Source: an uncultured Rickettsiales bacterium
GTDB taxonomy: Bacteria > Myxococcota_A > UBA796 > UBA9615 > CAYRNR01
Direction of reading: 5' to 3'
Length of the DNA: 64,000 nucleotides
Assembly (NCBI GenBank): GCA_964639985.1
Contig: CAZXHG010000013.1
Coordinates: 1,597-65,596 of the forward strand
The notes under the pieces were generated by a model. That model was given only the letters and a program-made list of their open reading frames with translations. It did not search any database and was not told the DNA's origin. Made by a program: the position numbers and the translations under genes. Within the stretch, counting starts at the first letter, position 1, and every line of letters starts with the position of its first letter. Of this stretch, positions 1-64,000 are shown one piece after another.

Positions 1-749
1 GGGTCGATCACCACGACCTTCTGTCCGCCACGGCGGTGGCACTGCACCATGCGGCCGAACAGGGTCGGGTGTCTCTCCGCGGGATCCGCCCCCACGACCA
101 GCACGGCGCCCGCCTCATCCATGGCATCCAGTGGCTGGCTGGCCCCGAAGAATCCGAGCCCTCGCTCCGCAGCCACCACCCCGGCCATGGCGTCCAGCCG
201 CAGGTTGCTCTCCACGGTCGCGCAGCCCAGGAAGCCGCGCAGCAGCCGGTTGAACACGAGGTGGGTCTCGGTGGGCAGACCCACGTCGAGGAAGGTTGCC
301 AGTCCCGAGGGCTTCTTCTTCGCGATCGGTGCCACGTGCTCACCGAGCCAGGCCAGGGCCTGCTCCCACGTCACCGCCTCGAGTCCACCGGTCGAGCCCT
401 TGGTCGCGGGATCACGGCGGAGTAGCGGCTGGCTGACGCGGCGATCCGGGTCCAGTCCCGCCGGGAACGCCATGCCACGGGTGCACAGGCGGCCGTAGTT
501 CACCGGTGACACGGGATCGCCCTTGACGGTCACCGCTCGGCCTCTGCGCACCCCCACGAACAGGGGGTCGGCCATGCCGCACTGGCCGCAGATGCCGCGG
601 TACCAGTGCTCCAGACCAGCCCCGGGGGCATGCAGATCCTGGGACAGCGCCGGGCACAGCCAGCCCAGCGCGGTGCCGCCCAGAGCGGCACTGCAGCCGG
701 TGGCCGCGGCCGCCCTCAACACGTCTCGACGGGTCGGTGTGTTGCCCAT
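1..749 (-). CDS. Tat-exported molybdopterin (Mo/W-bisPGD) oxidoreductase catalytic subunit, NapA/NasA/Fdh-like; runs off the window edge
   Basis: Not in the ORF track; translated by hand from ATG 749: MGNTPTRRDVLRAAAATGC (twin-Arg signal), GICGQCGMAD...KGDPVSPVNYGRLCTRG (N-terminal Fe-S motif), EAVTWEQAL, SNLRLDAM, VLVVGADPAERHP, KVVVID. Starts 4 nt after the upstream stop. Confidence 0.85.
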   Translation of the reverse strand, partial: MGNTPTRRDVLRAAAATGCSAALGGTALGWLCPALSQDLHAPGAGLEHWYRGICGQCGMADPLFVGVRRGRAVTVKGDPVSPVNYGRLCTRGMAFPAGLDPDRRVSQPLLRRDPATKGSTGGLEAVTWEQALAWLGEHVAPIAKKKPSGLATFLDVGLPTETHLVFNRLLRGFLGCATVESNLRLDAMAGVVAAERGLGFFGASQPLDAMDEAGAVLVVGADPAERHPTLFGRMVQCHRRGGQKVVVID

Positions 750-753
750 GGCT

Positions 754-1629
754 CTACCTCCCCCCCGCCTTCCAGGTGGTCAGGATCGGATCCGAATGCT
801 GCAGCCGGTACTCGGAGATCGCGCGGGCATGACACTGCAAGCAGATCTCCACGAACGCCTCCCGTGAAGCCTCGTCCAGCCGGGTCTCGTCGCCCTTCAG
901 CCGCGTCAGCATCCCACTCACGTCGTGGTCCATCACCGTGTCGCAGCGCAGGTCGTTGGTGTGATCGTGTACGTCGGAGAGGCGTACGTGGCACATGTGG
1001 CAGTTGGCGGCCGCGGGCACGTCGTCGGCGTCGAACCCCTCGCGGGCGAAGATCGTGCCCATCTTGGACTGCGCGTAGGTCTGCACGTGTACCGAGTCGC
1101 GGTGGCACGAGTTGCAGGCCGAGGGTTGCTTGACCTCCTCGAGGTCGAACGCGTGGGCGCGGTGGCACGAGTCGCAGCGGATCCCGCTGTCCGGGGTGTC
1201 CGCATGCAGGCCCTTGCGCATGTCCTGCTCTTCCTGGGGGTGGCAGGCCCGACAGCGGTCCGGCCCGGGGTGCGGCACGAACCCGGCCTCGTGCGTGCCG
1301 TGGCACGCCTCGCAGCCGACGCCCACCAGCGCGTGCAGGCTCGTGGCCCAGTCCTCGGTGGCGAACGAGGTCTGGGACGTGGTGTGGCAGTTGAGGCACA
1401 GGCTGGCCACGTGACCGGCGTCCCTGCCCGCGTAGCGCTCACCCACACCCTGGCTGTAGGTGAAGTGGTTGGCGGGCAGCTCCATGTCCAGGAACTCCTG
1501 GCTCCGTCCAGGCGGCACGAGCAGGTCGTCCGGGGCCGGAGGCGGGGCCTCGGCGCGGGTGCACCCCCCGATCCCGACCAGGACGGCCACGATCCAGAGG
1601 GCACTCGAAATCGAAAGTGATTTCAGCAT
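754..1629 (-). CDS. Heptaheme cytochrome c lipoprotein, HAO/octaheme-family fold
   Basis: Seven CxxCH motifs (CLNCH, CEACH, CRACH, CDSCH, CNSCH, CHMCH, CLQCH); lipobox-like LVGIGGC; ATG 1629 preferred over the TTG at 1647. Confidence 0.9.
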   Translation of the reverse strand: MLKSLSISSALWIVAVLVGIGGCTRAEAPPPAPDDLLVPPGRSQEFLDMELPANHFTYSQGVGERYAGRDAGHVASLCLNCHTTSQTSFATEDWATSLHALVGVGCEACHGTHEAGFVPHPGPDRCRACHPQEEQDMRKGLHADTPDSGIRCDSCHRAHAFDLEEVKQPSACNSCHRDSVHVQTYAQSKMGTIFAREGFDADDVPAAANCHMCHVRLSDVHDHTNDLRCDTVMDHDVSGMLTRLKGDETRLDEASREAFVEICLQCHARAISEYRLQHSDPILTTWKAGGR

Positions 1630-1663
1630 CTTGTACCATCCCAACAAAAACGTTGGATTGCTC

Positions 1664-2857
1664 CTACATCACGTGTTCGTACGCCAGGTCCTTCACCCCG
1701 AAGGGATCGTGGCACTGCACGCACACGTTGCGCGTGGCCATCTGCTCGCGCAGCTGGGTGGACACCTCGTCCAGCAGCCGCTCGCCCTCGGACACGTCCC
1801 CGCTCGCCTGCAGCACCACGGCCGCGGCCATGGCCGCGGCGTAGTCCGCGCCCGGCCCGTGGCAGCCCTCGCAGGTCACGCCCTCCTGCAGCCAGGTGTC
1901 GGTGACCGGGTCGTACCCGGTGGTGTGGCACTCCAGGCAGGGGGTGTTGTCCTCCACCGCCTCGAGGCGGTCGAAGGAGGTGAACTTGGTGGCGCGCCAG
2001 CGCTCCACGTGGCGCCGCTGTCGCGCCTCGTGGCAGCGCAGGCAGGCACCGGAGCCCACGTAGGGCACTGGTCTGCCGGACGAATCGTAGCCCGTCGCGT
2101 CGAGGCCCGTCGGAAGCCGCGGACGCCAGTGGGTGGCGTTGGCCGCCCACCAGGTGCGCCAGCGCCCCACGGCCTCGGCTCGTTCGGCCGCGGGCGCGTG
2201 GTACGCGTACCCGAGGTCCCGGCCCGTCAGCCGGCGCAGGCTGGCCACGGCCGCAGCGCGCTCGGCCTTGTCCCGGTGGTCCAGGGCGTCGACCAGCGGC
2301 TCGAGGGTGACTGCCGGGCCGCGGGTCCAGGGGCGCAGCATCATGAAGCGGTGCGCCTCGTCCGAGCGCAGGGCGCGGCCGTTGCCCCCGTGGCAGACCG
2401 TACAACCCCAGCCCTGGTAGGGGCTCTGGGGCCCGAGGCCGGGGTGCGTGGCAGCGAGGTCGTCCATGCCCGGGTGGCAGGTCCCGCAGCGCTCCACAGT
2501 GCCGTCGGGCGTGATCTGCTCGTCGATCCCCCGGGGGCGCTGCTCCCAGCGGGCGAGCCTCGCCTCGGCATGGTCGAGGTCGGCGCGGTACGCGGCCAGG
2601 TGCCGCAGCTCCGCTTCCCCGGCGTCGGGGGAACTCGCGGCCTCCTCGGCGCGGCGGTAGTCCAGGGATCTCTGCACGTCGTCGAACGTCTGTTGCTCGG
2701 CGAGCAGCGAGGCCTGCGCCGCCCCGCGCTGCTCGGCCACTCGCTGTCGCTGCACGGCGCGGTGCTCGGGGAACACCACCCGCCAGCACAGGGCGACCGT
2801 CACGGCCAGCGCGGCCACGGCGGCGATCGCGAAAAGGCGGCTGGGATCGCGGGTCAC
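1664..2857 (-). CDS. Membrane-anchored hexaheme cytochrome c
   Basis: 3' part of track ORF 1664..3457. GTG 2857 with GGAGG upstream, directly after the upstream stop. N-terminal TM helix, six CxxCH (CGTCH, CTVCH, CLRCH, CLECH, CEGCH, CVQCH), C-terminal c554-like YVGSGAC domain. Confidence 0.9.
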   Translation of the reverse strand: MTRDPSRLFAIAAVAALAVTVALCWRVVFPEHRAVQRQRVAEQRGAAQASLLAEQQTFDDVQRSLDYRRAEEAASSPDAGEAELRHLAAYRADLDHAEARLARWEQRPRGIDEQITPDGTVERCGTCHPGMDDLAATHPGLGPQSPYQGWGCTVCHGGNGRALRSDEAHRFMMLRPWTRGPAVTLEPLVDALDHRDKAERAAAVASLRRLTGRDLGYAYHAPAAERAEAVGRWRTWWAANATHWRPRLPTGLDATGYDSSGRPVPYVGSGACLRCHEARQRRHVERWRATKFTSFDRLEAVEDNTPCLECHTTGYDPVTDTWLQEGVTCEGCHGPGADYAAAMAAAVVLQASGDVSEGERLLDEVSTQLREQMATRNVCVQCHDPFGVKDLAYEHVM

Positions 2858-2859
2858 GC

Positions 2860-3534
2860 TCAGTACACCCCCTCCAGCCAGGGCCACACCCAGGCCCAGC
2901 CCGGACCGCGGAACAGGGCGCCGACCAGGGACAGCAGTACGGCCTCCACTGCGATCCAGGCTCCGATCCAGTGCACCGCAGGCCAGCGGGCCAGTCGCGC
3001 CATCGGCCCACGCGGCCGCTGGATCAGGCCGGGTGCGACCGCGAGGGCGCCGAACAGCGCCGTGGGCACCAGCAGGAGCCAGGGCGCGTGGTCCGCGGTC
3101 AGCGTCATCAGCCCCAGCGCGATCACCAGGCCACCGGCCATCAGCGCGGCCCTCCGCGGTTCGTTCGCCTCCCCGGTCCACAGCGGCCGGTGGGTCAGGT
3201 CCGGGCGGGTGTAGGGCACGACCAACAGCAGCACCACCGCGGCCGCGGGCACGGCCACCCCCGAGATCACGGGCGGGTAATAGTGCAGCAGTTCCTGCAG
3301 GCCCACGAAGTACCACGGCGCCTTGCTCGGATCCGGGGTCACAGACGGGTCCGCGATCTCCAGCAGGGGAGCGTCGACCACCAGGGCCAGCACCGACAGC
3401 GCGGCCATCACCAGCAGCCCGGCCGCGCACTCCAGCAGGAAGAAGCGGGGGAACCACGGCACCGTGGGCCGCGGATCACGGTGTGGCCCGTCCGGCGCGA
3501 CGTCGTGCACGCGTTGTCCGCCCGGCGTGGTCAT
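2860..3534 (-). CDS. petD: Cytochrome b/b6 C-terminal subunit (subunit IV / PetD-like)
   Basis: WFPRFF, APL..IADP..TPDPSKAPWYFVGLQELL (PEWY-equivalent), several TM helices; adjacent to cytochrome b6. Confidence 0.9.
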   Translation of the reverse strand: MTTPGGQRVHDVAPDGPHRDPRPTVPWFPRFFLLECAAGLLVMAALSVLALVVDAPLLEIADPSVTPDPSKAPWYFVGLQELLHYYPPVISGVAVPAAAVVLLLVVPYTRPDLTHRPLWTGEANEPRRAALMAGGLVIALGLMTLTADHAPWLLLVPTALFGALAVAPGLIQRPRGPMARLARWPAVHWIGAWIAVEAVLLSLVGALFRGPGWAWVWPWLEGVY

Positions 3535-3538
3535 CGGT

Positions 3539-4273
3539 TCACAGGGGGCGGGTGACGCCCCCGTCCTTTCGTACGCGCCAGAAGTGAAGAGCCATCAGGC
3601 CGACCGTGGCCAGGGGCAGCACGATGCAGTGCAGCACGTAGAAGCGCAGCACGGCTGCGCCGCCCACCTCGTCGCCGCCGAGCAGGAGCCGGCGGAGGAA
3701 CTCGCCCACCAGGGGCACGGACGCCGCCATCTTCGTGCCCACGGACACGGCCCACAGGGCGAGCTGGTCCCAGGGCAGCAGGTAGCCGGTGTAGCTCAGC
3801 GCCAGGGTCAGCAGCAGCAGCGCCACCCCCACCACCCAGTTGAACTCCCGCGGCGGCCGGTAGGCCCGCGCCACGAACACCCGCACCATGTGCAGCAGCA
3901 CCGTGGCCACCATGCCGTGGGCCGCCCAGCGGTGCAGGTTGCGCATGAATGCGCCCGCGGGCACCGCGTACATCAGGTCCTCGATGTCGTGGTAGGCGTC
4001 GGGCACGGTGGGGCGGAACCACACCATCAGGTAGATGCCGGTCACGGTCAGCGCCACGAACAGCAGCGCGGACAGGCCGCCGAGGCAGAACGTGGTGGCG
4101 AAGCGGTAGTCCAGCGGGTGCACCTTCACCGGCCGGATGTGCAGCAGCACGCTGGACAGCACAAACCGGGCGCGGCCGGTGGGGGTGGACTCGTACGCCG
4201 TGCGCACGAACGAACGCCACGGACGCGATCGCGCCACACGCCCCAGCCAGCCCTCGCGCCGTGGCTCGCTCAT
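3539..4273 (-). CDS. petB: Cytochrome b6-type N-terminal subunit (PetB-like)
   Basis: [56 protein letters not shown]; FCLGG heme-ci cysteine; ATG 4273 overlaps the Rieske stop. Confidence 0.95.
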
Positions 4274-4701
4274 GCGGGCTCCCCGTCCGGATCGACCACC
4301 AGCCGGCCCTGGTCGTCCAGGCCCACGGCCACGGCCACCAGGTCTTCCCGCGCTGGACCGTTGAGCACGTGGCCGTCCGGCTCGAAGCGGCTGCCGTGGC
4401 AGGGACAGTGGAAGCGCTCCTCCTCCTCCAGCCACCGCACCACGCAGCCCAGGTGCGGGCAGACCGTGGACAGGGCGTAGAACCCGTCGGCGGTGCGGCC
4501 CACGGCCAGCTGGTCCGCGGGCAGCAGCAGCACGCCGTCCAGCGGGATGTCCTCTGGAAAGCCCGCCACCACCGCTGCGTCGGCGCGCGTCGACGGCCAG
4601 GGCGTGGCGAACCGCAGGGACACGAACGCCCCCAGGCCGCAGGTCGCGGCCAGCGCGGTCGCGCCCTGGCGCAGCAGTCGGCGACGGGTCGGGTCAGCCA
4701 C
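4270..4701 (-). CDS. petC: Rieske 2Fe-2S protein with Tat signal
   Basis: TRRRLLR signal; CPHLGC and CPCHGSRF boxes; GPA motif. Confidence 0.95.
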
Positions 4702-6172
4702 GGTGCGGCTCCTCGCCCAGCTGGTGGGCGGACAGGCACTCGGCCGGACACCGCTCGATGCACAGTCCGCAGCGCAGGCAGCGTGAGCCGTCCCAGTGCA
4801 GCCCGTCCAGCAGGCGCAGCGCGCTCACCGGGCAGCCGTTCACGCAGCGGCCACAGGCCAGGCAGGCGTCGGCGTGGGCGCGCGGACCGACCTGGGTCCA
4901 GCAGTCCAGGCAGCGCCGGCCCTCGGCCGATGGCTCGTCGAGACGAGGGGAGTGGGGTGGGTTGGGGTGGGACGGACCGCGCTCGAACCCGGGGCCGGGG
5001 CCCGGTACGTGGACCGCTCCTCCGGCGAGATCGCGGTCGATGTGGGAGGCCATGGAGTGGCCGTGGGCCACGGCCGCGATCACCGTTCCCGCGCCGGTGA
5101 GGTCGCCGCCGGCGATGCCCCCCGGCGGGGCCTCCAGGCCCGGCGTACGGCCGATGGCGACGACCACGCTGTCCACGGCCAGCCGAGTCCGGCTGGCTGG
5201 CCTCACGCGAGGGCGGTAGCTGCCGCGCGGGTCGTGGTACGTGGCCACCCGCGAGTGGATCACGGCGGTGACCCGATCGTCTCCGTCGATCGAGACGGGG
5301 ACCACGCCAGTGACCTGCCGGACGCCCTCGTCCCGGGCGGCCCGCGCCTCCTGCTGGCGGGCGCGGCCCTCGAGCGAGAGTCGGCGCACCAGCAGGGTCA
5401 CGTCGCGGCCCGTTCGGACCAGCGCGCGCGCGGCGTCGACGGCCGTGTCGCCCCCTCCGATCACGGCCACGTCGTGGCCGAGGCCGAGGTCATCGCCCGC
5501 CACGCCCGCGCGCAACACGTCGAGCCCGTCGTGCACGCCAGGGAGGTCGTGGCCCGGTACGTCGAGTGGCCGACCGCGGGGCAGTCCCGTGGCCACGGCC
5601 ACGCGCTCGAAGCCGTCGGCGAGCAGGTCATCGACCGAGTCCACCGGGGTGCTGCAGCGCAACTCGAACCCCGCGTCGAGCATGGCGCGGACGTCGGCCT
5701 CCAGCGCCTCGGTGGGCAGGCGGAACCGGGGGATGGCGTGGCGCGGCATGCCGCCGGGCTCGGCGTGGGCCTCGAACGCGGTCACGGCGTAGCCGAGCAG
5801 GGCCAGGTCGTAGGCAGCGGTCAGGCCGGCCGGTCCGGCTCCGACGATGGCCACGCGCCGTCCCTCTCCTCGGTCCAATCGGGGTGGCGTGGGAGGGGGC
5901 GTACCGCCCTCGACCGCGACGCGCTTGAGTCGCCGCAGGGCCAGGGGCTCGTCAACGGCCGAACGGGCGCAGGCATCCTCGCAGGGGTGGGTGCAGATGA
6001 AGGCGCAGGTCCGCACGAACGGGTTGCGCAGGGCGGCGAGGCGGAATGCCTCGTCCAGATCACCGCGGGCCACGGCGCGGGCGTAGAGCCCGGCCGGTGT
6101 GTGCACCGGACAGGCCCGTCGGCACCCGATCCCTTCCAGCAGCGGCAGCAGCAGCTCGGGCCGGCTCCCCAT
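4694..6172 (-). CDS. FAD/NAD(P)H-dependent oxidoreductase, GltD/NfnB/DsrL-like, with C-terminal 2x[4Fe-4S] ferredoxin domain
   Basis: CRRACPVH and CAFICTHPCEDAC Fe-S motifs, VAIVGAGPAG (FAD), VIGGGDTAVD (NAD(P)), CLACGRCVNGCP and CLRCGLCIERCP; AGGAG RBS before ATG 6172; no signal peptide. Confidence 0.9.
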   Translation of the reverse strand: MGSRPELLLPLLEGIGCRRACPVHTPAGLYARAVARGDLDEAFRLAALRNPFVRTCAFICTHPCEDACARSAVDEPLALRRLKRVAVEGGTPPPTPPRLDRGEGRRVAIVGAGPAGLTAAYDLALLGYAVTAFEAHAEPGGMPRHAIPRFRLPTEALEADVRAMLDAGFELRCSTPVDSVDDLLADGFERVAVATGLPRGRPLDVPGHDLPGVHDGLDVLRAGVAGDDLGLGHDVAVIGGGDTAVDAARALVRTGRDVTLLVRRLSLEGRARQQEARAARDEGVRQVTGVVPVSIDGDDRVTAVIHSRVATYHDPRGSYRPRVRPASRTRLAVDSVVVAIGRTPGLEAPPGGIAGGDLTGAGTVIAAVAHGHSMASHIDRDLAGGAVHVPGPGPGFERGPSHPNPPHSPRLDEPSAEGRRCLDCWTQVGPRAHADACLACGRCVNGCPVSALRLLDGLHWDGSRCLRCGLCIERCPAECLSAHQLGEEPHRG

Positions 6173-6248
6173 CGACTCCTCGGGTTCGTGCAGCTCTATT
6201 GAACCACAGGCGCGGGGGTCAAATGAAAGGAACGGCGAAGTAATTCCT

Positions 6249-6266
6249 GCCAACAGGATTGTTGGC
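6249..6266. repeat. Perfect 7-bp inverted repeat GCCAACA-GGAT-TGTTGGC
   Basis: Read directly from the intergenic sequence between the cytochrome c stop and the flavoprotein start; function unknown. Confidence 0.5.
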
Positions 6267-6268
6267 CA

Positions 6269-6637
6269 CTACTCCTCGGCGTCGACGCGGTCGAAGTGGT
6301 ACTGCAGGAAGGACTGGATCCTCGCCCCGGTGCCAGGGGAGATACCGGAGTTGGGCTTGCGGGACATGCGGGTCACGTAGCGGCTCCAGTCGTCGCCGCG
6401 GTACTCGGAGTTGATGGATCGGGCCAGGGTGTGGCACTTGCTGCACTTCTTGGCGTACAGCCGGTACAGCTCCTGCATGTCTTCGGGGTAGTCGCTGACG
6501 TCGATGGCGGCCGGGCCGAAGTCGGCGTCGAAGACCTTCTCGTCGCCGTCTTCCTCCTGCGCCAGGCCAGGCGTGGTCATCGCGCCCAGCACCACGATCG
6601 CGGTCACCGTCAGCAGCCATGCCAGCATCGTTCTCAT
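6269..6637 (-). CDS. Exported monoheme cytochrome c
   Basis: Signal peptide ending PGLA-Q; CSKCH; distal Met candidate in YVTRMSRK; GAGG 9 nt before ATG 6637. Confidence 0.85.
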   Translation of the reverse strand: MRTMLAWLLTVTAIVVLGAMTTPGLAQEEDGDEKVFDADFGPAAIDVSDYPEDMQELYRLYAKKCSKCHTLARSINSEYRGDDWSRYVTRMSRKPNSGISPGTGARIQSFLQYHFDRVDAEE

Positions 6638-6795
6638 CGCATCCATCCTCGTCGTGTGGGGTACGACGTGCGGGTGCGCCCGCGTATTCACAACCGCACC
6701 GCCGCGGACCATGGTGATCGGTTCGGCGGACGCCAGCAAGTGCAATTGCGCAGGGGAGTGGTTCGGGATAGCTTGTGGCCTTTCTGGAGGACGCC

Positions 6796-8916
6796 ATGGA
6801 ACCCACCCGGGAGATCATGTGGAACGTGCACTGGATGCGGTGGCCGATCTACGGCCCGGCGCTGATCGCGTTCGGCATCATGGCGTGGGGATTCTGGAAG
6901 GAGTATGGACGCCGCAGCGTGCTGTTCCGCGCTGCCCGGCCGGACGACGAGCGGCGCAAGGAACTCGGCCGGCGGATCTTCGACGCGCTGCGCTACCTGT
7001 TCGGCCACCAGCGGATCCTGCGTGAGACCTACCCCGGCGTGATGCACTGGCTGGTGTTCTTCGGCTTCTTCGTGCTGTTCGTGGTCACGCTGCTGGTGAT
7101 GGTGCAGGAGGACTTCACGGCCCTCTTCTTCGGCGTGGAGTTCCTGAAGGGCCCGACCTACCTGGTGTGGTCGCTCGCCGGCGACGTGTTCGGACTGGGA
7201 CTGCTGATCGGCGCGGGCATGGCGCTCGTGCGTCGCTACATCGCGCGGCCGAAGCGGCTGGACAGCCGGCCCATGGAGTTGTGGGCGCTGCTGCTGATCC
7301 TCGGGTTGCTGCTGACCGGGTTCTTCGCCGAGTCCCTGCGCATGGTCGGGGACGGCGAGGTGGGCGCGCCCTGGGCGCCGTGGTCGCCGGTGGGCTGGCT
7401 GGGCGCCCTGCTGCTGCGGGGCACGGGCATGGGCGAGGGCACGGTGCGGCTGTTGCACGCGGTGGACTGGCAGGTGCACATGGTGCTGGCGCTGGTGTTC
7501 GTGGCCACCATCCCGTGGTCGAAGTTCTGGCACATGGTGCCCGGCTTCGCCAACGTGGTGCTGCGCAACGAGGCGCCCAAGGGCGATCTGCCGACCCTGG
7601 ACATGGAGGATCTCGAGGACGAGACCCGCGAGACCTTCGGTATCCACCGGGTGGACGAGTTCACCTGGAAGGACCTGCTCGACACCGAGGCCTGCATGCG
7701 ATGTGGCCGCTGTACGGACGCTTGCCCGGCGTTCGCCACGGACAAGCCGCTGAACCCCAAGAAGATCATCCAGGATCTCAAGGCCAACGCCGACGAGAAG
7801 CTCGGCCTGTGGTTCGACGCCGCGGGCAACGTCAAGGAGGACGTGGACCGCGAGGCCGAGGGCACGACGCTGGTCCACGGCTCGGACGCGGGTGAGGACC
7901 TGCCCGCGGGCGCCATCGGGTTCGAGGAGCTGTTCGCCTGCACCAGCTGCCGCGCGTGCATGGAGGCGTGCCCGGTTCACATCGAGCACGTGCCCAAGAT
8001 CCTGTCCATGCGCCAGTACCTGACGCTGATGATGAGCGACTTCCCCAAGGAGGCGCAGGCCGTGATGCGCAACCTGGAGAACAACGGCAACCCCTGGGGC
8101 ATCGGCATGGCCCAACGCGGCGAGTGGGCCGAGGGCCTGGACGTGCCCACCTTCGAGGAGGCCCCGGACTCCGAGTACCTGCTGTTCCCGGGGTGCGCGG
8201 GCGCGTTCGACGACCGCAACCGCAAGGTGGCGCGGGCTACGGCCGAGTTGCTGAAGCGGGCAGGCGTCAGCGTCGCCACGCTGGGCGGCCAGGAGACCTG
8301 CTGCGGCGACCCGGCGCGGCGCATCGGCAACGAGTACCTGTTCGCCATGCAGGCCCAGATGAACATCGAGCTGTTCAACAGCTACGGCGTGAAGAAGATC
8401 GTCACCATCTGCCCCCACGGATTGACCGTGCTGGGCACGGAGTACCGCCGCCACGGCGGCGACTTCGAGGTGGTGCACCACGCCGAGCTGCTGGCGCAGC
8501 TGGTGGCCGAGGGCCGGCTGACGCCGGAGCGGACCCCGGACGGCGTCAAGAACGTGACGTACCACGACTCGTGCTACCTCGGTCGCTGGAACGACATCTA
8601 CGAGCCCCAGCGCGACATCCTGCGTGCGCTGCCCGGCGTGCACGGGGAGGAGATGCCGCGCCACGGCTCCACCAGCTTCTGCTGTGGCGCGGGCGGCGGA
8701 CGGCTGTGGATGGAGGAGAACCTCGGCACGCGGATCAACCACGACCGGGTGAACGAGGCGTTGGGCACGGGCGCGGACACCCTGGTCTCGGCCTGCCCCC
8801 ACTGCATGATCATGCTCGGCGACGGCGTGTCGGGCATGCAGAAGCAGGACGACCTGGCGCTGAAGGACGTGGCCGAGCTGCTGCTCGACGCCCTCGGCGA
8901 CCGCGGAGGGGAGTGA
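6796..8916 (+). CDS. Membrane-bound heterodisulfide-reductase-like Fe-S protein (NarI-like TM + 4Fe-4S dicluster + two CCG domains; FadF/HdrF type)
   Basis: TM helices with His residues; CMRCGRCTDACP and CTSCRACMEACP; ETCCG and FCCGAGGG; YHDSCYLGR; GGAGG before ATG 6796. Confidence 0.88.
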   Translation: MEPTREIMWNVHWMRWPIYGPALIAFGIMAWGFWKEYGRRSVLFRAARPDDERRKELGRRIFDALRYLFGHQRILRETYPGVMHWLVFFGFFVLFVVTLLVMVQEDFTALFFGVEFLKGPTYLVWSLAGDVFGLGLLIGAGMALVRRYIARPKRLDSRPMELWALLLILGLLLTGFFAESLRMVGDGEVGAPWAPWSPVGWLGALLLRGTGMGEGTVRLLHAVDWQVHMVLALVFVATIPWSKFWHMVPGFANVVLRNEAPKGDLPTLDMEDLEDETRETFGIHRVDEFTWKDLLDTEACMRCGRCTDACPAFATDKPLNPKKIIQDLKANADEKLGLWFDAAGNVKEDVDREAEGTTLVHGSDAGEDLPAGAIGFEELFACTSCRACMEACPVHIEHVPKILSMRQYLTLMMSDFPKEAQAVMRNLENNGNPWGIGMAQRGEWAEGLDVPTFEEAPDSEYLLFPGCAGAFDDRNRKVARATAELLKRAGVSVATLGGQETCCGDPARRIGNEYLFAMQAQMNIELFNSYGVKKIVTICPHGLTVLGTEYRRHGGDFEVVHHAELLAQLVAEGRLTPERTPDGVKNVTYHDSCYLGRWNDIYEPQRDILRALPGVHGEEMPRHGSTSFCCGAGGGRLWMEENLGTRINHDRVNEALGTGADTLVSACPHCMIMLGDGVSGMQKQDDLALKDVAELLLDALGDRGGE

Positions 8917-8957
8917 GGCGCCCCCGTCATTGATCGGCTCCTCCCGCTCCGGATAGG

Positions 8958-9914
8958 ATGCCGAGGAGGATGTCCCCCCGTCTCCCATGGCTGCTGTTGC
9001 TCGTGCTGGGCGTGTGCGCCGGCTGCCAGGAGTACGGCCTCCAGGAGAACATGTTCACCGACGTGTTCGACCAGGGCACGGACGAGGACCGGGTGGTGGA
9101 CGTGCTGTGGGTGCTGGACAACTCGGGCACCATGGCCGAGGAGCAGGGCCGGCTGGCCGAGAGCCTGGGCGAGGTGCTGCTGATGTTCGAGGAGACCCTG
9201 GCAGCGTTCCGGCTGGGGGTGATCACCACGGACGTGGACGACTCCGAGCAGCGGGGGAGGTTGCAGGGGCACCCATCGGTGATATCGCCGCAAACCGAAG
9301 ATATCACGGGGTCTTTCTTGTCCAACGCATCTGTTGGTATCCTCGGTAGCAAGGAGGAGCAGGGCCTGGAAGCGCTGCGGCTGGCCCTGACCGAGGCGCG
9401 TGACGACCCGGCCAACGAGGGCTTCTTCCGCGCCGACACCGGGCTGCACGTGGTGGTGGTCAGCGACGAGGACGACCACTCGCCCGGGGAGGTGAGCGAC
9501 CTGCTCGCGGGGCTGATGGTGCTGGTCCCGGACTCCACCGACTTCGAGGTACACGCGGTGGTCGGCGACGAGCCGGACGGCTGCCTGTCGTCCGAGGTAG
9601 CCGCGGACTCCGGATCCCGCTACCTGGACGCTGCCCGGCGCACTGGCGGGTACAGCGGCAGCATCTGCCTGGAGGACTGGACCCCGCTGCTGGGCAGTAT
9701 CGTGCGCAGCTCGCTGGGCCTGGACGACACCTTCCCCCTGAGCCACGAGCCGGATCCCGACACCCTCGAGGTGCGGGTGGACAGCGTGCTGATCCCCCAG
9801 CGGGAGACGGACGGCTGGATCCACGATCTGGGCACCAACGCCATCGTGCTGCACGGTAACGCCGTGCCGCGGCCGGGCATGCAGGTGGTGGTGACGTACT
9901 ACCTGAAGCGGTAG
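8958..9914 (+). CDS. vWA-like domain lipoprotein
   Basis: Lipobox VCAGC; VDVLWVLDNSGTMAEEQ (MIDAS-like), EQGLEA, VVVSDEDD; paralog of 23013-24089. Confidence 0.75.
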   Translation: MPRRMSPRLPWLLLLVLGVCAGCQEYGLQENMFTDVFDQGTDEDRVVDVLWVLDNSGTMAEEQGRLAESLGEVLLMFEETLAAFRLGVITTDVDDSEQRGRLQGHPSVISPQTEDITGSFLSNASVGILGSKEEQGLEALRLALTEARDDPANEGFFRADTGLHVVVVSDEDDHSPGEVSDLLAGLMVLVPDSTDFEVHAVVGDEPDGCLSSEVAADSGSRYLDAARRTGGYSGSICLEDWTPLLGSIVRSSLGLDDTFPLSHEPDPDTLEVRVDSVLIPQRETDGWIHDLGTNAIVLHGNAVPRPGMQVVVTYYLKR

Positions 9915-9933
9915 AACCGCAGCGAGAGGGACC

Positions 9934-10251
9934 ATGTATCGCTGTACGCAGACGTACCCTGGCCGCTCGGCCGAGGAGATCTTCGACAAGCTCAGCAGCG
10001 ACCTGTGGGGGCGCCGCGGCGAGATCACGGACTCGGACCTGATTGACAAGATCCTGGGGGGCGTCAAGTGGGACCGCCGGCGGCTCTGGGCGGGTGGCGC
10101 CAAGCGGATCATGCTGATCAAGAGCAAGGTGGATCTGACCGTGGTGGGAGAGACGGCCACCCTGGAGCTGACCATCCCGTTCAGGGACTTCGAGCGGACC
10201 TATGGGGAGCGGATGAGGGGGATCCTGGAGACGTTATTCCAGGACGGATGA
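9934..10251 (+). CDS. Hypothetical protein, 105 aa
   Basis: GAGGG RBS, GC3-biased codons; no motif confidently recognised. Confidence 0.6.
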   Translation: MYRCTQTYPGRSAEEIFDKLSSDLWGRRGEITDSDLIDKILGGVKWDRRRLWAGGAKRIMLIKSKVDLTVVGETATLELTIPFRDFERTYGERMRGILETLFQDG

Positions 10252-11286
10252 GAATGCGCGCCGGGTGATGGCCTCGATCTCGGCACGCGCGTTCGCCACG
10301 GACAGCCCCAGCGACAGCTGCCCCCGCGCCCTTGCGAGGTTGTGCTCCCGACGCGAGCCGAACCTCTCTGCGTTCCAGCCGAAGTAGCGATTCTCGTAGG
10401 CATCGGCGCAGAACCGCGCCGCGAGTTCGATCGCGATCCGCTCCAGCGCGATACCGAATCCCCGAACCTCTTCCGCGGTCACGAATCCCGTTGCCTCGGC
10501 TGCATAGCCCTCGGCCGCGGCCCGCAGGAACGCCAGGTCCAGGGCCGCGTCGACCTCGTCCTCTCCGGAGCGGTTGCACCAGGAGCGCCACGCGTCGCCC
10601 AGGTCGTGGGTCAGCGGCCCCCGCCGCAGCGTGTCCAGGTCGACGAGGCACAGCGCGCGCTGGCTGTCGCCGTCGAAGCGCACGTTGTCCAGCTTGGGAT
10701 CGCCGTGGAGCACCCGGGGCGGGGTATCGGGCAGCGCCGGCAAGGCCGCACCGGCCACCAGGATCGATGAGGCGAGTCCGTCCACCTGCGCCCGGACCGC
10801 GGGATCCGCCTCGTCTGCGCGCAGGCCCGTCAACTTCGCCAGGTGCGCGTCCGTGTCGTGCACCACGCGCGCGAACCCGAACTCGATATCCAGGTCGGCC
10901 AGCGCGCGATGGAACCGCCCCAGCAGCGAGGCCGCCTCGGCCACGGTGTCGGGCGACGACGCGCGCGGCAGCGTGGTGCCCTCCACCCAGCTCAGCGCCC
11001 GCCAGGCGCCGTCGTCGCCGAGGTCGATCCACAGGTCGTCAGCGAGGGTGCGCAGGACGACCGGCGTGGCCATGCCGCGGTCCTGCAGGTGTGCGGTCAC
11101 GCGGTCGATGTCGGCGTTGATCGATGGGGGGAAGATGGGATTCAGCCGCTGCAGGACTCCACGGCCCTGTGCGCACGTGAAGCGGAAGGTCTGATTGATC
11201 AGACCGCCGCCCAGGGGGGCGAGGCGAGCGGCGGGATCGTCGGTGTAGCGCGCCAGCGCGCGCCGGGCGGGATCTACTCCTCCCAC
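10234..11286 (-). CDS. Aminoglycoside-phosphotransferase-fold kinase (N-acetylhexosamine 1-kinase-like)
   Basis: GGGLINQTF loop, VLQRLN, LHGDPKLDNVRF (Brenner motif), VDLDT, RYFG; start codon uncertain (GTG 11286 chosen). Confidence 0.8.
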   Translation of the reverse strand: MGGVDPARRALARYTDDPAARLAPLGGGLINQTFRFTCAQGRGVLQRLNPIFPPSINADIDRVTAHLQDRGMATPVVLRTLADDLWIDLGDDGAWRALSWVEGTTLPRASSPDTVAEAASLLGRFHRALADLDIEFGFARVVHDTDAHLAKLTGLRADEADPAVRAQVDGLASSILVAGAALPALPDTPPRVLHGDPKLDNVRFDGDSQRALCLVDLDTLRRGPLTHDLGDAWRSWCNRSGEDEVDAALDLAFLRAAAEGYAAEATGFVTAEEVRGFGIALERIAIELAARFCADAYENRYFGWNAERFGSRREHNLARARGQLSLGLSVANARAEIEAITRRAFSSVLE

Positions 11287-11753
11287 GCCTTGGCGCACAG
11301 CTCGGACGCCTTGGCCTTGGTGTCGGCCAGGCCGGGCACATCGACCGCGTTGGCCGCCTCGTCCAGGGCGGTCTGGGCCGGCACGCACTCCATGAACGGC
11401 GGCAGGGTCTCCTCCTCACCCCGCGCCTCCACGTCGGCGATGGTCTTGTCGTACATGGCCTTGTGCACGTCGCCGTAGCACAGCTTCCTGGAGTCCTCGA
11501 GCAGCTTCTTGTCGGCTTCGGAGGAGGCCCCCTCCTCGATCATGCCCATGAGGAACGCGCAGGCCAGGTTCTGGTCCGCGCCGTTGCCCTTGTCGACCTC
11601 GGCCTTGATCTCGTCGTAGTTGCTCTTGGCCAGCTCGCCGTTGACCGACAAGCCCGAGTCGCTGGCCGCCTCGCCGCTGCCGCCGCCGCCGCAGCCCGCG
11701 AGGATCAGTCCCATGATGGCCGCGCTCGGTAGCGCGATACGTGCGATGTGCAT
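11274..11753 (-). CDS. Hypothetical lipoprotein
   Basis: GGAGG RBS; LILAGC lipobox followed by a Gly/Ser linker; four further Cys. Confidence 0.75.
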   Translation of the reverse strand: MHIARIALPSAAIMGLILAGCGGGGSGEAASDSGLSVNGELAKSNYDEIKAEVDKGNGADQNLACAFLMGMIEEGASSEADKKLLEDSRKLCYGDVHKAMYDKTIADVEARGEEETLPPFMECVPAQTALDEAANAVDVPGLADTKAKASELCAKAWEE

Positions 11754-11778
11754 GGTGCCCTCCAGGTTATGGACGCGG

Positions 11779-11807
11779 AGAATCGGGTACCGGGCACGGC
11801 ATGTCAA
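11779..11807 (-). promoter_or_regulatory. Putative sigma70 promoter (TTGACA-17-GATTCT)
   Basis: Consensus -35 at 11807-11802, 17-nt spacer, weak -10, upstream of ATG 11753. Confidence 0.4.
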
Positions 11808-11858
11808 GAGCCGCGGCACCTGTGGGACAATGGCGGGGACCTCGGAAGCGGAGGGTCG

Positions 11859-12533
11859 ATGGAGCTGTTCGACGTGCTGGGATACGGCGTGTGCCATCGT
11901 GAGCCGGCGCGCACCATGGCGGATGCATGGCTGTGCTATCGCTGCAGCGGGCTGTACGCCGGTGGCCTGCTGGGTGTTCTCGTCGCGGGGTGGTTCGACC
12001 GGCGCCTCGGCGTGGGCGTGCAGGTCATGGTCTGCGGCCTGCTGCTGGCTCCGATCGCCATCGACACCCAGTTCTTCGGCCGGGGCTCGCCCTTCGACGT
12101 GGGCTGGTGGCGGCTGGTCAGCGGTGCACTCGCGGGAGTTGGCAGCGGGCTGTTCTTCGGCGCCCGCGCGGTGCGGCGGGTGGCGTGGCCGTCCGCGGCG
12201 CGACCCCTCGTGGCCACGGCCGCGGTGTGGGGGCCGCTGCTGATCGCGCTGGCTGTGGTGTTGCGTGGGTTCGGCGTGGCCGCGGGCCTCGACCTGGCCG
12301 TGGGCGCCGGCCTGACCGCGCTGTGCTTCGCGGGTACGGCCTGGGGCCTGGCGGTGGCGCGCTGGCTCGTCAACCGGCTGACGTGGCTGCGGCTGGAGGT
12401 GCGGCCGTTCTCCTCGAACCTCCTGGCGGCCGTCGTGGTCGCCGAGCTGGTGGCCGTGTCGCTGATCCCCAACCAGTACAAGCCCAGCGGCCTGTGGCTG
12501 CGGCCGGTGCTGGAGCTGCTCGGGCTGCGATGA
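11859..12533 (+). CDS. DUF2085-like membrane protein
   Basis: GYGVCHREPART...LCYRCSGLYAG motif followed by multiple TM helices. Confidence 0.75.
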   Translation: MELFDVLGYGVCHREPARTMADAWLCYRCSGLYAGGLLGVLVAGWFDRRLGVGVQVMVCGLLLAPIAIDTQFFGRGSPFDVGWWRLVSGALAGVGSGLFFGARAVRRVAWPSAARPLVATAAVWGPLLIALAVVLRGFGVAAGLDLAVGAGLTALCFAGTAWGLAVARWLVNRLTWLRLEVRPFSSNLLAAVVVAELVAVSLIPNQYKPSGLWLRPVLELLGLR

Positions 12534-12571
12534 CGTCGCGGCCGCTCCACGCGCGCGCTACCATCGGACCG

Positions 12572-15118
12572 ATGACTCTCGCGCGGATCCCGTGGGCGTG
12601 GCTATCGATCGTGGCGTGTGCGCTGGCCTGGCCGGCCGCGGCCCATTTTCCCCACGATCCGATGGCCGAGATCGCCATCGACGCGAGCGGTGAGCGGATC
12701 GTGGCGCAGTACCTCTACCCCGGGCGACGGCTGGTGGTGGTCAGCGAGGATGCGGGCCGCACCTGGGCGTTCGTGGCCCCCGAGGCCGCGCGGGAGCAGC
12801 TCGACAGCCTGCAATTCGCCGGCGGCGAGTCCCTCGTCGCCGCGGACGCCATGGCGGCCCACCCCTGGGTGAGCCACGACGGCGGCTACCGCTGGGACGC
12901 GTTGTCCGAGCCGGACGGCGCGCCCGTGCACCACGTCGCGCCCGCCCCGGGCTACGACGAGCAACCCACCCTGTTCGCCGGCACGGAGCTCGGCGTGGCG
13001 CGCAGTGATGATGGTGGCGCCACGTGGACCACGCTGGCAGGCGCGCCGGGCGGTCCCGTGAGGAAGATCGCGGTGGCGCCTGGCTGGCCGGACGATCCAG
13101 TGGTGGTCACCGTGGGGGACGAGGGCGTGTGGTTCGGCGAGGACGGCGGGCTGGACTGGCGACTGGCCCTGGGGCCGTCGGAGCTCCCCGCCGTGGTGAC
13201 CCTGTCGCCGCGGTTCGCCGAAGACGACCGCCTGTGGATCGGCACCCGGGACGGCCTGCTGCTGCGCAGCGACGATCGCGGAGGGGAATGGACGACCGTG
13301 CGCCCCGAGCCGGAGTCCATCGGCGCTCTCGACGAGATGGTGCAGGACCTGCTGGCCCTGTCGGACCAGCGCCTGCTGGCGGTCACGGCCAGCTACGGGG
13401 TGCTGTGCAGCGACGACGCCGGGGATTCGTGGGCCATGTGCTCCGAGGGGCTGCCGGCGCGGACCAGCCAGTTCAGCAGCAGCTGGGGACACTATCGTCG
13501 GCTCGATCGGGCGGTGAGCTCGCCCGACGAGGTGGTGCTCGGGGCCTGGGAGGGGCTGGTCGCGAGCCAGGACGGCGGGGCCACGTGGGAGGAGCGCTGC
13601 GCGCTGCAGCCGACCTACGTGCGCTCGGTGGGGTTCTCGCCGGCCTATCCCGACGATCCGAGCCTCTGGGTGGGTTCGTACGGCGCGGGGGTGTACGTGA
13701 CTCGCGACGGCGGGCTCGGCTGGACCGTGCTCGACGGGCTGCCCTACGCCCTGCACACCGAGGCCGTGGCCGTGAGCCCGGCCTGGCCGCACGATCCGCG
13801 CATGTTCGTCATCGGCTCCCGCCGGCTGCTGGTGTCGGCGGACGGGGGCCTGGGGTTCGCCGTTCAGGAGTTCCCGGACGTGCAGCTGATGCACCAGGTG
13901 GTGCTCGCCCCGGACTTCGACCTGGGGGGCCCGGTGATGGCCACGGGCACGACCGACGACGAGGGGCACTGGGGGGTGGTGCGCAGCGACGACGGCGGCG
14001 TGAGCTGGGAGCAGGTGTGGCTGGCGGCCGAGCCCCCCGCGCCCCAGATCACCCGGATCGCCTTCTCGGCGGTCGCGGCGGACGTGCTGTACGGAGCCCA
14101 GCGGGAACCCGCGGCCGTGGTGATATCCCGGGACGGCGGCCGGAGCTGGACGGAGCTGCAGGCCGTGGAGGGCGACGACGAGCCCGCGGCCCTGGAGGTG
14201 CTGGCAGTGGATGGCGCCGACCGCGTCGTCGCGCTGATGCCCGGAGGCCAGGTCTGGCTCGGAGGCGCCGACGCGGGGTCGTTCGACCTCGTGACCGACC
14301 TGGGCGCCGCCGTGATCTGGGGTGGGGTCGGGGGGACGGGCTCGGATGTGCTCCTCGCCTCGCTGGATCCACCGGCCCTGGTGCGGTCCCTGGACCGGGG
14401 CGAGAGCTGGCAGCTGCTCGAGGTGCCCTTCGGGTCGGTGGTGCTGGCTGCGGCGGTGCCGCCGGACCATCCGGACGACCCCACGGTGGTGGCATCCACC
14501 CACTACGGCACCTTCGTCTCCTGTGACGGGGGGAGCGCGTGGCAGCTGCTGGATCGCATGGTGCGCTGGGAGCACGGCGCGTGTGACCTGCGCTACCCGG
14601 CGATCGAGCCCGACCTGCTGCTTGGCCCGGGCACCGGCGGCGCGGCCGCCGTGATGCGCAGCGCGAGCGACGCGGTCGAGGTCGCGTTCCACGGCCGCGC
14701 GGTGCGCTGGCTGTCCTGGCGGGGCCCGGCGTGGGGCGCGGCGGACGTGTGGCTCGACGGCGAGGTGGTGGCCCACGTCGACCTGGCCGCGGATGTGGCC
14801 AGCGGTCCCGTGGTGGTGTTCGAGGAGGATCTCGGCGAGGACGGTGAGCATCAGCTGCGGGTGGAGGTGACCGACGCGCGTGGCGGCGTGGTGGTGGATG
14901 CGATCGAGGTGGAGCGCGACGCCGTCGACAACGGCCCGGACGAGCACTACGAGAGCATGGACTGGTGCGTGGACCTGCCGGCGTGGGAGGAGCCCACGCC
15001 GATCGGCGGCGGGTGCTGTGCTTCGGGGGACGGCGGCGCGCCCGAGGTGCAGGTGGGCGCGATGATCGTGCTGTTGGGGGTGGTCTGGGGCCGCCGGCGA
15101 TCCGGGGCGGGAGGGTAG
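12572..15118 (+). CDS. Surface protein with BNR/Asp-box beta-propeller repeats, jelly-roll domain and MYXO-CTERM-like anchor
   Basis: Signal peptide ending AAA-H; more than 10 S-x-D-G-G-x-x-W repeats; C-terminus GGGCC + hydrophobic helix + RRR. Alternative start at ATG 12530. Confidence 0.85.
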   Translation: MTLARIPWAWLSIVACALAWPAAAHFPHDPMAEIAIDASGERIVAQYLYPGRRLVVVSEDAGRTWAFVAPEAAREQLDSLQFAGGESLVAADAMAAHPWVSHDGGYRWDALSEPDGAPVHHVAPAPGYDEQPTLFAGTELGVARSDDGGATWTTLAGAPGGPVRKIAVAPGWPDDPVVVTVGDEGVWFGEDGGLDWRLALGPSELPAVVTLSPRFAEDDRLWIGTRDGLLLRSDDRGGEWTTVRPEPESIGALDEMVQDLLALSDQRLLAVTASYGVLCSDDAGDSWAMCSEGLPARTSQFSSSWGHYRRLDRAVSSPDEVVLGAWEGLVASQDGGATWEERCALQPTYVRSVGFSPAYPDDPSLWVGSYGAGVYVTRDGGLGWTVLDGLPYALHTEAVAVSPAWPHDPRMFVIGSRRLLVSADGGLGFAVQEFPDVQLMHQVVLAPDFDLGGPVMATGTTDDEGHWGVVRSDDGGVSWEQVWLAAEPPAPQITRIAFSAVAADVLYGAQREPAAVVISRDGGRSWTELQAVEGDDEPAALEVLAVDGADRVVALMPGGQVWLGGADAGSFDLVTDLGAAVIWGGVGGTGSDVLLASLDPPALVRSLDRGESWQLLEVPFGSVVLAAAVPPDHPDDPTVVASTHYGTFVSCDGGSAWQLLDRMVRWEHGACDLRYPAIEPDLLLGPGTGGAAAVMRSASDAVEVAFHGRAVRWLSWRGPAWGAADVWLDGEVVAHVDLAADVASGPVVVFEEDLGEDGEHQLRVEVTDARGGVVVDAIEVERDAVDNGPDEHYESMDWCVDLPAWEEPTPIGGGCCASGDGGAPEVQVGAMIVLLGVVWGRRRSGAGG

Positions 15119-15122
15119 CGGG

Positions 15123-16160
15123 CTACTTCTTCTCTTCGCCCTCTTCGCCTTCCTCGACGGGGGGCGCGGGAGGCGCCCAGCTCATCAGCAGGGAGTAGTT
15201 CGGGTCGTTCATCTTGGCCTGGTGGATGGCCTTCTTGGCCTTGCCCTCCTCGCCCTTGGCGCACAGGGTGGCGGCCATCACCAGGGTCATGTCCGAGGCC
15301 ACGCGTGCGGGCACCTTGCCCTGGTGGGTCTCGTTGATGAAGGTCTTGATATCCCCGACGGCGTCCTGCTCGGGCGTCATCTGCAGCAGCATCAGGTAGC
15401 CCTGGGCGGCGATGTGGGCGGGGTTGGTCTCGACCACCTTCGTGTACTCGGCCTTGGCCTCCTCGGCCTTGCCCGCGTCGGTGAGCACGCGCGCGAGGCC
15501 GAAGCGGTGGTGCGGGTTGTCGGCCGCGGCCACGGAGGCGCGCATCTGGGCCTCGGCCTTGACCATGTCCCCCTGGGACCAGAACGCCATGCCCAGCCAG
15601 AACTCCTTCTCACCCGGGGCGAGCAGGCCCGCGTCGATGCCCGAGAGGGTCGCCAGGCCGGCCTTGGTCGCCTCCTCGTCCTCGTCGAGCATGACGTCGA
15701 AGACCGCGTCCACCAGGTGGGTCATCGGGTCGTCCTTGTACGGGCTCTCGTGCACGTTGCCCTCGTCGTCCTCGTAGGGCTCGGCGAGGAAGGCCACGAG
15801 CTTGCGGCTGTCGCTGATCAGCATCGCCTCGCCGGTGAACACCTTCCAGATCAGGCAGCGCAGCAGCACCGTATGGCCCACGGCCTGGACCCGGGGCGGG
15901 GTCTCGCCGGTGAGGTCGGCGACCACCTTCTCGGCCTCGGCGAGGCTGGCGTAGTCGCCGTTGGTCAGGCTGGCGTCCATGGTCGCCATGGCCTCGTTGA
16001 AGGCCTTGTTGCTGGTGTAGTCGGAGTACACCTTGAACCCGATCATGCCGCCGATGATCAGCACGACCAGGAAGAACACGGTCGCGTAGTACCGCCTCTT
16101 CTTCTGCTTGATCGGGCGCATCGCCAGCTTGGTCTCTTTTCCGAAGACGTCCTTTGCCAC
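15123..16160 (-). CDS. Membrane-anchored TPR-like protein
   Basis: Basic N-terminus, one TM helix, helical repeats (FWLGMAFW..GDMVKAEAQMR; FGLARVL..AGKAEEAKAEY); GTG 16160 with upstream GAGGG. Confidence 0.75.
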   Translation of the reverse strand: MAKDVFGKETKLAMRPIKQKKRRYYATVFFLVVLIIGGMIGFKVYSDYTSNKAFNEAMATMDASLTNGDYASLAEAEKVVADLTGETPPRVQAVGHTVLLRCLIWKVFTGEAMLISDSRKLVAFLAEPYEDDEGNVHESPYKDDPMTHLVDAVFDVMLDEDEEATKAGLATLSGIDAGLLAPGEKEFWLGMAFWSQGDMVKAEAQMRASVAAADNPHHRFGLARVLTDAGKAEEAKAEYTKVVETNPAHIAAQGYLMLLQMTPEQDAVGDIKTFINETHQGKVPARVASDMTLVMAATLCAKGEEGKAKKAIHQAKMNDPNYSLLMSWAPPAPPVEEGEEGEEKK

Positions 16161-16354
16161 TGCTCTCACCCTCGCGTTGTTGGTTCGACTCGCCCCCACC
16201 GGCTGCGGCCCGGCCGCGCACGGATCGAAGGTCGAACGACCGCTAACTCTAGCACAGGCGCCTAAGCAACCCCAGGGGGGGAGGCCGCCTGCGGCTGGCA
16301 AACAGTGCGGGCGCGGTGCATAGTACGGACTCACGGGTGCCCAGGAGGAGATCG

Positions 16355-18565
16355 ATGCCCAGGTGGTGGTTCGCGCTGGCGGTGACGCTCGGTCTGACGC
16401 TCGCGTGTGGTTGCGATCCCGGGGACGACGACGACGACACGATCGCCCCTGACGACGACGACGACACCACCGCGTCCGACGACGACGACAGCGCCGACGA
16501 CGACGAGTACGACGATCCCTGCGAGCTGCCCGCGGCGTGGATCGATCTGCTGGGCGAGCCCGACCCCGAGGGCGACGCCGGAGGCTACCTGCTCGACATC
16601 GCCAGCTACTCCGCCGCGCTGGAGGGCACGCAGCTGGTGCTGCGCCTGGGCGGTCACGCACCGTTCTCCGGGTTCGATCCCATGCTCGAGATCGACATGT
16701 ACCTCGGTGATGGCACCACCACGTACACCCTCACCTGGGACAACCAGCGACCCAACCCGGGCCCCCTGCAGCTGTGGTCCGACAGCAACGACTGGACCGA
16801 GCCGCTGGCGTCGCCCGGGTCCCTGTGTGGCATGGGCGACGGCGAGGCCATGATCCTGGGCATCGACCTGGCCGACCTGGGCATGGCCGACGCGGGCGAG
16901 GTCGAGACCTGGGCTGGCGTCGACCTGTACAGCGGCTACCTGGACGAGGCGCCCGATGGGGCCTTCGAATTCGGGCTGCACGCGGTGATCGAGGTGACCG
17001 AAGAGCCCGACCTGGGCATCACCGCGGTGACCTTCGACGACTCGGCCCTGGGTGACGGTGACGGCGTCGTGGACCCCGGCGAGACGGTCTCGGTCACGGT
17101 ACAGCTGGAGAACTCGGGCAACGGGGCCACGGGCGCGGACGTCACCGGGGCGCTGGTCGCGCACGGCGCGGCCACGGCGGCTTTCGAGGTGGACACGCCC
17201 GCGATGGTGCTCGCCGACGGCGATCCGCTCGACGTGGGGGACAGCACGGACGCGACCTTCGACGTGTCCGTCGACGCTGCCGCCGTGGCGGGGCAGGTGC
17301 TGCGCTTCGAGCTGTCGGTGAGCGACGCGGACGGCAACGCCTGGACCCTGGACACCGGGTCGACCCCGGTCGGGTTGGTGCAGGTGCTGAGCGACGGCGT
17401 GGACCTGGCCGCTCCCTTCGACGCGTCGGCCGTGTTCTACGGCCTGGACGGCGAAGACCTGCTGGTGACGGTGGTCAGCCACTCGGACCACGAGGGCGAC
17501 CAGGAGGTCGACATGTTCCTCGACGTCGACCTCGATGGGGACTACGACCGCGCGGTGTCGACCATCGACACCGAGAGCGACACCTTCATCGGCGGCGTGT
17601 TCGTCTGGGACGGCGGCTGGGTGCAGACCTCCCAGCCCACCCGCTTCGAGTACGTTTCGGGCACGGACTTCGTGCTGATCGGCGTACCGGTCGTCGATCT
17701 GGGCAATCTCGTGCAGGCGCGAGCCTACGCCGTGGTCAAGGACGTGACCGAGGAGTACAGCGACTTCGTGCCCGACGATCCCGAAGAGACCCTCGACCTC
17801 GCCTTGCTGGAGGTGGCCGAAGCGCCGTTCCTGGTACTGGACGGGAGCGTCCCGGCGGAGGTCGCGGGCAACGGTGACCTGTACATCGACGCGGGCGAGC
17901 AGTGGAACGTGACCCTGTCGGTGAGCAACCTCGGCACGGCCGACGGCGCAGTGGTGACCGGAGAGTTGACGTCGCCGGTACCGGAGATCACGGTCACCGA
18001 CGGCGCGGTCTCGTTCGGTGCGGTGGCCATGGGGACCAGCGCGACCGGGGCGCCGGTGCCGCTGCTGACCATCGACGCGGGGGCGCCGGCCAGCGCGTCC
18101 TTCGATCTGGTCCTGGCGGTGGATGCGGACGGGCGCACGTTCGAGCTGCCCGTACGAGTGGCCCTGGGCATCCTGCCGGCCGACCTGGGTGTGGAGGCGC
18201 CCGTCGTACCCGCGCCGGCCACCCTCAGCGGGGACACCACCGACCTGGCGGACGACTACCAGAACCCCTCGGCGTGCACCAGCTACAGCGCCATCGGCCA
18301 CGACGGCGTGTACGCCGTGGAGCTGACGACCGGGCAGGTGCTGGACCTGGACCTGCGCTACGCGCAGGGCAGCGGGGTCGATGCGGTGCTGTACGTCAGT
18401 GACGACCCCACCTCACCCGACCTGCAGTGCCTCGCGGGCGCCGATGGCGAGACCGGGACCCACGAGGACCTGTCGTACACGGCCACCGCGGACGGCACGA
18501 TCTACGTGGTCGTGGACGCGTTCGTGGACTGGGGAGGGGAGTTCACCCTGGAGATCGGGTTCTGA
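16355..18565 (+). CDS. Large acidic lipoprotein with repeated Ig/CBM-like domains and a C-terminal PPC-like domain
   Basis: AGGAGG RBS; LACGC lipobox; poly-Asp linker; two GDG..DPGE/DAGE modules; C-terminal DGVYAV..DAVLY..YVVVD..GEFTL. Confidence 0.8.
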   Translation: MPRWWFALAVTLGLTLACGCDPGDDDDDTIAPDDDDDTTASDDDDSADDDEYDDPCELPAAWIDLLGEPDPEGDAGGYLLDIASYSAALEGTQLVLRLGGHAPFSGFDPMLEIDMYLGDGTTTYTLTWDNQRPNPGPLQLWSDSNDWTEPLASPGSLCGMGDGEAMILGIDLADLGMADAGEVETWAGVDLYSGYLDEAPDGAFEFGLHAVIEVTEEPDLGITAVTFDDSALGDGDGVVDPGETVSVTVQLENSGNGATGADVTGALVAHGAATAAFEVDTPAMVLADGDPLDVGDSTDATFDVSVDAAAVAGQVLRFELSVSDADGNAWTLDTGSTPVGLVQVLSDGVDLAAPFDASAVFYGLDGEDLLVTVVSHSDHEGDQEVDMFLDVDLDGDYDRAVSTIDTESDTFIGGVFVWDGGWVQTSQPTRFEYVSGTDFVLIGVPVVDLGNLVQARAYAVVKDVTEEYSDFVPDDPEETLDLALLEVAEAPFLVLDGSVPAEVAGNGDLYIDAGEQWNVTLSVSNLGTADGAVVTGELTSPVPEITVTDGAVSFGAVAMGTSATGAPVPLLTIDAGAPASASFDLVLAVDADGRTFELPVRVALGILPADLGVEAPVVPAPATLSGDTTDLADDYQNPSACTSYSAIGHDGVYAVELTTGQVLDLDLRYAQGSGVDAVLYVSDDPTSPDLQCLAGADGETGTHEDLSYTATADGTIYVVVDAFVDWGGEFTLEIGF

Positions 18566-18568
18566 TCC

Positions 18569-20023
18569 CTACCAGCGCAGCACCTGCTTGATCCGGTCCT
18601 TGGTGGACTGCGGCATCAGCTTGATCACCTCCTTGCGCCAGCGCGACGACTGTCCGAAGACGCCGTCGAAGCCGTCGTAGAGGGTGTGGCTGCCGTTGAT
18701 GCGGACCTTGTCCAGGGGCCGCAGGCCGGCCGCGACCTTGGGGTGCCTCACCATCAGGCGGAAGAACTTGTGGTAGTGGGCGACCACGCGCGCGTCGACC
18801 GAGGGCTGGTCCAGCACCGAGGTGTGCTCGAAGTAGGACTTCACCTTGCGGTCGGACAGCCAGCCCTTCTCCACGACCAGGTCGTGCAGGTCCGTGCCGG
18901 GGAACGGGTTGAACACCGAGCAGAACACCGTGTCGGGCAGCACCTTGCGGTTGAGCTCCACGGTCTTGCGGATCGACTCCTCGGTCTCGTAGGGCAGGCC
19001 CAGCATGTTGAATCCGAAGGTCAGCATGCCCGCCTCCTTGCACCAGCGGAAGGAGTCGATGATCTGCTCGTCGGTGACGTCCTTCTTGAGCACCGTGTTG
19101 CGGATCCAGGGATCGCCCGACTCGATGCCGATGTGGATCTCGAAGCAGCCCGCGTCGGACATGATGCGGGCCATCTCCACGTCCATGTGCGAGGCGCGGG
19201 TGTTGCACCACCACGGCACGCCGATGTCCTTGAGCACCTTGCACACGGACACGGCCCAGTCACGCTCCAGGGTGAAGGTGGGATCGTGGAAGCCGATACA
19301 CGGGGTGCCCTGGCGCAGCGGGAAGTCGCGGATGGTCTCTCGGATCTCCTGCTCCAGGTACTCGGGGCTCTTGAGGCGCACGTAGCCCTCGTCCCCGTGC
19401 AGGTTGCGCATCCACGAGTGGTGGAAGCAGTTGGTGCAGCCCACGGGGCAGCCCCGCTGACCGGTGAACTCCCAGTACGGCAGCTTGGTCAGCCAGCGCT
19501 GACCCTCGAAGAGGGTGCGGTCGGGGAACGGCAGCTTGTCCAGATCGTGCACATAAGGCGGTTCGGCGTTGCGGATGATCTCGCCGTCCTCGCCGCGGAA
19601 CCAGAACCCCTTGAGGTCCGAGTAGTCCTTGCCCTGCTCCATGCGCCTGACCAGCTGACGCAGACTGACTTCACCCTCGCCGCGGGCGATGCCGATGATG
19701 TCCGGACAGGCGATCGCCTCCTCCCCCTGGGTGGTGGGCCAGATGCCGCCGAAGATCACCTTCACGCCGTGGGCGCTGTTGAGGCGGGCGGCCATGCGCA
19801 TGGCCAGGTCGCACTGGGGATAGGTGACGTAGAACCCGGCGAGGTCGGGCTGGAACTCCCGCACGGCCTCGTCGAACTCGTCCTCGTGGTACTCGTAGTG
19901 TGCGTACAGCCGGGTCTCGTGGCCGTCCTTCTTGAGCACGGCCGACAGCGAGGCGATGCCCTGCTGGATGCCGAAGATGTCGAAGTTCGGCGGGGTCACC
20001 GGGTAGACGAACAGGAATCTCAT
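18569..20023 (-). CDS. Cobalamin-binding radical SAM protein (class B methyltransferase-like)
   Basis: N-terminal B12-binding domain (GIASLSAVLK, FGGIWPT, GEGE); RGCPVGCTNC; GIESG, FNMLGLPYET, PFPGT. Confidence 0.9.
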   Translation of the reverse strand: MRFLFVYPVTPPNFDIFGIQQGIASLSAVLKKDGHETRLYAHYEYHEDEFDEAVREFQPDLAGFYVTYPQCDLAMRMAARLNSAHGVKVIFGGIWPTTQGEEAIACPDIIGIARGEGEVSLRQLVRRMEQGKDYSDLKGFWFRGEDGEIIRNAEPPYVHDLDKLPFPDRTLFEGQRWLTKLPYWEFTGQRGCPVGCTNCFHHSWMRNLHGDEGYVRLKSPEYLEQEIRETIRDFPLRQGTPCIGFHDPTFTLERDWAVSVCKVLKDIGVPWWCNTRASHMDVEMARIMSDAGCFEIHIGIESGDPWIRNTVLKKDVTDEQIIDSFRWCKEAGMLTFGFNMLGLPYETEESIRKTVELNRKVLPDTVFCSVFNPFPGTDLHDLVVEKGWLSDRKVKSYFEHTSVLDQPSVDARVVAHYHKFFRLMVRHPKVAAGLRPLDKVRINGSHTLYDGFDGVFGQSSRWRKEVIKLMPQSTKDRIKQVLRW

Positions 20024-20061
20024 GGGGATATCGCTCCGTACCGCGCCGCGCGGTGGTGCTC

Positions 20062-20089
20062 ACCATAGCCGCAACGCGCCGCCTGTCAA
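20062..20089 (-). promoter_or_regulatory. Putative sigma70 promoter (TTGACA-16-TATGGT)
   Basis: -35 at 20089-20084, -10 at 20067-20062, about 40 nt upstream of the radical SAM start. Confidence 0.5.
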
Positions 20090-20151
20090 GCCACAGGCTC
20101 CACGCGTACTACTATGGATATCGGGGCGCGCACACGTGTGTGCGCGTGCCG

Positions 20152-22908
20152 TCAATCGCTCAGGGTGAACGCGAGGTACTCCCCGGGGGGGATCTGGAAG
20201 CGCCGCTGCAATGACTCGGCGTCGGCGGTCCAGGCCGCCTCGCCCGCGGCCTCGGCCGAGAATTCCAGCGAGCCCACCATGGTGGAGGACAGGACCCCGG
20301 TGTTGGACAGCACCAGCGCCCAGCTGCGGGTGCGGGGCAGCTCCACGGACAGCTCCCCGGTGGCCGCGTCCAGCAGCGACGTCTGGGCCTCGAACGGCTC
20401 GCCGTCCTTGAACAGGTCGTAGTTGGCCGCGTCCACCACGAACGCGTCGAGGTGGCCGCCCTCCTGCTCGAGGGACAGCTTGCCGGAGTAGGAACCGTCC
20501 GCCTCGATGCGGTGGCCCTCCACGTCGAAGGCGAGCTGCCAGCGCGCGTCCAGCGGCTCACCGTCGGTGAGGTCGGCTTCGGCCAGGTCCAGGTCCGCGG
20601 GCATGGCCCCGCCGATCGCCTGGGTCAGCAGGTAGGTCTCGTAGGGCTCGCTCATCTCCACGCCCTGATACAGGGAGTCCCCGCCGGGTTCGTTGCCGAT
20701 GGGCGACGCGACCGAGTACCCATAGGGGTTGTACTCCCCCACCGTGGACGAGGCGAACCCGTCGATGTCCGTGATCAGCTCCGCAGCCCAGGTCCACGCG
20801 TCCGGGTAGCCGTACACCGCCCACGTGCCATAGACGGTGACCACGGCGCCGTCCACGGGGCGGCCGTCCTCGTCGGTCACCTCGAACTCCAGGTAGGACG
20901 GGAGGGTCACGTACTCGTCGGTCATGGTCGTGCTGATGTAGGTGTCGCCGCGGCCGCCCGTCATGGCGTACAGGCGGTTGGTGGACAGGCCCGGGTCGGA
21001 GGCGTCGGGGTGGCGACCCGCGTCGAGGTCGTCGCAGTCGCCCGTCTCGAGGGTCCAGCCGTCGCCGTCCCGGTCGTGGCCGCGCAGCCCCTCGTCGGCC
21101 TGGCCGTCGCAGTTGTCGTCGATGCCGTTGGGCAGCTCGACCGCGTCGGGGTTCACGTCCGGGTTGGTGTCGTCGCAGTCGTGGAAGATGATCTCCACGC
21201 CGTCGCCGTCGTTGTCCTCCATGGACGTGCCGCTGTCGGCGTCGCCATCGCAGTCGTCGTCGACCAGGTTGTCCACCTCGGTGGCGCCGGGGTGGATCGT
21301 GTCCACCCAGTCGTTGCAGTCCCCGTCGGCGATGGTGTAGCCGTCCCCGTCCCTGTCCAGGTACGGGTCGAGGAAGCCCTCGTCGGCGGTGCCGTCGCAG
21401 TTGTCGTCCACTGCATTGCCGGTTTCGGCCGCGTCCGGGTGGCGGGCCGCGTCGTTGTCGTCGCAGTCACCGCCGGCGATGGTGTAGCCATCCCCGTCCG
21501 CGTCGGCCTCGTCGAGCCCGTCGTCGGCCGTTCCGTCGCAGTCGTCGTCCAGACCGTTGGTCGCCTCGGTGGCGCCCGGGTACACCGCGGCGTCCGTGTC
21601 GTCGCAGTCACCCGCGGACAGGGCCACGCCGTCACCGTCCGCGTCCAGGTCGGCCTCGGACATGCCCGGGTCGGCCACGCCGTCGCAGTCGTCGTCGTAG
21701 CCGTTGTGCAGCTCGGGAGCGCCCGGGTAGACGTCCGCGTCGTTGTCGTCGCAGTCGAAGGTGGCGGGTGAGTACCCGTCGCCGTCCACGTCGTCGGTGT
21801 CCAGCGCGTCGTCGGCGATGCCGTCGCAGTCGTCGTCCTCGCCGTCGCGGCTGATCCCGCCCTTGTAGTAGTTGAAGTAGTCCACGTGGGTCCCGATGGG
21901 CTCCCAGGCGACCCAGCGGTCGTCCCAGAACTCGTCCCAGGTGTGGTCGTTGGAGCGCGCGCCCACGTTGCGACAGGGGATCAGGGCGGTGCGCGCGGCG
22001 GCCGAGGTCAGGTCCGCGTGCTCGCCGCAGTTGCCGGCCCCCACCGTGTAGATGCGCACCGGCTGGATCGGCCGCTCGTCGCCCGCGCCGAAGTCGATGG
22101 TGTCCCAGACGAACTGGATGATCTCGCCGATGGCGCCGTTGTCCGTGCGGGTCTCGGCCTTGCTGTTCCACACCGTGTCGATGCCGTCGAAGTAGTCGGC
22201 CAGCAGGTAGCAGGTGTGGTCTCCGGGGCACTCGTCCGCGGCCGCGTCCCAGAGGAACTCGCGCCAGAACCAGCCGTTGTCCGGGCTCGTGCCGCTGGCG
22301 TTGACCCAGCCGTCGATGAACAGCGGGTACTCGTCCTCCAGGCGTGGGTGGACCACGTACCAGTAGTAGATGTCGCGGTCGATGGTCTTGTCCTCGACGG
22401 TGCCGTCCTCGTACCCGATGCGGTACGTGGCGGTCGTGTAGTAGTCTGGATCGATCCCCGGTTCACCCACGTCCTCGAGCTGCACGAAGTCCAGCAGCGG
22501 ATCGTAGGCATAGATCAGCTCGGCGTTCACGGTCAGCAGCTCGGGGTAGAACGTGTGGTACTCCAGCACCGAGCGGGACGTGTGGGCGATGGCGAATGCG
22601 ATCTCGTCGATCAGGTACACGTCCTCCGCGTCCACGATCAGCATGGCCAGGTCGTCCTGGTCCTCGTCGTTGAGCCGGTCGAAGGCGATGGCCAGATCGT
22701 CGGTCAGCCAGGTCGGCACCAGCTCGAGCGCCTCGTACGCCAGCTCGGTGAGGCCCAGGGGTTCGTGCACCACCTCCAGCAGGGGCGGGTCGACCGGGTC
22801 GCTGACCTCGGCGGTGGTGTCGTCGTCGTCGTCGATGTCCTCGGTGGTGGGGCAGGCGACGAGGGTGAGGGCGAACAGGCTACAGGCCAGGGCCAGCAGG
22901 TGTCTCAT
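20152..22908 (-). CDS. Lipoprotein with a transglutaminase-like core and MopE-type metal-binding repeats
   Basis: LTLVAC lipobox, poly-Asp linker, GNCGEHA...DHTWDEFW...WVAWEP, tandem DGDG..DCDD...PGA.E..NG.DDDCDG repeats; GGAG RBS before ATG 22908. Confidence 0.85.
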   Translation of the reverse strand: MRHLLALACSLFALTLVACPTTEDIDDDDDTTAEVSDPVDPPLLEVVHEPLGLTELAYEALELVPTWLTDDLAIAFDRLNDEDQDDLAMLIVDAEDVYLIDEIAFAIAHTSRSVLEYHTFYPELLTVNAELIYAYDPLLDFVQLEDVGEPGIDPDYYTTATYRIGYEDGTVEDKTIDRDIYYWYVVHPRLEDEYPLFIDGWVNASGTSPDNGWFWREFLWDAAADECPGDHTCYLLADYFDGIDTVWNSKAETRTDNGAIGEIIQFVWDTIDFGAGDERPIQPVRIYTVGAGNCGEHADLTSAAARTALIPCRNVGARSNDHTWDEFWDDRWVAWEPIGTHVDYFNYYKGGISRDGEDDDCDGIADDALDTDDVDGDGYSPATFDCDDNDADVYPGAPELHNGYDDDCDGVADPGMSEADLDADGDGVALSAGDCDDTDAAVYPGATEATNGLDDDCDGTADDGLDEADADGDGYTIAGGDCDDNDAARHPDAAETGNAVDDNCDGTADEGFLDPYLDRDGDGYTIADGDCNDWVDTIHPGATEVDNLVDDDCDGDADSGTSMEDNDGDGVEIIFHDCDDTNPDVNPDAVELPNGIDDNCDGQADEGLRGHDRDGDGWTLETGDCDDLDAGRHPDASDPGLSTNRLYAMTGGRGDTYISTTMTDEYVTLPSYLEFEVTDEDGRPVDGAVVTVYGTWAVYGYPDAWTWAAELITDIDGFASSTVGEYNPYGYSVASPIGNEPGGDSLYQGVEMSEPYETYLLTQAIGGAMPADLDLAEADLTDGEPLDARWQLAFDVEGHRIEADGSYSGKLSLEQEGGHLDAFVVDAANYDLFKDGEPFEAQTSLLDAATGELSVELPRTRSWALVLSNTGVLSSTMVGSLEFSAEAAGEAAWTADAESLQRRFQIPPGEYLAFTLSD
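20995..21850 (-). repeat. In-frame tandem coding repeats (six full plus two half units of about 45 aa)
   Basis: Recurring gccgtcgcagtcgtcgtc-type DNA corresponds to the DCDD/DDDCDG protein repeats. Confidence 0.85.
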
Positions 22909-23012
22909 GGCGGATCTCCGGTGGGTGCGTGGACATTGTCGCACGGAGGGGGCCGGGACTGGAGGGAAAGCCGAACGCTGCGGCCCATGCTGGAACATGG
23001 GCCCCGAGGGGA

Positions 23013-24089
23013 CTACGCGTCCTCGGCGATCTGGTACACGACTCGCAGCTGCGCGCTCTCGGGCGGCATGGTCTCGAACACGAAGTCGAGGCTGTTGGAC
23101 ACGCGGTTGTAGGTGTACGAGTACTGCTGCAGGTAGGTCTCGTCCTCGAAGATCTCGAACTCCTCCTCGGAGCCGTCCTCGCCGTCCGGGTCGAGCCACA
23201 CCGCCAGGGTGCCCTCGACCGGCACCAGGCTGAGGTGGAACTCGGTGCGCAGGCCTGCCGCCTCCAGCCCGAGCTGGGTCATCACCTCGGTCCAGTCCTG
23301 GGTGCAGATGCTGAAGTTGGTGGCGTGCTCGTCACCCAGGGCGGTGTAGACCTCGTAGTAGCCCCGCCCGGGGTCGGCCTGGCCCCACGAGCTGTTGCAG
23401 CCGCTGGGCTGGTCCCCGACGATGGCCGCGAAGTGGATCATGTCGATGGAGTGCGGGCCCTTGAGCGTGGTCAGCCAGGGGATGTACTCCATGTAGCTGA
23501 TCGCCTGGCAACCCGCCGTGCTGCCGTCCACCTCGTCGGACACGATCACGATCGACAACAGCGCGTCCTCCCGGTAGAAGCCGGCGTTGTAGCCGTCCAC
23601 CAGCGGCGGCGTCAGGGCGCGGTAGCTGGCCTCGAGGCCCACCTCGCACGAGCCCACGCCGTCCGAACCCATGGTCATGTTCGCGGTGAACGCACCGACC
23701 GGGTCGGGCGTGCTCGGCTCGATGTACCGGGTGGTGCCGTACAGCTGGCCGATCGGCGGCTGGCTCTGCCAGTCGTCGAGCACGGTGACGCCGATGTGGT
23801 AGTCGAGGCCGGAGTCGACGAAGAACTGGATGAAGTTCCAGAAGTTCGTCATCAGTGCCTGCTGCTCCTCCTGCATGGAGCAGGAGTTGTCGACCACGAA
23901 CAGGATGTCGCTGGCCTCGGCCGTGCGCTGGATGAAGATGTCCTCCTGCATGGTCTCGCCGAGCTGTTCGGGCTGCTCGGCAGGCCGCCAGTCCCCTGGT
24001 CCGATCATGTTGTAGTCCTGGCAGCCGATGCCCAGCAGGCAGCCGGTGGCCACGGCGAGGAAGACGCCGAATCGAATCATGCGAGCCAT
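23013..24089 (-). CDS. vWA-like domain lipoprotein
   Basis: LLGIGC lipobox; SDILFVVDNSCSMQEEQ, EVGLEA, IVSDEVD; GAGGAG RBS; paralog of 8958-9914. Confidence 0.75.
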   Translation of the reverse strand: MARMIRFGVFLAVATGCLLGIGCQDYNMIGPGDWRPAEQPEQLGETMQEDIFIQRTAEASDILFVVDNSCSMQEEQQALMTNFWNFIQFFVDSGLDYHIGVTVLDDWQSQPPIGQLYGTTRYIEPSTPDPVGAFTANMTMGSDGVGSCEVGLEASYRALTPPLVDGYNAGFYREDALLSIVIVSDEVDGSTAGCQAISYMEYIPWLTTLKGPHSIDMIHFAAIVGDQPSGCNSSWGQADPGRGYYEVYTALGDEHATNFSICTQDWTEVMTQLGLEAAGLRTEFHLSLVPVEGTLAVWLDPDGEDGSEEEFEIFEDETYLQQYSYTYNRVSNSLDFVFETMPPESAQLRVVYQIAEDA

Positions 24090-24316
24090 GTCGCTCACTC
24101 CTCGTTGTCCGGGGGGGTTCCCCGGGTCAGGCCCCTTGCAAGCCCGGTGCCGCTGCGGCGGGCACACGCCGGCCACGGTCTACGGGCACGCCACAATCTA
24201 CCCGTGCGTGCGCGTACCGTTCAAGCACAAACCGGGCTGGCGGCGCCCCGTTCCCCATCGGCTTCATCGAGCAGCGGTGGTCTTGACGATGAGCGCGGGA
24301 GGCGTAAGGTTGCGGC

Positions 24317-25729
24317 ATGCGAGCGCTGAGACTGTACAACACCGCCGAGCGGCGGGTCGTGACGTTCCAAACCCAGGTCGACGGGCGGGTCAGCTACTAC
24401 TCCTGCGGTCCCACCGTGTACGGGTACGCCCACCTGGGCAACCTGCGCACGTATGTCTTCACCGATGTGCTGCGGCGGCTGCTGGAGTACGACGGCCACG
24501 ACGTCTCCCACGTGATGAACATCACCGACGTGGGACACATGACCACGGACGAGGACGAGGGCGAGGACAAGATGGAGGCGTCGGCCCGTGAGAAGGGCAT
24601 GACGCCGTGGGAGGTGGCCGCGTTCTACACCGAGGCCTTCCTCGCGGACATGGACCGGCTCAACCTGCTGCGGCCGCACATCATGCCCAGGGCCACCGAG
24701 CACATCGAGCTGATGATCGAGCTCGTGCAGCAACTCGAAGACAACGGCTTCGCCTACGTGACCGACAGCGCGGTGTACTTCGATACCGCCCGGTTCCGCA
24801 CGTACGGCGCCATGGCCGGCCTCAACCTGCGCGGACAGGTGGCGGGTGCGCGCGTCGAGATCCATCCGGACAAGCGCAACCCCACGGACTTCGCCCTGTG
24901 GAAGGTCGATCAGCCCAACCACATCATGCAGTGGGACTCCCCCTGGGGTCGCGGCTACCCCGGCTGGCACCTGGAGTGCTCGGCCATGTCCATGCACTAC
25001 CTCGGCCAGACCCTGGACCTGCACTCCGGCGGCATCGACCACATCCCCGTGCACCACACCAACGAGATCGCCCAGAGCGAGGGGGCGACCGGCAAGCCGT
25101 TCGTCAACCACTGGGCGCACGCGGCATTCCTCACCATCCCGGCCGAGGGGGGCGAGGAGAAGCGCATGGGCAAGTCGCTGGGCAACGTGTCCACGCTCAG
25201 CGGCCTGGTGGACCAGCGCATCAACCCGCTGGCGTGGCGTGTGTTCTGCTACGGCGCCAAGTATCGACAGCCGCTGACCTTCGACCTCAAGGCCGTGCGT
25301 GCGGCTGGCAAGGCGCTGCAGGGGCTGTACGGATTCGTTCGCTACGCGCCGCCCGAGGCGGACGAGGGGACCGAGCCCTGGGCCGAGCCGTACCGCGACA
25401 GGTTCCTCGACGCGGTGCACGACGACCTCAACATGCCGGTGGCGTGGGCCGTCGTGCTGGAGCTCGTGCGCGAGGCCAACCGGCGGGGCGAGCCGCGCAT
25501 CCTGCAGCTCCTGTTCGACCTCGACCGCGTGTTCGGGCTGCGGCTGGCCGAGGTCCGCGCCGAGGAGGTCGACATCCCGGCGGACGTGCGTGACGCCGTG
25601 GCGCGGCGCGAGCAGGCGAGGGAGGCCCGGGACTGGCCAACGGCCGACGCGATTCGCGACGAACTCGGCGTGGCTGGCTGGATCCTGGAGGACACCCCGC
25701 AGGGGATCCGGGTCAGGCAGAAGGAGTAG
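24317..25729 (+). CDS. cysS: Cysteine--tRNA ligase
   Basis: CGPTVY, HLGN (HIGH), DFALWK, WDSPWGRGYPGWHLECSAM, GGIDH..HHTNE, KRMGKSLGN. Confidence 0.98.
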   Translation: MRALRLYNTAERRVVTFQTQVDGRVSYYSCGPTVYGYAHLGNLRTYVFTDVLRRLLEYDGHDVSHVMNITDVGHMTTDEDEGEDKMEASAREKGMTPWEVAAFYTEAFLADMDRLNLLRPHIMPRATEHIELMIELVQQLEDNGFAYVTDSAVYFDTARFRTYGAMAGLNLRGQVAGARVEIHPDKRNPTDFALWKVDQPNHIMQWDSPWGRGYPGWHLECSAMSMHYLGQTLDLHSGGIDHIPVHHTNEIAQSEGATGKPFVNHWAHAAFLTIPAEGGEEKRMGKSLGNVSTLSGLVDQRINPLAWRVFCYGAKYRQPLTFDLKAVRAAGKALQGLYGFVRYAPPEADEGTEPWAEPYRDRFLDAVHDDLNMPVAWAVVLELVREANRRGEPRILQLLFDLDRVFGLRLAEVRAEEVDIPADVRDAVARREQAREARDWPTADAIRDELGVAGWILEDTPQGIRVRQKE

Positions 25730-26657
25730 CCGCCAGCGCCACCCACTCGTCGTCGCTGCGGCGTTCGGTCACGGCGAGCCCCGCGTCAGCGAATGCAGCG
25801 CGTACCTCGTCCTCCTGCTCGGCGAGCAGGCCCGAGCAGATCAGCACCCCGTCGTCTCGCAGGTGCGAGGCCAGGTTCGCGGCGGTCTCGCACAGGACCG
25901 GCGCCAGGATGTTGGCCAGGATCACGTCGTACCGCCCCTCGACCACGCTCAGGGTGCCCGCGCGAAGCGAGATCCGCGATCCGATGGCGTTGAGGTGCAG
26001 GTTGCGGGCGGCCACGGTGAGGGCGTCGGCGTCCACGTCCACCGCGACCACCGCGTCCGCGCCCAGCTTGATGGCGGCGATGGCCAGGATCCCGGTGCCG
26101 GTGCCCACGTCGAGCACGCGGCAGCCGGCGCGGTCCACCAGGGCGTCCTCCAGCAGCGCGAGGCAGGCCGCGGTGGTGAAGTGGGTCCCGGTGCCAAAGG
26201 CCATCGAGGGGTCGATCACGATCTCGGTGCGCGTGTCGTCGACCGCCTCGATCCAGGACGGACGCACGAACAGCGAGCGGCCGACCTCCACCCCCTCGAA
26301 GTGCTCCCGCCAGGCTTTACCCCAGTCCTCGGGGGGCACGCTGGCGTAGCGGGCGGGCGCGTCGGGCAAGCGCGGGAACAGCTCGGCGAAGCAGGCCAGG
26401 GCTGCGCGCAGCTGCCGGTCGATGCGTGGAGCGTCGGCGGGATCCGCGCGCAGGAATCCGATCACCTCCACCCTGCCCGACGGGGCGGGGGGCGGCGGCG
26501 CCCACTCGGTGGCGGCCACGGCCGGTCCTCCGCGGCGCAGCTCCGGGTAGTCCTCGCGGATCCCCTCGGCGCCGATCTCAAGGAGAATCCCGGCCACGGC
26601 GTCCGCGGCCGCGGCCGTGACCTCGACCTCCACCCGGATCCAGGAATCGTCGCTCAT
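25713..26657 (-). CDS. prmA: Ribosomal protein L11 methyltransferase
   Basis: EDWGKAW, IDPSMAFGTGTHFTT, VLDVGTGTGILAI, ANILA, SGLL. Confidence 0.95.
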   Translation of the reverse strand: MSDDSWIRVEVEVTAAAADAVAGILLEIGAEGIREDYPELRRGGPAVAATEWAPPPPAPSGRVEVIGFLRADPADAPRIDRQLRAALACFAELFPRLPDAPARYASVPPEDWGKAWREHFEGVEVGRSLFVRPSWIEAVDDTRTEIVIDPSMAFGTGTHFTTAACLALLEDALVDRAGCRVLDVGTGTGILAIAAIKLGADAVVAVDVDADALTVAARNLHLNAIGSRISLRAGTLSVVEGRYDVILANILAPVLCETAANLASHLRDDGVLICSGLLAEQEDEVRAAFADAGLAVTERRSDDEWVALAATPSA

Positions 26658-26658
26658 C

Positions 26659-27960
26659 TCACTCGTGGTACAGCAGGGGCGGCTCGAGCTCGGCGCCCTG
26701 CTCCGCCAGGAGATCGCGGATCAGCAGCTCGAGATAGGTGGTCGCCCCGGCGCCGCCGGGCAGGAGCTTGCCGTTGACGTACAGCGCCGGGGTCCCGGAG
26801 ACGCCCGACTCCCGACCGCTGAGTACGCTGGCCACGATGCGCTCGCGGACCGCGGCCTCCTCCAGGCAGTAGTAGAAGTCCTCGGCAGGCACCTCCAGCT
26901 CGTGGGCCAGGGCGCGGAAGTCCTCGGGCTGCGGTCGCGCGCGTTGCTGCGACAGCGTCGTGAACATGGTGAACAGCCCGTTGTACATCTCCCAGAACCG
27001 GCCGTGGCGGCCCGCGCATTCGGCCGCGTACGACGCCAGGCAGGCGTCCGGGTGCATGTTGTTGCTGTTGCCCGGGTTGCAGTCCGTACCCAGCGGGTAG
27101 TGGCGGAACACGAAGTGGATCTGGCCAGGGTACCGGTCCTTCAGGGCGTGCACCTGCGCGGAGCAGCGGGCGCACCACGGGCACTGGAAGTCCGCGTACT
27201 CGACCACGTGGAAGGGCGCGTCCGGCTCACCGAGGTAGTGCTCGTCCCAGGGCAGCTCGGCCAGGGTGGGGGCGGCGCCCTCGAAGTCCTCGATGAACTG
27301 GGCCCGGTTGCTGGCGATGGCGTCCTCGATGCCGCCCGAGTAGGTGAGCTGGCCCACGACCACGACCAGGGCGAACACCAGCCCGAAGACCAGCCAGTTG
27401 GCGTGTCGCAGCCCGCCGGCTACCCCATCGCGGAACAGGTGGCGGTACCCCTTCGTGCGAGCCAGCGGCGTGAGGATCAGCAGTAGCAGGGTGGCACCAT
27501 CGAGGGTCAGGCACACGATGCACCACGTCTGCAGGATCGCCTTCATCACGTAGATCAGCAGACCGTCGACCACGGCCGCGGGCAGCAGCAGCAGCCAGGC
27601 GAAGGCCAGGGTGTCGTCGCGGGCCTGGTCTGCGGGGTAGCTCCCGTCGCCGCGGCGCCACCAGCCCAGCAGGACCAGGGTCGCGAACCCGGCGAAGAAC
27701 CCCAGCGGCGGGATCGAGGTGGGCAGGGGCCAGCGGAACAGGAACACCTGCCACTCGGCGTAGTCGGATTCGCTGACCTTGGCGCAGTCGAAGGCCGTGC
27801 CCTCGACCGTGCACCAGCTCTCGTGGTCGGGGTCGGTGAGGACCTTGAGGTGCTCGACGGTGAGGTCGTAGGCTCCCCAGATCCCGACCGATGCCAGCAA
27901 CAGCAGCAGCGCGGCGATGATGTGGCGTCGCTTGCCCGGGCGCTTGATGTGCGTCATCAC
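26659..27960 (-). CDS. VKOR-DsbA (thioredoxin-like) fusion protein
   Basis: VKOR loop Cys pair SWC...DCAKV and WCIVC; C-terminal EYADFQCPWC, FRHYPL, GVSGTP. Confidence 0.9.
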   Translation of the reverse strand: MMTHIKRPGKRRHIIAALLLLLASVGIWGAYDLTVEHLKVLTDPDHESWCTVEGTAFDCAKVSESDYAEWQVFLFRWPLPTSIPPLGFFAGFATLVLLGWWRRGDGSYPADQARDDTLAFAWLLLLPAAVVDGLLIYVMKAILQTWCIVCLTLDGATLLLLILTPLARTKGYRHLFRDGVAGGLRHANWLVFGLVFALVVVVGQLTYSGGIEDAIASNRAQFIEDFEGAAPTLAELPWDEHYLGEPDAPFHVVEYADFQCPWCARCSAQVHALKDRYPGQIHFVFRHYPLGTDCNPGNSNNMHPDACLASYAAECAGRHGRFWEMYNGLFTMFTTLSQQRARPQPEDFRALAHELEVPAEDFYYCLEEAAVRERIVASVLSGRESGVSGTPALYVNGKLLPGGAGATTYLELLIRDLLAEQGAELEPPLLYHE

Positions 27961-28484
27961 GGGGTCTCTTCCAGCAGCGCGGCGACCTCGCGGCTGAGGC
28001 CCTCGAAGGTCGCCGAGTCGAATCCGTCGTAGCGTCCCCGGACCCTACCCTGCCGGTCCACGAGGATCGAGCGGGGGAGGGTGGAGACCTTGTAGGTGCC
28101 GGACACCTCGCCGTCGGCGTCCCATGCGACCGGGAAGCTGACCGGGACGGCGTCGAGGAACGCCGCTGCGTCACGCTGGTCCGCGTCCACGCTCACGCTG
28201 AGCACCACGAAGCCGTCGTCCTGGTAGCGGATCCACAGGGACTCCAGCTCCGGCATCTCCAGCCGGCAGGGAATGCACCACGAGGCCCAGAAGTTCACCA
28301 GCACGACCTGGCCCTCGTACGACTTCAGCGAGCGGTCCCGCGTGCCGTACAGGCCCCGCAGATCGATGTCCGGTGCCTGATCGCCAATGGCCAGGCCCAC
28401 GCCGGACTGTCCGCCCTTGCCACCACACGCGGGCAGCACGGCCATGGCCGGGAGCAGCAGCAACGTGATCGCGAGTCGCATCAT
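27957..28484 (-). CDS. TlpA/ResA-family thiol-disulfide reductase lipoprotein
   Basis: VLPAC lipobox; VNFWASWCIPC..EMP; cis-Pro LP. Confidence 0.92.
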   Translation of the reverse strand: MMRLAITLLLLPAMAVLPACGGKGGQSGVGLAIGDQAPDIDLRGLYGTRDRSLKSYEGQVVLVNFWASWCIPCRLEMPELESLWIRYQDDGFVVLSVSVDADQRDAAAFLDAVPVSFPVAWDADGEVSGTYKVSTLPRSILVDRQGRVRGRYDGFDSATFEGLSREVAALLEETP

Positions 28485-28507
28485 CGGGGCTCCGGAGATG
28501 TCGGAGG

Positions 28508-28536
28508 ATACTGGATCCTCCCGCGCGTGCTGTCAA
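28508..28536 (-). promoter_or_regulatory. Putative sigma70 promoter (TTGACA-17-CAGTAT)
   Basis: -35 at 28536-28531, -10 at 28513-28508, upstream of the TlpA start. Confidence 0.45.
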
Positions 28537-28581
28537 TGCGGTCACCTGCGGGATCGAGGGGCGCCTGCGCGCGAAACGCAC

Positions 28582-29460
28582 TCAGCGTACGCGCAGCGCC
28601 TGCACCTGGTGCACCCCGTCGCCGCAGCCGCTGGGCTGGCCCACGTGCAGCCCGGTCACCTGCATGTCCGACCAGAACACCCAGGTCCCGGGATCCATCC
28701 GCACGGCGTCGTCCGCGGCCAGGACCACTGCGGCCTGCCCGGAGTGCAGGCGCATACCGATGGTGTGGGCCCCTTCGACCTGGTCCGGGATCGCACAGTC
28801 GACCATGATCGGCACACCTGGCTGGACCATCACGTCGGCCTGCCGCTCGCCGCAGGTGACCCGATGCTGCCCCAGGGGCAGACCGGGCATCACCAGCGGT
28901 GCCAGGCCTCGAGGGCGGCCGTCGACCCACACCGGCTGGCCGCGTCCCTGCACCCGCAGGGCGCCGATCTGCTGGCCGGCCGCGAGGTCCCGCGCCCGAA
29001 CCCGGGTGCCCTCGGCGAAGCGGCCGGCTGGCAGATCTCGCTCCGGGCGGGCGCCCAGGAGGGCGGACAGGGCCTGACGCAACGCGGCGTCGTCCTCCAG
29101 TCCCCACGCCACACGCACGGCGTCGTCGCAGGCTGCCTCCCAGGTCGACCACGCCGCCGGAGCATCTCCGTTCGGCCGGGCGCCGGTGCATGCGCGCAGG
29201 TAGGCGCGAAGGGCGGAGGGCAGGTCGAAGTCGGCCTCCTGTCCCGCACCCTCGGCGCGCGCCTGCCGAAGGTCGGCATCCGTGGCCGTGTCGGGGGGAG
29301 GGGCCTCCGCCGTGGCCGACGGCAGCGCCGCGTCGACCTCGGCGGACCAGATCCGGGCATCCTCGACCGCGACCGTGCCGGCGCGCGCGCGCTGGGGGAG
29401 GACGTCGCCGGCGGCCGACGCCGGGATCAGCAGGATCAGCGCGAGCGCGGCCCCCCTCAC
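28582..29460 (-). CDS. Hypothetical exported protein with PEGA-like domain
   Basis: GTG overlaps the smpB stop (GTGA); signal peptide; VWVDGRPRGLAP..LPLGQHRV is PEGA-like. Confidence 0.6.
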   Translation of the reverse strand: MRGAALALILLIPASAAGDVLPQRARAGTVAVEDARIWSAEVDAALPSATAEAPPPDTATDADLRQARAEGAGQEADFDLPSALRAYLRACTGARPNGDAPAAWSTWEAACDDAVRVAWGLEDDAALRQALSALLGARPERDLPAGRFAEGTRVRARDLAAGQQIGALRVQGRGQPVWVDGRPRGLAPLVMPGLPLGQHRVTCGERQADVMVQPGVPIMVDCAIPDQVEGAHTIGMRLHSGQAAVVLAADDAVRMDPGTWVFWSDMQVTGLHVGQPSGCGDGVHQVQALRVR

Positions 29461-29918
29461 GACTCCCGCGCCCTCCGCAGGGCGCGCTCCATGTCCCGGT
29501 CCGCCTCCTTGCGGCGGATGTCCGCCCGCCGATCGTGCAGCTTCTTTCCCTTGCCGAGGCCGAGCTCGACCTTGGCGTGAGCGCCCCGGAAGTACAGGTG
29601 CATGGGTATCAACGAGTAGCCTCGCTCGGTGACCTTGCCCATCAGCCGCTTGATCTGACGAGCCCGCAGCAGCAGCTTCCGCTCCCGCAGGGGGTCGTGG
29701 TTGAGGCGATTGGCCTCGGTGTAGGGCGAGATGTGGCAGCCGATCAGGAACGCCTCGCCCCCGCGGAACTGCACGTACGCGTCGCCGATGTCGACCGTGC
29801 CGGCGCGCAGGGACTTCACCTCGGAACCGACGAGGACCAGCCCCGCCTCCACGGTCTCCTCGACATCGTACTCCCGCCTTGCCTTGCGGTTGACCGAGAT
29901 GGTACGGATATCGGTCAA
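29457..29918 (-). CDS. smpB: SsrA-binding protein
   Basis: NRKARREY, EAGLVLVGSEVKSLR, HISPY, RKLLL, GKKLHDRR; TTG start with GGAGG. Confidence 0.97.
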   Translation of the reverse strand: MTDIRTISVNRKARREYDVEETVEAGLVLVGSEVKSLRAGTVDIGDAYVQFRGGEAFLIGCHISPYTEANRLNHDPLRERKLLLRARQIKRLMGKVTERGYSLIPMHLYFRGAHAKVELGLGKGKKLHDRRADIRRKEADRDMERALRRARES

Positions 29919-30133
29919 GGGGCATGCCTCCAGGAGGGTGATGATACCTTCCCTCGGTCGGGGTGGCTCGGTGACCCCGGGACGAATCGCCCATCTGAAC
30001 GGATGTACAGCCCCATATCTTGTGGTGAGAGAGGTGCATGACCCCAACATCTGGTATGGCCTGAAAAAGGTCAAAAAAGCCAGTGATTCCGGGCACTTGA
30101 GGGGCCCCCAGTTTCTCCTTTTTTTTACCCCCC

Positions 30134-30210
30134 TTGGGGGGGAAATGGGTTAGCATGGGGACGCGTGGCACAAGATGGTAAACGGTAGGAATTCGCGGCA
30201 GGAAGTGGTC
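30134..30210 (+). promoter_or_regulatory. MraZ operator array: TGG-core repeats phased at 10 bp
   Basis: TGG at 30146, 30156, 30166, 30176 and 30206; variants TAG at 30186 and CGG at 30196; TGG at 30135; immediately upstream of mraZ. Confidence 0.75.
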
Positions 30211-30235
30211 GCGGCGGACGGGCGGGTGCGCGGTC

Positions 30236-30700
30236 GTGCTGGGTGTACAGGGGCAGAGTCAGGGCAAGTTCGATGACCGGGGGCGGATCCCCCTGGGATC
30301 GAAGCTCAAGGAGGCGCTCCGGGCCCACGGCCACCACTCCATCGTCCTGACCTACAACGACGGCGCGGTCCAGGGCTTCACCCTCGACCAGTGGCGACGG
30401 CTCGAGCGGAAGGTCGCTCGCCAGCCTCGCTTCAACAAGGCAGCGCGCTCGTTCCAGCTGCTGTTCATGGGCATCGCCAACGAGGTGCCGGTGGACAAGC
30501 AGGGGCGAGTGCTGGTGCCGCAACACCTGCGCAAGCGTGCCGGTCTGGGCAAGGAGGCCGTGGTGCTCTCCTTCATGGACACCCTGGAGATCTGGGATCC
30601 GGACCGGCTGGAGACGCGGCGCGAGGAGGAAGCGGCGACAACGGATATCGGGGGCTTCCTGGACGACCTGGTGGTCCCCATGGACGACGAGGATGAATGA
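30236..30700 (+). CDS. mraZ: Division/cell-wall cluster repressor MraZ
   Basis: Two DxxGR motifs (DDRGRI, DKQGRV), LEIWD; first gene of the dcw cluster. Confidence 0.93.
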   Translation: MLGVQGQSQGKFDDRGRIPLGSKLKEALRAHGHHSIVLTYNDGAVQGFTLDQWRRLERKVARQPRFNKAARSFQLLFMGIANEVPVDKQGRVLVPQHLRKRAGLGKEAVVLSFMDTLEIWDPDRLETRREEEAATTDIGGFLDDLVVPMDDEDE

Positions 30701-31673
30701 ACGTGTTCGCCACCAGCCGGTCATGCTCTCCGAGACGGTCGAGGCCCTCGTCGTCGCGGGAGAGGGGCGTTATCTCGACGCCACGGCCGGCTGGGGCGGG
30801 CACGCGGAGGCGATAGCCCGGCGCCTGGGCGACTCCGGTCGCCTGCTGGCGTTGGACCGGGACCCTGCAGCAGTAGAAGCGGTATGCAGAAGGCTGGCGG
30901 AATTCGGAGAGCGGGTGCAGGTGCTGAGGAGCTCATACAGCAGGATGGCGGAGCAGGCCCGGGCGCTGGGGTGGCATCACGGTTCCCTCCGGGGGATCGT
31001 GATGGACCTCGGCGTGGGCTCCCACCAGTTGGACGACCCCGACCGCGGCTTCGCTTTCTCCCACGACGGCGAGCTCGACATGCGCTACCACCGCGAGCAG
31101 GGCCCCACGGCCGCGGACCTGGTCAACGACCTCGACGAACGCGAGCTGGCCGACACCCTGTGGCGTTACGGCGAGGAGCGAGGCTCCCGCCGCGTGGCGC
31201 GGGCGATCGTGCGGCGGCGACGCACGACCCCGTTCCGGCGCACCTCCGACCTGGCCGACGTGGTCTCGGCCGCGCTGGGAGGCCGGCGTGGCCGGCGCAC
31301 CCACCCGGCGACGCGCACCTTCCAGGCGCTGCGGATACGCGTCAATGGCGAGCTCGACGAGCTGCGGCGGGCCCTGCCCCAGGCCGTGCAGCTGCTCGCC
31401 CCTGGCGGCCGCCTGGCCGTGCTGAGCTTCCACTCGCTCGAGGATCGAGTGGTCAAGAACTTCCTGCGCGAGCAGGAGAACCCATGTACCTGCCCCCCCG
31501 ATCTCGGGGCCTGTGTCTGTCGGCGGATGCCGACGTTGAAGCGGATGCGGAAGAGGGCCTTCAAGCCCTCGGCTGAAGAGGTGAACCTCAACCCGCGGGC
31601 GCGTTCCGCCCTGCTCCGGGTCGCCGTACGGACGGAGCCTGCTCGCGGTGAGGTGCTGGACCGGAAGCAGTAG
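30693..31673 (+). CDS. rsmH: 16S rRNA m4C1402 methyltransferase
   Basis: HQPVM, DATAGWGGH, DLGVGSHQLD, HPATRTFQALRI, SFHSLEDR, NPRARSA. Confidence 0.97.
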   Translation: MNERVRHQPVMLSETVEALVVAGEGRYLDATAGWGGHAEAIARRLGDSGRLLALDRDPAAVEAVCRRLAEFGERVQVLRSSYSRMAEQARALGWHHGSLRGIVMDLGVGSHQLDDPDRGFAFSHDGELDMRYHREQGPTAADLVNDLDERELADTLWRYGEERGSRRVARAIVRRRRTTPFRRTSDLADVVSAALGGRRGRRTHPATRTFQALRIRVNGELDELRRALPQAVQLLAPGGRLAVLSFHSLEDRVVKNFLREQENPCTCPPDLGACVCRRMPTLKRMRKRAFKPSAEEVNLNPRARSALLRVAVRTEPARGEVLDRKQ

Positions 31674-31691
31674 AGGACGAGGTTGCTGACG

Positions 31692-32021
31692 ATGGACGGC
31701 AGACACGAGGACCGGAGATCGGGGGCGGTGGGCGCGGAGCGCGTCCGCCCGACGCACGGGACCTGGACACGCTGGGTTCCCTGGATCGCGCTGGTGTACA
31801 TCCTGCTGGGGGGCCTGTTCGTGGCGTGGGCCAAGATGGAGACCACCCAGCTGACGTACGAGGTGCACCAGCTTCGCAGTCAGCAATCGGAGTTGCAGCG
31901 GGAGCACCGCTTGCTCAACGCGGAGCTCGCCTCCTTGCGCGCGCCCGCGTACCTCAGTCAACGCGCAGACGAGATCGGTCTGCAGGAGGCCTCCGCTGGC
32001 GCTGTACGCCGCGTGGAGTGA
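31692..32021 (+). CDS. ftsL: Cell division protein FtsL
   Basis: One TM helix plus coiled coil ending LRAP..L...A.EIGL; position between rsmH and ftsI. Confidence 0.85.
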   Translation: MDGRHEDRRSGAVGAERVRPTHGTWTRWVPWIALVYILLGGLFVAWAKMETTQLTYEVHQLRSQQSELQREHRLLNAELASLRAPAYLSQRADEIGLQEASAGAVRRVE

Positions 32022-32038
32022 GAAGGGCTCGGGGGGTC

Positions 32039-34183
32039 ATGGCAGGCCGCAGAACGTTCGACCGGAACCTCGGAACCCCTCGCAGGCCATCCCCGACGAC
32101 CCGGCCTCGCACCACCGGCCGACGGGTGGTGCACTGGCGCTCCCAGGCCGTCCTGCTGCTGTTCGCGCTCGGATTCGGCCTGCTCGCCTACCGCACCGTT
32201 TCCCTGATGGTCGTCCCGGATCCGCAGCTCGAGGAGCGGATCACGAGACAGTACGAGAGCCCGGTGACGCTGCATCCCAAGCGGGGCGCGATCCTGGACC
32301 GCGCGGGCCGGGAACTGGCCGTGTCGGTCACACTGGATTCGATCTTCGCGGACCCGGCGCTCGTGGAAGACCCGATCGCAACGGCGCAGCAACTGGCGCC
32401 GGTGCTCGACCTGTCGCCGCAGGAGCTGGAGCAGGCGCTGCGCCGTGAGCGGAGGTTCGTGTGGTTGAAGCGGCAGGTCGACCCGGACGTCAGCGACGAG
32501 GTGCGGGCGCTGGGGCTCGACGGTGTGCGATGCACACCGGAGGCGAAGCGGCACTACCCCAATGGCATGCTGGCCGGCCAGATCCTCGGCTTCGTGGGTG
32601 TGGACGGCAACGGCCTCGAGGGGCTGGAGGCCCGCTACGACGAGATCCTGATGGGGGAGAAGGAGACCTACGTCTCCCTGCGTGACGGCCGTCGCCGCAA
32701 CATCACGCCCCAGGGGGTGGTGGTCAAGCGCTCCACCGAGGGGCACACCGTCCGGCTGACCATCGACCGGCACATCCAGTTCATCGCCGAGGAGGCGCTG
32801 GGGCGGGCGGTGGAGCTGTACCGCCCCAAGGGTGCGTTCGTGATCGTGATGGACCCCCACACCGGGGACCTGCTGGCCATCGCCAACGCGCCGACGTTCG
32901 ATCCCAACGAGTTCGGTGAATTCGATCGTGCCAGCTTCCGCAACCGCGCGGTCAGCGACTCGTTCGAGCCGGGCTCCACCATGAAGCCCTTCCTCGTCGC
33001 CACGGCGCTCGACCTCGGGCTGGTCACACCGCAGATGGTGTTCGACTGCGAGCACGGCGCGTACCGTATCGGCCGCAACACGATCCACGACACCCACGCC
33101 TACGACCTGATGACCGTGGACGAGATCCTGCAGGTCTCGTCCAACATCGGGTCGGCCAAGATCGCCGAGAAGGTCACCCCAGAGGGCCTGCACGACGCCT
33201 ACGCCCGGCTCGGCTTCGGGCGCTCCAGCGGGGTCGACCTGGCCGGTGAGTCCGGGGGGATCCTGCGGGACTGGCGGAGCTGGCGCCGCATCGGCCTGGC
33301 GACCCACGCCTTCGGCCAGGGCATCTCCGTCACCGGGATCCAGCTCGCGTCTGCGCTCAGCGCCGTGGCCAACGGCGGCACCCTGCTGCAGCCCCGGATC
33401 ATCCACGAGGTGCGGGACCGGCACGCCGAGCTCGTCGATGCCCGCGAGCCCGTGGCCGTGGACAGCTGCTTCGACGCCGACGCCGCACACGAGGTGCGCC
33501 GGATGATGGGCCTGGTCGTGGGGGAGGGCGGGACCGGGACGCGTGCGCGCCTGGATCGGTACTCCTGCGGTGGCAAGACCGGCACCGCCCAGAAGGTCAA
33601 CTCGGCCACCGGGCGCTACGACCGCACCATGTGGGTCAGCTCGTTCATCGGGTTCGCGCCGCTGGAGGATCCCCAGGTCGTGGTGGTCGTGGTGGTGGAC
33701 GAGCCCCAGGGCAAGCACTACGGCGGCACGGTCGCCGGCCCGGTGTTCAAGGAGGTGACCACCCGCACGCTGCAGTACCTGGGCGTGACGCCGCTCCCCG
33801 AGCCGGCGCCGGACGAGCTGCTCGCCGAACAGGTCGAGCAGCTCCAGCAGCAGGACGACCCGGACCCTTGTTCGCCGGAGTCGGACGCATCGGCGATGCG
33901 CGGCGCCGACGACCCGGGCCAGGAGGTGGACGTCGTCCCGCTCACCGAGGGCGACCTGGCCCTGTCCGTGGACGACCTCACCGACGATCTCGACGGCGAG
34001 GAGGCCATGCCCGACCTCGCCGGCCTGACCATCCGGGCAGCCGTGGCCCGGCTCGCCGAACGCGAGGTGGCGCTGCGCATCGAGGGCAGCGGCCGACTGG
34101 TCGAACAGCTTCCGCCCGCAGGCGCTCCGTTGCGCGAGGGCGACGAGGTGAGCCTCACGTTCGGGGAGGCGCAGCCGCAGTGA
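32039..34183 (+). CDS. ftsI: Penicillin-binding protein FtsI/PBP3 with C-terminal PASTA domain
   Basis: RGAILDR, EPGSTMK (SxxK), SSN (SxN), KTGTAQK, acidic linker, MPDLAGL PASTA start. Confidence 0.95.
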   Translation: MAGRRTFDRNLGTPRRPSPTTRPRTTGRRVVHWRSQAVLLLFALGFGLLAYRTVSLMVVPDPQLEERITRQYESPVTLHPKRGAILDRAGRELAVSVTLDSIFADPALVEDPIATAQQLAPVLDLSPQELEQALRRERRFVWLKRQVDPDVSDEVRALGLDGVRCTPEAKRHYPNGMLAGQILGFVGVDGNGLEGLEARYDEILMGEKETYVSLRDGRRRNITPQGVVVKRSTEGHTVRLTIDRHIQFIAEEALGRAVELYRPKGAFVIVMDPHTGDLLAIANAPTFDPNEFGEFDRASFRNRAVSDSFEPGSTMKPFLVATALDLGLVTPQMVFDCEHGAYRIGRNTIHDTHAYDLMTVDEILQVSSNIGSAKIAEKVTPEGLHDAYARLGFGRSSGVDLAGESGGILRDWRSWRRIGLATHAFGQGISVTGIQLASALSAVANGGTLLQPRIIHEVRDRHAELVDAREPVAVDSCFDADAAHEVRRMMGLVVGEGGTGTRARLDRYSCGGKTGTAQKVNSATGRYDRTMWVSSFIGFAPLEDPQVVVVVVVDEPQGKHYGGTVAGPVFKEVTTRTLQYLGVTPLPEPAPDELLAEQVEQLQQQDDPDPCSPESDASAMRGADDPGQEVDVVPLTEGDLALSVDDLTDDLDGEEAMPDLAGLTIRAAVARLAEREVALRIEGSGRLVEQLPPAGAPLREGDEVSLTFGEAQPQ

Positions 34184-35694
34184 AGATCCTGGCCCTGGAC
34201 GAGGCGGCCGCTGCCGTGCCGGAGGCGCGGATCAGCGGGCCGGCGAGTGGCACGATCGTGTCGCTGGCCTACGACTCGAGGTCGGTGGTGCCCGGCGGGC
34301 TGTTCGCGGCCATCCCGGGCACGCTGACCGACGGGCACCGCTTCATCGGTGCGGCCGTGGAGGCCGGCGCCACCGCCGTCGTGCTGGAGCGGCCCGTGGC
34401 CGACCTGCCCGACCACGTGACCGTCCTGCACGTCCCCGATGCCCGGCGCGCCCTGGCGCGCATCGCCGCCGCGTTCCACGGTGATCCCTCTCGTCGCCTG
34501 GCCCTCGCCGGCGTGACGGGGACCAACGGCAAGACCACCATCACCTACCTCGTCGAGGCGATCCTGCAGCGCGCCGGCCGCACGGTGGGAGCCGTCGGGA
34601 CCACCGGCATCCGGCTCGCTGGCCGCGTACGACCGGCCACGCACACCACACCGGAGGGGCCCGAACTGCAGGCCGCGCTGGCCCAGATGCGGGACGCGGG
34701 TGTGGACGCGGTCGTGATGGAGGTCAGCTCCCATGCCCTGCAGCAGGGGCGCGCCGTGGGCTGTCACCTGGACGTGGCCGCATTCGCCAACCTCAGCCGC
34801 GACCACCTGGACTTCCACGGCGACATGGCGCGATACCTCGAGGCCAAGAAGCGCATCGTGTCCGAGCTGCTGGCCTGCAGCGACAAGCCCCGACGTCGCC
34901 TGGTGGTCAACGTGGACGATCCCGAGGGGGAGGGATTCGTGGCTGGCTGGCGCGACGTGATCCGCGTGTCCGCTGGCGCCGTGACCGCGGCGGACGTGGT
35001 CCCGAGCGAGGTCGCGTTCGATCTCGAGGGGATCCGAGGGCAGCTGGTCACGCCGGCGGGACCGATCCGGCTGGAGTGCTCCCTGGTGGGGGCCTTCAAC
35101 CTGGCCAACGTGGTCGTGGCCACGGGGATCGCGCTGGCGCTGGACGTCCATCCGGATGCCATCGCCGACGGGCTGCGGGCCGTGCGCCGCGTGCCCGGGC
35201 GGCTGGAGCCGGTGACGCTGCCGCGCGGGCCAGGCCCCAGCGTGGACGTGCCCACCGTACTCGTGGACTACGCGCATTCGCCCGACGCCCTGCAACGGGT
35301 GCTGGCCGCGCTGCGACCCCTGGTGCCCGGACGCATCGTGACGGTGTTTGGCTGCGGTGGCGACCGCGACCGCGGCAAGCGACCGCTGATGGGTGAGGCC
35401 GCCGCGGGCGGCTCGGACCTGTCCGTGGTGACCACCGACAACCCACGCAGCGAGGACCCCGCGGCCATCATCGCCGAGGTCCTGCCCGGCGTGCAGCGGA
35501 CGGGCGGCGATCACCTCGTGGAGGTTGATCGCCGCCGCGCGATCCATCGGGCCGTGGCCGAGGCGGACCCGGCGGACCTGGTGCTGGTCGCGGGCAAGGG
35601 GCACGAGCAGGTGCAGGTCGTGGGAGACCACGCCCACCGGTTCGACGATCGGGACGTGGCGCTCGAGGCGCTCGAGCGACGGGTGACCCCATGA
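34180..35694 (+). CDS. murE: UDP-MurNAc-tripeptide synthetase (meso-DAP type)
   Basis: GVTGTNGKTT, HTTPE, MEVSSHA, DYAHSPD, GCGGDRD, DNPR (DAP specificity motif), AGKGHE. Confidence 0.97.
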   Translation: MKILALDEAAAAVPEARISGPASGTIVSLAYDSRSVVPGGLFAAIPGTLTDGHRFIGAAVEAGATAVVLERPVADLPDHVTVLHVPDARRALARIAAAFHGDPSRRLALAGVTGTNGKTTITYLVEAILQRAGRTVGAVGTTGIRLAGRVRPATHTTPEGPELQAALAQMRDAGVDAVVMEVSSHALQQGRAVGCHLDVAAFANLSRDHLDFHGDMARYLEAKKRIVSELLACSDKPRRRLVVNVDDPEGEGFVAGWRDVIRVSAGAVTAADVVPSEVAFDLEGIRGQLVTPAGPIRLECSLVGAFNLANVVVATGIALALDVHPDAIADGLRAVRRVPGRLEPVTLPRGPGPSVDVPTVLVDYAHSPDALQRVLAALRPLVPGRIVTVFGCGGDRDRGKRPLMGEAAAGGSDLSVVTTDNPRSEDPAAIIAEVLPGVQRTGGDHLVEVDRRRAIHRAVAEADPADLVLVAGKGHEQVQVVGDHAHRFDDRDVALEALERRVTP

Positions 35695-37106
35695 GCACCC
35701 TGTTCCACCCTCCTCGCGAGATCGCGACCGAGCAGCTCCTGGCCGCGGTCTCGGGACAGCTGTCGGGCACGGTCGGACCGGGCCCCTGGCGGGTGACCAC
35801 CGACTCTCGTGCGGCAGGGCCGGGCACGGTGTTCTTCGCGTTGGCGGGTGATCGTTTCGATGGCCACGACTTCGTGGGCGACGTGCTGGCACGGGGTGGG
35901 ACGGGCGCGGTGGTGGCGGAGTCTCACGCCTCGGCCCGCGCCGAGGTGCCCGCTGGCAGCTTCGTGGTGGGGGTGGACGATCCCCTGGTCGCCCTGGGGC
36001 AGCTGGCCCGGTCCGTGCGGCGCAGCGCTGACGTGCCCGTCATCGGCCTGACCGGCTCCAGCGGCAAGACCACCACGCGAGACATGATCGCCGCGGTGAT
36101 GCGCACTGCCGGCTCGGGGCTGGCCACCACGGGCAACTTCAACAACCTCGTGGGCCTGCCCCTGACCCTGATGCACCTGCAGGACGATCACGCCTGGATC
36201 GTGCTGGAGATGGGGATGTCCGCACCCGGCGAGATCCGGGAGCTGGCCCGCATCGCCGAGCCCGGCATCCGGCTGGTGACCAACGTGGCCGCCGCCCACC
36301 TGGAGTTCTTCGCGGACCTCGACGGCGTGGCCCGGGCCAAGGGCGAGCTGTTCGAGGACGCGAGGCCAGGTGAGGTGCTGATCACCAACGCGGACGATCC
36401 GCGCAGCGCGCTGTTCCCGCGACCGGACGGCACGCGGGAGATCCGTTTCGGCGCCCGCGCCGAGGCCGACGTGCGCATCCTGCGGGTGGACGCGGCCGAC
36501 CTGGACGGCAGCCGTGCCGTGCTGTCCCTGTTCGGCGACGAGCTGACCTGCGACGTGCCGCTGCCGGGGAGGCACAACGTGGCCAACGCGGCCGCCGCGC
36601 TGGCGGTGGCCTGGGCCGCAGGCGTCGACCCCGAGGCCGCGGCGGCGACGCTGTCCGGCGTGCGTGTCACCGGGGGGCGTATGCAGGTGCGCGAGATCGG
36701 CGATGTGCACGTGATCGACGACACGTACAACGCCAACCCCCGCTCCGTGGCGGCCGCGCTCGAGACCCTGGTCACGGGCGAGGGTGGCGGGCGGCGGTTC
36801 GCGGTGCTGGGCGACATGCTGGAGCTGGGGGTCACCGGCGCGGAGCTCCACCGGGAGATCGGGGAGACGGCCGCGGCCCTCGATGTGGACCGGCTGATGG
36901 TGACCGGGCCCCTGGGCCGGCACCTGGCCGAGGGTGCGCGAGCAGCCGGCATGAGCCCGGAACGGGTGGGCTGGTATGCGTCCCACGACGACCTCGTACA
37001 TGACCTGCTCGCCGAGCTCGAGGCCGGCGATCGCGTCCTGGTCAAGGGATCGCGGGGCATGCACATGGAGCGGGTGGTCCAGGGAATCGAGGCACGACAG
37101 CGATGA
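35691..37106 (+). CDS. murF: UDP-MurNAc-pentapeptide synthetase
   Basis: TDSR, TGSSGKTTTRD, NFNNLVGLP, EMGMSAPGEI, DTYNANP, GDMLELG, KGSRG. Confidence 0.97.
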   Translation: MSTLFHPPREIATEQLLAAVSGQLSGTVGPGPWRVTTDSRAAGPGTVFFALAGDRFDGHDFVGDVLARGGTGAVVAESHASARAEVPAGSFVVGVDDPLVALGQLARSVRRSADVPVIGLTGSSGKTTTRDMIAAVMRTAGSGLATTGNFNNLVGLPLTLMHLQDDHAWIVLEMGMSAPGEIRELARIAEPGIRLVTNVAAAHLEFFADLDGVARAKGELFEDARPGEVLITNADDPRSALFPRPDGTREIRFGARAEADVRILRVDAADLDGSRAVLSLFGDELTCDVPLPGRHNVANAAAALAVAWAAGVDPEAAAATLSGVRVTGGRMQVREIGDVHVIDDTYNANPRSVAAALETLVTGEGGGRRFAVLGDMLELGVTGAELHREIGETAAALDVDRLMVTGPLGRHLAEGARAAGMSPERVGWYASHDDLVHDLLAELEAGDRVLVKGSRGMHMERVVQGIEARQR

Positions 37107-38449
37107 GGCTCCGCGAGACCAAGGTGCTGGTGATGGGCCTGGGCCGTAGCGGCCAGGCGGCCCTCCGCCTGTGCGCCCGCAGCGGGGCCCGCGTCACCGG
37201 GACCGACCGACGCAGCGCCGACCAGCTGGCCGCCGTGGTCGCCCTCGCCAGGAGCGAGGGAGCCTCGCTCGTGCTGGGTGAGCACCGCGAGCAGGACTTC
37301 CTCGACGCGGATCTGATCGTGCTCAGTCCGGGGATACCGCCGGAGCAGGCGCACGTGGCCGCGGCCATCCGGGCGGGGGTGCCCGTGATCGGTGAGCTCG
37401 AGCTGGCCTGTTCGCAGCTGGACTGTGTGGTCGTGGGCATCACCGGGACCAACGGCAAGTCGACCACCACCACCTTCTGCGGGGACCTGCTGGTCGCAGC
37501 CGGGCGGTCGGTGTTCGTCGGGGGCAACCTCGGCGTGCCCCTCAGCGACGGTGTGCTCGAGGGCCCCTACGACCTCGCCGTGGTCGAGGTGAGCTCCTTC
37601 CAGCTCGAGACCGCGCCCACCTTCCACCCCCGCGTGGCCGCCCTGCTCAACCTGACCGAGGACCACCTGGACCGGTACCCGAGCTTCGAGGCCTACTGCG
37701 ACGCCAAGGCCAACATCTTCGTGAACCTGGGCGAGGACGACACCGTCGTCTACAACGCCTCCGATACCCGGGTCGTGGCGATGATCTCGCACGTCCCGGG
37801 TCGCCACCTGGCCTTCTCCTTGCGCGACCACGGCGTCGACGGCGCGTTCCTCGACGGTGGTTCACTCGTCGTGCGGCGAGGCGGAGTGGTCCAGCGCGTG
37901 GAGCTGGAACCGTTCGCCGTGCCGGGTGCCCACAACATCGAGAACCTGATGGCCGCGCTGCTTTGCACGCTCGCCGCAGGCGCGGATCTCGAGGCCGTGG
38001 CCGAGGCGCTGCCGACGCTGCGCGGGCTGCCGCACCGGATGGAGTGGGTGGGAACGGTCGATGACGTGGCCTTCTACAACGACAGCAAGGCCACCAACGT
38101 CGCGTCCGCGGCCAAGACCCTAGAGGGGTGCCCCCGCCCGGCCGTGGTCCTGCTCGGCGGCAAGGACAAGGGGGGCGACTACGGGCCGCTGGTCCAGGCC
38201 CTGGCCGAGCAGGCCCGGGGTGCGGTCGTGTTCGGCCAGGCCGCGGACGTGATCGCCGGGGCCCTGACCGAGGGCGGCGTCCCGTTCGAGCGAGCGGAGG
38301 ACCTGGCTGGCGCCCTGGCCGCGGCGCAGACGATCGCCCGCCCGGGCGATGCGGTGCTGCTGAGCCCAGCGTGCTCCAGCTACGACCAGTTCCGTGACTA
38401 CGAGCAGCGCGGGGACACCTTCCGCACGCTGGTGGAGGATCTGCGATGA
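37103..38449 (+). CDS. murD: UDP-MurNAc-L-Ala--D-Glu ligase
   Basis: GLGRSG, SPGI, ITGTNGKSTTT, GGNLG, EVSSFQL, HRME, NDSKATN, LSPACSSYDQF. Confidence 0.97.
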   Translation: MRLRETKVLVMGLGRSGQAALRLCARSGARVTGTDRRSADQLAAVVALARSEGASLVLGEHREQDFLDADLIVLSPGIPPEQAHVAAAIRAGVPVIGELELACSQLDCVVVGITGTNGKSTTTTFCGDLLVAAGRSVFVGGNLGVPLSDGVLEGPYDLAVVEVSSFQLETAPTFHPRVAALLNLTEDHLDRYPSFEAYCDAKANIFVNLGEDDTVVYNASDTRVVAMISHVPGRHLAFSLRDHGVDGAFLDGGSLVVRRGGVVQRVELEPFAVPGAHNIENLMAALLCTLAAGADLEAVAEALPTLRGLPHRMEWVGTVDDVAFYNDSKATNVASAAKTLEGCPRPAVVLLGGKDKGGDYGPLVQALAEQARGAVVFGQAADVIAGALTEGGVPFERAEDLAGALAAAQTIARPGDAVLLSPACSSYDQFRDYEQRGDTFRTLVEDLR

Positions 38450-39642
38450 AGGCCGTTCGGCGACACGTGGACCCCGTACTGATGACCTGTGTGCTGGGTC
38501 TCGTCGGACTCGGCATCGTCATGGTCTACTCGGCCGGCGGTGTGCGTGCGGCCGACGTGTACGGCCAGGAACACTTCTACCTGTCGCGGCAGGCCGCGTT
38601 CGCCTGTGTGGGGCTGCTCGCGATGGCGATCGCGGCACGCATCCCCTACCAGTTCTACCGGCGCTGGACGTACCCCATCCTGGGCACGGTGATGGTGATG
38701 CTGGTGCTGGTGTTCATCCCCGGGGTGGGCAGCACCATGGGTGGTGCCACCCGCTGGATCAACCTGCACTTCATCTACCTGCAGCCCTCGGAGCTGGCCA
38801 AGTTCGCGCTCGTGCTGTACCTGGCCTACTCGCTGGCCAAGAAGCAGGAGCACATCGACACGTTCTCGGTGGGCATCCTGCCCCACCTGATCGTCGCGGG
38901 ACTGGCCCTGGCGCTGATCCTGCTGGAGCCGGACTTCGGCACCACCGCGGTGCTGGCCTCGATCCTGTTCGCGATGATGTTCATCGCCGGGACCCGGATC
39001 CTGCACCTGTCGGCCATCTTCACCGTGGCCCTGCCCCTGGCCTTCGTGGTGCTGATCGGGGCGGAGTACCGGCGCCGCCGGTTGCTGGCGTTCCTCGATC
39101 CCTGGGCCGACCAGGCGGACACCGGCTTCCACATCATCCAGAGCTGGCTGGCGTTCCACCGCGGGGGGGCCTTCGGGGTCGGGCTCGGCGCGGGCACCCA
39201 GAAGCTGTTCTACCTGCCCGCAGCGCACACGGACTTCATCTTCAGCGTGGTAGGCGAGGAGCTGGGCCTGGTCGGTGTGACGCTGACCCTGGCCGCCTTC
39301 GCCGTGTTCATCTGGCGGGGGACCACGCTGTCGCGCCGAGCTCCCGACCTGTTCGGCCAGCTGCTGGGCACGGGCATCACCTTCATCATCGGCCTGCAGG
39401 CCGTGATCAACATGATGGTCGTCACCGGATTGCTGCCCACCAAGGGGTTGACCTTGCCCTTCGTCAGCTACGGAGGATCCTCCCTGGTGGCCTACCTGTT
39501 CATGGTGGGCGTGCTGCTCAACATCAGCTCCCAGGCCCTGGTGGGCAACCGCCGGGTTCGCGGGGGGCAACCGGACGAGCCGCAGCGGCGGTGGTCTCCG
39601 GTGGGCGGGGGCAAGGTGCCCGACCGGGGGGACTGGCTGTGA
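38446..39642 (+). CDS. ftsW: SEDS peptidoglycan polymerase FtsW
   Basis: GATRWI, QPSELAK, EPDFGT, LPAAHTDFIF, LPTKGLTLPFVSYGGSS. Confidence 0.97.
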   Translation: MKAVRRHVDPVLMTCVLGLVGLGIVMVYSAGGVRAADVYGQEHFYLSRQAAFACVGLLAMAIAARIPYQFYRRWTYPILGTVMVMLVLVFIPGVGSTMGGATRWINLHFIYLQPSELAKFALVLYLAYSLAKKQEHIDTFSVGILPHLIVAGLALALILLEPDFGTTAVLASILFAMMFIAGTRILHLSAIFTVALPLAFVVLIGAEYRRRRLLAFLDPWADQADTGFHIIQSWLAFHRGGAFGVGLGAGTQKLFYLPAAHTDFIFSVVGEELGLVGVTLTLAAFAVFIWRGTTLSRRAPDLFGQLLGTGITFIIGLQAVINMMVVTGLLPTKGLTLPFVSYGGSSLVAYLFMVGVLLNISSQALVGNRRVRGGQPDEPQRRWSPVGGGKVPDRGDWL

Positions 39643-39692
39643 CGACACTGCGACTGGACGCCCGCCAGCGAGCGGGCTGGAGGCGAGCATGA
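39639..39692 (+). pseudogene. 17-codon mini-ORF (MTTLRLDARQRAGWRRA) at the murG position; putative deletion scar
   Basis: GTG overlaps the ftsW TGA (GTGA) and its TGA overlaps the murC ATG (ATGA). The murG origin is inference. Confidence 0.45.
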
Positions 39693-41092
39693 AGGCGCTG
39701 TTCCGCAGGACCCGACGGGTCCACTTCGTCGGCATCGGCGGGATCGGCATGAGTGGGATCGCCGAGGTCCTGATCAACCTGGGCTACGAGGTGTCCGGGT
39801 CGGACCTGCGCGAGTCGCCGGTCACGCGCCAGCTCGTCTCCCAGGGCGCGGAGGTGGCCCTCGGCCACGCGGCGGACAACGTCGAGGGGTCCCACGTGGT
39901 GGTGATCAGCTCGGCGGTGAAGGACGACAACGTGGAGGTGGTGGCGGCCTACGACCGGGGGATCCCGGTGATCCCGAGGGCCGAGATGCTCGCCGAGCTG
40001 ATGCGCATGAAGCACGGCCTCGCCGTGGCCGGCAGCCACGGCAAGACCACGACCACGTCCATGCTGGCCGAGTGCCTGGCCGCGGCCAACATGGATCCCA
40101 CGGTGGTCGTGGGCGGTCGGCTCAACTCCATCGACAGCAACGCCAAGCTGGGGGAGGGGGACTTCCTGGTCGCCGAGGCCGACGAGAGCGACGGCTCCTT
40201 CCTCAAGCTGTCGCCCACGGTCGCGATCGTGACCAACATCGACCGCGAGCACATGGACCACTACCAGGACTTCGACACCCTGGTGCAGGCGTTCCTCGAC
40301 TTCATCAACAAGGTGCCGTTCTACGGCGCGGCCGTGATCTGCCTGGACCACCCCGTGATCCAGAAGATCATCCCCCGCATCCACAAGCGCTACATCACCT
40401 ACGGGCTGTCCTCGCAAGCCGAGGTGCACGCCGTGGACCTGCACTTCAGCGGCGGCACCAGCGTGTTCACGGTGATGCACAACGACCGATGGCTGGGCAA
40501 GGTCGAGCTGAACATGCCCGGCCGACACAACGTGCTCAACGCCCTGGCCGTGGTCGCGGCCAGCCTCGAGGTGGACATCCCGTTCAAGGTCGTGCGTCGT
40601 GCGTTGAACCAGTTCGGCGGCGTGTCGCGGCGATTCACGGAGCGTGGCAACGAGGGCGGCGTGCTGGTGATCGACGACTACGGGCATCACCCCGTGGAGA
40701 TCCGCTCCACCCTGCAGGCGGCCCGCGAGGGATTCGGCAGGCGCGTGATCTCCGTGTTCCAGCCGCACAGGTTCTCGCGCATACAGGACCTGCAGGATGA
40801 TTTCATGAGCGCATTCAACGACACGGATCTGCTCGTGGTGACCGACATCTACGCCGCCGGGGAGCGGCCGGTGGAGGGGGTCACCGGTCGGGGCCTGTAC
40901 CAGGGACTGCGGGAGCACGGTCACAAGAATGCGGTGTACCTGCCGGATCGTGCGGCGATCGTGGCCTACCTGCTGGACACGGTGGAGAAGGGCGACATCG
41001 TGATCACGCTGGGTGCGGGTGACGTGTACCGGGTCGGTGAGGAGCTGCTCGAAGGACTTCGCGAACGAGGTAGGGGTGGCGATGGCGGTTGA
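39689..41092 (+). CDS. murC: UDP-MurNAc--L-alanine ligase
   Basis: HFVGIGGIGMSG, GSHGKTTTT, EADESDGSF, DDYGHHP, QPHRF, GAGD. Confidence 0.98.
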   Translation: MKALFRRTRRVHFVGIGGIGMSGIAEVLINLGYEVSGSDLRESPVTRQLVSQGAEVALGHAADNVEGSHVVVISSAVKDDNVEVVAAYDRGIPVIPRAEMLAELMRMKHGLAVAGSHGKTTTTSMLAECLAAANMDPTVVVGGRLNSIDSNAKLGEGDFLVAEADESDGSFLKLSPTVAIVTNIDREHMDHYQDFDTLVQAFLDFINKVPFYGAAVICLDHPVIQKIIPRIHKRYITYGLSSQAEVHAVDLHFSGGTSVFTVMHNDRWLGKVELNMPGRHNVLNALAVVAASLEVDIPFKVVRRALNQFGGVSRRFTERGNEGGVLVIDDYGHHPVEIRSTLQAAREGFGRRVISVFQPHRFSRIQDLQDDFMSAFNDTDLLVVTDIYAAGERPVEGVTGRGLYQGLREHGHKNAVYLPDRAAIVAYLLDTVEKGDIVITLGAGDVYRVGEELLEGLRERGRGGDGG

Positions 41093-42062
41093 CCCCCGGC
41101 GACGCGGCCGGTCGCGCCAGCGGCTGGACGAGGCCCGGCGGCAGCAGCTCGCTGCGCTGGAGGCAGGGGACGTGCGCTTCGACGAGTCCATGTGCGCCTG
41201 GACCGCGTTCCGCAGCGGTGGCCCGGCCGAGGCCCTGGTGGCCGTGCAGGACGTTCCCGGGTGGCTGGCCCTGCTGCGCTGGTGTCGCGAGGAGCGCGTC
41301 CCGGTGTTCGTGCTCGGCGAGTCGCACGGCGTGCTGGTCGGGGACGGCGGCGTGGACGGGGTCGTGGTGGTCACCCGGGGCTGTCACACGGTACGCCCGG
41401 TGGACCGGGAGATCGACCCGGTCGAGATCCTGGCCGAGGTGCCCGCGGCCGTGATCGTGGCCGAGGCCGGGGCCACCCTGGGCAGGCTGGCGCAGGCGTC
41501 CGCGGACCTCGGCTTCGACGTGCCCTTCGGCGCCCCAGGGCAGGACGGCACCGTGGGGGGCGTGGTGCGCCGCTGCTTCGGCGAGCTGCGCGAACACGTG
41601 GTGGCCGTGGGCGTGCTCACGGATCGCGCCCGGATCCAGGTCCGGCTGGCGCGGGAGGTGGATCCCGACGTGGACGCGTTCCCCCTGCGTGTGAGGCAGG
41701 CCATCGCCTGGGTCGCGTTCGCGCTGCCCCGGTCCACGACCGGCGATCTGTTCGCCGGTGAAGAAATTACCACTGGTAGCAGGAAAACAGAGGAAAACGT
41801 GCGGAATGGTAGATTTCGCATGTTCCTGGATCCTCGGGAATCCACAGCCTCCGAGGTCCTGCAATCCGTGGACGTCAAGGGCATCCGCCTTCGTGATGTC
41901 ACGCTGGACGAGCAGGATCCCAACGTGGCCGTGAACCTGGGGGAGGGGTCGAGTCACGACCTCCAGCTGCTCGTCGCCTACCTGGCCGAGCGGGTTTCCA
42001 GTCGTGCTGGTGTGAAGCTGGAACCCGCCTATCGTGCGCGTGGTAAAAAAAGACAAACTTGA
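41082..42062 (+). CDS. MurB-like FAD-fold protein with degenerate active-site motifs
   Basis: Sits in the murB slot. WTAFRSGGPA, VLVGDGGVDGVV, AEAG, GTVGG, VKG...NVAVNLG...GVKLEP align to MurB, but the GxGSN, YRxS, GSxF and ExE motifs are altered. Confidence 0.8.
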   Translation: MAVDPRRRGRSRQRLDEARRQQLAALEAGDVRFDESMCAWTAFRSGGPAEALVAVQDVPGWLALLRWCREERVPVFVLGESHGVLVGDGGVDGVVVVTRGCHTVRPVDREIDPVEILAEVPAAVIVAEAGATLGRLAQASADLGFDVPFGAPGQDGTVGGVVRRCFGELREHVVAVGVLTDRARIQVRLAREVDPDVDAFPLRVRQAIAWVAFALPRSTTGDLFAGEEITTGSRKTEENVRNGRFRMFLDPRESTASEVLQSVDVKGIRLRDVTLDEQDPNVAVNLGEGSSHDLQLLVAYLAERVSSRAGVKLEPAYRARGKKRQT

Positions 42063-42074
42063 CGCGCGCGTAGG

Positions 42075-42103
42075 TTGACAATATTGGCGCAAACCCCCAA
42101 AAT
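42075..42103 (+). promoter_or_regulatory. Internal sigma70 promoter upstream of ddl (TTGACA-17-CAAAAT)
   Basis: -35 at 42075-42080, -10 at 42098-42103, in an AT-rich 86-bp gap. Confidence 0.65.
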
Positions 42104-42148
42104 CGACATTGCGGTGGTAGCTGTATTTCAGGCTGTACAGGCAGGCGG

Positions 42149-43090
42149 ATGCTGGATGCGTGGCGGGACAGGAAGATCGCGGTGCTCCTCGGCGGGCTGA
42201 GTGCCGAGCGCGACGTCTCGCTGGCCAGCGGTGCCGCTGTCGCATCGGCCCTGCGCGATCGTGGCTACGACATCGCCGAGATCGACGTGGGGCGGGACCT
42301 CTCCAGTCAACTCCACGACGCAGGCGCCGAGGCAGCCGTGATCCTGCTGCACGGCACGTTCGGCGAGGACGGCTGTGTTCAGGGCGTGCTCGAACTGCTC
42401 GACATCCCGTACTCCGGGTCGGGCGTGGCCGCATCCGCGCTGGCCATGGACAAGGTCCGGACCAAGCGACTGCTGGAGGCCAGCGGTCTGCCCGTCCCCC
42501 GGGACCGGGTGCTCACACCGGACGAGGCGCTCGCCGCAAACGTGCACATCCCGTTCGGCATCCCGCTGGTGGTCAAGCCCGCGGCCGAGGGCTCGAGCGT
42601 GGGGACGGCGGTGGTCACGGACCGCGCTGATCTCGCCGACGCGCTGACCGACGCGGCGCGCTACGGCCGGGTCCTGGTCGAGGAATTCGTGGCCGGCCCC
42701 GAGGTCACGGTGGCCATGCTGGACGGACGGCCGCTGCCGCCGGTGGAGATCCGACCCCACGACGGGTTCTACGACTACCGCAACAAGTACACCAAGGGGC
42801 GGACCGTCTACATCTGCCCCGCAGAGATCAGCACGGCCGCGACCGCGAGCATCCAGCGGATGGCCGTGAAGGCCTGTGACCTGGTGGGTGTGCGCGGCGT
42901 GGCGCGCGTGGACTTCATGCTCGGCGGTGGCGACGCCCCGCACCTGCTCGAGATCAACACCATCCCCGGCATGACCGAGCTGTCGCTGGTGCCCATGGCC
43001 GCCCGGGAGGCGGGCCTGTCCTTCGGTGACGTGGCCGAGCGTATGCTGGCCGGAGCGCGGTGCGAGCTGCGCGCCGCGGAGGCGGACTGA
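42149..43090 (+). CDS. ddl: D-alanine--D-alanine ligase
   Basis: GGLSAERDVSL, LHGTFGEDG, MDK, EGSS, FYDYRNKY (Tyr omega loop), EINTIPG. Confidence 0.97.
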   Translation: MLDAWRDRKIAVLLGGLSAERDVSLASGAAVASALRDRGYDIAEIDVGRDLSSQLHDAGAEAAVILLHGTFGEDGCVQGVLELLDIPYSGSGVAASALAMDKVRTKRLLEASGLPVPRDRVLTPDEALAANVHIPFGIPLVVKPAAEGSSVGTAVVTDRADLADALTDAARYGRVLVEEFVAGPEVTVAMLDGRPLPPVEIRPHDGFYDYRNKYTKGRTVYICPAEISTAATASIQRMAVKACDLVGVRGVARVDFMLGGGDAPHLLEINTIPGMTELSLVPMAAREAGLSFGDVAERMLAGARCELRAAEAD

Positions 43091-44508
43091 TGGGCGTGCT
43101 GGACACCCAGACGGTCCGTCGCACGGCCAACCGCAGGTTGGGGCGGGAGAAGGTCACCGAGGCGCCGCAGCGGAGCACGCGCGAGGCCCGGAGCCGACGT
43201 GCGCCCGACAGCGAGGTCCGTCCCCGACTGTCGAAGAAGCAGCCGTCCGACAGCTTCCGGGCGGTGTCCCCGGGTCGCGGATTCCCGCTCCAGGTGTGGT
43301 TCGAGGAGGCGCTGGCCGCCCTGATCGACGTCAGCCGACGCGCCGTGGGCGCGACCGGGTGGTTCGGTGCGGCGCTCAGCGCGGTGGTCGGGTCGGTGGC
43401 GTTCGCCCTGGTCTGGTCCGCGGCCACCTCCCTGTCCCTGGGCTGGCGCGCATTCCGCTGGAGCCTGGCGATGGCCCGCCGGGGGCTGGTGTTCCTGATG
43501 CCCCACCTGCGAACGGGCGTGGAGCATTCCGCACGGATCGGCAGGCAGGGCGCGATCCACTCGGCCCGGGCCGGTCGGCAGGTGGCCACGCAGACCCGCA
43601 CGCAGATCCGGACTCAGGCCGAGGACATGCGGGACGGGTTCCCGGACCTGCAGGAAGGCGCCGAGGCCGCGCAGCGGGCCTGGCTGCGGTTCCTCGGCTA
43701 TGCCGTGTACCAGCGCCGCGAGCTGCAGCGACAGGGATTCCTCGATCGGCCGGGCTGGCGCCAGGCGCTGAACGCGACGACCGTGGGCCTCGTGATCGGC
43801 GGGACCCTGCTGACCGTGACCGCGGCCGCGCTGTTCGGACCGCAGCTGCTGCGGGAGAGCGACGCCCTGTGTCTCCACGAGATCAGCGTGCGTGGCAACG
43901 ACATGGTGCCCGTCGGCGTGATCCTGGAGACCGCGGACGTGGATATCGGCGACAACCTCACCACGCTGGACCTCGCGGCCATCGCCGACGAGCTGTCCGC
44001 GTTGCCCTGGATCGAGTCCGCCACCCTGCGGCGCAGCTACCCGGACCGGCTGACGGTGCAGGTGGTCGAGCGCCAGCCCGCGCTGATGCTGGCCGACGAG
44101 CAGCTGTGGTTCGTGGACCACCTGGGCGAGGTGTTCAAGCCGGTGGACCCGACCGAGTGGACCGACCTGCCGGTGATCACTGGCATCGACGTGGACCAGC
44201 GCGCCGTGGATCCGGACGGCAGCCGGGAACGACTGCGTCGCGCCCTGGCGGTGATCGCGGCGATCGGCGAGTCACAGTCGCTGGAAGCCGACGACATCGG
44301 CGAGGTCGCCGTGGAGCGGGGTGGCCTGTACCGGGTGCGCCTGGTCGAGCAGCAGGTGGACCTCCGGCTGGCCGAGGACAACTACGAGACCGGGTTGCAG
44401 CGACTCGATTCCCTGCTGACCCGCGAGCTGATCGCCCTGGACCAGGTGGAGAGCCTGGACCTGGCGCTGCGCAACCAGGTGGTCGCGACCTGGAAGGCGG
44501 AGTTATGA
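43090..44508 (+). CDS. ftsQ: Cell division protein FtsQ with long N-terminal extension
   Basis: POTRA region (ISVRGN...LPWIESATLRRSYPDRLTVQVVERQP), DLPVITG, LDLALRNQVV; position between ddl and ftsA. Confidence 0.88.
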   Translation: MGVLDTQTVRRTANRRLGREKVTEAPQRSTREARSRRAPDSEVRPRLSKKQPSDSFRAVSPGRGFPLQVWFEEALAALIDVSRRAVGATGWFGAALSAVVGSVAFALVWSAATSLSLGWRAFRWSLAMARRGLVFLMPHLRTGVEHSARIGRQGAIHSARAGRQVATQTRTQIRTQAEDMRDGFPDLQEGAEAAQRAWLRFLGYAVYQRRELQRQGFLDRPGWRQALNATTVGLVIGGTLLTVTAAALFGPQLLRESDALCLHEISVRGNDMVPVGVILETADVDIGDNLTTLDLAAIADELSALPWIESATLRRSYPDRLTVQVVERQPALMLADEQLWFVDHLGEVFKPVDPTEWTDLPVITGIDVDQRAVDPDGSRERLRRALAVIAAIGESQSLEADDIGEVAVERGGLYRVRLVEQQVDLRLAEDNYETGLQRLDSLLTRELIALDQVESLDLALRNQVVATWKAEL

Positions 44509-45731
44509 GCAAACCCAACCTGATCGTCGGCCTCGACATCGGCACGACCAAGATCGCCGCCATCGTCGGGGAGCAGACGGACCATGGACTGGAGATCGTG
44601 GGGATCGGCACGCACCCGAGCAACGGGCTGCGCAAGGGCGTGGTGATCAACATCGAGTCCACGGTCGACTCCATCCAGAAGGCCGTGGAGGAGGCCGAGC
44701 TGATGGCGGGCGCGGAGATCAGCTCCGTGTTCGTGGGCATCGCGGGCGGTCACATCAAGTCGCTCAACTCCCAGGGCACGGTCGCGATCAAGGACCACGA
44801 GGTCACGGGGCTGGACGTGAGCCGGGTGCTGGACACGGCCCAGGCCGTGGCCATCCCGATGGATCGGGAGCTGATCCACATCATCCCGCAGGAGTACATC
44901 GTCGACGATCTCGAAGGGATCAAGGATCCCCGCGGCATGCGCGGCGTGCGGCTGTCGGCCAAGGTGCACATCGTCACCGGCGCGGTCACGTCGGCCCAGA
45001 ACATCGTCAACTGCTGTAACAAGTCCAGCCTCAACGTGCGTGATATCGTGCTGGAGCAGCTCGCGGCCAGCGAGGCCGCGCTGACCCCGGACGAGCGTGA
45101 CCTCGGCGTGATGCTGGTGGACATCGGCGGCGGGACCACGGACATCGCCATCTTCGTGGACGGGGCCGTGGTGCACACCAGCGTGCTGGCCCTGGGCGGC
45201 GACCACATCACCCACGACATCGCCTACGGGTTGCGCACCCCAGCGACCGAGGCGGAGCGGATCAAGCGCAAGCACGGCTGCGCGCTGGCCGCGATGGTGG
45301 ACGAGGACACCAGCTTCGAGGTGGAGTCCGTGGGCGGGTCGAGGACCCGCACGACCAACAAGACGATCCTGGCGGAGATCATCGAGCCCCGGGTCACGGA
45401 GATCTTCTCCCTGGTCCACCAGGAGCTGGTACGCACTGGTCTGGAGGATCACCTCCCGGCCGGCGTGGTGCTGACCGGCGGCTCGGTCATCCTGCCGGGC
45501 ATGCCCGAGCTCGCCGAGCGAGTGTTCGGCATGCCCGCGCGCAGGGGCAGTCCCCGGGAGACCGGCGGCCTCACCGATGTCATCAACAGCCCGATCTTCG
45601 CGACGGGCGTGGGGCTGGTGAAGTACGGCATGGCGCATGACACCGAGGAGTCGAAGTCGAACGGCGGCTCGCCGTCGATCTACGACTGGATTCGTCGCAC
45701 CATGCAGGGTTGGGTGAAGAAGGCTGTATAG
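44505..45731 (+). CDS. ftsA: Cell division protein FtsA
   Basis: GLDIGTTK, GLRKGVVINI, VDIGGGTTD, AERIK, LTGG, FATGVGL. Confidence 0.98.
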   Translation: MSKPNLIVGLDIGTTKIAAIVGEQTDHGLEIVGIGTHPSNGLRKGVVINIESTVDSIQKAVEEAELMAGAEISSVFVGIAGGHIKSLNSQGTVAIKDHEVTGLDVSRVLDTAQAVAIPMDRELIHIIPQEYIVDDLEGIKDPRGMRGVRLSAKVHIVTGAVTSAQNIVNCCNKSSLNVRDIVLEQLAASEAALTPDERDLGVMLVDIGGGTTDIAIFVDGAVVHTSVLALGGDHITHDIAYGLRTPATEAERIKRKHGCALAAMVDEDTSFEVESVGGSRTRTTNKTILAEIIEPRVTEIFSLVHQELVRTGLEDHLPAGVVLTGGSVILPGMPELAERVFGMPARRGSPRETGGLTDVINSPIFATGVGLVKYGMAHDTEESKSNGGSPSIYDWIRRTMQGWVKKAV

Positions 45732-45790
45732 CTGGAGCTGTAGCAGAGAACAACGCTGACGCACGAGCGAGAACGAGAGCGGGGAACGAG

Positions 45791-47050
45791 ATGACGATTT
45801 CTTTTGCGGACATGCCAGAGGTGAGGCCTCCCACCGATTGCGACGACGTGGTCGTGCTCAAGGTGGTGGGCGTGGGCGGTGGCGGCGGCAACGCGGTCAA
45901 CACGATGGTGGAGTCCGGGCTGAGGGGCGCGGAGTTCATCGCCACCAACACCGACCAGCAGGCGCTGCGAGAGCTGAAGGTCACGCAGAAGGTGCAGCTG
46001 GGGTACGGCATCACCAACGGGCTCGGTGCGGGCGCGCGGCCCGAGGTGGGACGCCAGGCGGCCGAGGAGAGTGTCGAGGAGATCAAGGGGCTGCTGGCGG
46101 GCTCCAACATGGTCTTCGTGACCGCGGGCATGGGCGGCGGTACAGGCACCGGCGCGGCGCCGATCATCGCCCGAGCGGCCAAGGAGGTCGGCGCGCTGAC
46201 CGTGGGCGTGGTCACCAAGCCGTTCAACTTCGAGGGCAAGAAGCGACGCCGGCACGCCGACCAGGGCATCCGCGAGCTGCGCGAGGTGGTGGACACGCTG
46301 ATCGTGATCCCCAACCAGCGGCTGCTGAGCATCGCGGGCGAGAACACCTCGATGAAGGACGCCTTCCGCAAGGCCGACGAGGTGCTGCTGCACGCGGTCA
46401 AGGGGATCGTGGAGCTGATCCAGGTCAAGGGCATCATCAACGTGGACTTCGCGGACGTGCGTACCGTGATGAGCAACCAGGGCCTGGCGCTGATGGGTAT
46501 CGGTTCGGCCAACGGCAAGATGAAGGCCGTGGAGGCCGCGCAGCGCGCCATCTCCAGCCCGCTGCTGGACGAGATCAGCATCACGGGCGCCACCGGCATC
46601 CTGATCAACATCACGGGCAACAGCGACCTCAAGCTCTACGAGGTCAACGAGGCGGCCACGTTGATCCAGGAGGAGGCGGACGAGGACGCGGAGATCATCT
46701 TCGGCTGGGTCATCGACGACACCATGGAGGACGAGGTCCAGGTGACGGTGATCGCCACGGGCTTCGAGGCCGAGGAGCAGGTGGTCAATCCGAGCGCGCC
46801 GCCGCTGAGCGGCGTGTTCCGGCCGGTGCCGCCGCGCACTCAGGCGGTCACACCGTGGGCCGGCGCCAGCGATCCGCTGGACGTGCCGACCGCGGTGCGA
46901 GAGCGGAAGATCACGCAGGAGTACGACAAGCCGCCCCAGGAGGATTCGAGGCTCCTGGAGCGTGACCGGCAGCAGGTGCTGGAACAGCAGGTGCCGCTGG
47001 ACATGGACGAACTGGATCGACCGGCCTACATGCGAAAGATCGCGGACTAG
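45791..47050 (+). CDS. ftsZ: Cell division protein FtsZ
   Basis: GVGGGGGNAVN, GLGAGA, GMGGGTGTG, NVDFADV, C-terminal LDRPAYMRK. Confidence 0.99.
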   Translation: MTISFADMPEVRPPTDCDDVVVLKVVGVGGGGGNAVNTMVESGLRGAEFIATNTDQQALRELKVTQKVQLGYGITNGLGAGARPEVGRQAAEESVEEIKGLLAGSNMVFVTAGMGGGTGTGAAPIIARAAKEVGALTVGVVTKPFNFEGKKRRRHADQGIRELREVVDTLIVIPNQRLLSIAGENTSMKDAFRKADEVLLHAVKGIVELIQVKGIINVDFADVRTVMSNQGLALMGIGSANGKMKAVEAAQRAISSPLLDEISITGATGILINITGNSDLKLYEVNEAATLIQEEADEDAEIIFGWVIDDTMEDEVQVTVIATGFEAEEQVVNPSAPPLSGVFRPVPPRTQAVTPWAGASDPLDVPTAVRERKITQEYDKPPQEDSRLLERDRQQVLEQQVPLDMDELDRPAYMRKIAD

Positions 47051-47210
47051 GACGGTCGGCCAGTAGCATTTGATTTCTGGATCGGGTGGCCAGGCAGAGG
47101 CGGAGCGGGACAAGGGACCCCGGGGAGCAGGTAGATGCTGACGCTGAAGTTGCCGGGCGCAAAGCAGGAGCTGAGATTGACGTAGAAGCTGAGGTTGCCC
47201 CCCGAACCAG

Positions 47211-47249
47211 GGGAAGGACGCTGCGCCGGGCGTCCTTCCCTTTTTATTT
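47211..47249 (+). terminator. Rho-independent terminator of the dcw operon
   Basis: GGGAAGGACGC / GCGTCCTTCCC stem followed by TTTTTATTT. Confidence 0.9.
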
Positions 47250-47261
47250 GTTACATCCGGA

Positions 47262-48194
47262 TCACTCCACGAACGTCAGGTACACGGACCCCCACGTCGT
47301 CTGCGAGCGCAGCTCCACGCACCCCCGGTCGGTCATCACCAGGTCCTGGGTGTAGCGCCGCGTGGTGGCCGAGACCGGGTTGAGCTCGTCGAACACGTCC
47401 ATCGCCCAGATGGCCTGGATCAGGGATGCGGGCACGACCACCGTGCCGAGCGCGTCGTCCACGTCGCACACCAGCTCGGCGGGCAATGCGCCGTGCTGGT
47501 CGCTCTTGTAGATCGTGAAGCGGAACCGCGCGCCGGAGACCTCCCCTGGTGACCAGTCGCAGACGATATCCTCGTGGGCGGTCATGGTCAGCTCCTCGCA
47601 GATCGTCCCCAGAGGGGCGACACCGAGGGTGGTGAGCTCGAACGAGTCGAAATCCGAGCTGCCGGACGCGGCCACGGTGAGGAGGTCTCCGGGTGTGTAG
47701 AGATCGGGGAAGTCCGCGCCGCCGATGTAGACACCGTTGTCGATCTCGTCGAGGGTGAGGGGTGGGTCGGTACCGGTCACCGCCACCGCGCCCACGGAGA
47801 TCACCGCGGGCATGGTCCGGCACTCGTCCCCGAAGCCGCAGTACTCGTCCTCGTCGCATTCAGGCTCGCAGTGGGGAGGGTGATCCCAGCCGTACAGGAC
47901 GCAGTCGCCCTCCCGGTCGAGTTCGTCGAGGATCCAGGGCTCGGGCCCGTCCTCGACCATCCCGCCCACCCAGGTCTCGGGTGGGTTGTCGTCATCCACG
48001 GTCAGGTGGAAGTAGCCCCAGGTGGTGTAGCGGTCACACGCCTCCACGGGCGCGGTCGTGTCGTCGTCGTCGTCGGCCGTGTCGTCGTCGGCCGTGTCGT
48101 CGTCGGCCGCGTCGTCGTCGTCCCCAGCCGTGGTTCCGGCCGGGCATCCGAGGGCGAGCGCGAGGAGCAGCAGCGGGTACGGCGCACGGTGCAT
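47262..48194 (-). CDS. Hypothetical lipoprotein with poly-Asp linker and Cys-rich motif
   Basis: GGAGG RBS; LALGC lipobox; DDDTA repeats; CEPECDEDEYCGFGDEC. Confidence 0.8.
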   Translation of the reverse strand: MHRAPYPLLLLALALGCPAGTTAGDDDDAADDDTADDDTADDDDDTTAPVEACDRYTTWGYFHLTVDDDNPPETWVGGMVEDGPEPWILDELDREGDCVLYGWDHPPHCEPECDEDEYCGFGDECRTMPAVISVGAVAVTGTDPPLTLDEIDNGVYIGGADFPDLYTPGDLLTVAASGSSDFDSFELTTLGVAPLGTICEELTMTAHEDIVCDWSPGEVSGARFRFTIYKSDQHGALPAELVCDVDDALGTVVVPASLIQAIWAMDVFDELNPVSATTRRYTQDLVMTDRGCVELRSQTTWGSVYLTFVE

Positions 48195-48239
48195 GGGTCC
48201 TCCTGCGAGACGCACGGTGGGGGATGCGAAGAGACCGCT

Positions 48240-48450
48240 ACCCCGGGGCTACTCCTCGTCAGACGAACCGGGTGGTTCCGCCGACAGTATCTGGGCGTTT
48301 CGGCAGCAGGAAGAAGGCCCACAGTGTCTGCTTCCACTCCGTCACGGGATTTCCTCCATCGCCTCGTACCCGGGTGAGGATAGCACCCTGTTCGGAGAAG
48401 TGGTGGGCCCGGCACCGCGCACCGGCTACCCTCCATTTCCCCGCGGTGCA
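48240..48450 (-). ncRNA. Candidate structured RNA at the 3' end of the tRNA array, containing a hammerhead-like core
   Basis: Stems GCACCGCG/CGCGGTGC, GGCCCAC/GTGGGCC and GGGTG/CACCC; CCGAAACGCC...GGCG...CTGACGAGG. No family match established. Confidence 0.45.
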
Positions 48451-48526
48451 TGGCAGGCGAGGAAGGACTCGAACCTCCAGCCAACGGTTTTGGAGACCGC
48501 TGCTCTACCATTGGAGCTACTCGCCC
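48451..48526 (-). tRNA. trnW: tRNA-Trp (CCA)
   Basis: Cloverleaf; anticodon loop CT-CCA-AA; G73; encoded CCA end. Confidence 0.95.
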
Positions 48527-48535
48527 GCGATGAGC

Positions 48536-48620
48536 TGGTGGGTCAGGCAGGAATCGAACCTGCAAGCCAGCGGCGGCGGATCTACAGTCCGCTGGGCTCA
48601 CCACACTGCCCAACTGACCC
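48536..48620 (-). tRNA. trnY: tRNA-Tyr (GTA)
   Basis: Loop CT-GTA-GA; variable arm; encoded CCA. Confidence 0.92.
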
Positions 48621-48635
48621 ACGAAAAGGTGAAAC

Positions 48636-48715
48636 TGGTGGGGACGGTCCGGTTCGAACGGACGACCTCCTGGGCCACGACCAGGCGCTCTGACCAGAGA
48701 CTGAGCTACGTCCCC
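48636..48715 (-). tRNA. trnH: tRNA-His (GTG), atypical (C33, A73, no G-1)
   Basis: Loop TC-GTG-GC; acceptor GGGGACG/CGTCCCC; enlarged D-loop; encoded CCA. Confidence 0.8.
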
Positions 48716-48716
48716 G

Positions 48717-48791
48717 TGGCGACTCCCCGGAGATTCGAACTCCGAACCACGCGGTTAACAGCCGCGCGCTCAGCCGTTGAGCTAGGGAGTC
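48717..48791 (-). tRNA. trnN: tRNA-Asn (GTT)
   Basis: Loop CT-GTT-AA; G73; encoded CCA. Confidence 0.93.
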
Positions 48792-48797
48792 ATTTCC

Positions 48798-48874
48798 TGG
48801 TACCGCTGCCCGGACTCGAACCGGGAGCCTCCTGTGTATCAGACAGACGCTCTCGACCATTGAGCTACAGCGGT
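48798..48874 (-). tRNA. trnI: tRNA-Ile (GAT)
   Basis: Loop CT-GAT-AC; A73; encoded CCA. Confidence 0.92.
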
Positions 48875-48879
48875 ACGTG

Positions 48880-48954
48880 TGGAGGCGGCACCCGGACTCG
48901 AACCGGGGATCGAGGAGTTGCAGTCCTCTGCCTTTCCATCTTGGCCATGCCACC
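48880..48954 (-). tRNA. trnC: tRNA-Cys (GCA)
   Basis: Loop CT-GCA-AC; U73; encoded CCA. Confidence 0.93.
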
Positions 48955-48967
48955 TCGGGTACCTTCC

Positions 48968-49042
48968 TGGTCACAGGGGGAGGACTCGAACCTCGCGCTG
49001 GTCCGCTCATGAGACGGACAGGCACATCCCGTGCGCCCTGCG
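48968..49042 (-). tRNA. Atypical tRNA with CAT anticodon (Met/Ile2, possibly degenerate)
   Basis: Loop CT-CAT-GA; T-loop TTCGAGT; shortened D-arm without U8/A14; C-C mismatch at the base of the T-stem; encoded CCA. Confidence 0.6.
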
Positions 49043-49045
49043 ATC

Positions 49046-49121
49046 TGGAGCGGGTAGCCGGACTCGAACCGGCCGCCGTCTGGTTGGAAGCCAGGCGCTC
49101 TACCTGATGAGCTATACCCGC
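49046..49121 (-). tRNA. trnG: tRNA-Gly (TCC)
   Basis: Loop CT-TCC-AA; U73; encoded CCA. Confidence 0.93.
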
Positions 49122-49131
49122 CCGTGGATGA

Positions 49132-49218
49132 TGGTGCCGGAGGCGGGAGTCGAACCCGCACGACCACGAGGGCCACTGCGTCCTGAGCGCAGCGTGTCTG
49201 CCATTTCACCACCCCGGC
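49132..49218 (-). tRNA. trnL: tRNA-Leu (CAG)
   Basis: Loop CT-CAG-GA; long variable arm; encoded CCA. Confidence 0.95.
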
Positions 49219-49242
49219 AATGCCCCCTGTCGGGGGCTGAAC

Positions 49243-49318
49243 TGGAGCGCCCACCGGGAGTCGAACCCGGAATCTACGGATTAAGAGTCCGCCGCTCTAC
49301 CAGCTGAGCCATGGGCGC
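49243..49318 (-). tRNA. trnK: tRNA-Lys (CTT), U73
   Basis: Loop CT-CTT-AA; acceptor GCGCCCA/TGGGCGC; discriminator T; encoded CCA. Confidence 0.92.
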
Positions 49319-49319
49319 G

Positions 49320-49402
49320 TGGCGGGGGTGGGAGTCGAACCCACCTGCCCTCTCGGGACTGGGATATGAGCCCAGTGACCGGCCGTTGGTTCCATCCCCG
49401 CG
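49320..49402 (-). tRNA. Initiator-like tRNA-fMet (CAT) with a long variable arm
   Basis: 5' CGCGGGG, C1-C72 mismatch, GGG/CCC in the anticodon stem, loop CT-CAT-AT, 14-nt variable region CCC-GAGA-GGG; no encoded CCA. Confidence 0.75.
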
Positions 49403-49442
49403 TCATTTTCCTGTTGCACGTCACCTCGGGACTCCGGGCGGG

Positions 49443-49518
49443 TGGCGGGAGCGACGGGGCTCGAACCCGCTGCCTCCGGCTCGACAGGCCGGCGTCCTTC
49501 CTCCAGGACCTCGCCCCC
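49443..49518 (-). tRNA. trnD: tRNA-Asp (GTC)
   Basis: Loop CT-GTC-GA; G73; encoded CCA; first gene of the array. Confidence 0.92.
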
Positions 49519-49531
49519 GTAGCCACCCGGA

Positions 49532-49572
49532 CGTTCGTGTGACGCGCGATGAACGGTGTATTCGGTTGTCAA
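49532..49572 (-). promoter_or_regulatory. Putative tRNA-array promoter: consensus -35 with non-consensus -10 flanked by an inverted repeat
   Basis: TTGACA at 49572-49567; the 17-nt-spaced hexamer is TCGCGC; inverted repeat CGTTCGT (49532-38) / ATGAACG (49549-55). Confidence 0.4.
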
Positions 49573-49601
49573 AGTCCGCGTCGCCCGTGCCGGCCGGAAC
49601 G

Positions 49602-49634
49602 AAAAAAGCCGGACTGCCTTTCGGCGGCCCGGCT
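49602..49634 (-). terminator. Rho-independent terminator upstream of the tRNA array
   Basis: AGCCGGGCCGCC-GAAA-GGCAGTCCGGCT followed by a T run on the minus strand. Confidence 0.88.
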
Positions 49635-49660
49635 CCTGGTCATCGTCTGTGTCGATTCGC

Positions 49661-49792
49661 CTAGCCGGGCCCTGCCTCCTCGAGGTCGCAACCGTCGATC
49701 AGGTGGACGTAGGCCATGTTCCACCCGAACGCACTGCTCCCCGTGGCCTTTGCAGGCATCGGGTTCTCGGCAGAGGCGGTCGGTGATGACAT
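49661..49792 (-). CDS. Small ORF, 43 aa (MSSPTASAENPMPAKATGSSAFGWNMAYVHLIDGCDLEEAGPG)
   Basis: GGAGGAG RBS about 10 nt upstream; terminator 27 nt downstream of the stop. Confidence 0.55.
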   Translation of the reverse strand: MSSPTASAENPMPAKATGSSAFGWNMAYVHLIDGCDLEEAGPG

Positions 49793-49898
49793 GGAAATCG
49801 GTCTCCTCCAGCCCCACGCGGGGCCCGGTTCTGCCGGTACATTCAGGCCTTTTCTCGCGCCACAGGAACGAGAGGAGGAGGAGGGGCGGGGGAGGGGC

Positions 49899-50516
49899 TC
49901 AGCCGAGCCCGTCCCAGCGGTCCAGTCGGACCTGGATGGCCGTCTCCGGTTCACCGAGGAAGGTCGCGAGGTCGGCGAGCGTGTACTCGTGGTCCCACAC
50001 ACCCTGGTACACGCGGGCGTCCACGATGCCGTCGTTGGACGCGTCCGCGAACAGCTCGTCGAGCGTGGGACGGTGGTCGAACCGCGGTGTCTCGCCGGTG
50101 GACGTGCCGAAGGTGCGGATGTTCTCCTCACGCGTCTGGCGGGCCCGAACGTGGCGCAGGCGGGGGAGGGAGGAGAAGTCGCCCGACAGCAGGTCGGCCG
50201 CGTACCGCGCCGTGAGGTCGGCGAGGCGATCGAGCACGTCGTCCTCGTCTTCACCGGAATGCGAGACGAGCTCGCCCTCACGCTGGGGGGCCCGGTCGCC
50301 GACCACCTGCTTGAGCCCGAACTGTTCGCCGCCCACGGGCCCGATGGTGACATAGGGATCACAGCCAGCGCCGAGCATCACCCTGAGCTCCACGGTGGTG
50401 CTGATGAAACAGACGACAGCTTCGCGTTGCCAGATCCGAGGTTCAACGGGCCGCAGCCCATGGTCGGCCGCGACTGCCGTGAACCTCTTCGTGGCTTCAC
50501 CTGCGCTCCGTTGCAT
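49899..50516 (-). CDS. Hypothetical protein with probable C-terminal helix-turn-helix
   Basis: RPTLDELF...YTLADLATFLG.PETAIQVRL resembles the C-terminal HTH of REP-associated tyrosine transposases, but no HUH catalytic motif is visible. Confidence 0.6.
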   Translation of the reverse strand: MQRSAGEATKRFTAVAADHGLRPVEPRIWQREAVVCFISTTVELRVMLGAGCDPYVTIGPVGGEQFGLKQVVGDRAPQREGELVSHSGEDEDDVLDRLADLTARYAADLLSGDFSSLPRLRHVRARQTREENIRTFGTSTGETPRFDHRPTLDELFADASNDGIVDARVYQGVWDHEYTLADLATFLGEPETAIQVRLDRWDGLG

Positions 50517-50565
50517 GGTCTCGTTTCCTGACAGCTCCCGAACGCGAGGGCACAGGTCCTGTGAC

Positions 50566-50593
50566 TACCATTTCGCGAGCGGCCGAAATGGTA
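50566..50593. repeat. Perfect 10-bp inverted repeat TACCATTTCG-N8-CGAAATGGTA
   Basis: Read directly; 50 bp upstream of ATG 50516; no U-tract. Confidence 0.6.
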
Positions 50594-50651
50594 ATGGAAA
50601 GTGCCTGACCCCTCTCTCAGTACATTCAGGCCGTCCTCATGAAAGTGCTCT

Positions 50652-52172
50652 TCAGCGGCATCGCCGCGCCACCCACCACACACCCATGCCCACCACGACC
50701 AGCCAGCCACGCGGCGTGGCTTCGGCCACATCGCAGCTGCAATCATCGTCCACGATCACCACCCCCGTATCATCGTCCCCACCCGAGTCGTCATCATCCC
50801 CCGCGTTCGTGTCGTCGTCGTCATCTCCGCCGGTCACCACATCGACCCAGATCGGGCTGGTCCACACCTGCTCCAGGTCGGACTCCCCGCTGTCGTCGCA
50901 GACCACGCCCGCATCCGCCCACCAGGCTCCGCCGTCCACGTGCACGATCGCGTAGGCGACCACCGTGTCCCCCTCGTCGAGGACCATGGACAGGGTGTAG
51001 CGCCCGACCTCCAGTTCCTCCATGGCCGTACGCGAGAACTCCGGCCGCACCAGGTCGGCCCCATTCACGTGGGCCGCGTCCGCCGCCGACACCTGGATCG
51101 CGAACGTCACCTCGGTCCCGGCCTCGAACTCGATCTCCTCGCCGAAGCGCGCGACATCCACCCCATCGACCGTCACACGGAAATCCACCGGCAGCCTCGG
51201 CCCGGACGTGGCCTGGCCGCGCCGATCCCGTAGAGCCTCGTAGATCGCCGTGCGGTCCAGCGGCTCCCCCTCGGGCATCACCACCACGGTCAAACCACCC
51301 CCGTAGTTGACCGCGTTGTCCGCGAACCGAGGGTCGATGTCGCACACCGAACCAGGCCGGGTGTCGTGGGAGTCCGTCCCCGAGATGATGCCCATGCGCA
51401 GGCCGTAGTGGTCCGGTGACAGCGCCCGGTCCACGGTCGAATCCGGTCGCTCCGCGTTCGGGTCCACCGGATCGAAGTACCCGTCGTACGAGGGCGACGT
51501 GGAGTTGCCGTGCTCGCTGTAGTTCTCCACCACCGGGTTGTACGCCAGGTCCGCGCACATCCAGTCGGCGGCCCCCGGCGGCCGGATCGCGGGGTGGTGC
51601 GGGATCAGCAGCAGCGGGCCGAGGTCGCCCTCGAGGTCCCCCAGCAGGTCGAATATCTCGGGACAATCATCCGTGGTGAACGGCGGGTCGCCCGAGTCCC
51701 CGACCACGTCCAGCAGGCGGAGGTCCTGCAGGTCGTGCTCGTCCCCGAAGAAGTACAGGTTGCGGTGGTCGCGGATGTCGCCGCTGCCGTCCCAGAACCA
51801 CAGCTCCACCCCGGGCACGGTGACGAACCCGCCCTCCGGATCGTCCGCGGCCAGCAGGTCGACCACCTGCTGGTCCCAGTCGCCTGCGTGCCACACCGCG
51901 TGGATCCCGTTGCCGTGTTCGGTCAGCGACAGGAAGTCCAGGTCCCAGGTCTCCCGCGCGTCCTCGATCACGCTGGCGTACGGGCCGCAGGGGTAGCCGT
52001 CAGGGCAGACGTTGCCGGTGTCGGTCGAGTAGCCGTCGCGGGACAGCCCGGTGTGGGCGTGCAGGTCACCGTAGTAGTAGTCGAAGCCGGCGTGGTTGAT
52101 CGGGGACGCCCACCCATCGCGTTCGACAGCCGCCAGGCCGACGAGTACGCATGCGACCGCCCACCCGCGCAC
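50652..52172 (-). CDS. DUF3604/PHP-like metallohydrolase with MYXO-CTERM-like anchor
   Basis: YYYGDLHAHT, SLTEH, IPHHP, ENYSEHG, SGTDSHD; C-terminal DDDCSC + TM + RR. Confidence 0.82.
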   Translation of the reverse strand: MRGWAVACVLVGLAAVERDGWASPINHAGFDYYYGDLHAHTGLSRDGYSTDTGNVCPDGYPCGPYASVIEDARETWDLDFLSLTEHGNGIHAVWHAGDWDQQVVDLLAADDPEGGFVTVPGVELWFWDGSGDIRDHRNLYFFGDEHDLQDLRLLDVVGDSGDPPFTTDDCPEIFDLLGDLEGDLGPLLLIPHHPAIRPPGAADWMCADLAYNPVVENYSEHGNSTSPSYDGYFDPVDPNAERPDSTVDRALSPDHYGLRMGIISGTDSHDTRPGSVCDIDPRFADNAVNYGGGLTVVVMPEGEPLDRTAIYEALRDRRGQATSGPRLPVDFRVTVDGVDVARFGEEIEFEAGTEVTFAIQVSAADAAHVNGADLVRPEFSRTAMEELEVGRYTLSMVLDEGDTVVAYAIVHVDGGAWWADAGVVCDDSGESDLEQVWTSPIWVDVVTGGDDDDDTNAGDDDDSGGDDDTGVVIVDDDCSCDVAEATPRGWLVVVGMGVWWVARRCR

Positions 52173-52175
52173 GGC

Positions 52176-54449
52176 TCAGTGCCTCCGCCTCATCGCCAGC
52201 AGACCCAGCAGCGCCAGCCCCAGGGCGGCCCCTTGCTCGCCGGTCTCGCCTTCCGTGCGACACGCGCAGTCGTCGTCGTCCGCCACGTCGTCGTCCGCGC
52301 TGTCGTCGTCGTCCGCGCTGTCGTCGTCGTCCACGGTGTCGTCGTCATCATCGTCCGTGGCGCTGTCGTCGTCGTCCGTGGGCTCGCACAGCCCGGCCGG
52401 GTCGTCGGCGTCCGCGTCGCAGTCCGGATGCAGCCAGATGGGGCTGGTCCAGGCCTGGGCGCCGTCCTCCTGCAGCACGTGCACCCAGAACAGGGCGGGC
52501 TCGTCGAGCTCGTAGTCCGGGTCGGACGAGGCGAAGCCGAGCTCCGCGTCGTGCTCGCCGACCCCGAAGGTCCACTCCTTGACCACCTCGTCCTCGCCGC
52601 CGTCGAGGTACAGGCGGTGAAGGCTCACGGTCTCGAGGTTGTGGGTGGCGTGCACCTGCACCTCGAACGCCGGCTCGAACCCGATCAGCTCCTCGCCCAT
52701 GCGCGCCGCGTACCCCTCCTCGAAGGTGTCCAGCAGCACGATGATGCGCTCCATGTTGGACGTACCGTAGGACGCGCGGTCGCGGATCGCCTCCCACACG
52801 TCGTCTCGCTCGAGCTCGTCGGCCAGCACCGCGACCAGCCCACCCTTGGTGTTCTTGGTCGCCAGCGGGTTGCCCATGAACCCGTCGTGGTTGTCCGACG
52901 AGGCGATGATGCCCACGCGGTTGCCGAGCATCAGCCCGTCGAGCACGCCGCGCAGGCCATCGGACTCCATGGACGGGCCCCACTCGGAGAACACCTCGGC
53001 CGAGGGCCGGTACACGTCGTCGATCGCGGCCCAGCCGTTGCCGGTGTAGCGGGTGGCGTGGGGCACGGCGAACGCGCGCAGGCCGGGGTTGTCGTCCTCC
53101 ATGTCCTCGAGGAACGCGTACAGCCCGTCCCCGGAGTCCAGGTCGAGGATGCTGATGTCCACCGTGATCTCGCCGAAGCAGTCGTCGAAGTACACGTTGT
53201 GGTGGCCGCTGCCCGTGGGCGTTCCCATCCACTCGAAGGCGAGCACCGGAACGAACGTCTCGCTCTCGTGGATGGCGCAGCCGGTCATCAGGTCCTGCCA
53301 CAGGTCCTCGGCGTACACCTCGGTGGGCGGCAGCTTCATGGTCTCGGCCGCGAAGTCCAGGCCGGCCACGTCCTGCGCGTAGCGCAGGTTCTCGTCGATG
53401 TAGTCCCCGGCGTCGTCGGTGTACGACACGCCGTGGTGGCTGTGGATGTCGCCCCAGAAGATGTCCTGCTCCGGCGGGTCCGTGGTGACCACGCAGGGAT
53501 TGGACGTCGCCTGGATCCCGTCGGTGCCCATCACGGTGATGCGCAGCACGCCTTCCTCATCCGGGGTGGCCTCCAGATCGACCACGGCCGGGGCGGTCTC
53601 GGGCACGGGCACGTTGGCCACCAGGTCGGGCACGGACAGGCTCGGCTGGGTCACGAACGAGCCGCTGAAGCCCTCGACCGCGTTGCCGAACTGGTCGAGC
53701 AGGGCCACCTTCACCGGGATGGTCTCCCCCACCTGCGCGAACGACGGCAGCACCACGCGGGTCGCGGCCACGTCCTGCTCACCCCAGGTGCGCATCTGCG
53801 GCGCGGGCACGTCCAGCATGGCCCAGGTGGCGTTCTCGTCGGTGCGGCTGGCCACCGGCCAGTCGATGCGCTCGAAGGCCCGGTAGGGCACGCGCACGTG
53901 GCACTCGGCGCTGGCCGGCCCCAGCGGGGTCTCGTCGGCCATGCCGATGTACAGGGTGATCACGTCGCCCTGGACCAGGGATCCGTCGACCGTGATGGTG
54001 GTGTAGAGCTCCTGGTGGAAGTCCTCGGTGTGCTCCGGACGGTCGATGGCCACGTTCACCCCGGCCCCGTCCGTCTCGGCCCAGGCCAGGCCCTCGTAGC
54101 GGGCGGGATCCACGCCCTCCTGGTACAGGTCGTTGCAGTCCGCCGGGGCCGTGACCCAGTCCATCCACTTGGTGATCACGATGCCATGGAACACCGGGTC
54201 CAGCAGCAGGAAGCCACCCCCGGCGTCGAGCCCGGTCGGCCCCACCGTGAAGCTGAACTCCAGCGTCTCCAGGCCATGCACGGTGAACGGCGCGCTGCCG
54301 CCCAGCTGTAGCGTGCCCTCGCCCCCCTGGGCAAGGATCGGCGGCAGCTCCAGGGCGTGGCTCCGCCGTGCGGTGGGTTCGTCGACCGGGTGGTCTTGAC
54401 AGCCGGCAGTGACCAGCACTGCGAGCGCGAGGAGGTGGTGAAGGCGCAT
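52176..54449 (-). CDS. DUF3604/PHP-like metallohydrolase with MYXO-CTERM-like anchor
   Basis: FWGDIHSHH, HHNVYF, PHAT, EVFSEWG, ASSDNHDG; poly-Asp linker; DDDCAC + TM + RRRH. Confidence 0.85.
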   Translation of the reverse strand: MRLHHLLALAVLVTAGCQDHPVDEPTARRSHALELPPILAQGGEGTLQLGGSAPFTVHGLETLEFSFTVGPTGLDAGGGFLLLDPVFHGIVITKWMDWVTAPADCNDLYQEGVDPARYEGLAWAETDGAGVNVAIDRPEHTEDFHQELYTTITVDGSLVQGDVITLYIGMADETPLGPASAECHVRVPYRAFERIDWPVASRTDENATWAMLDVPAPQMRTWGEQDVAATRVVLPSFAQVGETIPVKVALLDQFGNAVEGFSGSFVTQPSLSVPDLVANVPVPETAPAVVDLEATPDEEGVLRITVMGTDGIQATSNPCVVTTDPPEQDIFWGDIHSHHGVSYTDDAGDYIDENLRYAQDVAGLDFAAETMKLPPTEVYAEDLWQDLMTGCAIHESETFVPVLAFEWMGTPTGSGHHNVYFDDCFGEITVDISILDLDSGDGLYAFLEDMEDDNPGLRAFAVPHATRYTGNGWAAIDDVYRPSAEVFSEWGPSMESDGLRGVLDGLMLGNRVGIIASSDNHDGFMGNPLATKNTKGGLVAVLADELERDDVWEAIRDRASYGTSNMERIIVLLDTFEEGYAARMGEELIGFEPAFEVQVHATHNLETVSLHRLYLDGGEDEVVKEWTFGVGEHDAELGFASSDPDYELDEPALFWVHVLQEDGAQAWTSPIWLHPDCDADADDPAGLCEPTDDDDSATDDDDDDTVDDDDSADDDDSADDDVADDDDCACRTEGETGEQGAALGLALLGLLAMRRRH

Positions 54450-54535
54450 GATCCCTCTTCAATAGGAACGGGGCCGGGCCGGGGCCAGTATAGCCGCTGA
54501 TCAGCGGGCCAAGGGGGGAACGGAGGGGCGGCGGT

Positions 54536-56668
54536 CTACGAGTCGTCGTCCGCCTCGGCCTCTTCGGTGCGCTGCATGGCGCTGCCCCAGCGGGCGAGCC
54601 AGAAGCACACGCCCACCAGGGCGAGGAAGGCCAGTACGCTGACGAACTGTCCGGGGAAGCCGGCGTAGTACTGGTAGAAGCTCTCGCCCATGCCGCCGGC
54701 CGCTGCCTCGTGGGCGCGCTCGCCCCAGGCGTGCAGGTCGATCTTCTTCATCGGCTCGCCGATCTGCGGTAGCAGCAGGATCGCGCCGATGGTGCCCACG
54801 ATGGCGGCGCCCGCCATCAGCCCCGAGGCGATCAGCGTGCCCTGCTCCCGGCGGGCGGCCCGGTCCTCCTCGCTGCTGCCGGACTTGCCGATAAAGTGGC
54901 CGGCGGCCGCGCCGGCGAACACGGCCATGTTGATCTCGATCGGCAGGTACATGCCCAGGCCGAACGCCAGCGCCGGTACGGACGCCATCTCCAGCAGGAT
55001 CGCGACCACGCCGCCGAGGGCGAACAGCAGCAGCGCCTGCTGCTCGCCGCCCATCACTCCGGAGACGATCGTGCCCATCACGTGCCCCTGGGGAGCGGGC
55101 AGGTTGGGGTTGGGGATCATGGCGCCGGTCTTGTCCTCGATCATGAAGCCGTAGGAGCTGGACAGCACCCAGATCACCAGGCCCACGCTGAACGAGGCGA
55201 CCACGATGCCGAGGTACTTCCAGCGCTGCTGCTGCACCGGGCTCGAGCCCAGCCAGTAACCGATCTTGAGGTCGGAGACGAACGCTCCCGAGGTGGACAG
55301 GCCGGTGCACACCGCGCAGCCCACGATCAGGGCCACGGACATGCCGACAGCGTCGCCGCGCAGGCCGGTGGCGACCAGGATCAGGCAGGCGATGATCAGC
55401 GTGATCATGGTCATGCCCGACACCGGGTTGACGCCCACGATGGCGATGGCGCGGGCCGCGACCGGGGTGAACAGGAAGGCCAGGACGTAGGTGACGACCG
55501 TGCCCACCAGCGCGGCGGTGACGCTCTCGCCCACGTACCAGAAGAGGAAGAACATGCCGATCACGCAGCCGACCTGGATCAGCAGGGTGTTGCGGGGGGA
55601 CATGTCGCGGTCGGTGCGCTCGATGGCCTCGCCGCCGCCGCCGCCGGTCAGGCCCTTGAAGGCCAGGGACAGCGAGCTGAGGATGATCTTCGACATCTTG
55701 ATGATGCCGATGAACCCGGCCACCGCGATGCAGCCGATGCCGATGGGGCGGATGTAGGTGCCCCACACCGCGCCGGCGTCCATGTCGCGGATCAGGGTCT
55801 CGACCACGGGCGGGGTCAGCGGCTGGTCCAGCCCGGACGCCGCGAAGTACACCAGCGGCACCATCACCAGCGTCGACAGCACCGAGCCCGCGGCGATGAT
55901 GCCCGCGTAGCGCGGCCCGATGATGTAGCCGAGCCCGAAGTACACCGCCGTAGCGTTGAGCTTGAGCTCGAAGCGGGCCTCGGACAGGCGCGCGCCGACC
56001 CCGGTGAGCAGCACCTTGGTGTTGAGGTGGTGGTTCCACAGGTGGAGGAACTCCACGAACAGGTCGTAGATGAACCCGATGCCGAACGCGGCCAGCAGCA
56101 CCTTGCCGGACGCGCCCTTGGCCTTCTCGCCGGCCGCGAGCACGTTGGTGATGGCCGTGGCCTCGGGGAAGGGCAGCTGGCCGTGCAGGTCCTTGACGAA
56201 GTAGCGCCGCAGCGGGATGAGCAGCACCACGCCGAGGAAGCCACCGAACATGCACGACAGCGCGATCTGGATGAACGACGGCTGCAGATCCAGGATGTAC
56301 AGCGCCGGGATGGTGAAGATTGCGCCGGCCACGACCACGCCCGAGGCCTGGCCGATGGACTGGATGATCACGTTCTCCAGCAGGTGGTTGCGCCGCTTGA
56401 AGAACCGCGCCATCAGCGTGTTGCCGAAGAACACCGCCAGGATCGCGATCGGGATCGAGGTCTCGATCACGTTGCCGGTCTTCAGCCCGATGTAGGCCGC
56501 GGCAAAGGTGAACAGCACCACCGCGCCCACGCCGTAGAGCACCGCTCGCAGCGTCACCTCAGGGGGTGCCTCCTGGGGCGAGACGACCGGCTCATAGGTC
56601 TCACCGGGTTCGAGCTCCCGGAATGCGTTGGGCGGCAGGACCTTGCTCTTGCCCGGGCTGACTTCCAT
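54536..56668 (-). CDS. OPT-family oligopeptide / metal-chelate transporter
   Basis: EVTLRAV, YIGLKTG, SIPIAI, LENVIIQS, LPFPEATA, SDLKIGYWLG, APQG, FGLGMYLP, ASGLMAG. Confidence 0.93.
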   Translation of the reverse strand: MEVSPGKSKVLPPNAFRELEPGETYEPVVSPQEAPPEVTLRAVLYGVGAVVLFTFAAAYIGLKTGNVIETSIPIAILAVFFGNTLMARFFKRRNHLLENVIIQSIGQASGVVVAGAIFTIPALYILDLQPSFIQIALSCMFGGFLGVVLLIPLRRYFVKDLHGQLPFPEATAITNVLAAGEKAKGASGKVLLAAFGIGFIYDLFVEFLHLWNHHLNTKVLLTGVGARLSEARFELKLNATAVYFGLGYIIGPRYAGIIAAGSVLSTLVMVPLVYFAASGLDQPLTPPVVETLIRDMDAGAVWGTYIRPIGIGCIAVAGFIGIIKMSKIILSSLSLAFKGLTGGGGGEAIERTDRDMSPRNTLLIQVGCVIGMFFLFWYVGESVTAALVGTVVTYVLAFLFTPVAARAIAIVGVNPVSGMTMITLIIACLILVATGLRGDAVGMSVALIVGCAVCTGLSTSGAFVSDLKIGYWLGSSPVQQQRWKYLGIVVASFSVGLVIWVLSSSYGFMIEDKTGAMIPNPNLPAPQGHVMGTIVSGVMGGEQQALLLFALGGVVAILLEMASVPALAFGLGMYLPIEINMAVFAGAAAGHFIGKSGSSEEDRAARREQGTLIASGLMAGAAIVGTIGAILLLPQIGEPMKKIDLHAWGERAHEAAAGGMGESFYQYYAGFPGQFVSVLAFLALVGVCFWLARWGSAMQRTEEAEADDDS

Positions 56669-56784
56669 CGGATACCTCCCGCATCGTGGCGTCCGGCGAT
56701 CCTACACGCGCGGGGTCGGCGCGCAAAGTTGCAATGAAACACGCACGCCCGTGCGGAGGCAGAGATGGTAGTAGAGTAGGCGCG

Positions 56785-57816
56785 ATGAAACTGGTCCACC
56801 TGTCCGATATCCACGTCTACGATCCGTCGTCGCATGCGCTGCAGCGGGCCAAGGAGTGGGGAAAGATCGCCATCGCCCTGGCCGCGGTCGGCGGAGTGCT
56901 CAAGGCGGGCGCCGCGCCGCTGGCCGTGGTGCAGGAGGCCCGTGAGCGGCACCCGGGCATGTTCCGCATGGTGCAGGGGCTCGTGCTGGCCGGGCTTGCG
57001 GGCTACCTGGTGCGCAAGCTGATCGACAAGGGCCACCACCGCGCCTACCGGTCGCTCAACAGCGAGCCGGCGCGGCGGGTGCTGCAGGCAGACCTGCAGT
57101 CCATGTCCTTCGACCACATGCTGGTCACCGGAGACGTGGCGCTCACCCCGTCCGCGGCCGAATTCGAGGGAGCGGCCGAGTTCCTGCGGCCGTACTGGGA
57201 TCGGCTGCACGTGGTGCCGGGCAACCACGACGTGCCGTTCATCGAGGGATCGTCCGGCGACTTCATGCAGACCTTCGACGAGCGGCTGGAGCCGTTCCCC
57301 TACGTGCGCGACCTCGGCGACGGCGTGGCCCTGGTGGGCGTGGATTCCACCGTGCGCGGCATGGTGCAGGACCCGTGGGCGCTGCTGTCCAACTCCCGGG
57401 GTCGGGTGAGCCCCAAGCAGCTGCTGGGCGTGCGCCGGCGCATGCCGGAGCACGGGATCCGGCTGCTCGCCATGCACCACCACATCATGCCGTCACCCGC
57501 CGGACGCGAGGGCCTGGTCAAGCGCATCTACATGGGCCCGGCCAAGGGCGCGGACTTCCTGCTGGAGCAGCTGCACCAGCCCGCGGGCGTGGACCTGGTG
57601 CTGCACGGCCACCAGCACTGGAACTACTTCGGGCCGGGCTTCCTCTGCGCGGGCACGTCCACGCTCACCCCGGACGGCGGCGGTGAGCACCCCACGTACA
57701 ACGTGTACGTGTTCGACGACGGCAAGCTCGTGGAGATCCGCCGGCGTACCATCGAGGGCGAGAAGGTGGTGGAGACGAGGCTGCCGGTACGAGACGTGGT
57801 CCCGGACGACTCATGA
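56785..57816 (+). CDS. Calcineurin-like metallophosphoesterase with a hydrophobic insertion
   Basis: HLSDIH, TGDV, VPGNHD, MHHH, LHGHQH. Confidence 0.88.
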   Translation: MKLVHLSDIHVYDPSSHALQRAKEWGKIAIALAAVGGVLKAGAAPLAVVQEARERHPGMFRMVQGLVLAGLAGYLVRKLIDKGHHRAYRSLNSEPARRVLQADLQSMSFDHMLVTGDVALTPSAAEFEGAAEFLRPYWDRLHVVPGNHDVPFIEGSSGDFMQTFDERLEPFPYVRDLGDGVALVGVDSTVRGMVQDPWALLSNSRGRVSPKQLLGVRRRMPEHGIRLLAMHHHIMPSPAGREGLVKRIYMGPAKGADFLLEQLHQPAGVDLVLHGHQHWNYFGPGFLCAGTSTLTPDGGGEHPTYNVYVFDDGKLVEIRRRTIEGEKVVETRLPVRDVVPDDS

Positions 57817-58493
57817 TCGAGCTGCGTGGCGTGTTGCGGTCGTTCCCCAGGCCGGGACGACGGCGTGGCGGGTTCCTGCCCGTGCTGGACGTGCCGACCC
57901 TGGACGTGGCCGCCGGCACCTGCCTGCGCGTGCGCGGCCCCAACGGCGTGGGCAAGACCACCCTGCTGCACCTGCTGGCCGGGCTGTTACGGCCCGACGC
58001 GGGCACCGTGCGGATCGCGGGCACCGACATCGTCGGGCTGGGCGAGGCGCAGCTCGACCGCTTCCGCGCCCGCGGCGTGGGGTACGTGCTCCAGAACGCC
58101 TGGCTGCTCGACGGCCTGTCCGCCCGGGAGAACGTGGCGGCCGCGCTGCTGTTCGGCGGCGCCGCCCGGGGCGGCCGGATGAAGCGCGCCGAGGCGTTGC
58201 TCGATCGCCTGGGCGTGGGCCACCGGGCCGCGCACCAGCCGCACCAGCTCTCCGGGGGCGAGCGGCAGAAGGTGGCGCTGGCGCGTGCCCTGGCCAACGA
58301 CCCGCCGCTGCTGCTGGCAGACGAGCCGTTCGCCAGCCTCGATCGTGCTGCGGCGGATGGGCTCGCCCGGGACCTCGAGTCCCTCGTGCGAGAGGAGGGG
58401 CGGACCCTGGTGCTGGTGTCCCACGGGGTGGGGGAGGGGATCTCCGTGGACCAGGAGCTGGACCTCGGGGACCGACCGGAGGTCTCGGCGTGA
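57813..58493 (+). CDS. ABC transporter ATP-binding protein (LolD/MacB-like)
   Basis: GPNGVGKT, LSGGERQKV, LLADEP, VSH. Confidence 0.95.
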   Translation: MIELRGVLRSFPRPGRRRGGFLPVLDVPTLDVAAGTCLRVRGPNGVGKTTLLHLLAGLLRPDAGTVRIAGTDIVGLGEAQLDRFRARGVGYVLQNAWLLDGLSARENVAAALLFGGAARGGRMKRAEALLDRLGVGHRAAHQPHQLSGGERQKVALARALANDPPLLLADEPFASLDRAAADGLARDLESLVREEGRTLVLVSHGVGEGISVDQELDLGDRPEVSA

Positions 58494-60205
58494 GCCTGCT
58501 CGGCCTCTCCTGGCGCCTGGTGCGGGTTCGCGCGCTCAAGAACGGGCTCACCGTGGTCGTGATCACCCTGGGCACCGCCCTGGTGCTGACCTCGGTGGCG
58601 GTCGCGCACGGCAGCCGCGGCGCGCTGAGCGCGGCGGCCGCGCGCCACCCCCTGGTCGTGGGGGGCGACGTGGGCGCCTTCACCCTGGTCCTGGGGGCGC
58701 TCACCGGGCTGCAGGACCTCGAGGCAGGTGTCGACGGGCACCTGGTCGAGGAGCTCGCGAAGGATCCCAGGATCGAGGAGGCCGTCCCCCTGCTGGGCGG
58801 GCACCAGGTGGGCGGATACGCCCTGCTTGGCACGTCCCCGGCGCGGTTGCAGCCCCGGGAACGGTACCCCCTGGCGCAGGGGCGGGTGTTCGAGGAGGGC
58901 CTGGAGGCGGTGGCTGGGGCGGACGCCGCCGCCGGTCTGGGCGTGTCCGTAGGGGACCGGGTGGCCCTGGATCACGACCACGCCGGTGCCCCCTCCCGGG
59001 GCATGAGCCTGACCGTGGTGGGCGTGCTGGCGTCGACGGGCAGCGACGTGGACACCATGCTGCTGTGTCCGCTCGTCGCGATCGCCGCCAGCCATGACAG
59101 CCACGGCGCCCACGAGGGGCACGTTCACGCCGTCGAGGCGGTATCCGCCATCCTGCTGCGGCCGGTGGACGACGTGGCCCTGCTGGACCTGCAGGAGGAC
59201 CTGGGCTCGCGGCCTGGCCTGCAGGTGGCGCTCACGGGCCAGACCCTGCGCAGGCTGGCGGACCGGCTCGCCGTGGGAGGGCGGATCCTGGGCCTGCTGG
59301 TGGCCGCGGTCGCGTTGCTGACCGCGCTGGCGCTGATGCTGGCCGTGCACGGGACCTCCCTGGCCCAGGCCCGCGAGGTGGCGGTGATGCGGGTGATGGG
59401 GGCTCGCCGTGCGCACGTGGTCGCGGTGGCGGGTCTGGCCACCGCGATGGTGATCGGGGCCGGGCTGGTGCTCGGCCTGGCCGGGGCCGGCGTGCTCGGA
59501 GGCGTGGTCGAGGGCGTGATGCGGCGGGACCTGGGGTTCGAGGCCGAGGTGAGCGTGCTGGCGCCGGTCGTGCTCGCGTGGCTGGCCGGACTCGGCGGGC
59601 TGCTCGCGGTGGCTGGGGCCCAGCCACCGCTGGCCGCGTACAGCGTGGAGGCGGCCGACGCGCTGGCCGAGACCCCCGGCGCAGGTGGGGCCGCGCGCTC
59701 CCAGCTCCGCTGGGTGCCGCGGGTGGCGGTGCTGGCACTGGTAGCCCTGTGGCTGCTGCGCGCATTCGGGCAGCACTCGGGCGAGGTGCGCGTGGCGCCC
59801 CTGGATCCGGCCTCGCAGGCCGTGTTCGCCGAGCTCGCCGCCTGGGTGGGCGATGAGGCGCCCGTCGGACTGCGTGACCTGACCGCGGGCACGGCGTCCA
59901 TCGAGGGCCACATGTACGCCCTCGGCGACCCGTTCACGGTGCAGGATTTCTACCTGGTGGCCGTGAATCCACGCCTCCCCCGCTGTCCGTTCTGCTACCG
60001 CGCCCCCACGCGCAGCGAGCGCATCCGCGTGCTCACCGGCGGCCGCACCCTGGACGTGATCAACGGCCCGGTCCGGGTCACTGGTGCGGTGACGCTGACG
60101 CCGGGGTCGGATGATCCCGTGGTGCTGATGCTGGACGATTTCGAGGTGGTGATGCGGCGCGGCCACGGCGCAGGGGAGCCGGACGTGGTATCACCGAACC
60201 CATGA
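58490..60205 (+). CDS. FtsX/MacB-type ABC permease fused to a C-terminal DUF3299-like (CPFC) domain
   Basis: GTG overlaps the ATPase stop; GRVF...EAVAG; His-rich DHDH and HDSHGAHEGHVH; REVAVMRVMGA; LPRCPFC...VRVTGAV. Confidence 0.82.
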   Translation: MSLLGLSWRLVRVRALKNGLTVVVITLGTALVLTSVAVAHGSRGALSAAAARHPLVVGGDVGAFTLVLGALTGLQDLEAGVDGHLVEELAKDPRIEEAVPLLGGHQVGGYALLGTSPARLQPRERYPLAQGRVFEEGLEAVAGADAAAGLGVSVGDRVALDHDHAGAPSRGMSLTVVGVLASTGSDVDTMLLCPLVAIAASHDSHGAHEGHVHAVEAVSAILLRPVDDVALLDLQEDLGSRPGLQVALTGQTLRRLADRLAVGGRILGLLVAAVALLTALALMLAVHGTSLAQAREVAVMRVMGARRAHVVAVAGLATAMVIGAGLVLGLAGAGVLGGVVEGVMRRDLGFEAEVSVLAPVVLAWLAGLGGLLAVAGAQPPLAAYSVEAADALAETPGAGGAARSQLRWVPRVAVLALVALWLLRAFGQHSGEVRVAPLDPASQAVFAELAAWVGDEAPVGLRDLTAGTASIEGHMYALGDPFTVQDFYLVAVNPRLPRCPFCYRAPTRSERIRVLTGGRTLDVINGPVRVTGAVTLTPGSDDPVVLMLDDFEVVMRRGHGAGEPDVVSPNP

Positions 60206-60822
60206 GCGCCCGGCTCCTGGTCCTGTGTGCGGTGTTGCTCGCGACACCCGCCGCCCACGCTGCCATGCCGCTGTCGCCCGGGTCCCCGCCGACGCTGTCC
60301 TGGGGCGAGCACCTGCTGACGCTGCAGGGCGGCTGGCCGGTGCAGGCCGTGGCGCTGGAGTGGGGCACGGCGCGGGGGTGGAACAACGGCGCGTTCGCCA
60401 CCCTCGACCTGCGCGGCCCGGATCACACCTGGGGCGCGGGTATGTCGTTGGCGCGCTCCGTGGCCCACGGCGCGCGGACGAGCCTCCTGTTGCACATCGC
60501 GGGCGCGGTCGACCTGCAACATCGCCGAGGAGGTCCGGTCCGGTTCGGCGGCGAGGGCCGCGTGGGCCTGCTGCTGGGGGTGGGCCTGGGCCCGCGGCAC
60601 CTGACCAGCCTGGAGCTGGGGCTGGTGCCCACGTTCCGCTTCGGACCGGGCGCGTTCGACCGGCGTCCCTGGCTGGCCGCCCACGGCACCGCCGGCTTCA
60701 CCGCGTGGCTCTCGCGGCAGGTCTCGGTCAGCGTGCGTGGCCGGGCCGGACCTGCAGCCCGGCCCGGCGATCCGATCACCCTGGACTGGGGCGCCGCCCT
60801 GGTGTTCGGCAGGGTGTTCTGA
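60202..60822 (+). CDS. Exported protein, probable outer-membrane beta-barrel
   Basis: Signal peptide ending AHA; alternating amphipathic strands; ends WGAALVFGRVF (terminal Phe). Confidence 0.55.
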   Translation: MSARLLVLCAVLLATPAAHAAMPLSPGSPPTLSWGEHLLTLQGGWPVQAVALEWGTARGWNNGAFATLDLRGPDHTWGAGMSLARSVAHGARTSLLLHIAGAVDLQHRRGGPVRFGGEGRVGLLLGVGLGPRHLTSLELGLVPTFRFGPGAFDRRPWLAAHGTAGFTAWLSRQVSVSVRGRAGPAARPGDPITLDWGAALVFGRVF

Positions 60823-60825
60823 CCC

Positions 60826-62523
60826 ATGGCACGGGCACGACGCGAACTCACCACCCGGCAGCTGCGGGCTGCGGAGCGCTGGCTGATGCCGCGGCCGGCG
60901 CGGGCACAGCACACCGCGGCCGTCGTGTACCCCAACCGCTACCACGTGGGCATGAGCAACCTCGGCCTGCACCGGCTGCTGGAGCTGGTGCACGCCCAGC
61001 CCTCGTGGCAGGGTGTACGGCTGTTCCTCCCACCGGGCATCGGGCCGGGACGACCGGCTCCGGCCGGGGATGTGCGCACCTTCGACCTGGACCTGCCGGT
61101 GCGGGACGTGGACGTGCTGCTGGTGACCCTGTCGTACGAGGAGGACTACGCCAACCTCGTCGCCCTGCTGCGCGCTGCCGGGATCCACGCGCAGGCCTCT
61201 CGCAGGCAGGTCGAGGATCCGCTCGTCGTGATCGGGGGCTTCGCCCCGTCCCTCAATCCCGAGCCACTGGCCTCGGTGGCGGATGCGTTCCTGCTCGGCG
61301 CGGCCGAACTGGTGTTGCCGCCGTTCCTCGAGCGCCTCGCCACCGAGGGGGCCGACAGGGATGGCCTGGCCACGGCGGTGGCCGACCTGTCCGGGTGCCT
61401 CGTGCCCGGTTCGGAGCCGCCGCAGCGACCGCTGTACGTGCCGTACGTGGAGCCTTCGTGGCTGGAGGACGGCGGCGAGGGCGCGCTCGCCATGACCGAG
61501 TCGCGGCTGCCGCTGGCAAGGACCCGGATCCTCACACCCCACACCGAGTTCGCCGATCGCTACCTCGTGGCCATGGGGGAGGGGTGCCCGCACGGCTGCC
61601 GGTTCTGCGCGGCCGGGTACGCGCGCCGGCCGCCGCTGGCCTGGGCGCCGGCGGCCCTGGAGGACGCGGTGGACGAGGGGCTCGCCGCCGGTGGGCGGAT
61701 CGGGCTGGTGGGCGCGGCCGTGACCGATCACCCCCACCTGCCAGCCCTCGCCGCCCGGGTGACCGCTGCAGGTGGGGACCTGTCCACCAGTTCCCTGGGC
61801 ATTCGCGCGATCCTGGCGCGTGACCCGGGCTCGGTCGGTCGGACGGCCACGCTGGCCCCCGAGGCGGCCACAGAGGCCCAGCGACGCGCGGTCAACAAGC
61901 CCCTGTCCGACGAGGACGTGCTGACCGCGGTGATGCGCTGCGTGGACCGCGGCGCGGTCCGGGTGCGGCTCTACCTGCTGGTGGGGCTGCCGGGCGAGGT
62001 CGACGCGGACGCCGACGCGATCGTCGACCTGGCGGCCGCCTGCCGCGAGCGCGTGCTCGCCCGGTCCCGGCACCCGGTGGAGCTGGTGCTGTCGGTGAAC
62101 CCCTTCGTGCCCAAGGCGGGCACGCCGATGCAGTGGGGGCCGCTGGCGCGGCCTGCGGTGGTGCGCCAGCGCCTGGACCGGATCCGGCGCGGCGTGCGGA
62201 TACTCGGCGGCGTGAGGCTGCAGACCGGCGGTGCGCGCCTGGCACTGCGCCAGGCCATCCTCTCGCTGGGTGGGCGGGACGTGGTCGAGGTGATGGAGCT
62301 GGTCCCGGGCGTGGCCGGCTGGTGGCAGCGGCTCCAGCGGTGGCACGACGACCGGGGCGCATTCCTGTTCGAACCGCGTGATCGGGATGCGTCGCTGCCC
62401 TGGGCCTATCTCGAGCGAGGGATCACCCGCGAGCACCTGTGGCGGGAGTGGCAGCGCGCCGGGCGTGGCCGGACGACGCCTGCCTGCGACGTGCTGCGCT
62501 GTACGGCCTGCGGGGCCTGCTGA
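60826..62523 (+). CDS. Radical SAM protein (TIGR03960/YgiQ-like)
   Basis: YPNRYHVGMSNLG, GCPHGCRFC, LAPEA, YLLVGLPGE, NPFVPKAGTP, C-terminal C..C.ACGAC. Confidence 0.85.
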   Translation: MARARRELTTRQLRAAERWLMPRPARAQHTAAVVYPNRYHVGMSNLGLHRLLELVHAQPSWQGVRLFLPPGIGPGRPAPAGDVRTFDLDLPVRDVDVLLVTLSYEEDYANLVALLRAAGIHAQASRRQVEDPLVVIGGFAPSLNPEPLASVADAFLLGAAELVLPPFLERLATEGADRDGLATAVADLSGCLVPGSEPPQRPLYVPYVEPSWLEDGGEGALAMTESRLPLARTRILTPHTEFADRYLVAMGEGCPHGCRFCAAGYARRPPLAWAPAALEDAVDEGLAAGGRIGLVGAAVTDHPHLPALAARVTAAGGDLSTSSLGIRAILARDPGSVGRTATLAPEAATEAQRRAVNKPLSDEDVLTAVMRCVDRGAVRVRLYLLVGLPGEVDADADAIVDLAAACRERVLARSRHPVELVLSVNPFVPKAGTPMQWGPLARPAVVRQRLDRIRRGVRILGGVRLQTGGARLALRQAILSLGGRDVVEVMELVPGVAGWWQRLQRWHDDRGAFLFEPRDRDASLPWAYLERGITREHLWREWQRAGRGRTTPACDVLRCTACGAC

Positions 62524-62527
62524 GCGC

Positions 62528-64000
62528 TCAGCTCTCCTCCGGCTCGCTCGCCGCTGGGGTCATCGGCTCGCTCTCCGGCGGGGCCTCGGCCGAGCTCTCC
62601 TCGCCCGCCTTGCCCCTCGACGCTCCTCGTCGTCCACGCGATCGTCCCCGCGACGAGCGGCTGCGTCGCGAGCGCTTCGAGCCACTGTCGGCTGCGTCGT
62701 CGGCCGCCTCTGGCCTGGACGAGTCCGCATCCGCCGGCGCTTCGTCCGACGACTCGGCGAGCTTGAGCGCCTGCTGCTCGGGCGAGCCCTTGTCGTCGGA
62801 GCGGCCCCTGCGGCGCCCGCGAGAGCGGGAGCGCTTCTTCCTGGGCTGGTTCGACCCTGCGGGCGTGTCGTCCGCGTGTCGGTCCGACCCCACGGCAGCC
62901 GGTGACGGGGCGTCGGCCTCGGCGGCCAGCAGCGTGGCCTCGGCCTCGTCCTCGCTCAGGCCCGACGCCATCAGGCGGTCCCGCTCGGCCTTGCGCTTGC
63001 GGCGCCGGCGGCGCTTCTGGCTCTTGGTCAACGGCAGCGTGTCCTGGGGAGGGGGCGATGGCCGGTCCGGCGTCTCGGCGGCCCCGGCGCGTGGCTCGGA
63101 CGGCTTGCGGGTACCCCTGTCGGGGCCCTTGTCCCTTGGCTTCGCCCTGGCCGGCGCCGCGGCCTGTGCGCGCTGGCTGGGCGGGGCCTGGGCCTTGCCG
63201 CCGTTGCGCGATCCTCCCTTGCCGCGCCCCTGGTTGCCCTTGCCCCTGCCCTTGCCCTCGTTGCCCTTGCGGCCCTGGCCCTTGCGGCGGGAGCCCCCCC
63301 GCTCCTTGAACGACAGCTGCTGCTCGGTGCGGGGCAGCCCCGGACGGCCCACGATGCGGATCTGGATGTCGTTGTCCGACTCGAGGTCGGCCAGCTCCCG
63401 GCGGTACTGGTTCTGTAGCTCGTCGGCCAGTTCCGGGTGCAGGTCCACCTGCACGGACAGCAGGGTGCCGGAGGACGCTCGCGCGTCGATCCGCCGCAGC
63501 ACCTGCATGGCCGTGAATTCCACGGCCGGGATCGATCCGGTGCCGCTGCAGGTGGGACAGTCGCGGTGGGTGCGCAGACGCAGGGCGGCCTTGATCCGCT
63601 GCCGGTTGATCTCCATCAGCCCGTTGTCGCTGATGCGCCCGAGGTAGACCCGCGCCTTGTCCTGCTTGACCCCCTCCCGCACGGCCTTCTCCACCATGCG
63701 GTTGTGCTTGCGGGCAGACATGTCGATGAAGTCCACCACGAGCAGCCCGCCGAGGTCCCGCAGCCGCAGCTGGCGGGCGATCTCGGTGGCGGACTCGAGG
63801 TTGGTCTTCAGCGCAGTCTCTTCCTGGCTCTTCTCGCGGGTGGCCTTGGCGCTGTTGACGTCGATCGCGGTCAGCGCCTCGGTCGGGTCGATGACGATGT
63901 TGCCCCCGGAGGGCAGCCGCACACGGCGGCTGTGGATGGTCTCGATCTGGTCCTCGATGCGATAGCGGCTGAACAGCGGCTCGCGGTCCTCGTGGAGCAC
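62528..64000 (-). CDS. rne: Ribonuclease E/G, 3' part (5' end outside the window)
   Basis: IDPTEALTAIDVNS, LRDLGGLLVVDFIDM, CPTCSGTG Zn link, long Arg/Lys-rich then acidic disordered tail. Confidence 0.93.
   Translation of the reverse strand: MLHEDREPLFSRYRIEDQIETIHSRRVRLPSGGNIVIDPTEALTAIDVNSAKATREKSQEETALKTNLESATEIARQLRLRDLGGLLVVDFIDMSARKHNRMVEKAVREGVKQDKARVYLGRISDNGLMEINRQRIKAALRLRTHRDCPTCSGTGSIPAVEFTAMQVLRRIDARASSGTLLSVQVDLHPELADELQNQYRRELADLESDNDIQIRIVGRPGLPRTEQQLSFKERGGSRRKGQGRKGNEGKGRGKGNQGRGKGGSRNGGKAQAPPSQRAQAAAPARAKPRDKGPDRGTRKPSEPRAGAAETPDRPSPPPQDTLPLTKSQKRRRRRKRKAERDRLMASGLSEDEAEATLLAAEADAPSPAAVGSDRHADDTPAGSNQPRKKRSRSRGRRRGRSDDKGSPEQQALKLAESSDEAPADADSSRPEAADDAADSGSKRSRRSRSSRGRSRGRRGASRGKAGEESSAEAPPESEPMTPAASEPEES

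Follow-up and report, generated by a model that had tools for sequence, protein, structure and literature searches.

An initiator-type tRNA(CAU) with a long variable arm in a bacterial tRNA array, and its relatives in viral contigs and other arrays

The tRNA array downstream of ftsZ

The DNA analysed here, a stretch of 64,000 nt referred to as the window, belongs to a bacterial chromosome of approximately 70% G+C. Its plus strand carries a dcw cluster with murC, ddl, ftsQ and ftsZ, the best named relatives of the FtsZ protein are found in the Myxococcota, and the DNA sequencing runs that contain this stretch are marine metagenomes. Downstream of ftsZ lies an array of tRNA genes (Table 1) for Asp, initiator-type Met, Lys, Leu, Gly, an odd second CAU tRNA, Cys, Ile, Asn, His, Tyr and Trp. 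Ten of these genes were called by ARAGORN, the tRNA-His gene was added using Rfam, and the second CAU tRNA-like gene completes the set. The whole cluster is located inside the window at a density of about 11 tRNA genes per kb, and 11 other tRNA genes are found within 1.1 kb of the initiator.

The tRNA-His gene (anticodon GUG) has an enlarged D loop and scores 58 bits with Rfam, with no ARAGORN call. The second CAU gene, located between tRNA-Gly and tRNA-Cys, was missed both by ARAGORN at default settings and by Rfam. Its acceptor stem (CGCAGGG/CCCUGUG) comprises 7 bp including 1:72 and is followed by A73 and an encoded CCA; the D arm is very compact, the anticodon loop reads CUCAUGA (G37), and one mismatch interrupts the T stem. 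ARAGORN reports the gene as tRNA-Met only at a threshold of 95% and in a poorer register, and the covariance model R1 described below gives it 19.8 bits at 48971-49042. It could be the elongator Met or Ile2 tRNA of the array, or a pseudogene.

Table 1. Positions of the tRNA array, the parts of the initiator-type tRNA(CAU) and neighbouring sequence features in the window.
Feature	Position	Strand	Description and source
317-aa ORF	47262-48215	-	between ftsZ and the array
tRNA array, 12 genes	48451-49518	-	downstream of ftsZ; ARAGORN, Rfam
tRNA-His	48639-48715	-	Rfam
CAU tRNA-like gene	48968-49042	-	
Initiator-type tRNA(CAU) with long variable arm	49320-49402	-	83 nt; C1 = 49402, discriminator A73 = 49320
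Acceptor 3' strand CCCCGCC, A73 and a single C (possible C74)	49319-49327	-	sequence
T arm GUGGG-UUCGACU-CCCAC	49328-49344	-	perfect; ARAGORN, R1 alignment
Variable arm U-CCC-GAGA-GGG-CAG	49345-49358	-	14 nt: 3-bp stem, GNRA tetraloop GAGA, 3-nt tail
Anticodon arm CUGGG-CUCAUAU-CCCAG	49359-49375	-	anticodon CAU 49366-49368, U38 = 49364; sequence, ARAGORN
D arm G(a)ACC-AACGGCC-GGUC	49377-49392	-	4 bp and one bulged A, subfamily motif AACGG in the loop; R1 alignment
Acceptor/D-stem linker AUG	49393-49395	-	3 nt (canonical, 2 nt); ARAGORN bracket string 'sss'
Acceptor stem 5' strand CGCGGGG	49396-49402	-	6 bp and unpaired C1.C72; sequence, ARAGORN drawing
TTGACA	49567-49572	-	perfect match; 49 nt upstream of tRNA-Asp
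GC-rich hairpin, then T run	~49601-49641	-	just before TTGACA
20-nt direct repeat, first copy	49830-49849		TCTGCCGGTACATTCAGGCC
205-aa ORF	49899-50516	-	just upstream of the array
20-nt direct repeat, second copy	50613-50632		TCTCTCAGTACATTCAGGCC; 85% between copies

In relatives whose FtsZ is 83, 76 and 69% identical, the same dcw cluster is present and no tRNA gene is found downstream of ftsZ (loci without an array at this position: L187 and L189-L192). Two of these loci, L189 and L190, keep a block of DUF3604, a 761-aa protein and OPT that matches window positions 50652-56668, with no tRNA gene in between. The genes between ftsZ and this block also differ from those of the window, L190 carrying an RF-1 domain protein there. 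From this gene order, we interpret the array as a lineage-specific insertion into a variable spot. Since it is absent from the site in the relatives, and given the distribution of the tRNA family over phages and arrays described below, the array was probably acquired horizontally. Neither an integrase nor a phage gene was found around it using Pfam and PHROGs, the small flanking ORFs being without a match, and a repeat search yielded no flanking repeats of the array.

A scan of the array region for promoter and terminator consensus sequences called nothing. By eye, a perfect TTGACA precedes tRNA-Asp, itself preceded by a GC-rich hairpin followed by a T run; the hairpin and T run could mark the end of the upstream gene and TTGACA a candidate promoter of the array. 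Upstream of the array, two copies of a direct repeat bracket a 205-aa ORF without a Pfam or PHROG match. On the other side, the 317-aa ORF begins with a signal- or lipoprotein-like sequence and includes an Asp-rich repeat, for which GTCGTC repeats code. It has no match in Pfam or PHROGs, and its product is not homologous to the 279-aa protein of a relative.

Anatomy of the initiator-type tRNA

In bacteria, long variable arms are by textbook classification confined to the tRNAs for Leu, Ser, Tyr and Sec, and few known RNAs are as highly conserved as initiator tRNAs. ARAGORN calls a tRNA-Met(cat) at 49319-49402 on the minus strand, which reads CGCGGGGAUGGAACCAACGGCCGGUCACUGGGCUCAUAUCCCAGUCCCGAGAGGGCAGGUGGGUUCGACUCCCACCCCCGCCAC from 49402 to 49319. 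The parts given in Table 1, with a single A between the D and anticodon arms, make up this RNA. An earlier note, made from the letters of this DNA, had described initiator hallmarks, namely 5' CGCGGGG, an unpaired 1:72, three G-C pairs closing the anticodon loop and CAU; all are present on the minus strand, in the sequence as well as in the ARAGORN output. Position 1:72 is a C.C mismatch, followed by the pairs G2:C71, C3:G70 and G4:C69, and the anticodon loop is closed by G29:C41, G30:C40 and G31:C39. The CCC-GAGA-GGG hairpin in the variable region is likewise found, as a 3-bp stem with a GAGA tetraloop. The D stem, rightly called irregular and weak in the ARAGORN fold, is best read from the R1 alignment as four pairs (G:C, A:U, C:G and C:G, no non-standard pair being flagged) and one bulged A behind the 3-nt linker. 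With that A read as a bulge, the purine11:pyrimidine24 pair is present as A11:U24. Position 38 is U, the usual base being A. It falls at the known enteric VapC cut site, A38/C39, reported by Winther and Gerdes in 2011.

Downstream of A73, a single C (49319) separates the tRNA from G1 of tRNA-Lys (49318), so CCA is not encoded, in agreement with the earlier note as regards both the missing CCA and the 1-nt spacer. All 10 neighbouring tRNAs drawn by ARAGORN encode CCA, the initiator being the sole gene of the array without it.

Alternative registers were considered in a manual refolding, and only a 7/5 acceptor/T branch fits. Taking G4 as the start and G73 plus the internal 'CCA' of CCCCGCCAC for the 3' end reduces the T stem to 2 bp, and this register was rejected. 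Branches of 8/4 and 9/3 create mismatches, registers with an 8-bp acceptor giving a 2-bp T stem or more mismatches, and a 6-bp T stem breaks the acceptor stem. Minimum free energy folding alone is uninformative, for the window tRNA (z = -0.7) and likewise for the genuine neighbouring tRNAs.

The window tRNA carries all acceptor-end features of formylation, plus A11:U24. The determinants listed for methionyl-tRNA formyltransferase are an unpaired 1:72, A73, G2:C71, C3:G70 and G4:C69, while CAU alone suffices for MetRS (PMC9976931).

A family of long-arm initiators

The earlier note had proposed a search of tRNA databases and metagenomes for CAT tRNAs with a long variable arm. Pattern scans of genomes and viral contigs brought out a large family, of which the window tRNA, which had seemed a one-off oddity, is one member. 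The search pattern combined an initiator-type anticodon arm with an over-long variable region (GGGCTCATAWCCC, followed by the T loop 17-26 nt later) and was applied to one genome per species from 185,579 species. This gave 66 loci, about 20 of which are true long-arm tRNA(CAU) genes, the rest including canonical initiators with masked bases or insertions. Nearly all of the approximately 20 true examples reside in tRNA arrays, in metagenome-assembled genomes (MAGs) assigned to Polyangiaceae, Anaeromyxobacteraceae, Acidimicrobiia, Gaiellaceae, Lentisphaeria and others; among the 66 matches, no true example comes from the genome of a cultured isolate. The same scan of 2.9 million viral contigs yielded at least 120 loci, and 115 of the 120 viral candidates among the matches listed are tRNA-Met according to ARAGORN, many on contigs of 200-530 kb. 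Per scanned collection, long-arm initiators are far commoner in viral contigs.

Removal of duplicates and filtering left 91 distinct tRNAs among the matches listed: 75 viral, 15 genomic and that of the window. At least three other tRNA genes are present within 2 kb for 62 of 88 members among the matches listed. BLAST searches of GenBank phages with the array and with the window tRNA returned generic tRNA matches or nothing. Two abundant viral members gave partial matches only, one of which led to a 91-nt long-arm example in an unannotated phage genome of 735 kb in GenBank (LR756501.1). On one viral contig with a long-arm initiator (L109), a full-length tmRNA (Rfam, 92.8 bits) is located in the tRNA cluster, at 2770-3133 on the minus strand.

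The general tRNA model of Rfam recognizes the members L027, L039 and L091 with 40-43 bits and misses L063, L166 and the window tRNA, the latter even at E ≤ 1, compared with 50-72 bits for its array neighbours. Because general tRNA models miss some members, the family is likely under-counted in genome and virome surveys. The family appears to be mainly phage-borne or located in horizontally acquired tRNA arrays and is apparently undescribed: in the literature on non-canonical tRNAs, tRNA arrays and phage tRNAs, as far as it was covered, no mention of an initiator with such an arm was found.

Conservation of the three G-C pairs, CAU and the T loop proves nothing in this collection, as these were imposed by the search patterns; the acceptor end was not selected for. 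There, among the 91 tRNAs of the matches listed, 64 have a mismatch at 1:72, 23 have a weak pair (A:U or U:A), and just 2 have G:C or C:G. G2:C71 is found in 84/91, C3:G70 in 86/91, G4:C69 in 77/91 and A73 in 77/91, again among the matches listed. These features of the family coincide with the formyltransferase determinants (PMC9976931). The C.C at 1:72 recurs in the phage member L166, which encodes CCA. This recurrence of formylation-type acceptor features in relatives strengthens the reading of the gene as an initiator-type tRNA with a class II variable arm, on which the earlier note had settled.

The variable arm behaves as a real structure. A variable-region hairpin of at least 3 bp can be formed by 78 of the 91 members among the matches listed, compared with 51 ± 4 in shuffles. 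Where the variable region measures 14 nt, 18 of 22 members among the matches listed follow the exact register N-SSS-LLLL-SSS-NNN with at least 12 different stem sequences, and the window arm fits this register. In an 18-sequence alignment, compensatory changes on both sides occur at all three arm pairs. Of the arm cells, 97.8% are paired; shuffling lowers this to 76.4%, and sliding the partners to 58.5% or less. In 43 of 91 members among the matches listed, the arm ends in a GNRA loop on a stem of 2 bp or more, as does that of the window tRNA with its GAGA loop. The tRNA-Leu genes of the L027 and L063 arrays carry GAAA, GCAA and GAGA loops on 3-bp stems. Since this is the same layout, the extra arm of the initiator may have been borrowed from tRNA-Leu of related arrays.

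The closest relatives share the altered acceptor/D junction. An extra A after the acceptor stem (an A-U/C-N linker) occurs in 12 of 91 members among the matches listed, most of them with the D-loop motif ACGG. All 11 other A-linker members among the matches listed have A38, the window tRNA having U38. A scan of metagenomes using only the 5' half of the subfamily design, with the variable region unconstrained, added about a dozen members whose variable regions measure 9-16 nt, in most cases 12-16 nt; it also caught ordinary short-loop initiators with an acceptor stem ending in A7. A covariance model, R1, was constructed from 18 subfamily members with the window sequence left out. In the window, R1 matched 49320-49402 end to end (80.2 bits, E 1.9e-18), and the next-best match was an ordinary tRNA-Leu at 42 bits, other array tRNAs scoring at or below this value. 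This leaves a negligible probability that the tRNA is a chance match or a gene-finder artefact, as its being called by ARAGORN only and not by Rfam might have implied, all the more so as it fits exactly between two array tRNA genes.

The junction in which A73 and a C are followed directly by the next tRNA is also found in L027 and, by sequence, in L063, L200, L202, L230, L238 and L244. In the arrays of L027, L063 (both Polyangiaceae MAGs) and L022 (a Lentisphaeria MAG), the abutting order tRNA-Arg(CCG), long-arm initiator and a tRNA-Met of 69-70 nt recurs; L200, L202, L230, L238 and L244 are metagenome contigs, several from soil, on which only the junction from initiator to small tRNA-Met was read. 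The shared order suggests one array type spreading between phyla. Furthermore, a 251-nt contig from a metatranscriptome shows 2 differences from 49292-49406; its flanks are unrelated, so that it stems from another locus. A near-identical (98%) gene is thus present in different surroundings. It may be transcribed there, or the contig may come from contaminating DNA.

Two further groups came to light. Twelve loci (L012, L023, L048, L100, L112, L127, L138, L139, L149, L155, L159 and L183) form a separate class of long-arm tRNA(CAU) with a fully paired acceptor (e.g. ACCGUCG/CGACGGU), a Leu/Ser-like D arm (CCAGAGUGG...), the loop CUCAUAU and a 4-bp variable stem, apparently a class II elongator that carries a Met/Ile2 anticodon. 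Phage initiator-like tRNAs from L070, L083, L114, L121, L134, L139, L153 and L163 read ...AGGUCGUCAUAAACGGUUCGAAUCCUAC... before the T loop and cannot form a normal T stem; they could contain a 10-nt insertion in the T stem or adopt an unusual fold.

Function, alternatives and comparison with known systems

Building on the anatomy of the gene, its family membership, the covariation in the arm, the association with phages and arrays and the absence of the array from relatives, we consider it probable, with moderate confidence, that the window tRNA is a functional, extra (supernumerary) initiator tRNA of the phage/array type, acquired horizontally. Its processing, charging, formylation and use in initiation are predicted from established tRNA identity rules, and any role of the extra arm would be hypothetical. 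The array would be transcribed as one precursor, and RNase P cleavage at G1 of tRNA-Lys would leave an initiator ending in A73-C74, to be completed by the CCA-adding enzyme. MetRS would charge it via the CAU anticodon. The 1:72 mismatch, G2:C71, C3:G70, G4:C69, A73 and A11:U24 should make it acceptable to the formyltransferase, the mismatch would also keep it off EF-Tu, and the three G-C pairs would steer it to the 30S P site. Its likely role would be to supplement the initiators of the host, or to take their place, whenever these are damaged or in short supply, in line with proposals for phage tRNAs and long arrays. The ideas of the earlier note, an initiator for times of stress or one resistant to VapC, would fit such published proposals on arrays (PMC8421152) and phage tRNAs (PMC10264068).

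As judged from its sequence, the window copy looks weaker than some relatives: Rfam misses it, its D stem contains a bulged A, position 38 is U and CCA is not encoded. The same four traits, of which the Rfam miss and the lack of CCA set it apart from its array neighbours, would be expected of a decaying copy, that is a pseudogene of a real family left in an acquired array and yielding no functional tRNA; pseudogenes are known in long arrays, with 3 of 26 in Anabaena (PMC8421152). We nevertheless regard decay as unlikely: the four stems are intact without a non-standard pair, the tRNA aligns with R1 over its full length at 80 bits, and L063 and L166 are missed by the Rfam model as well. Moreover, among the matches listed, a lone C follows the discriminator in 46 of 91 members and U38 is found in 16 of 91, and the 98% identical copy elsewhere was recovered from an RNA library.

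There is also a small chance that the RNA is tRNA-shaped without being an initiator, serving as a toxin decoy or sponge, as an elongator or lysidine-modified Ile decoder, or being mischarged by a synthetase of the LeuRS, SerRS or TyrRS type. Its arm, which ends in a 3-nt 3' tail, is similar to that of tRNA-Leu in arrays of this kind, A73 is the discriminator of Leu and Tyr as well, 1:72 is paired in 25 of 91 members among the matches listed, and certain irregular tRNAs encoded close to toxin-antitoxin genes do not function in translation (PMC5389517). Against this, the 1:72 mismatch combined with G2:C71, C3:G70, G4:C69, A73 and A11:U24 constitutes a specific formylation signature and disfavours use by EF-Tu, and CAU alone is enough for MetRS (PMC9976931); the stem of only 3 bp and the absence of G73 argue against Ser, and CAU against Tyr.

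Finally, the gene lies in the core chromosome beside the dcw/ftsZ cluster, amid high-scoring, CCA-encoding tRNAs for common codons, as would befit a housekeeping gene in an ordinary chromosomal tRNA operon that supplies the main or only initiator of the host. This is very improbable, as three relatives lack the array at this position and hardly any family members occur outside phage contigs and tRNA arrays, with no true member from a cultured isolate among the 66 genome matches.

Returning to a functional, horizontally acquired extra initiator, we can offer a bolder extension, though a doubtful one. Long-arm initiators would then be a widespread, so far undescribed class of phage-borne initiators in which the GNRA-capped arm and the altered acceptor/D junction are functional, conferring insensitivity to initiator-disabling enzymes of hosts or rivals (VapC-type cleavage, toxin acetylation) or providing a handle for a phage-encoded factor, and so securing a private initiator supply in conflict. 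Translation initiation would in that case be a possible battleground of phage and host. An extra arm that recurs and covaries on initiator-type tRNAs would amount to a new structural class of initiator, and the family would offer a natural test of the tolerance of MetRS, formyltransferase, IF2/IF3 and the P site to changes in the tRNA body.

Compared with E. coli tRNA-fMet (metZWV/metY type), the window tRNA shares CAU, the three G-C pairs, the unpaired 1:72, G2:C71, C3:G70, G4:C69, A73, A11:U24 and 5' CGCGGGG. It differs in having a 14-nt hairpin as variable arm instead of a 5-nt loop, a 3-nt instead of a 2-nt acceptor/D linker, a C.C instead of a C.A mismatch, U38, a 7-nt AACGGCC D loop and no encoded CCA. 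The class I body of bacterial initiators, with a variable loop of 4-5 nt and a 2-nt linker at positions 8-9, is thus not that of the window tRNA.

With the horizontally transferred long arrays (the trn operon of Anabaena, PMC8421152; array units, PMC4758250, PMC5966550) and phage clusters (PMC10264068), the window array shares tightly packed tRNA genes on one strand, a relation to phage-borne sets and non-canonical details in some members; as far as the syntenic site in three relatives shows, it is likewise absent from close relatives. In contrast to tRNA array units, defined by at least 20 tRNA genes at no fewer than 2 per kb (PMC4758250), it has only 12 genes and remains below the 20-gene threshold. 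L-arrays are supernumerary and absent from close relatives (PMC8421152); the window array, which is lacking at the syntenic site in three relatives, may be one of them. In the searchable parts of PMC8421152, PMC4758250, PMC5966550 and PMC10264068, no initiator with a long variable arm is described.

A long arm combined with an anticodon other than those of Leu, Ser, Tyr or Sec is shared with allo-tRNAs and selC* tRNA-Cys (PMC5389517, PMC7609411) and with nematode nev-tRNAs (PMC3333845). Such class II tRNAs with unexpected anticodons were likewise mined from genomes and metagenomes, and some are located in phage tRNA clusters. They have an 8/4 or 9/3 branch or Ser/Leu identity and are elongators, if active at all. 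The acceptor of 8-9 bp and shortened T stem that mark allo-tRNAs and tRNA-Sec-like molecules, with their 8/4, 9/3 or 8/5 branches, are absent from the window tRNA. Of the features of class II elongators, it has the long variable arm (14 nt, 3-bp stem), without a matching anticodon, a paired 1:72 or the G73 of Ser. The window tRNA combines a normal 7/5 branch and a short 3-bp arm with the identity elements of an initiator.
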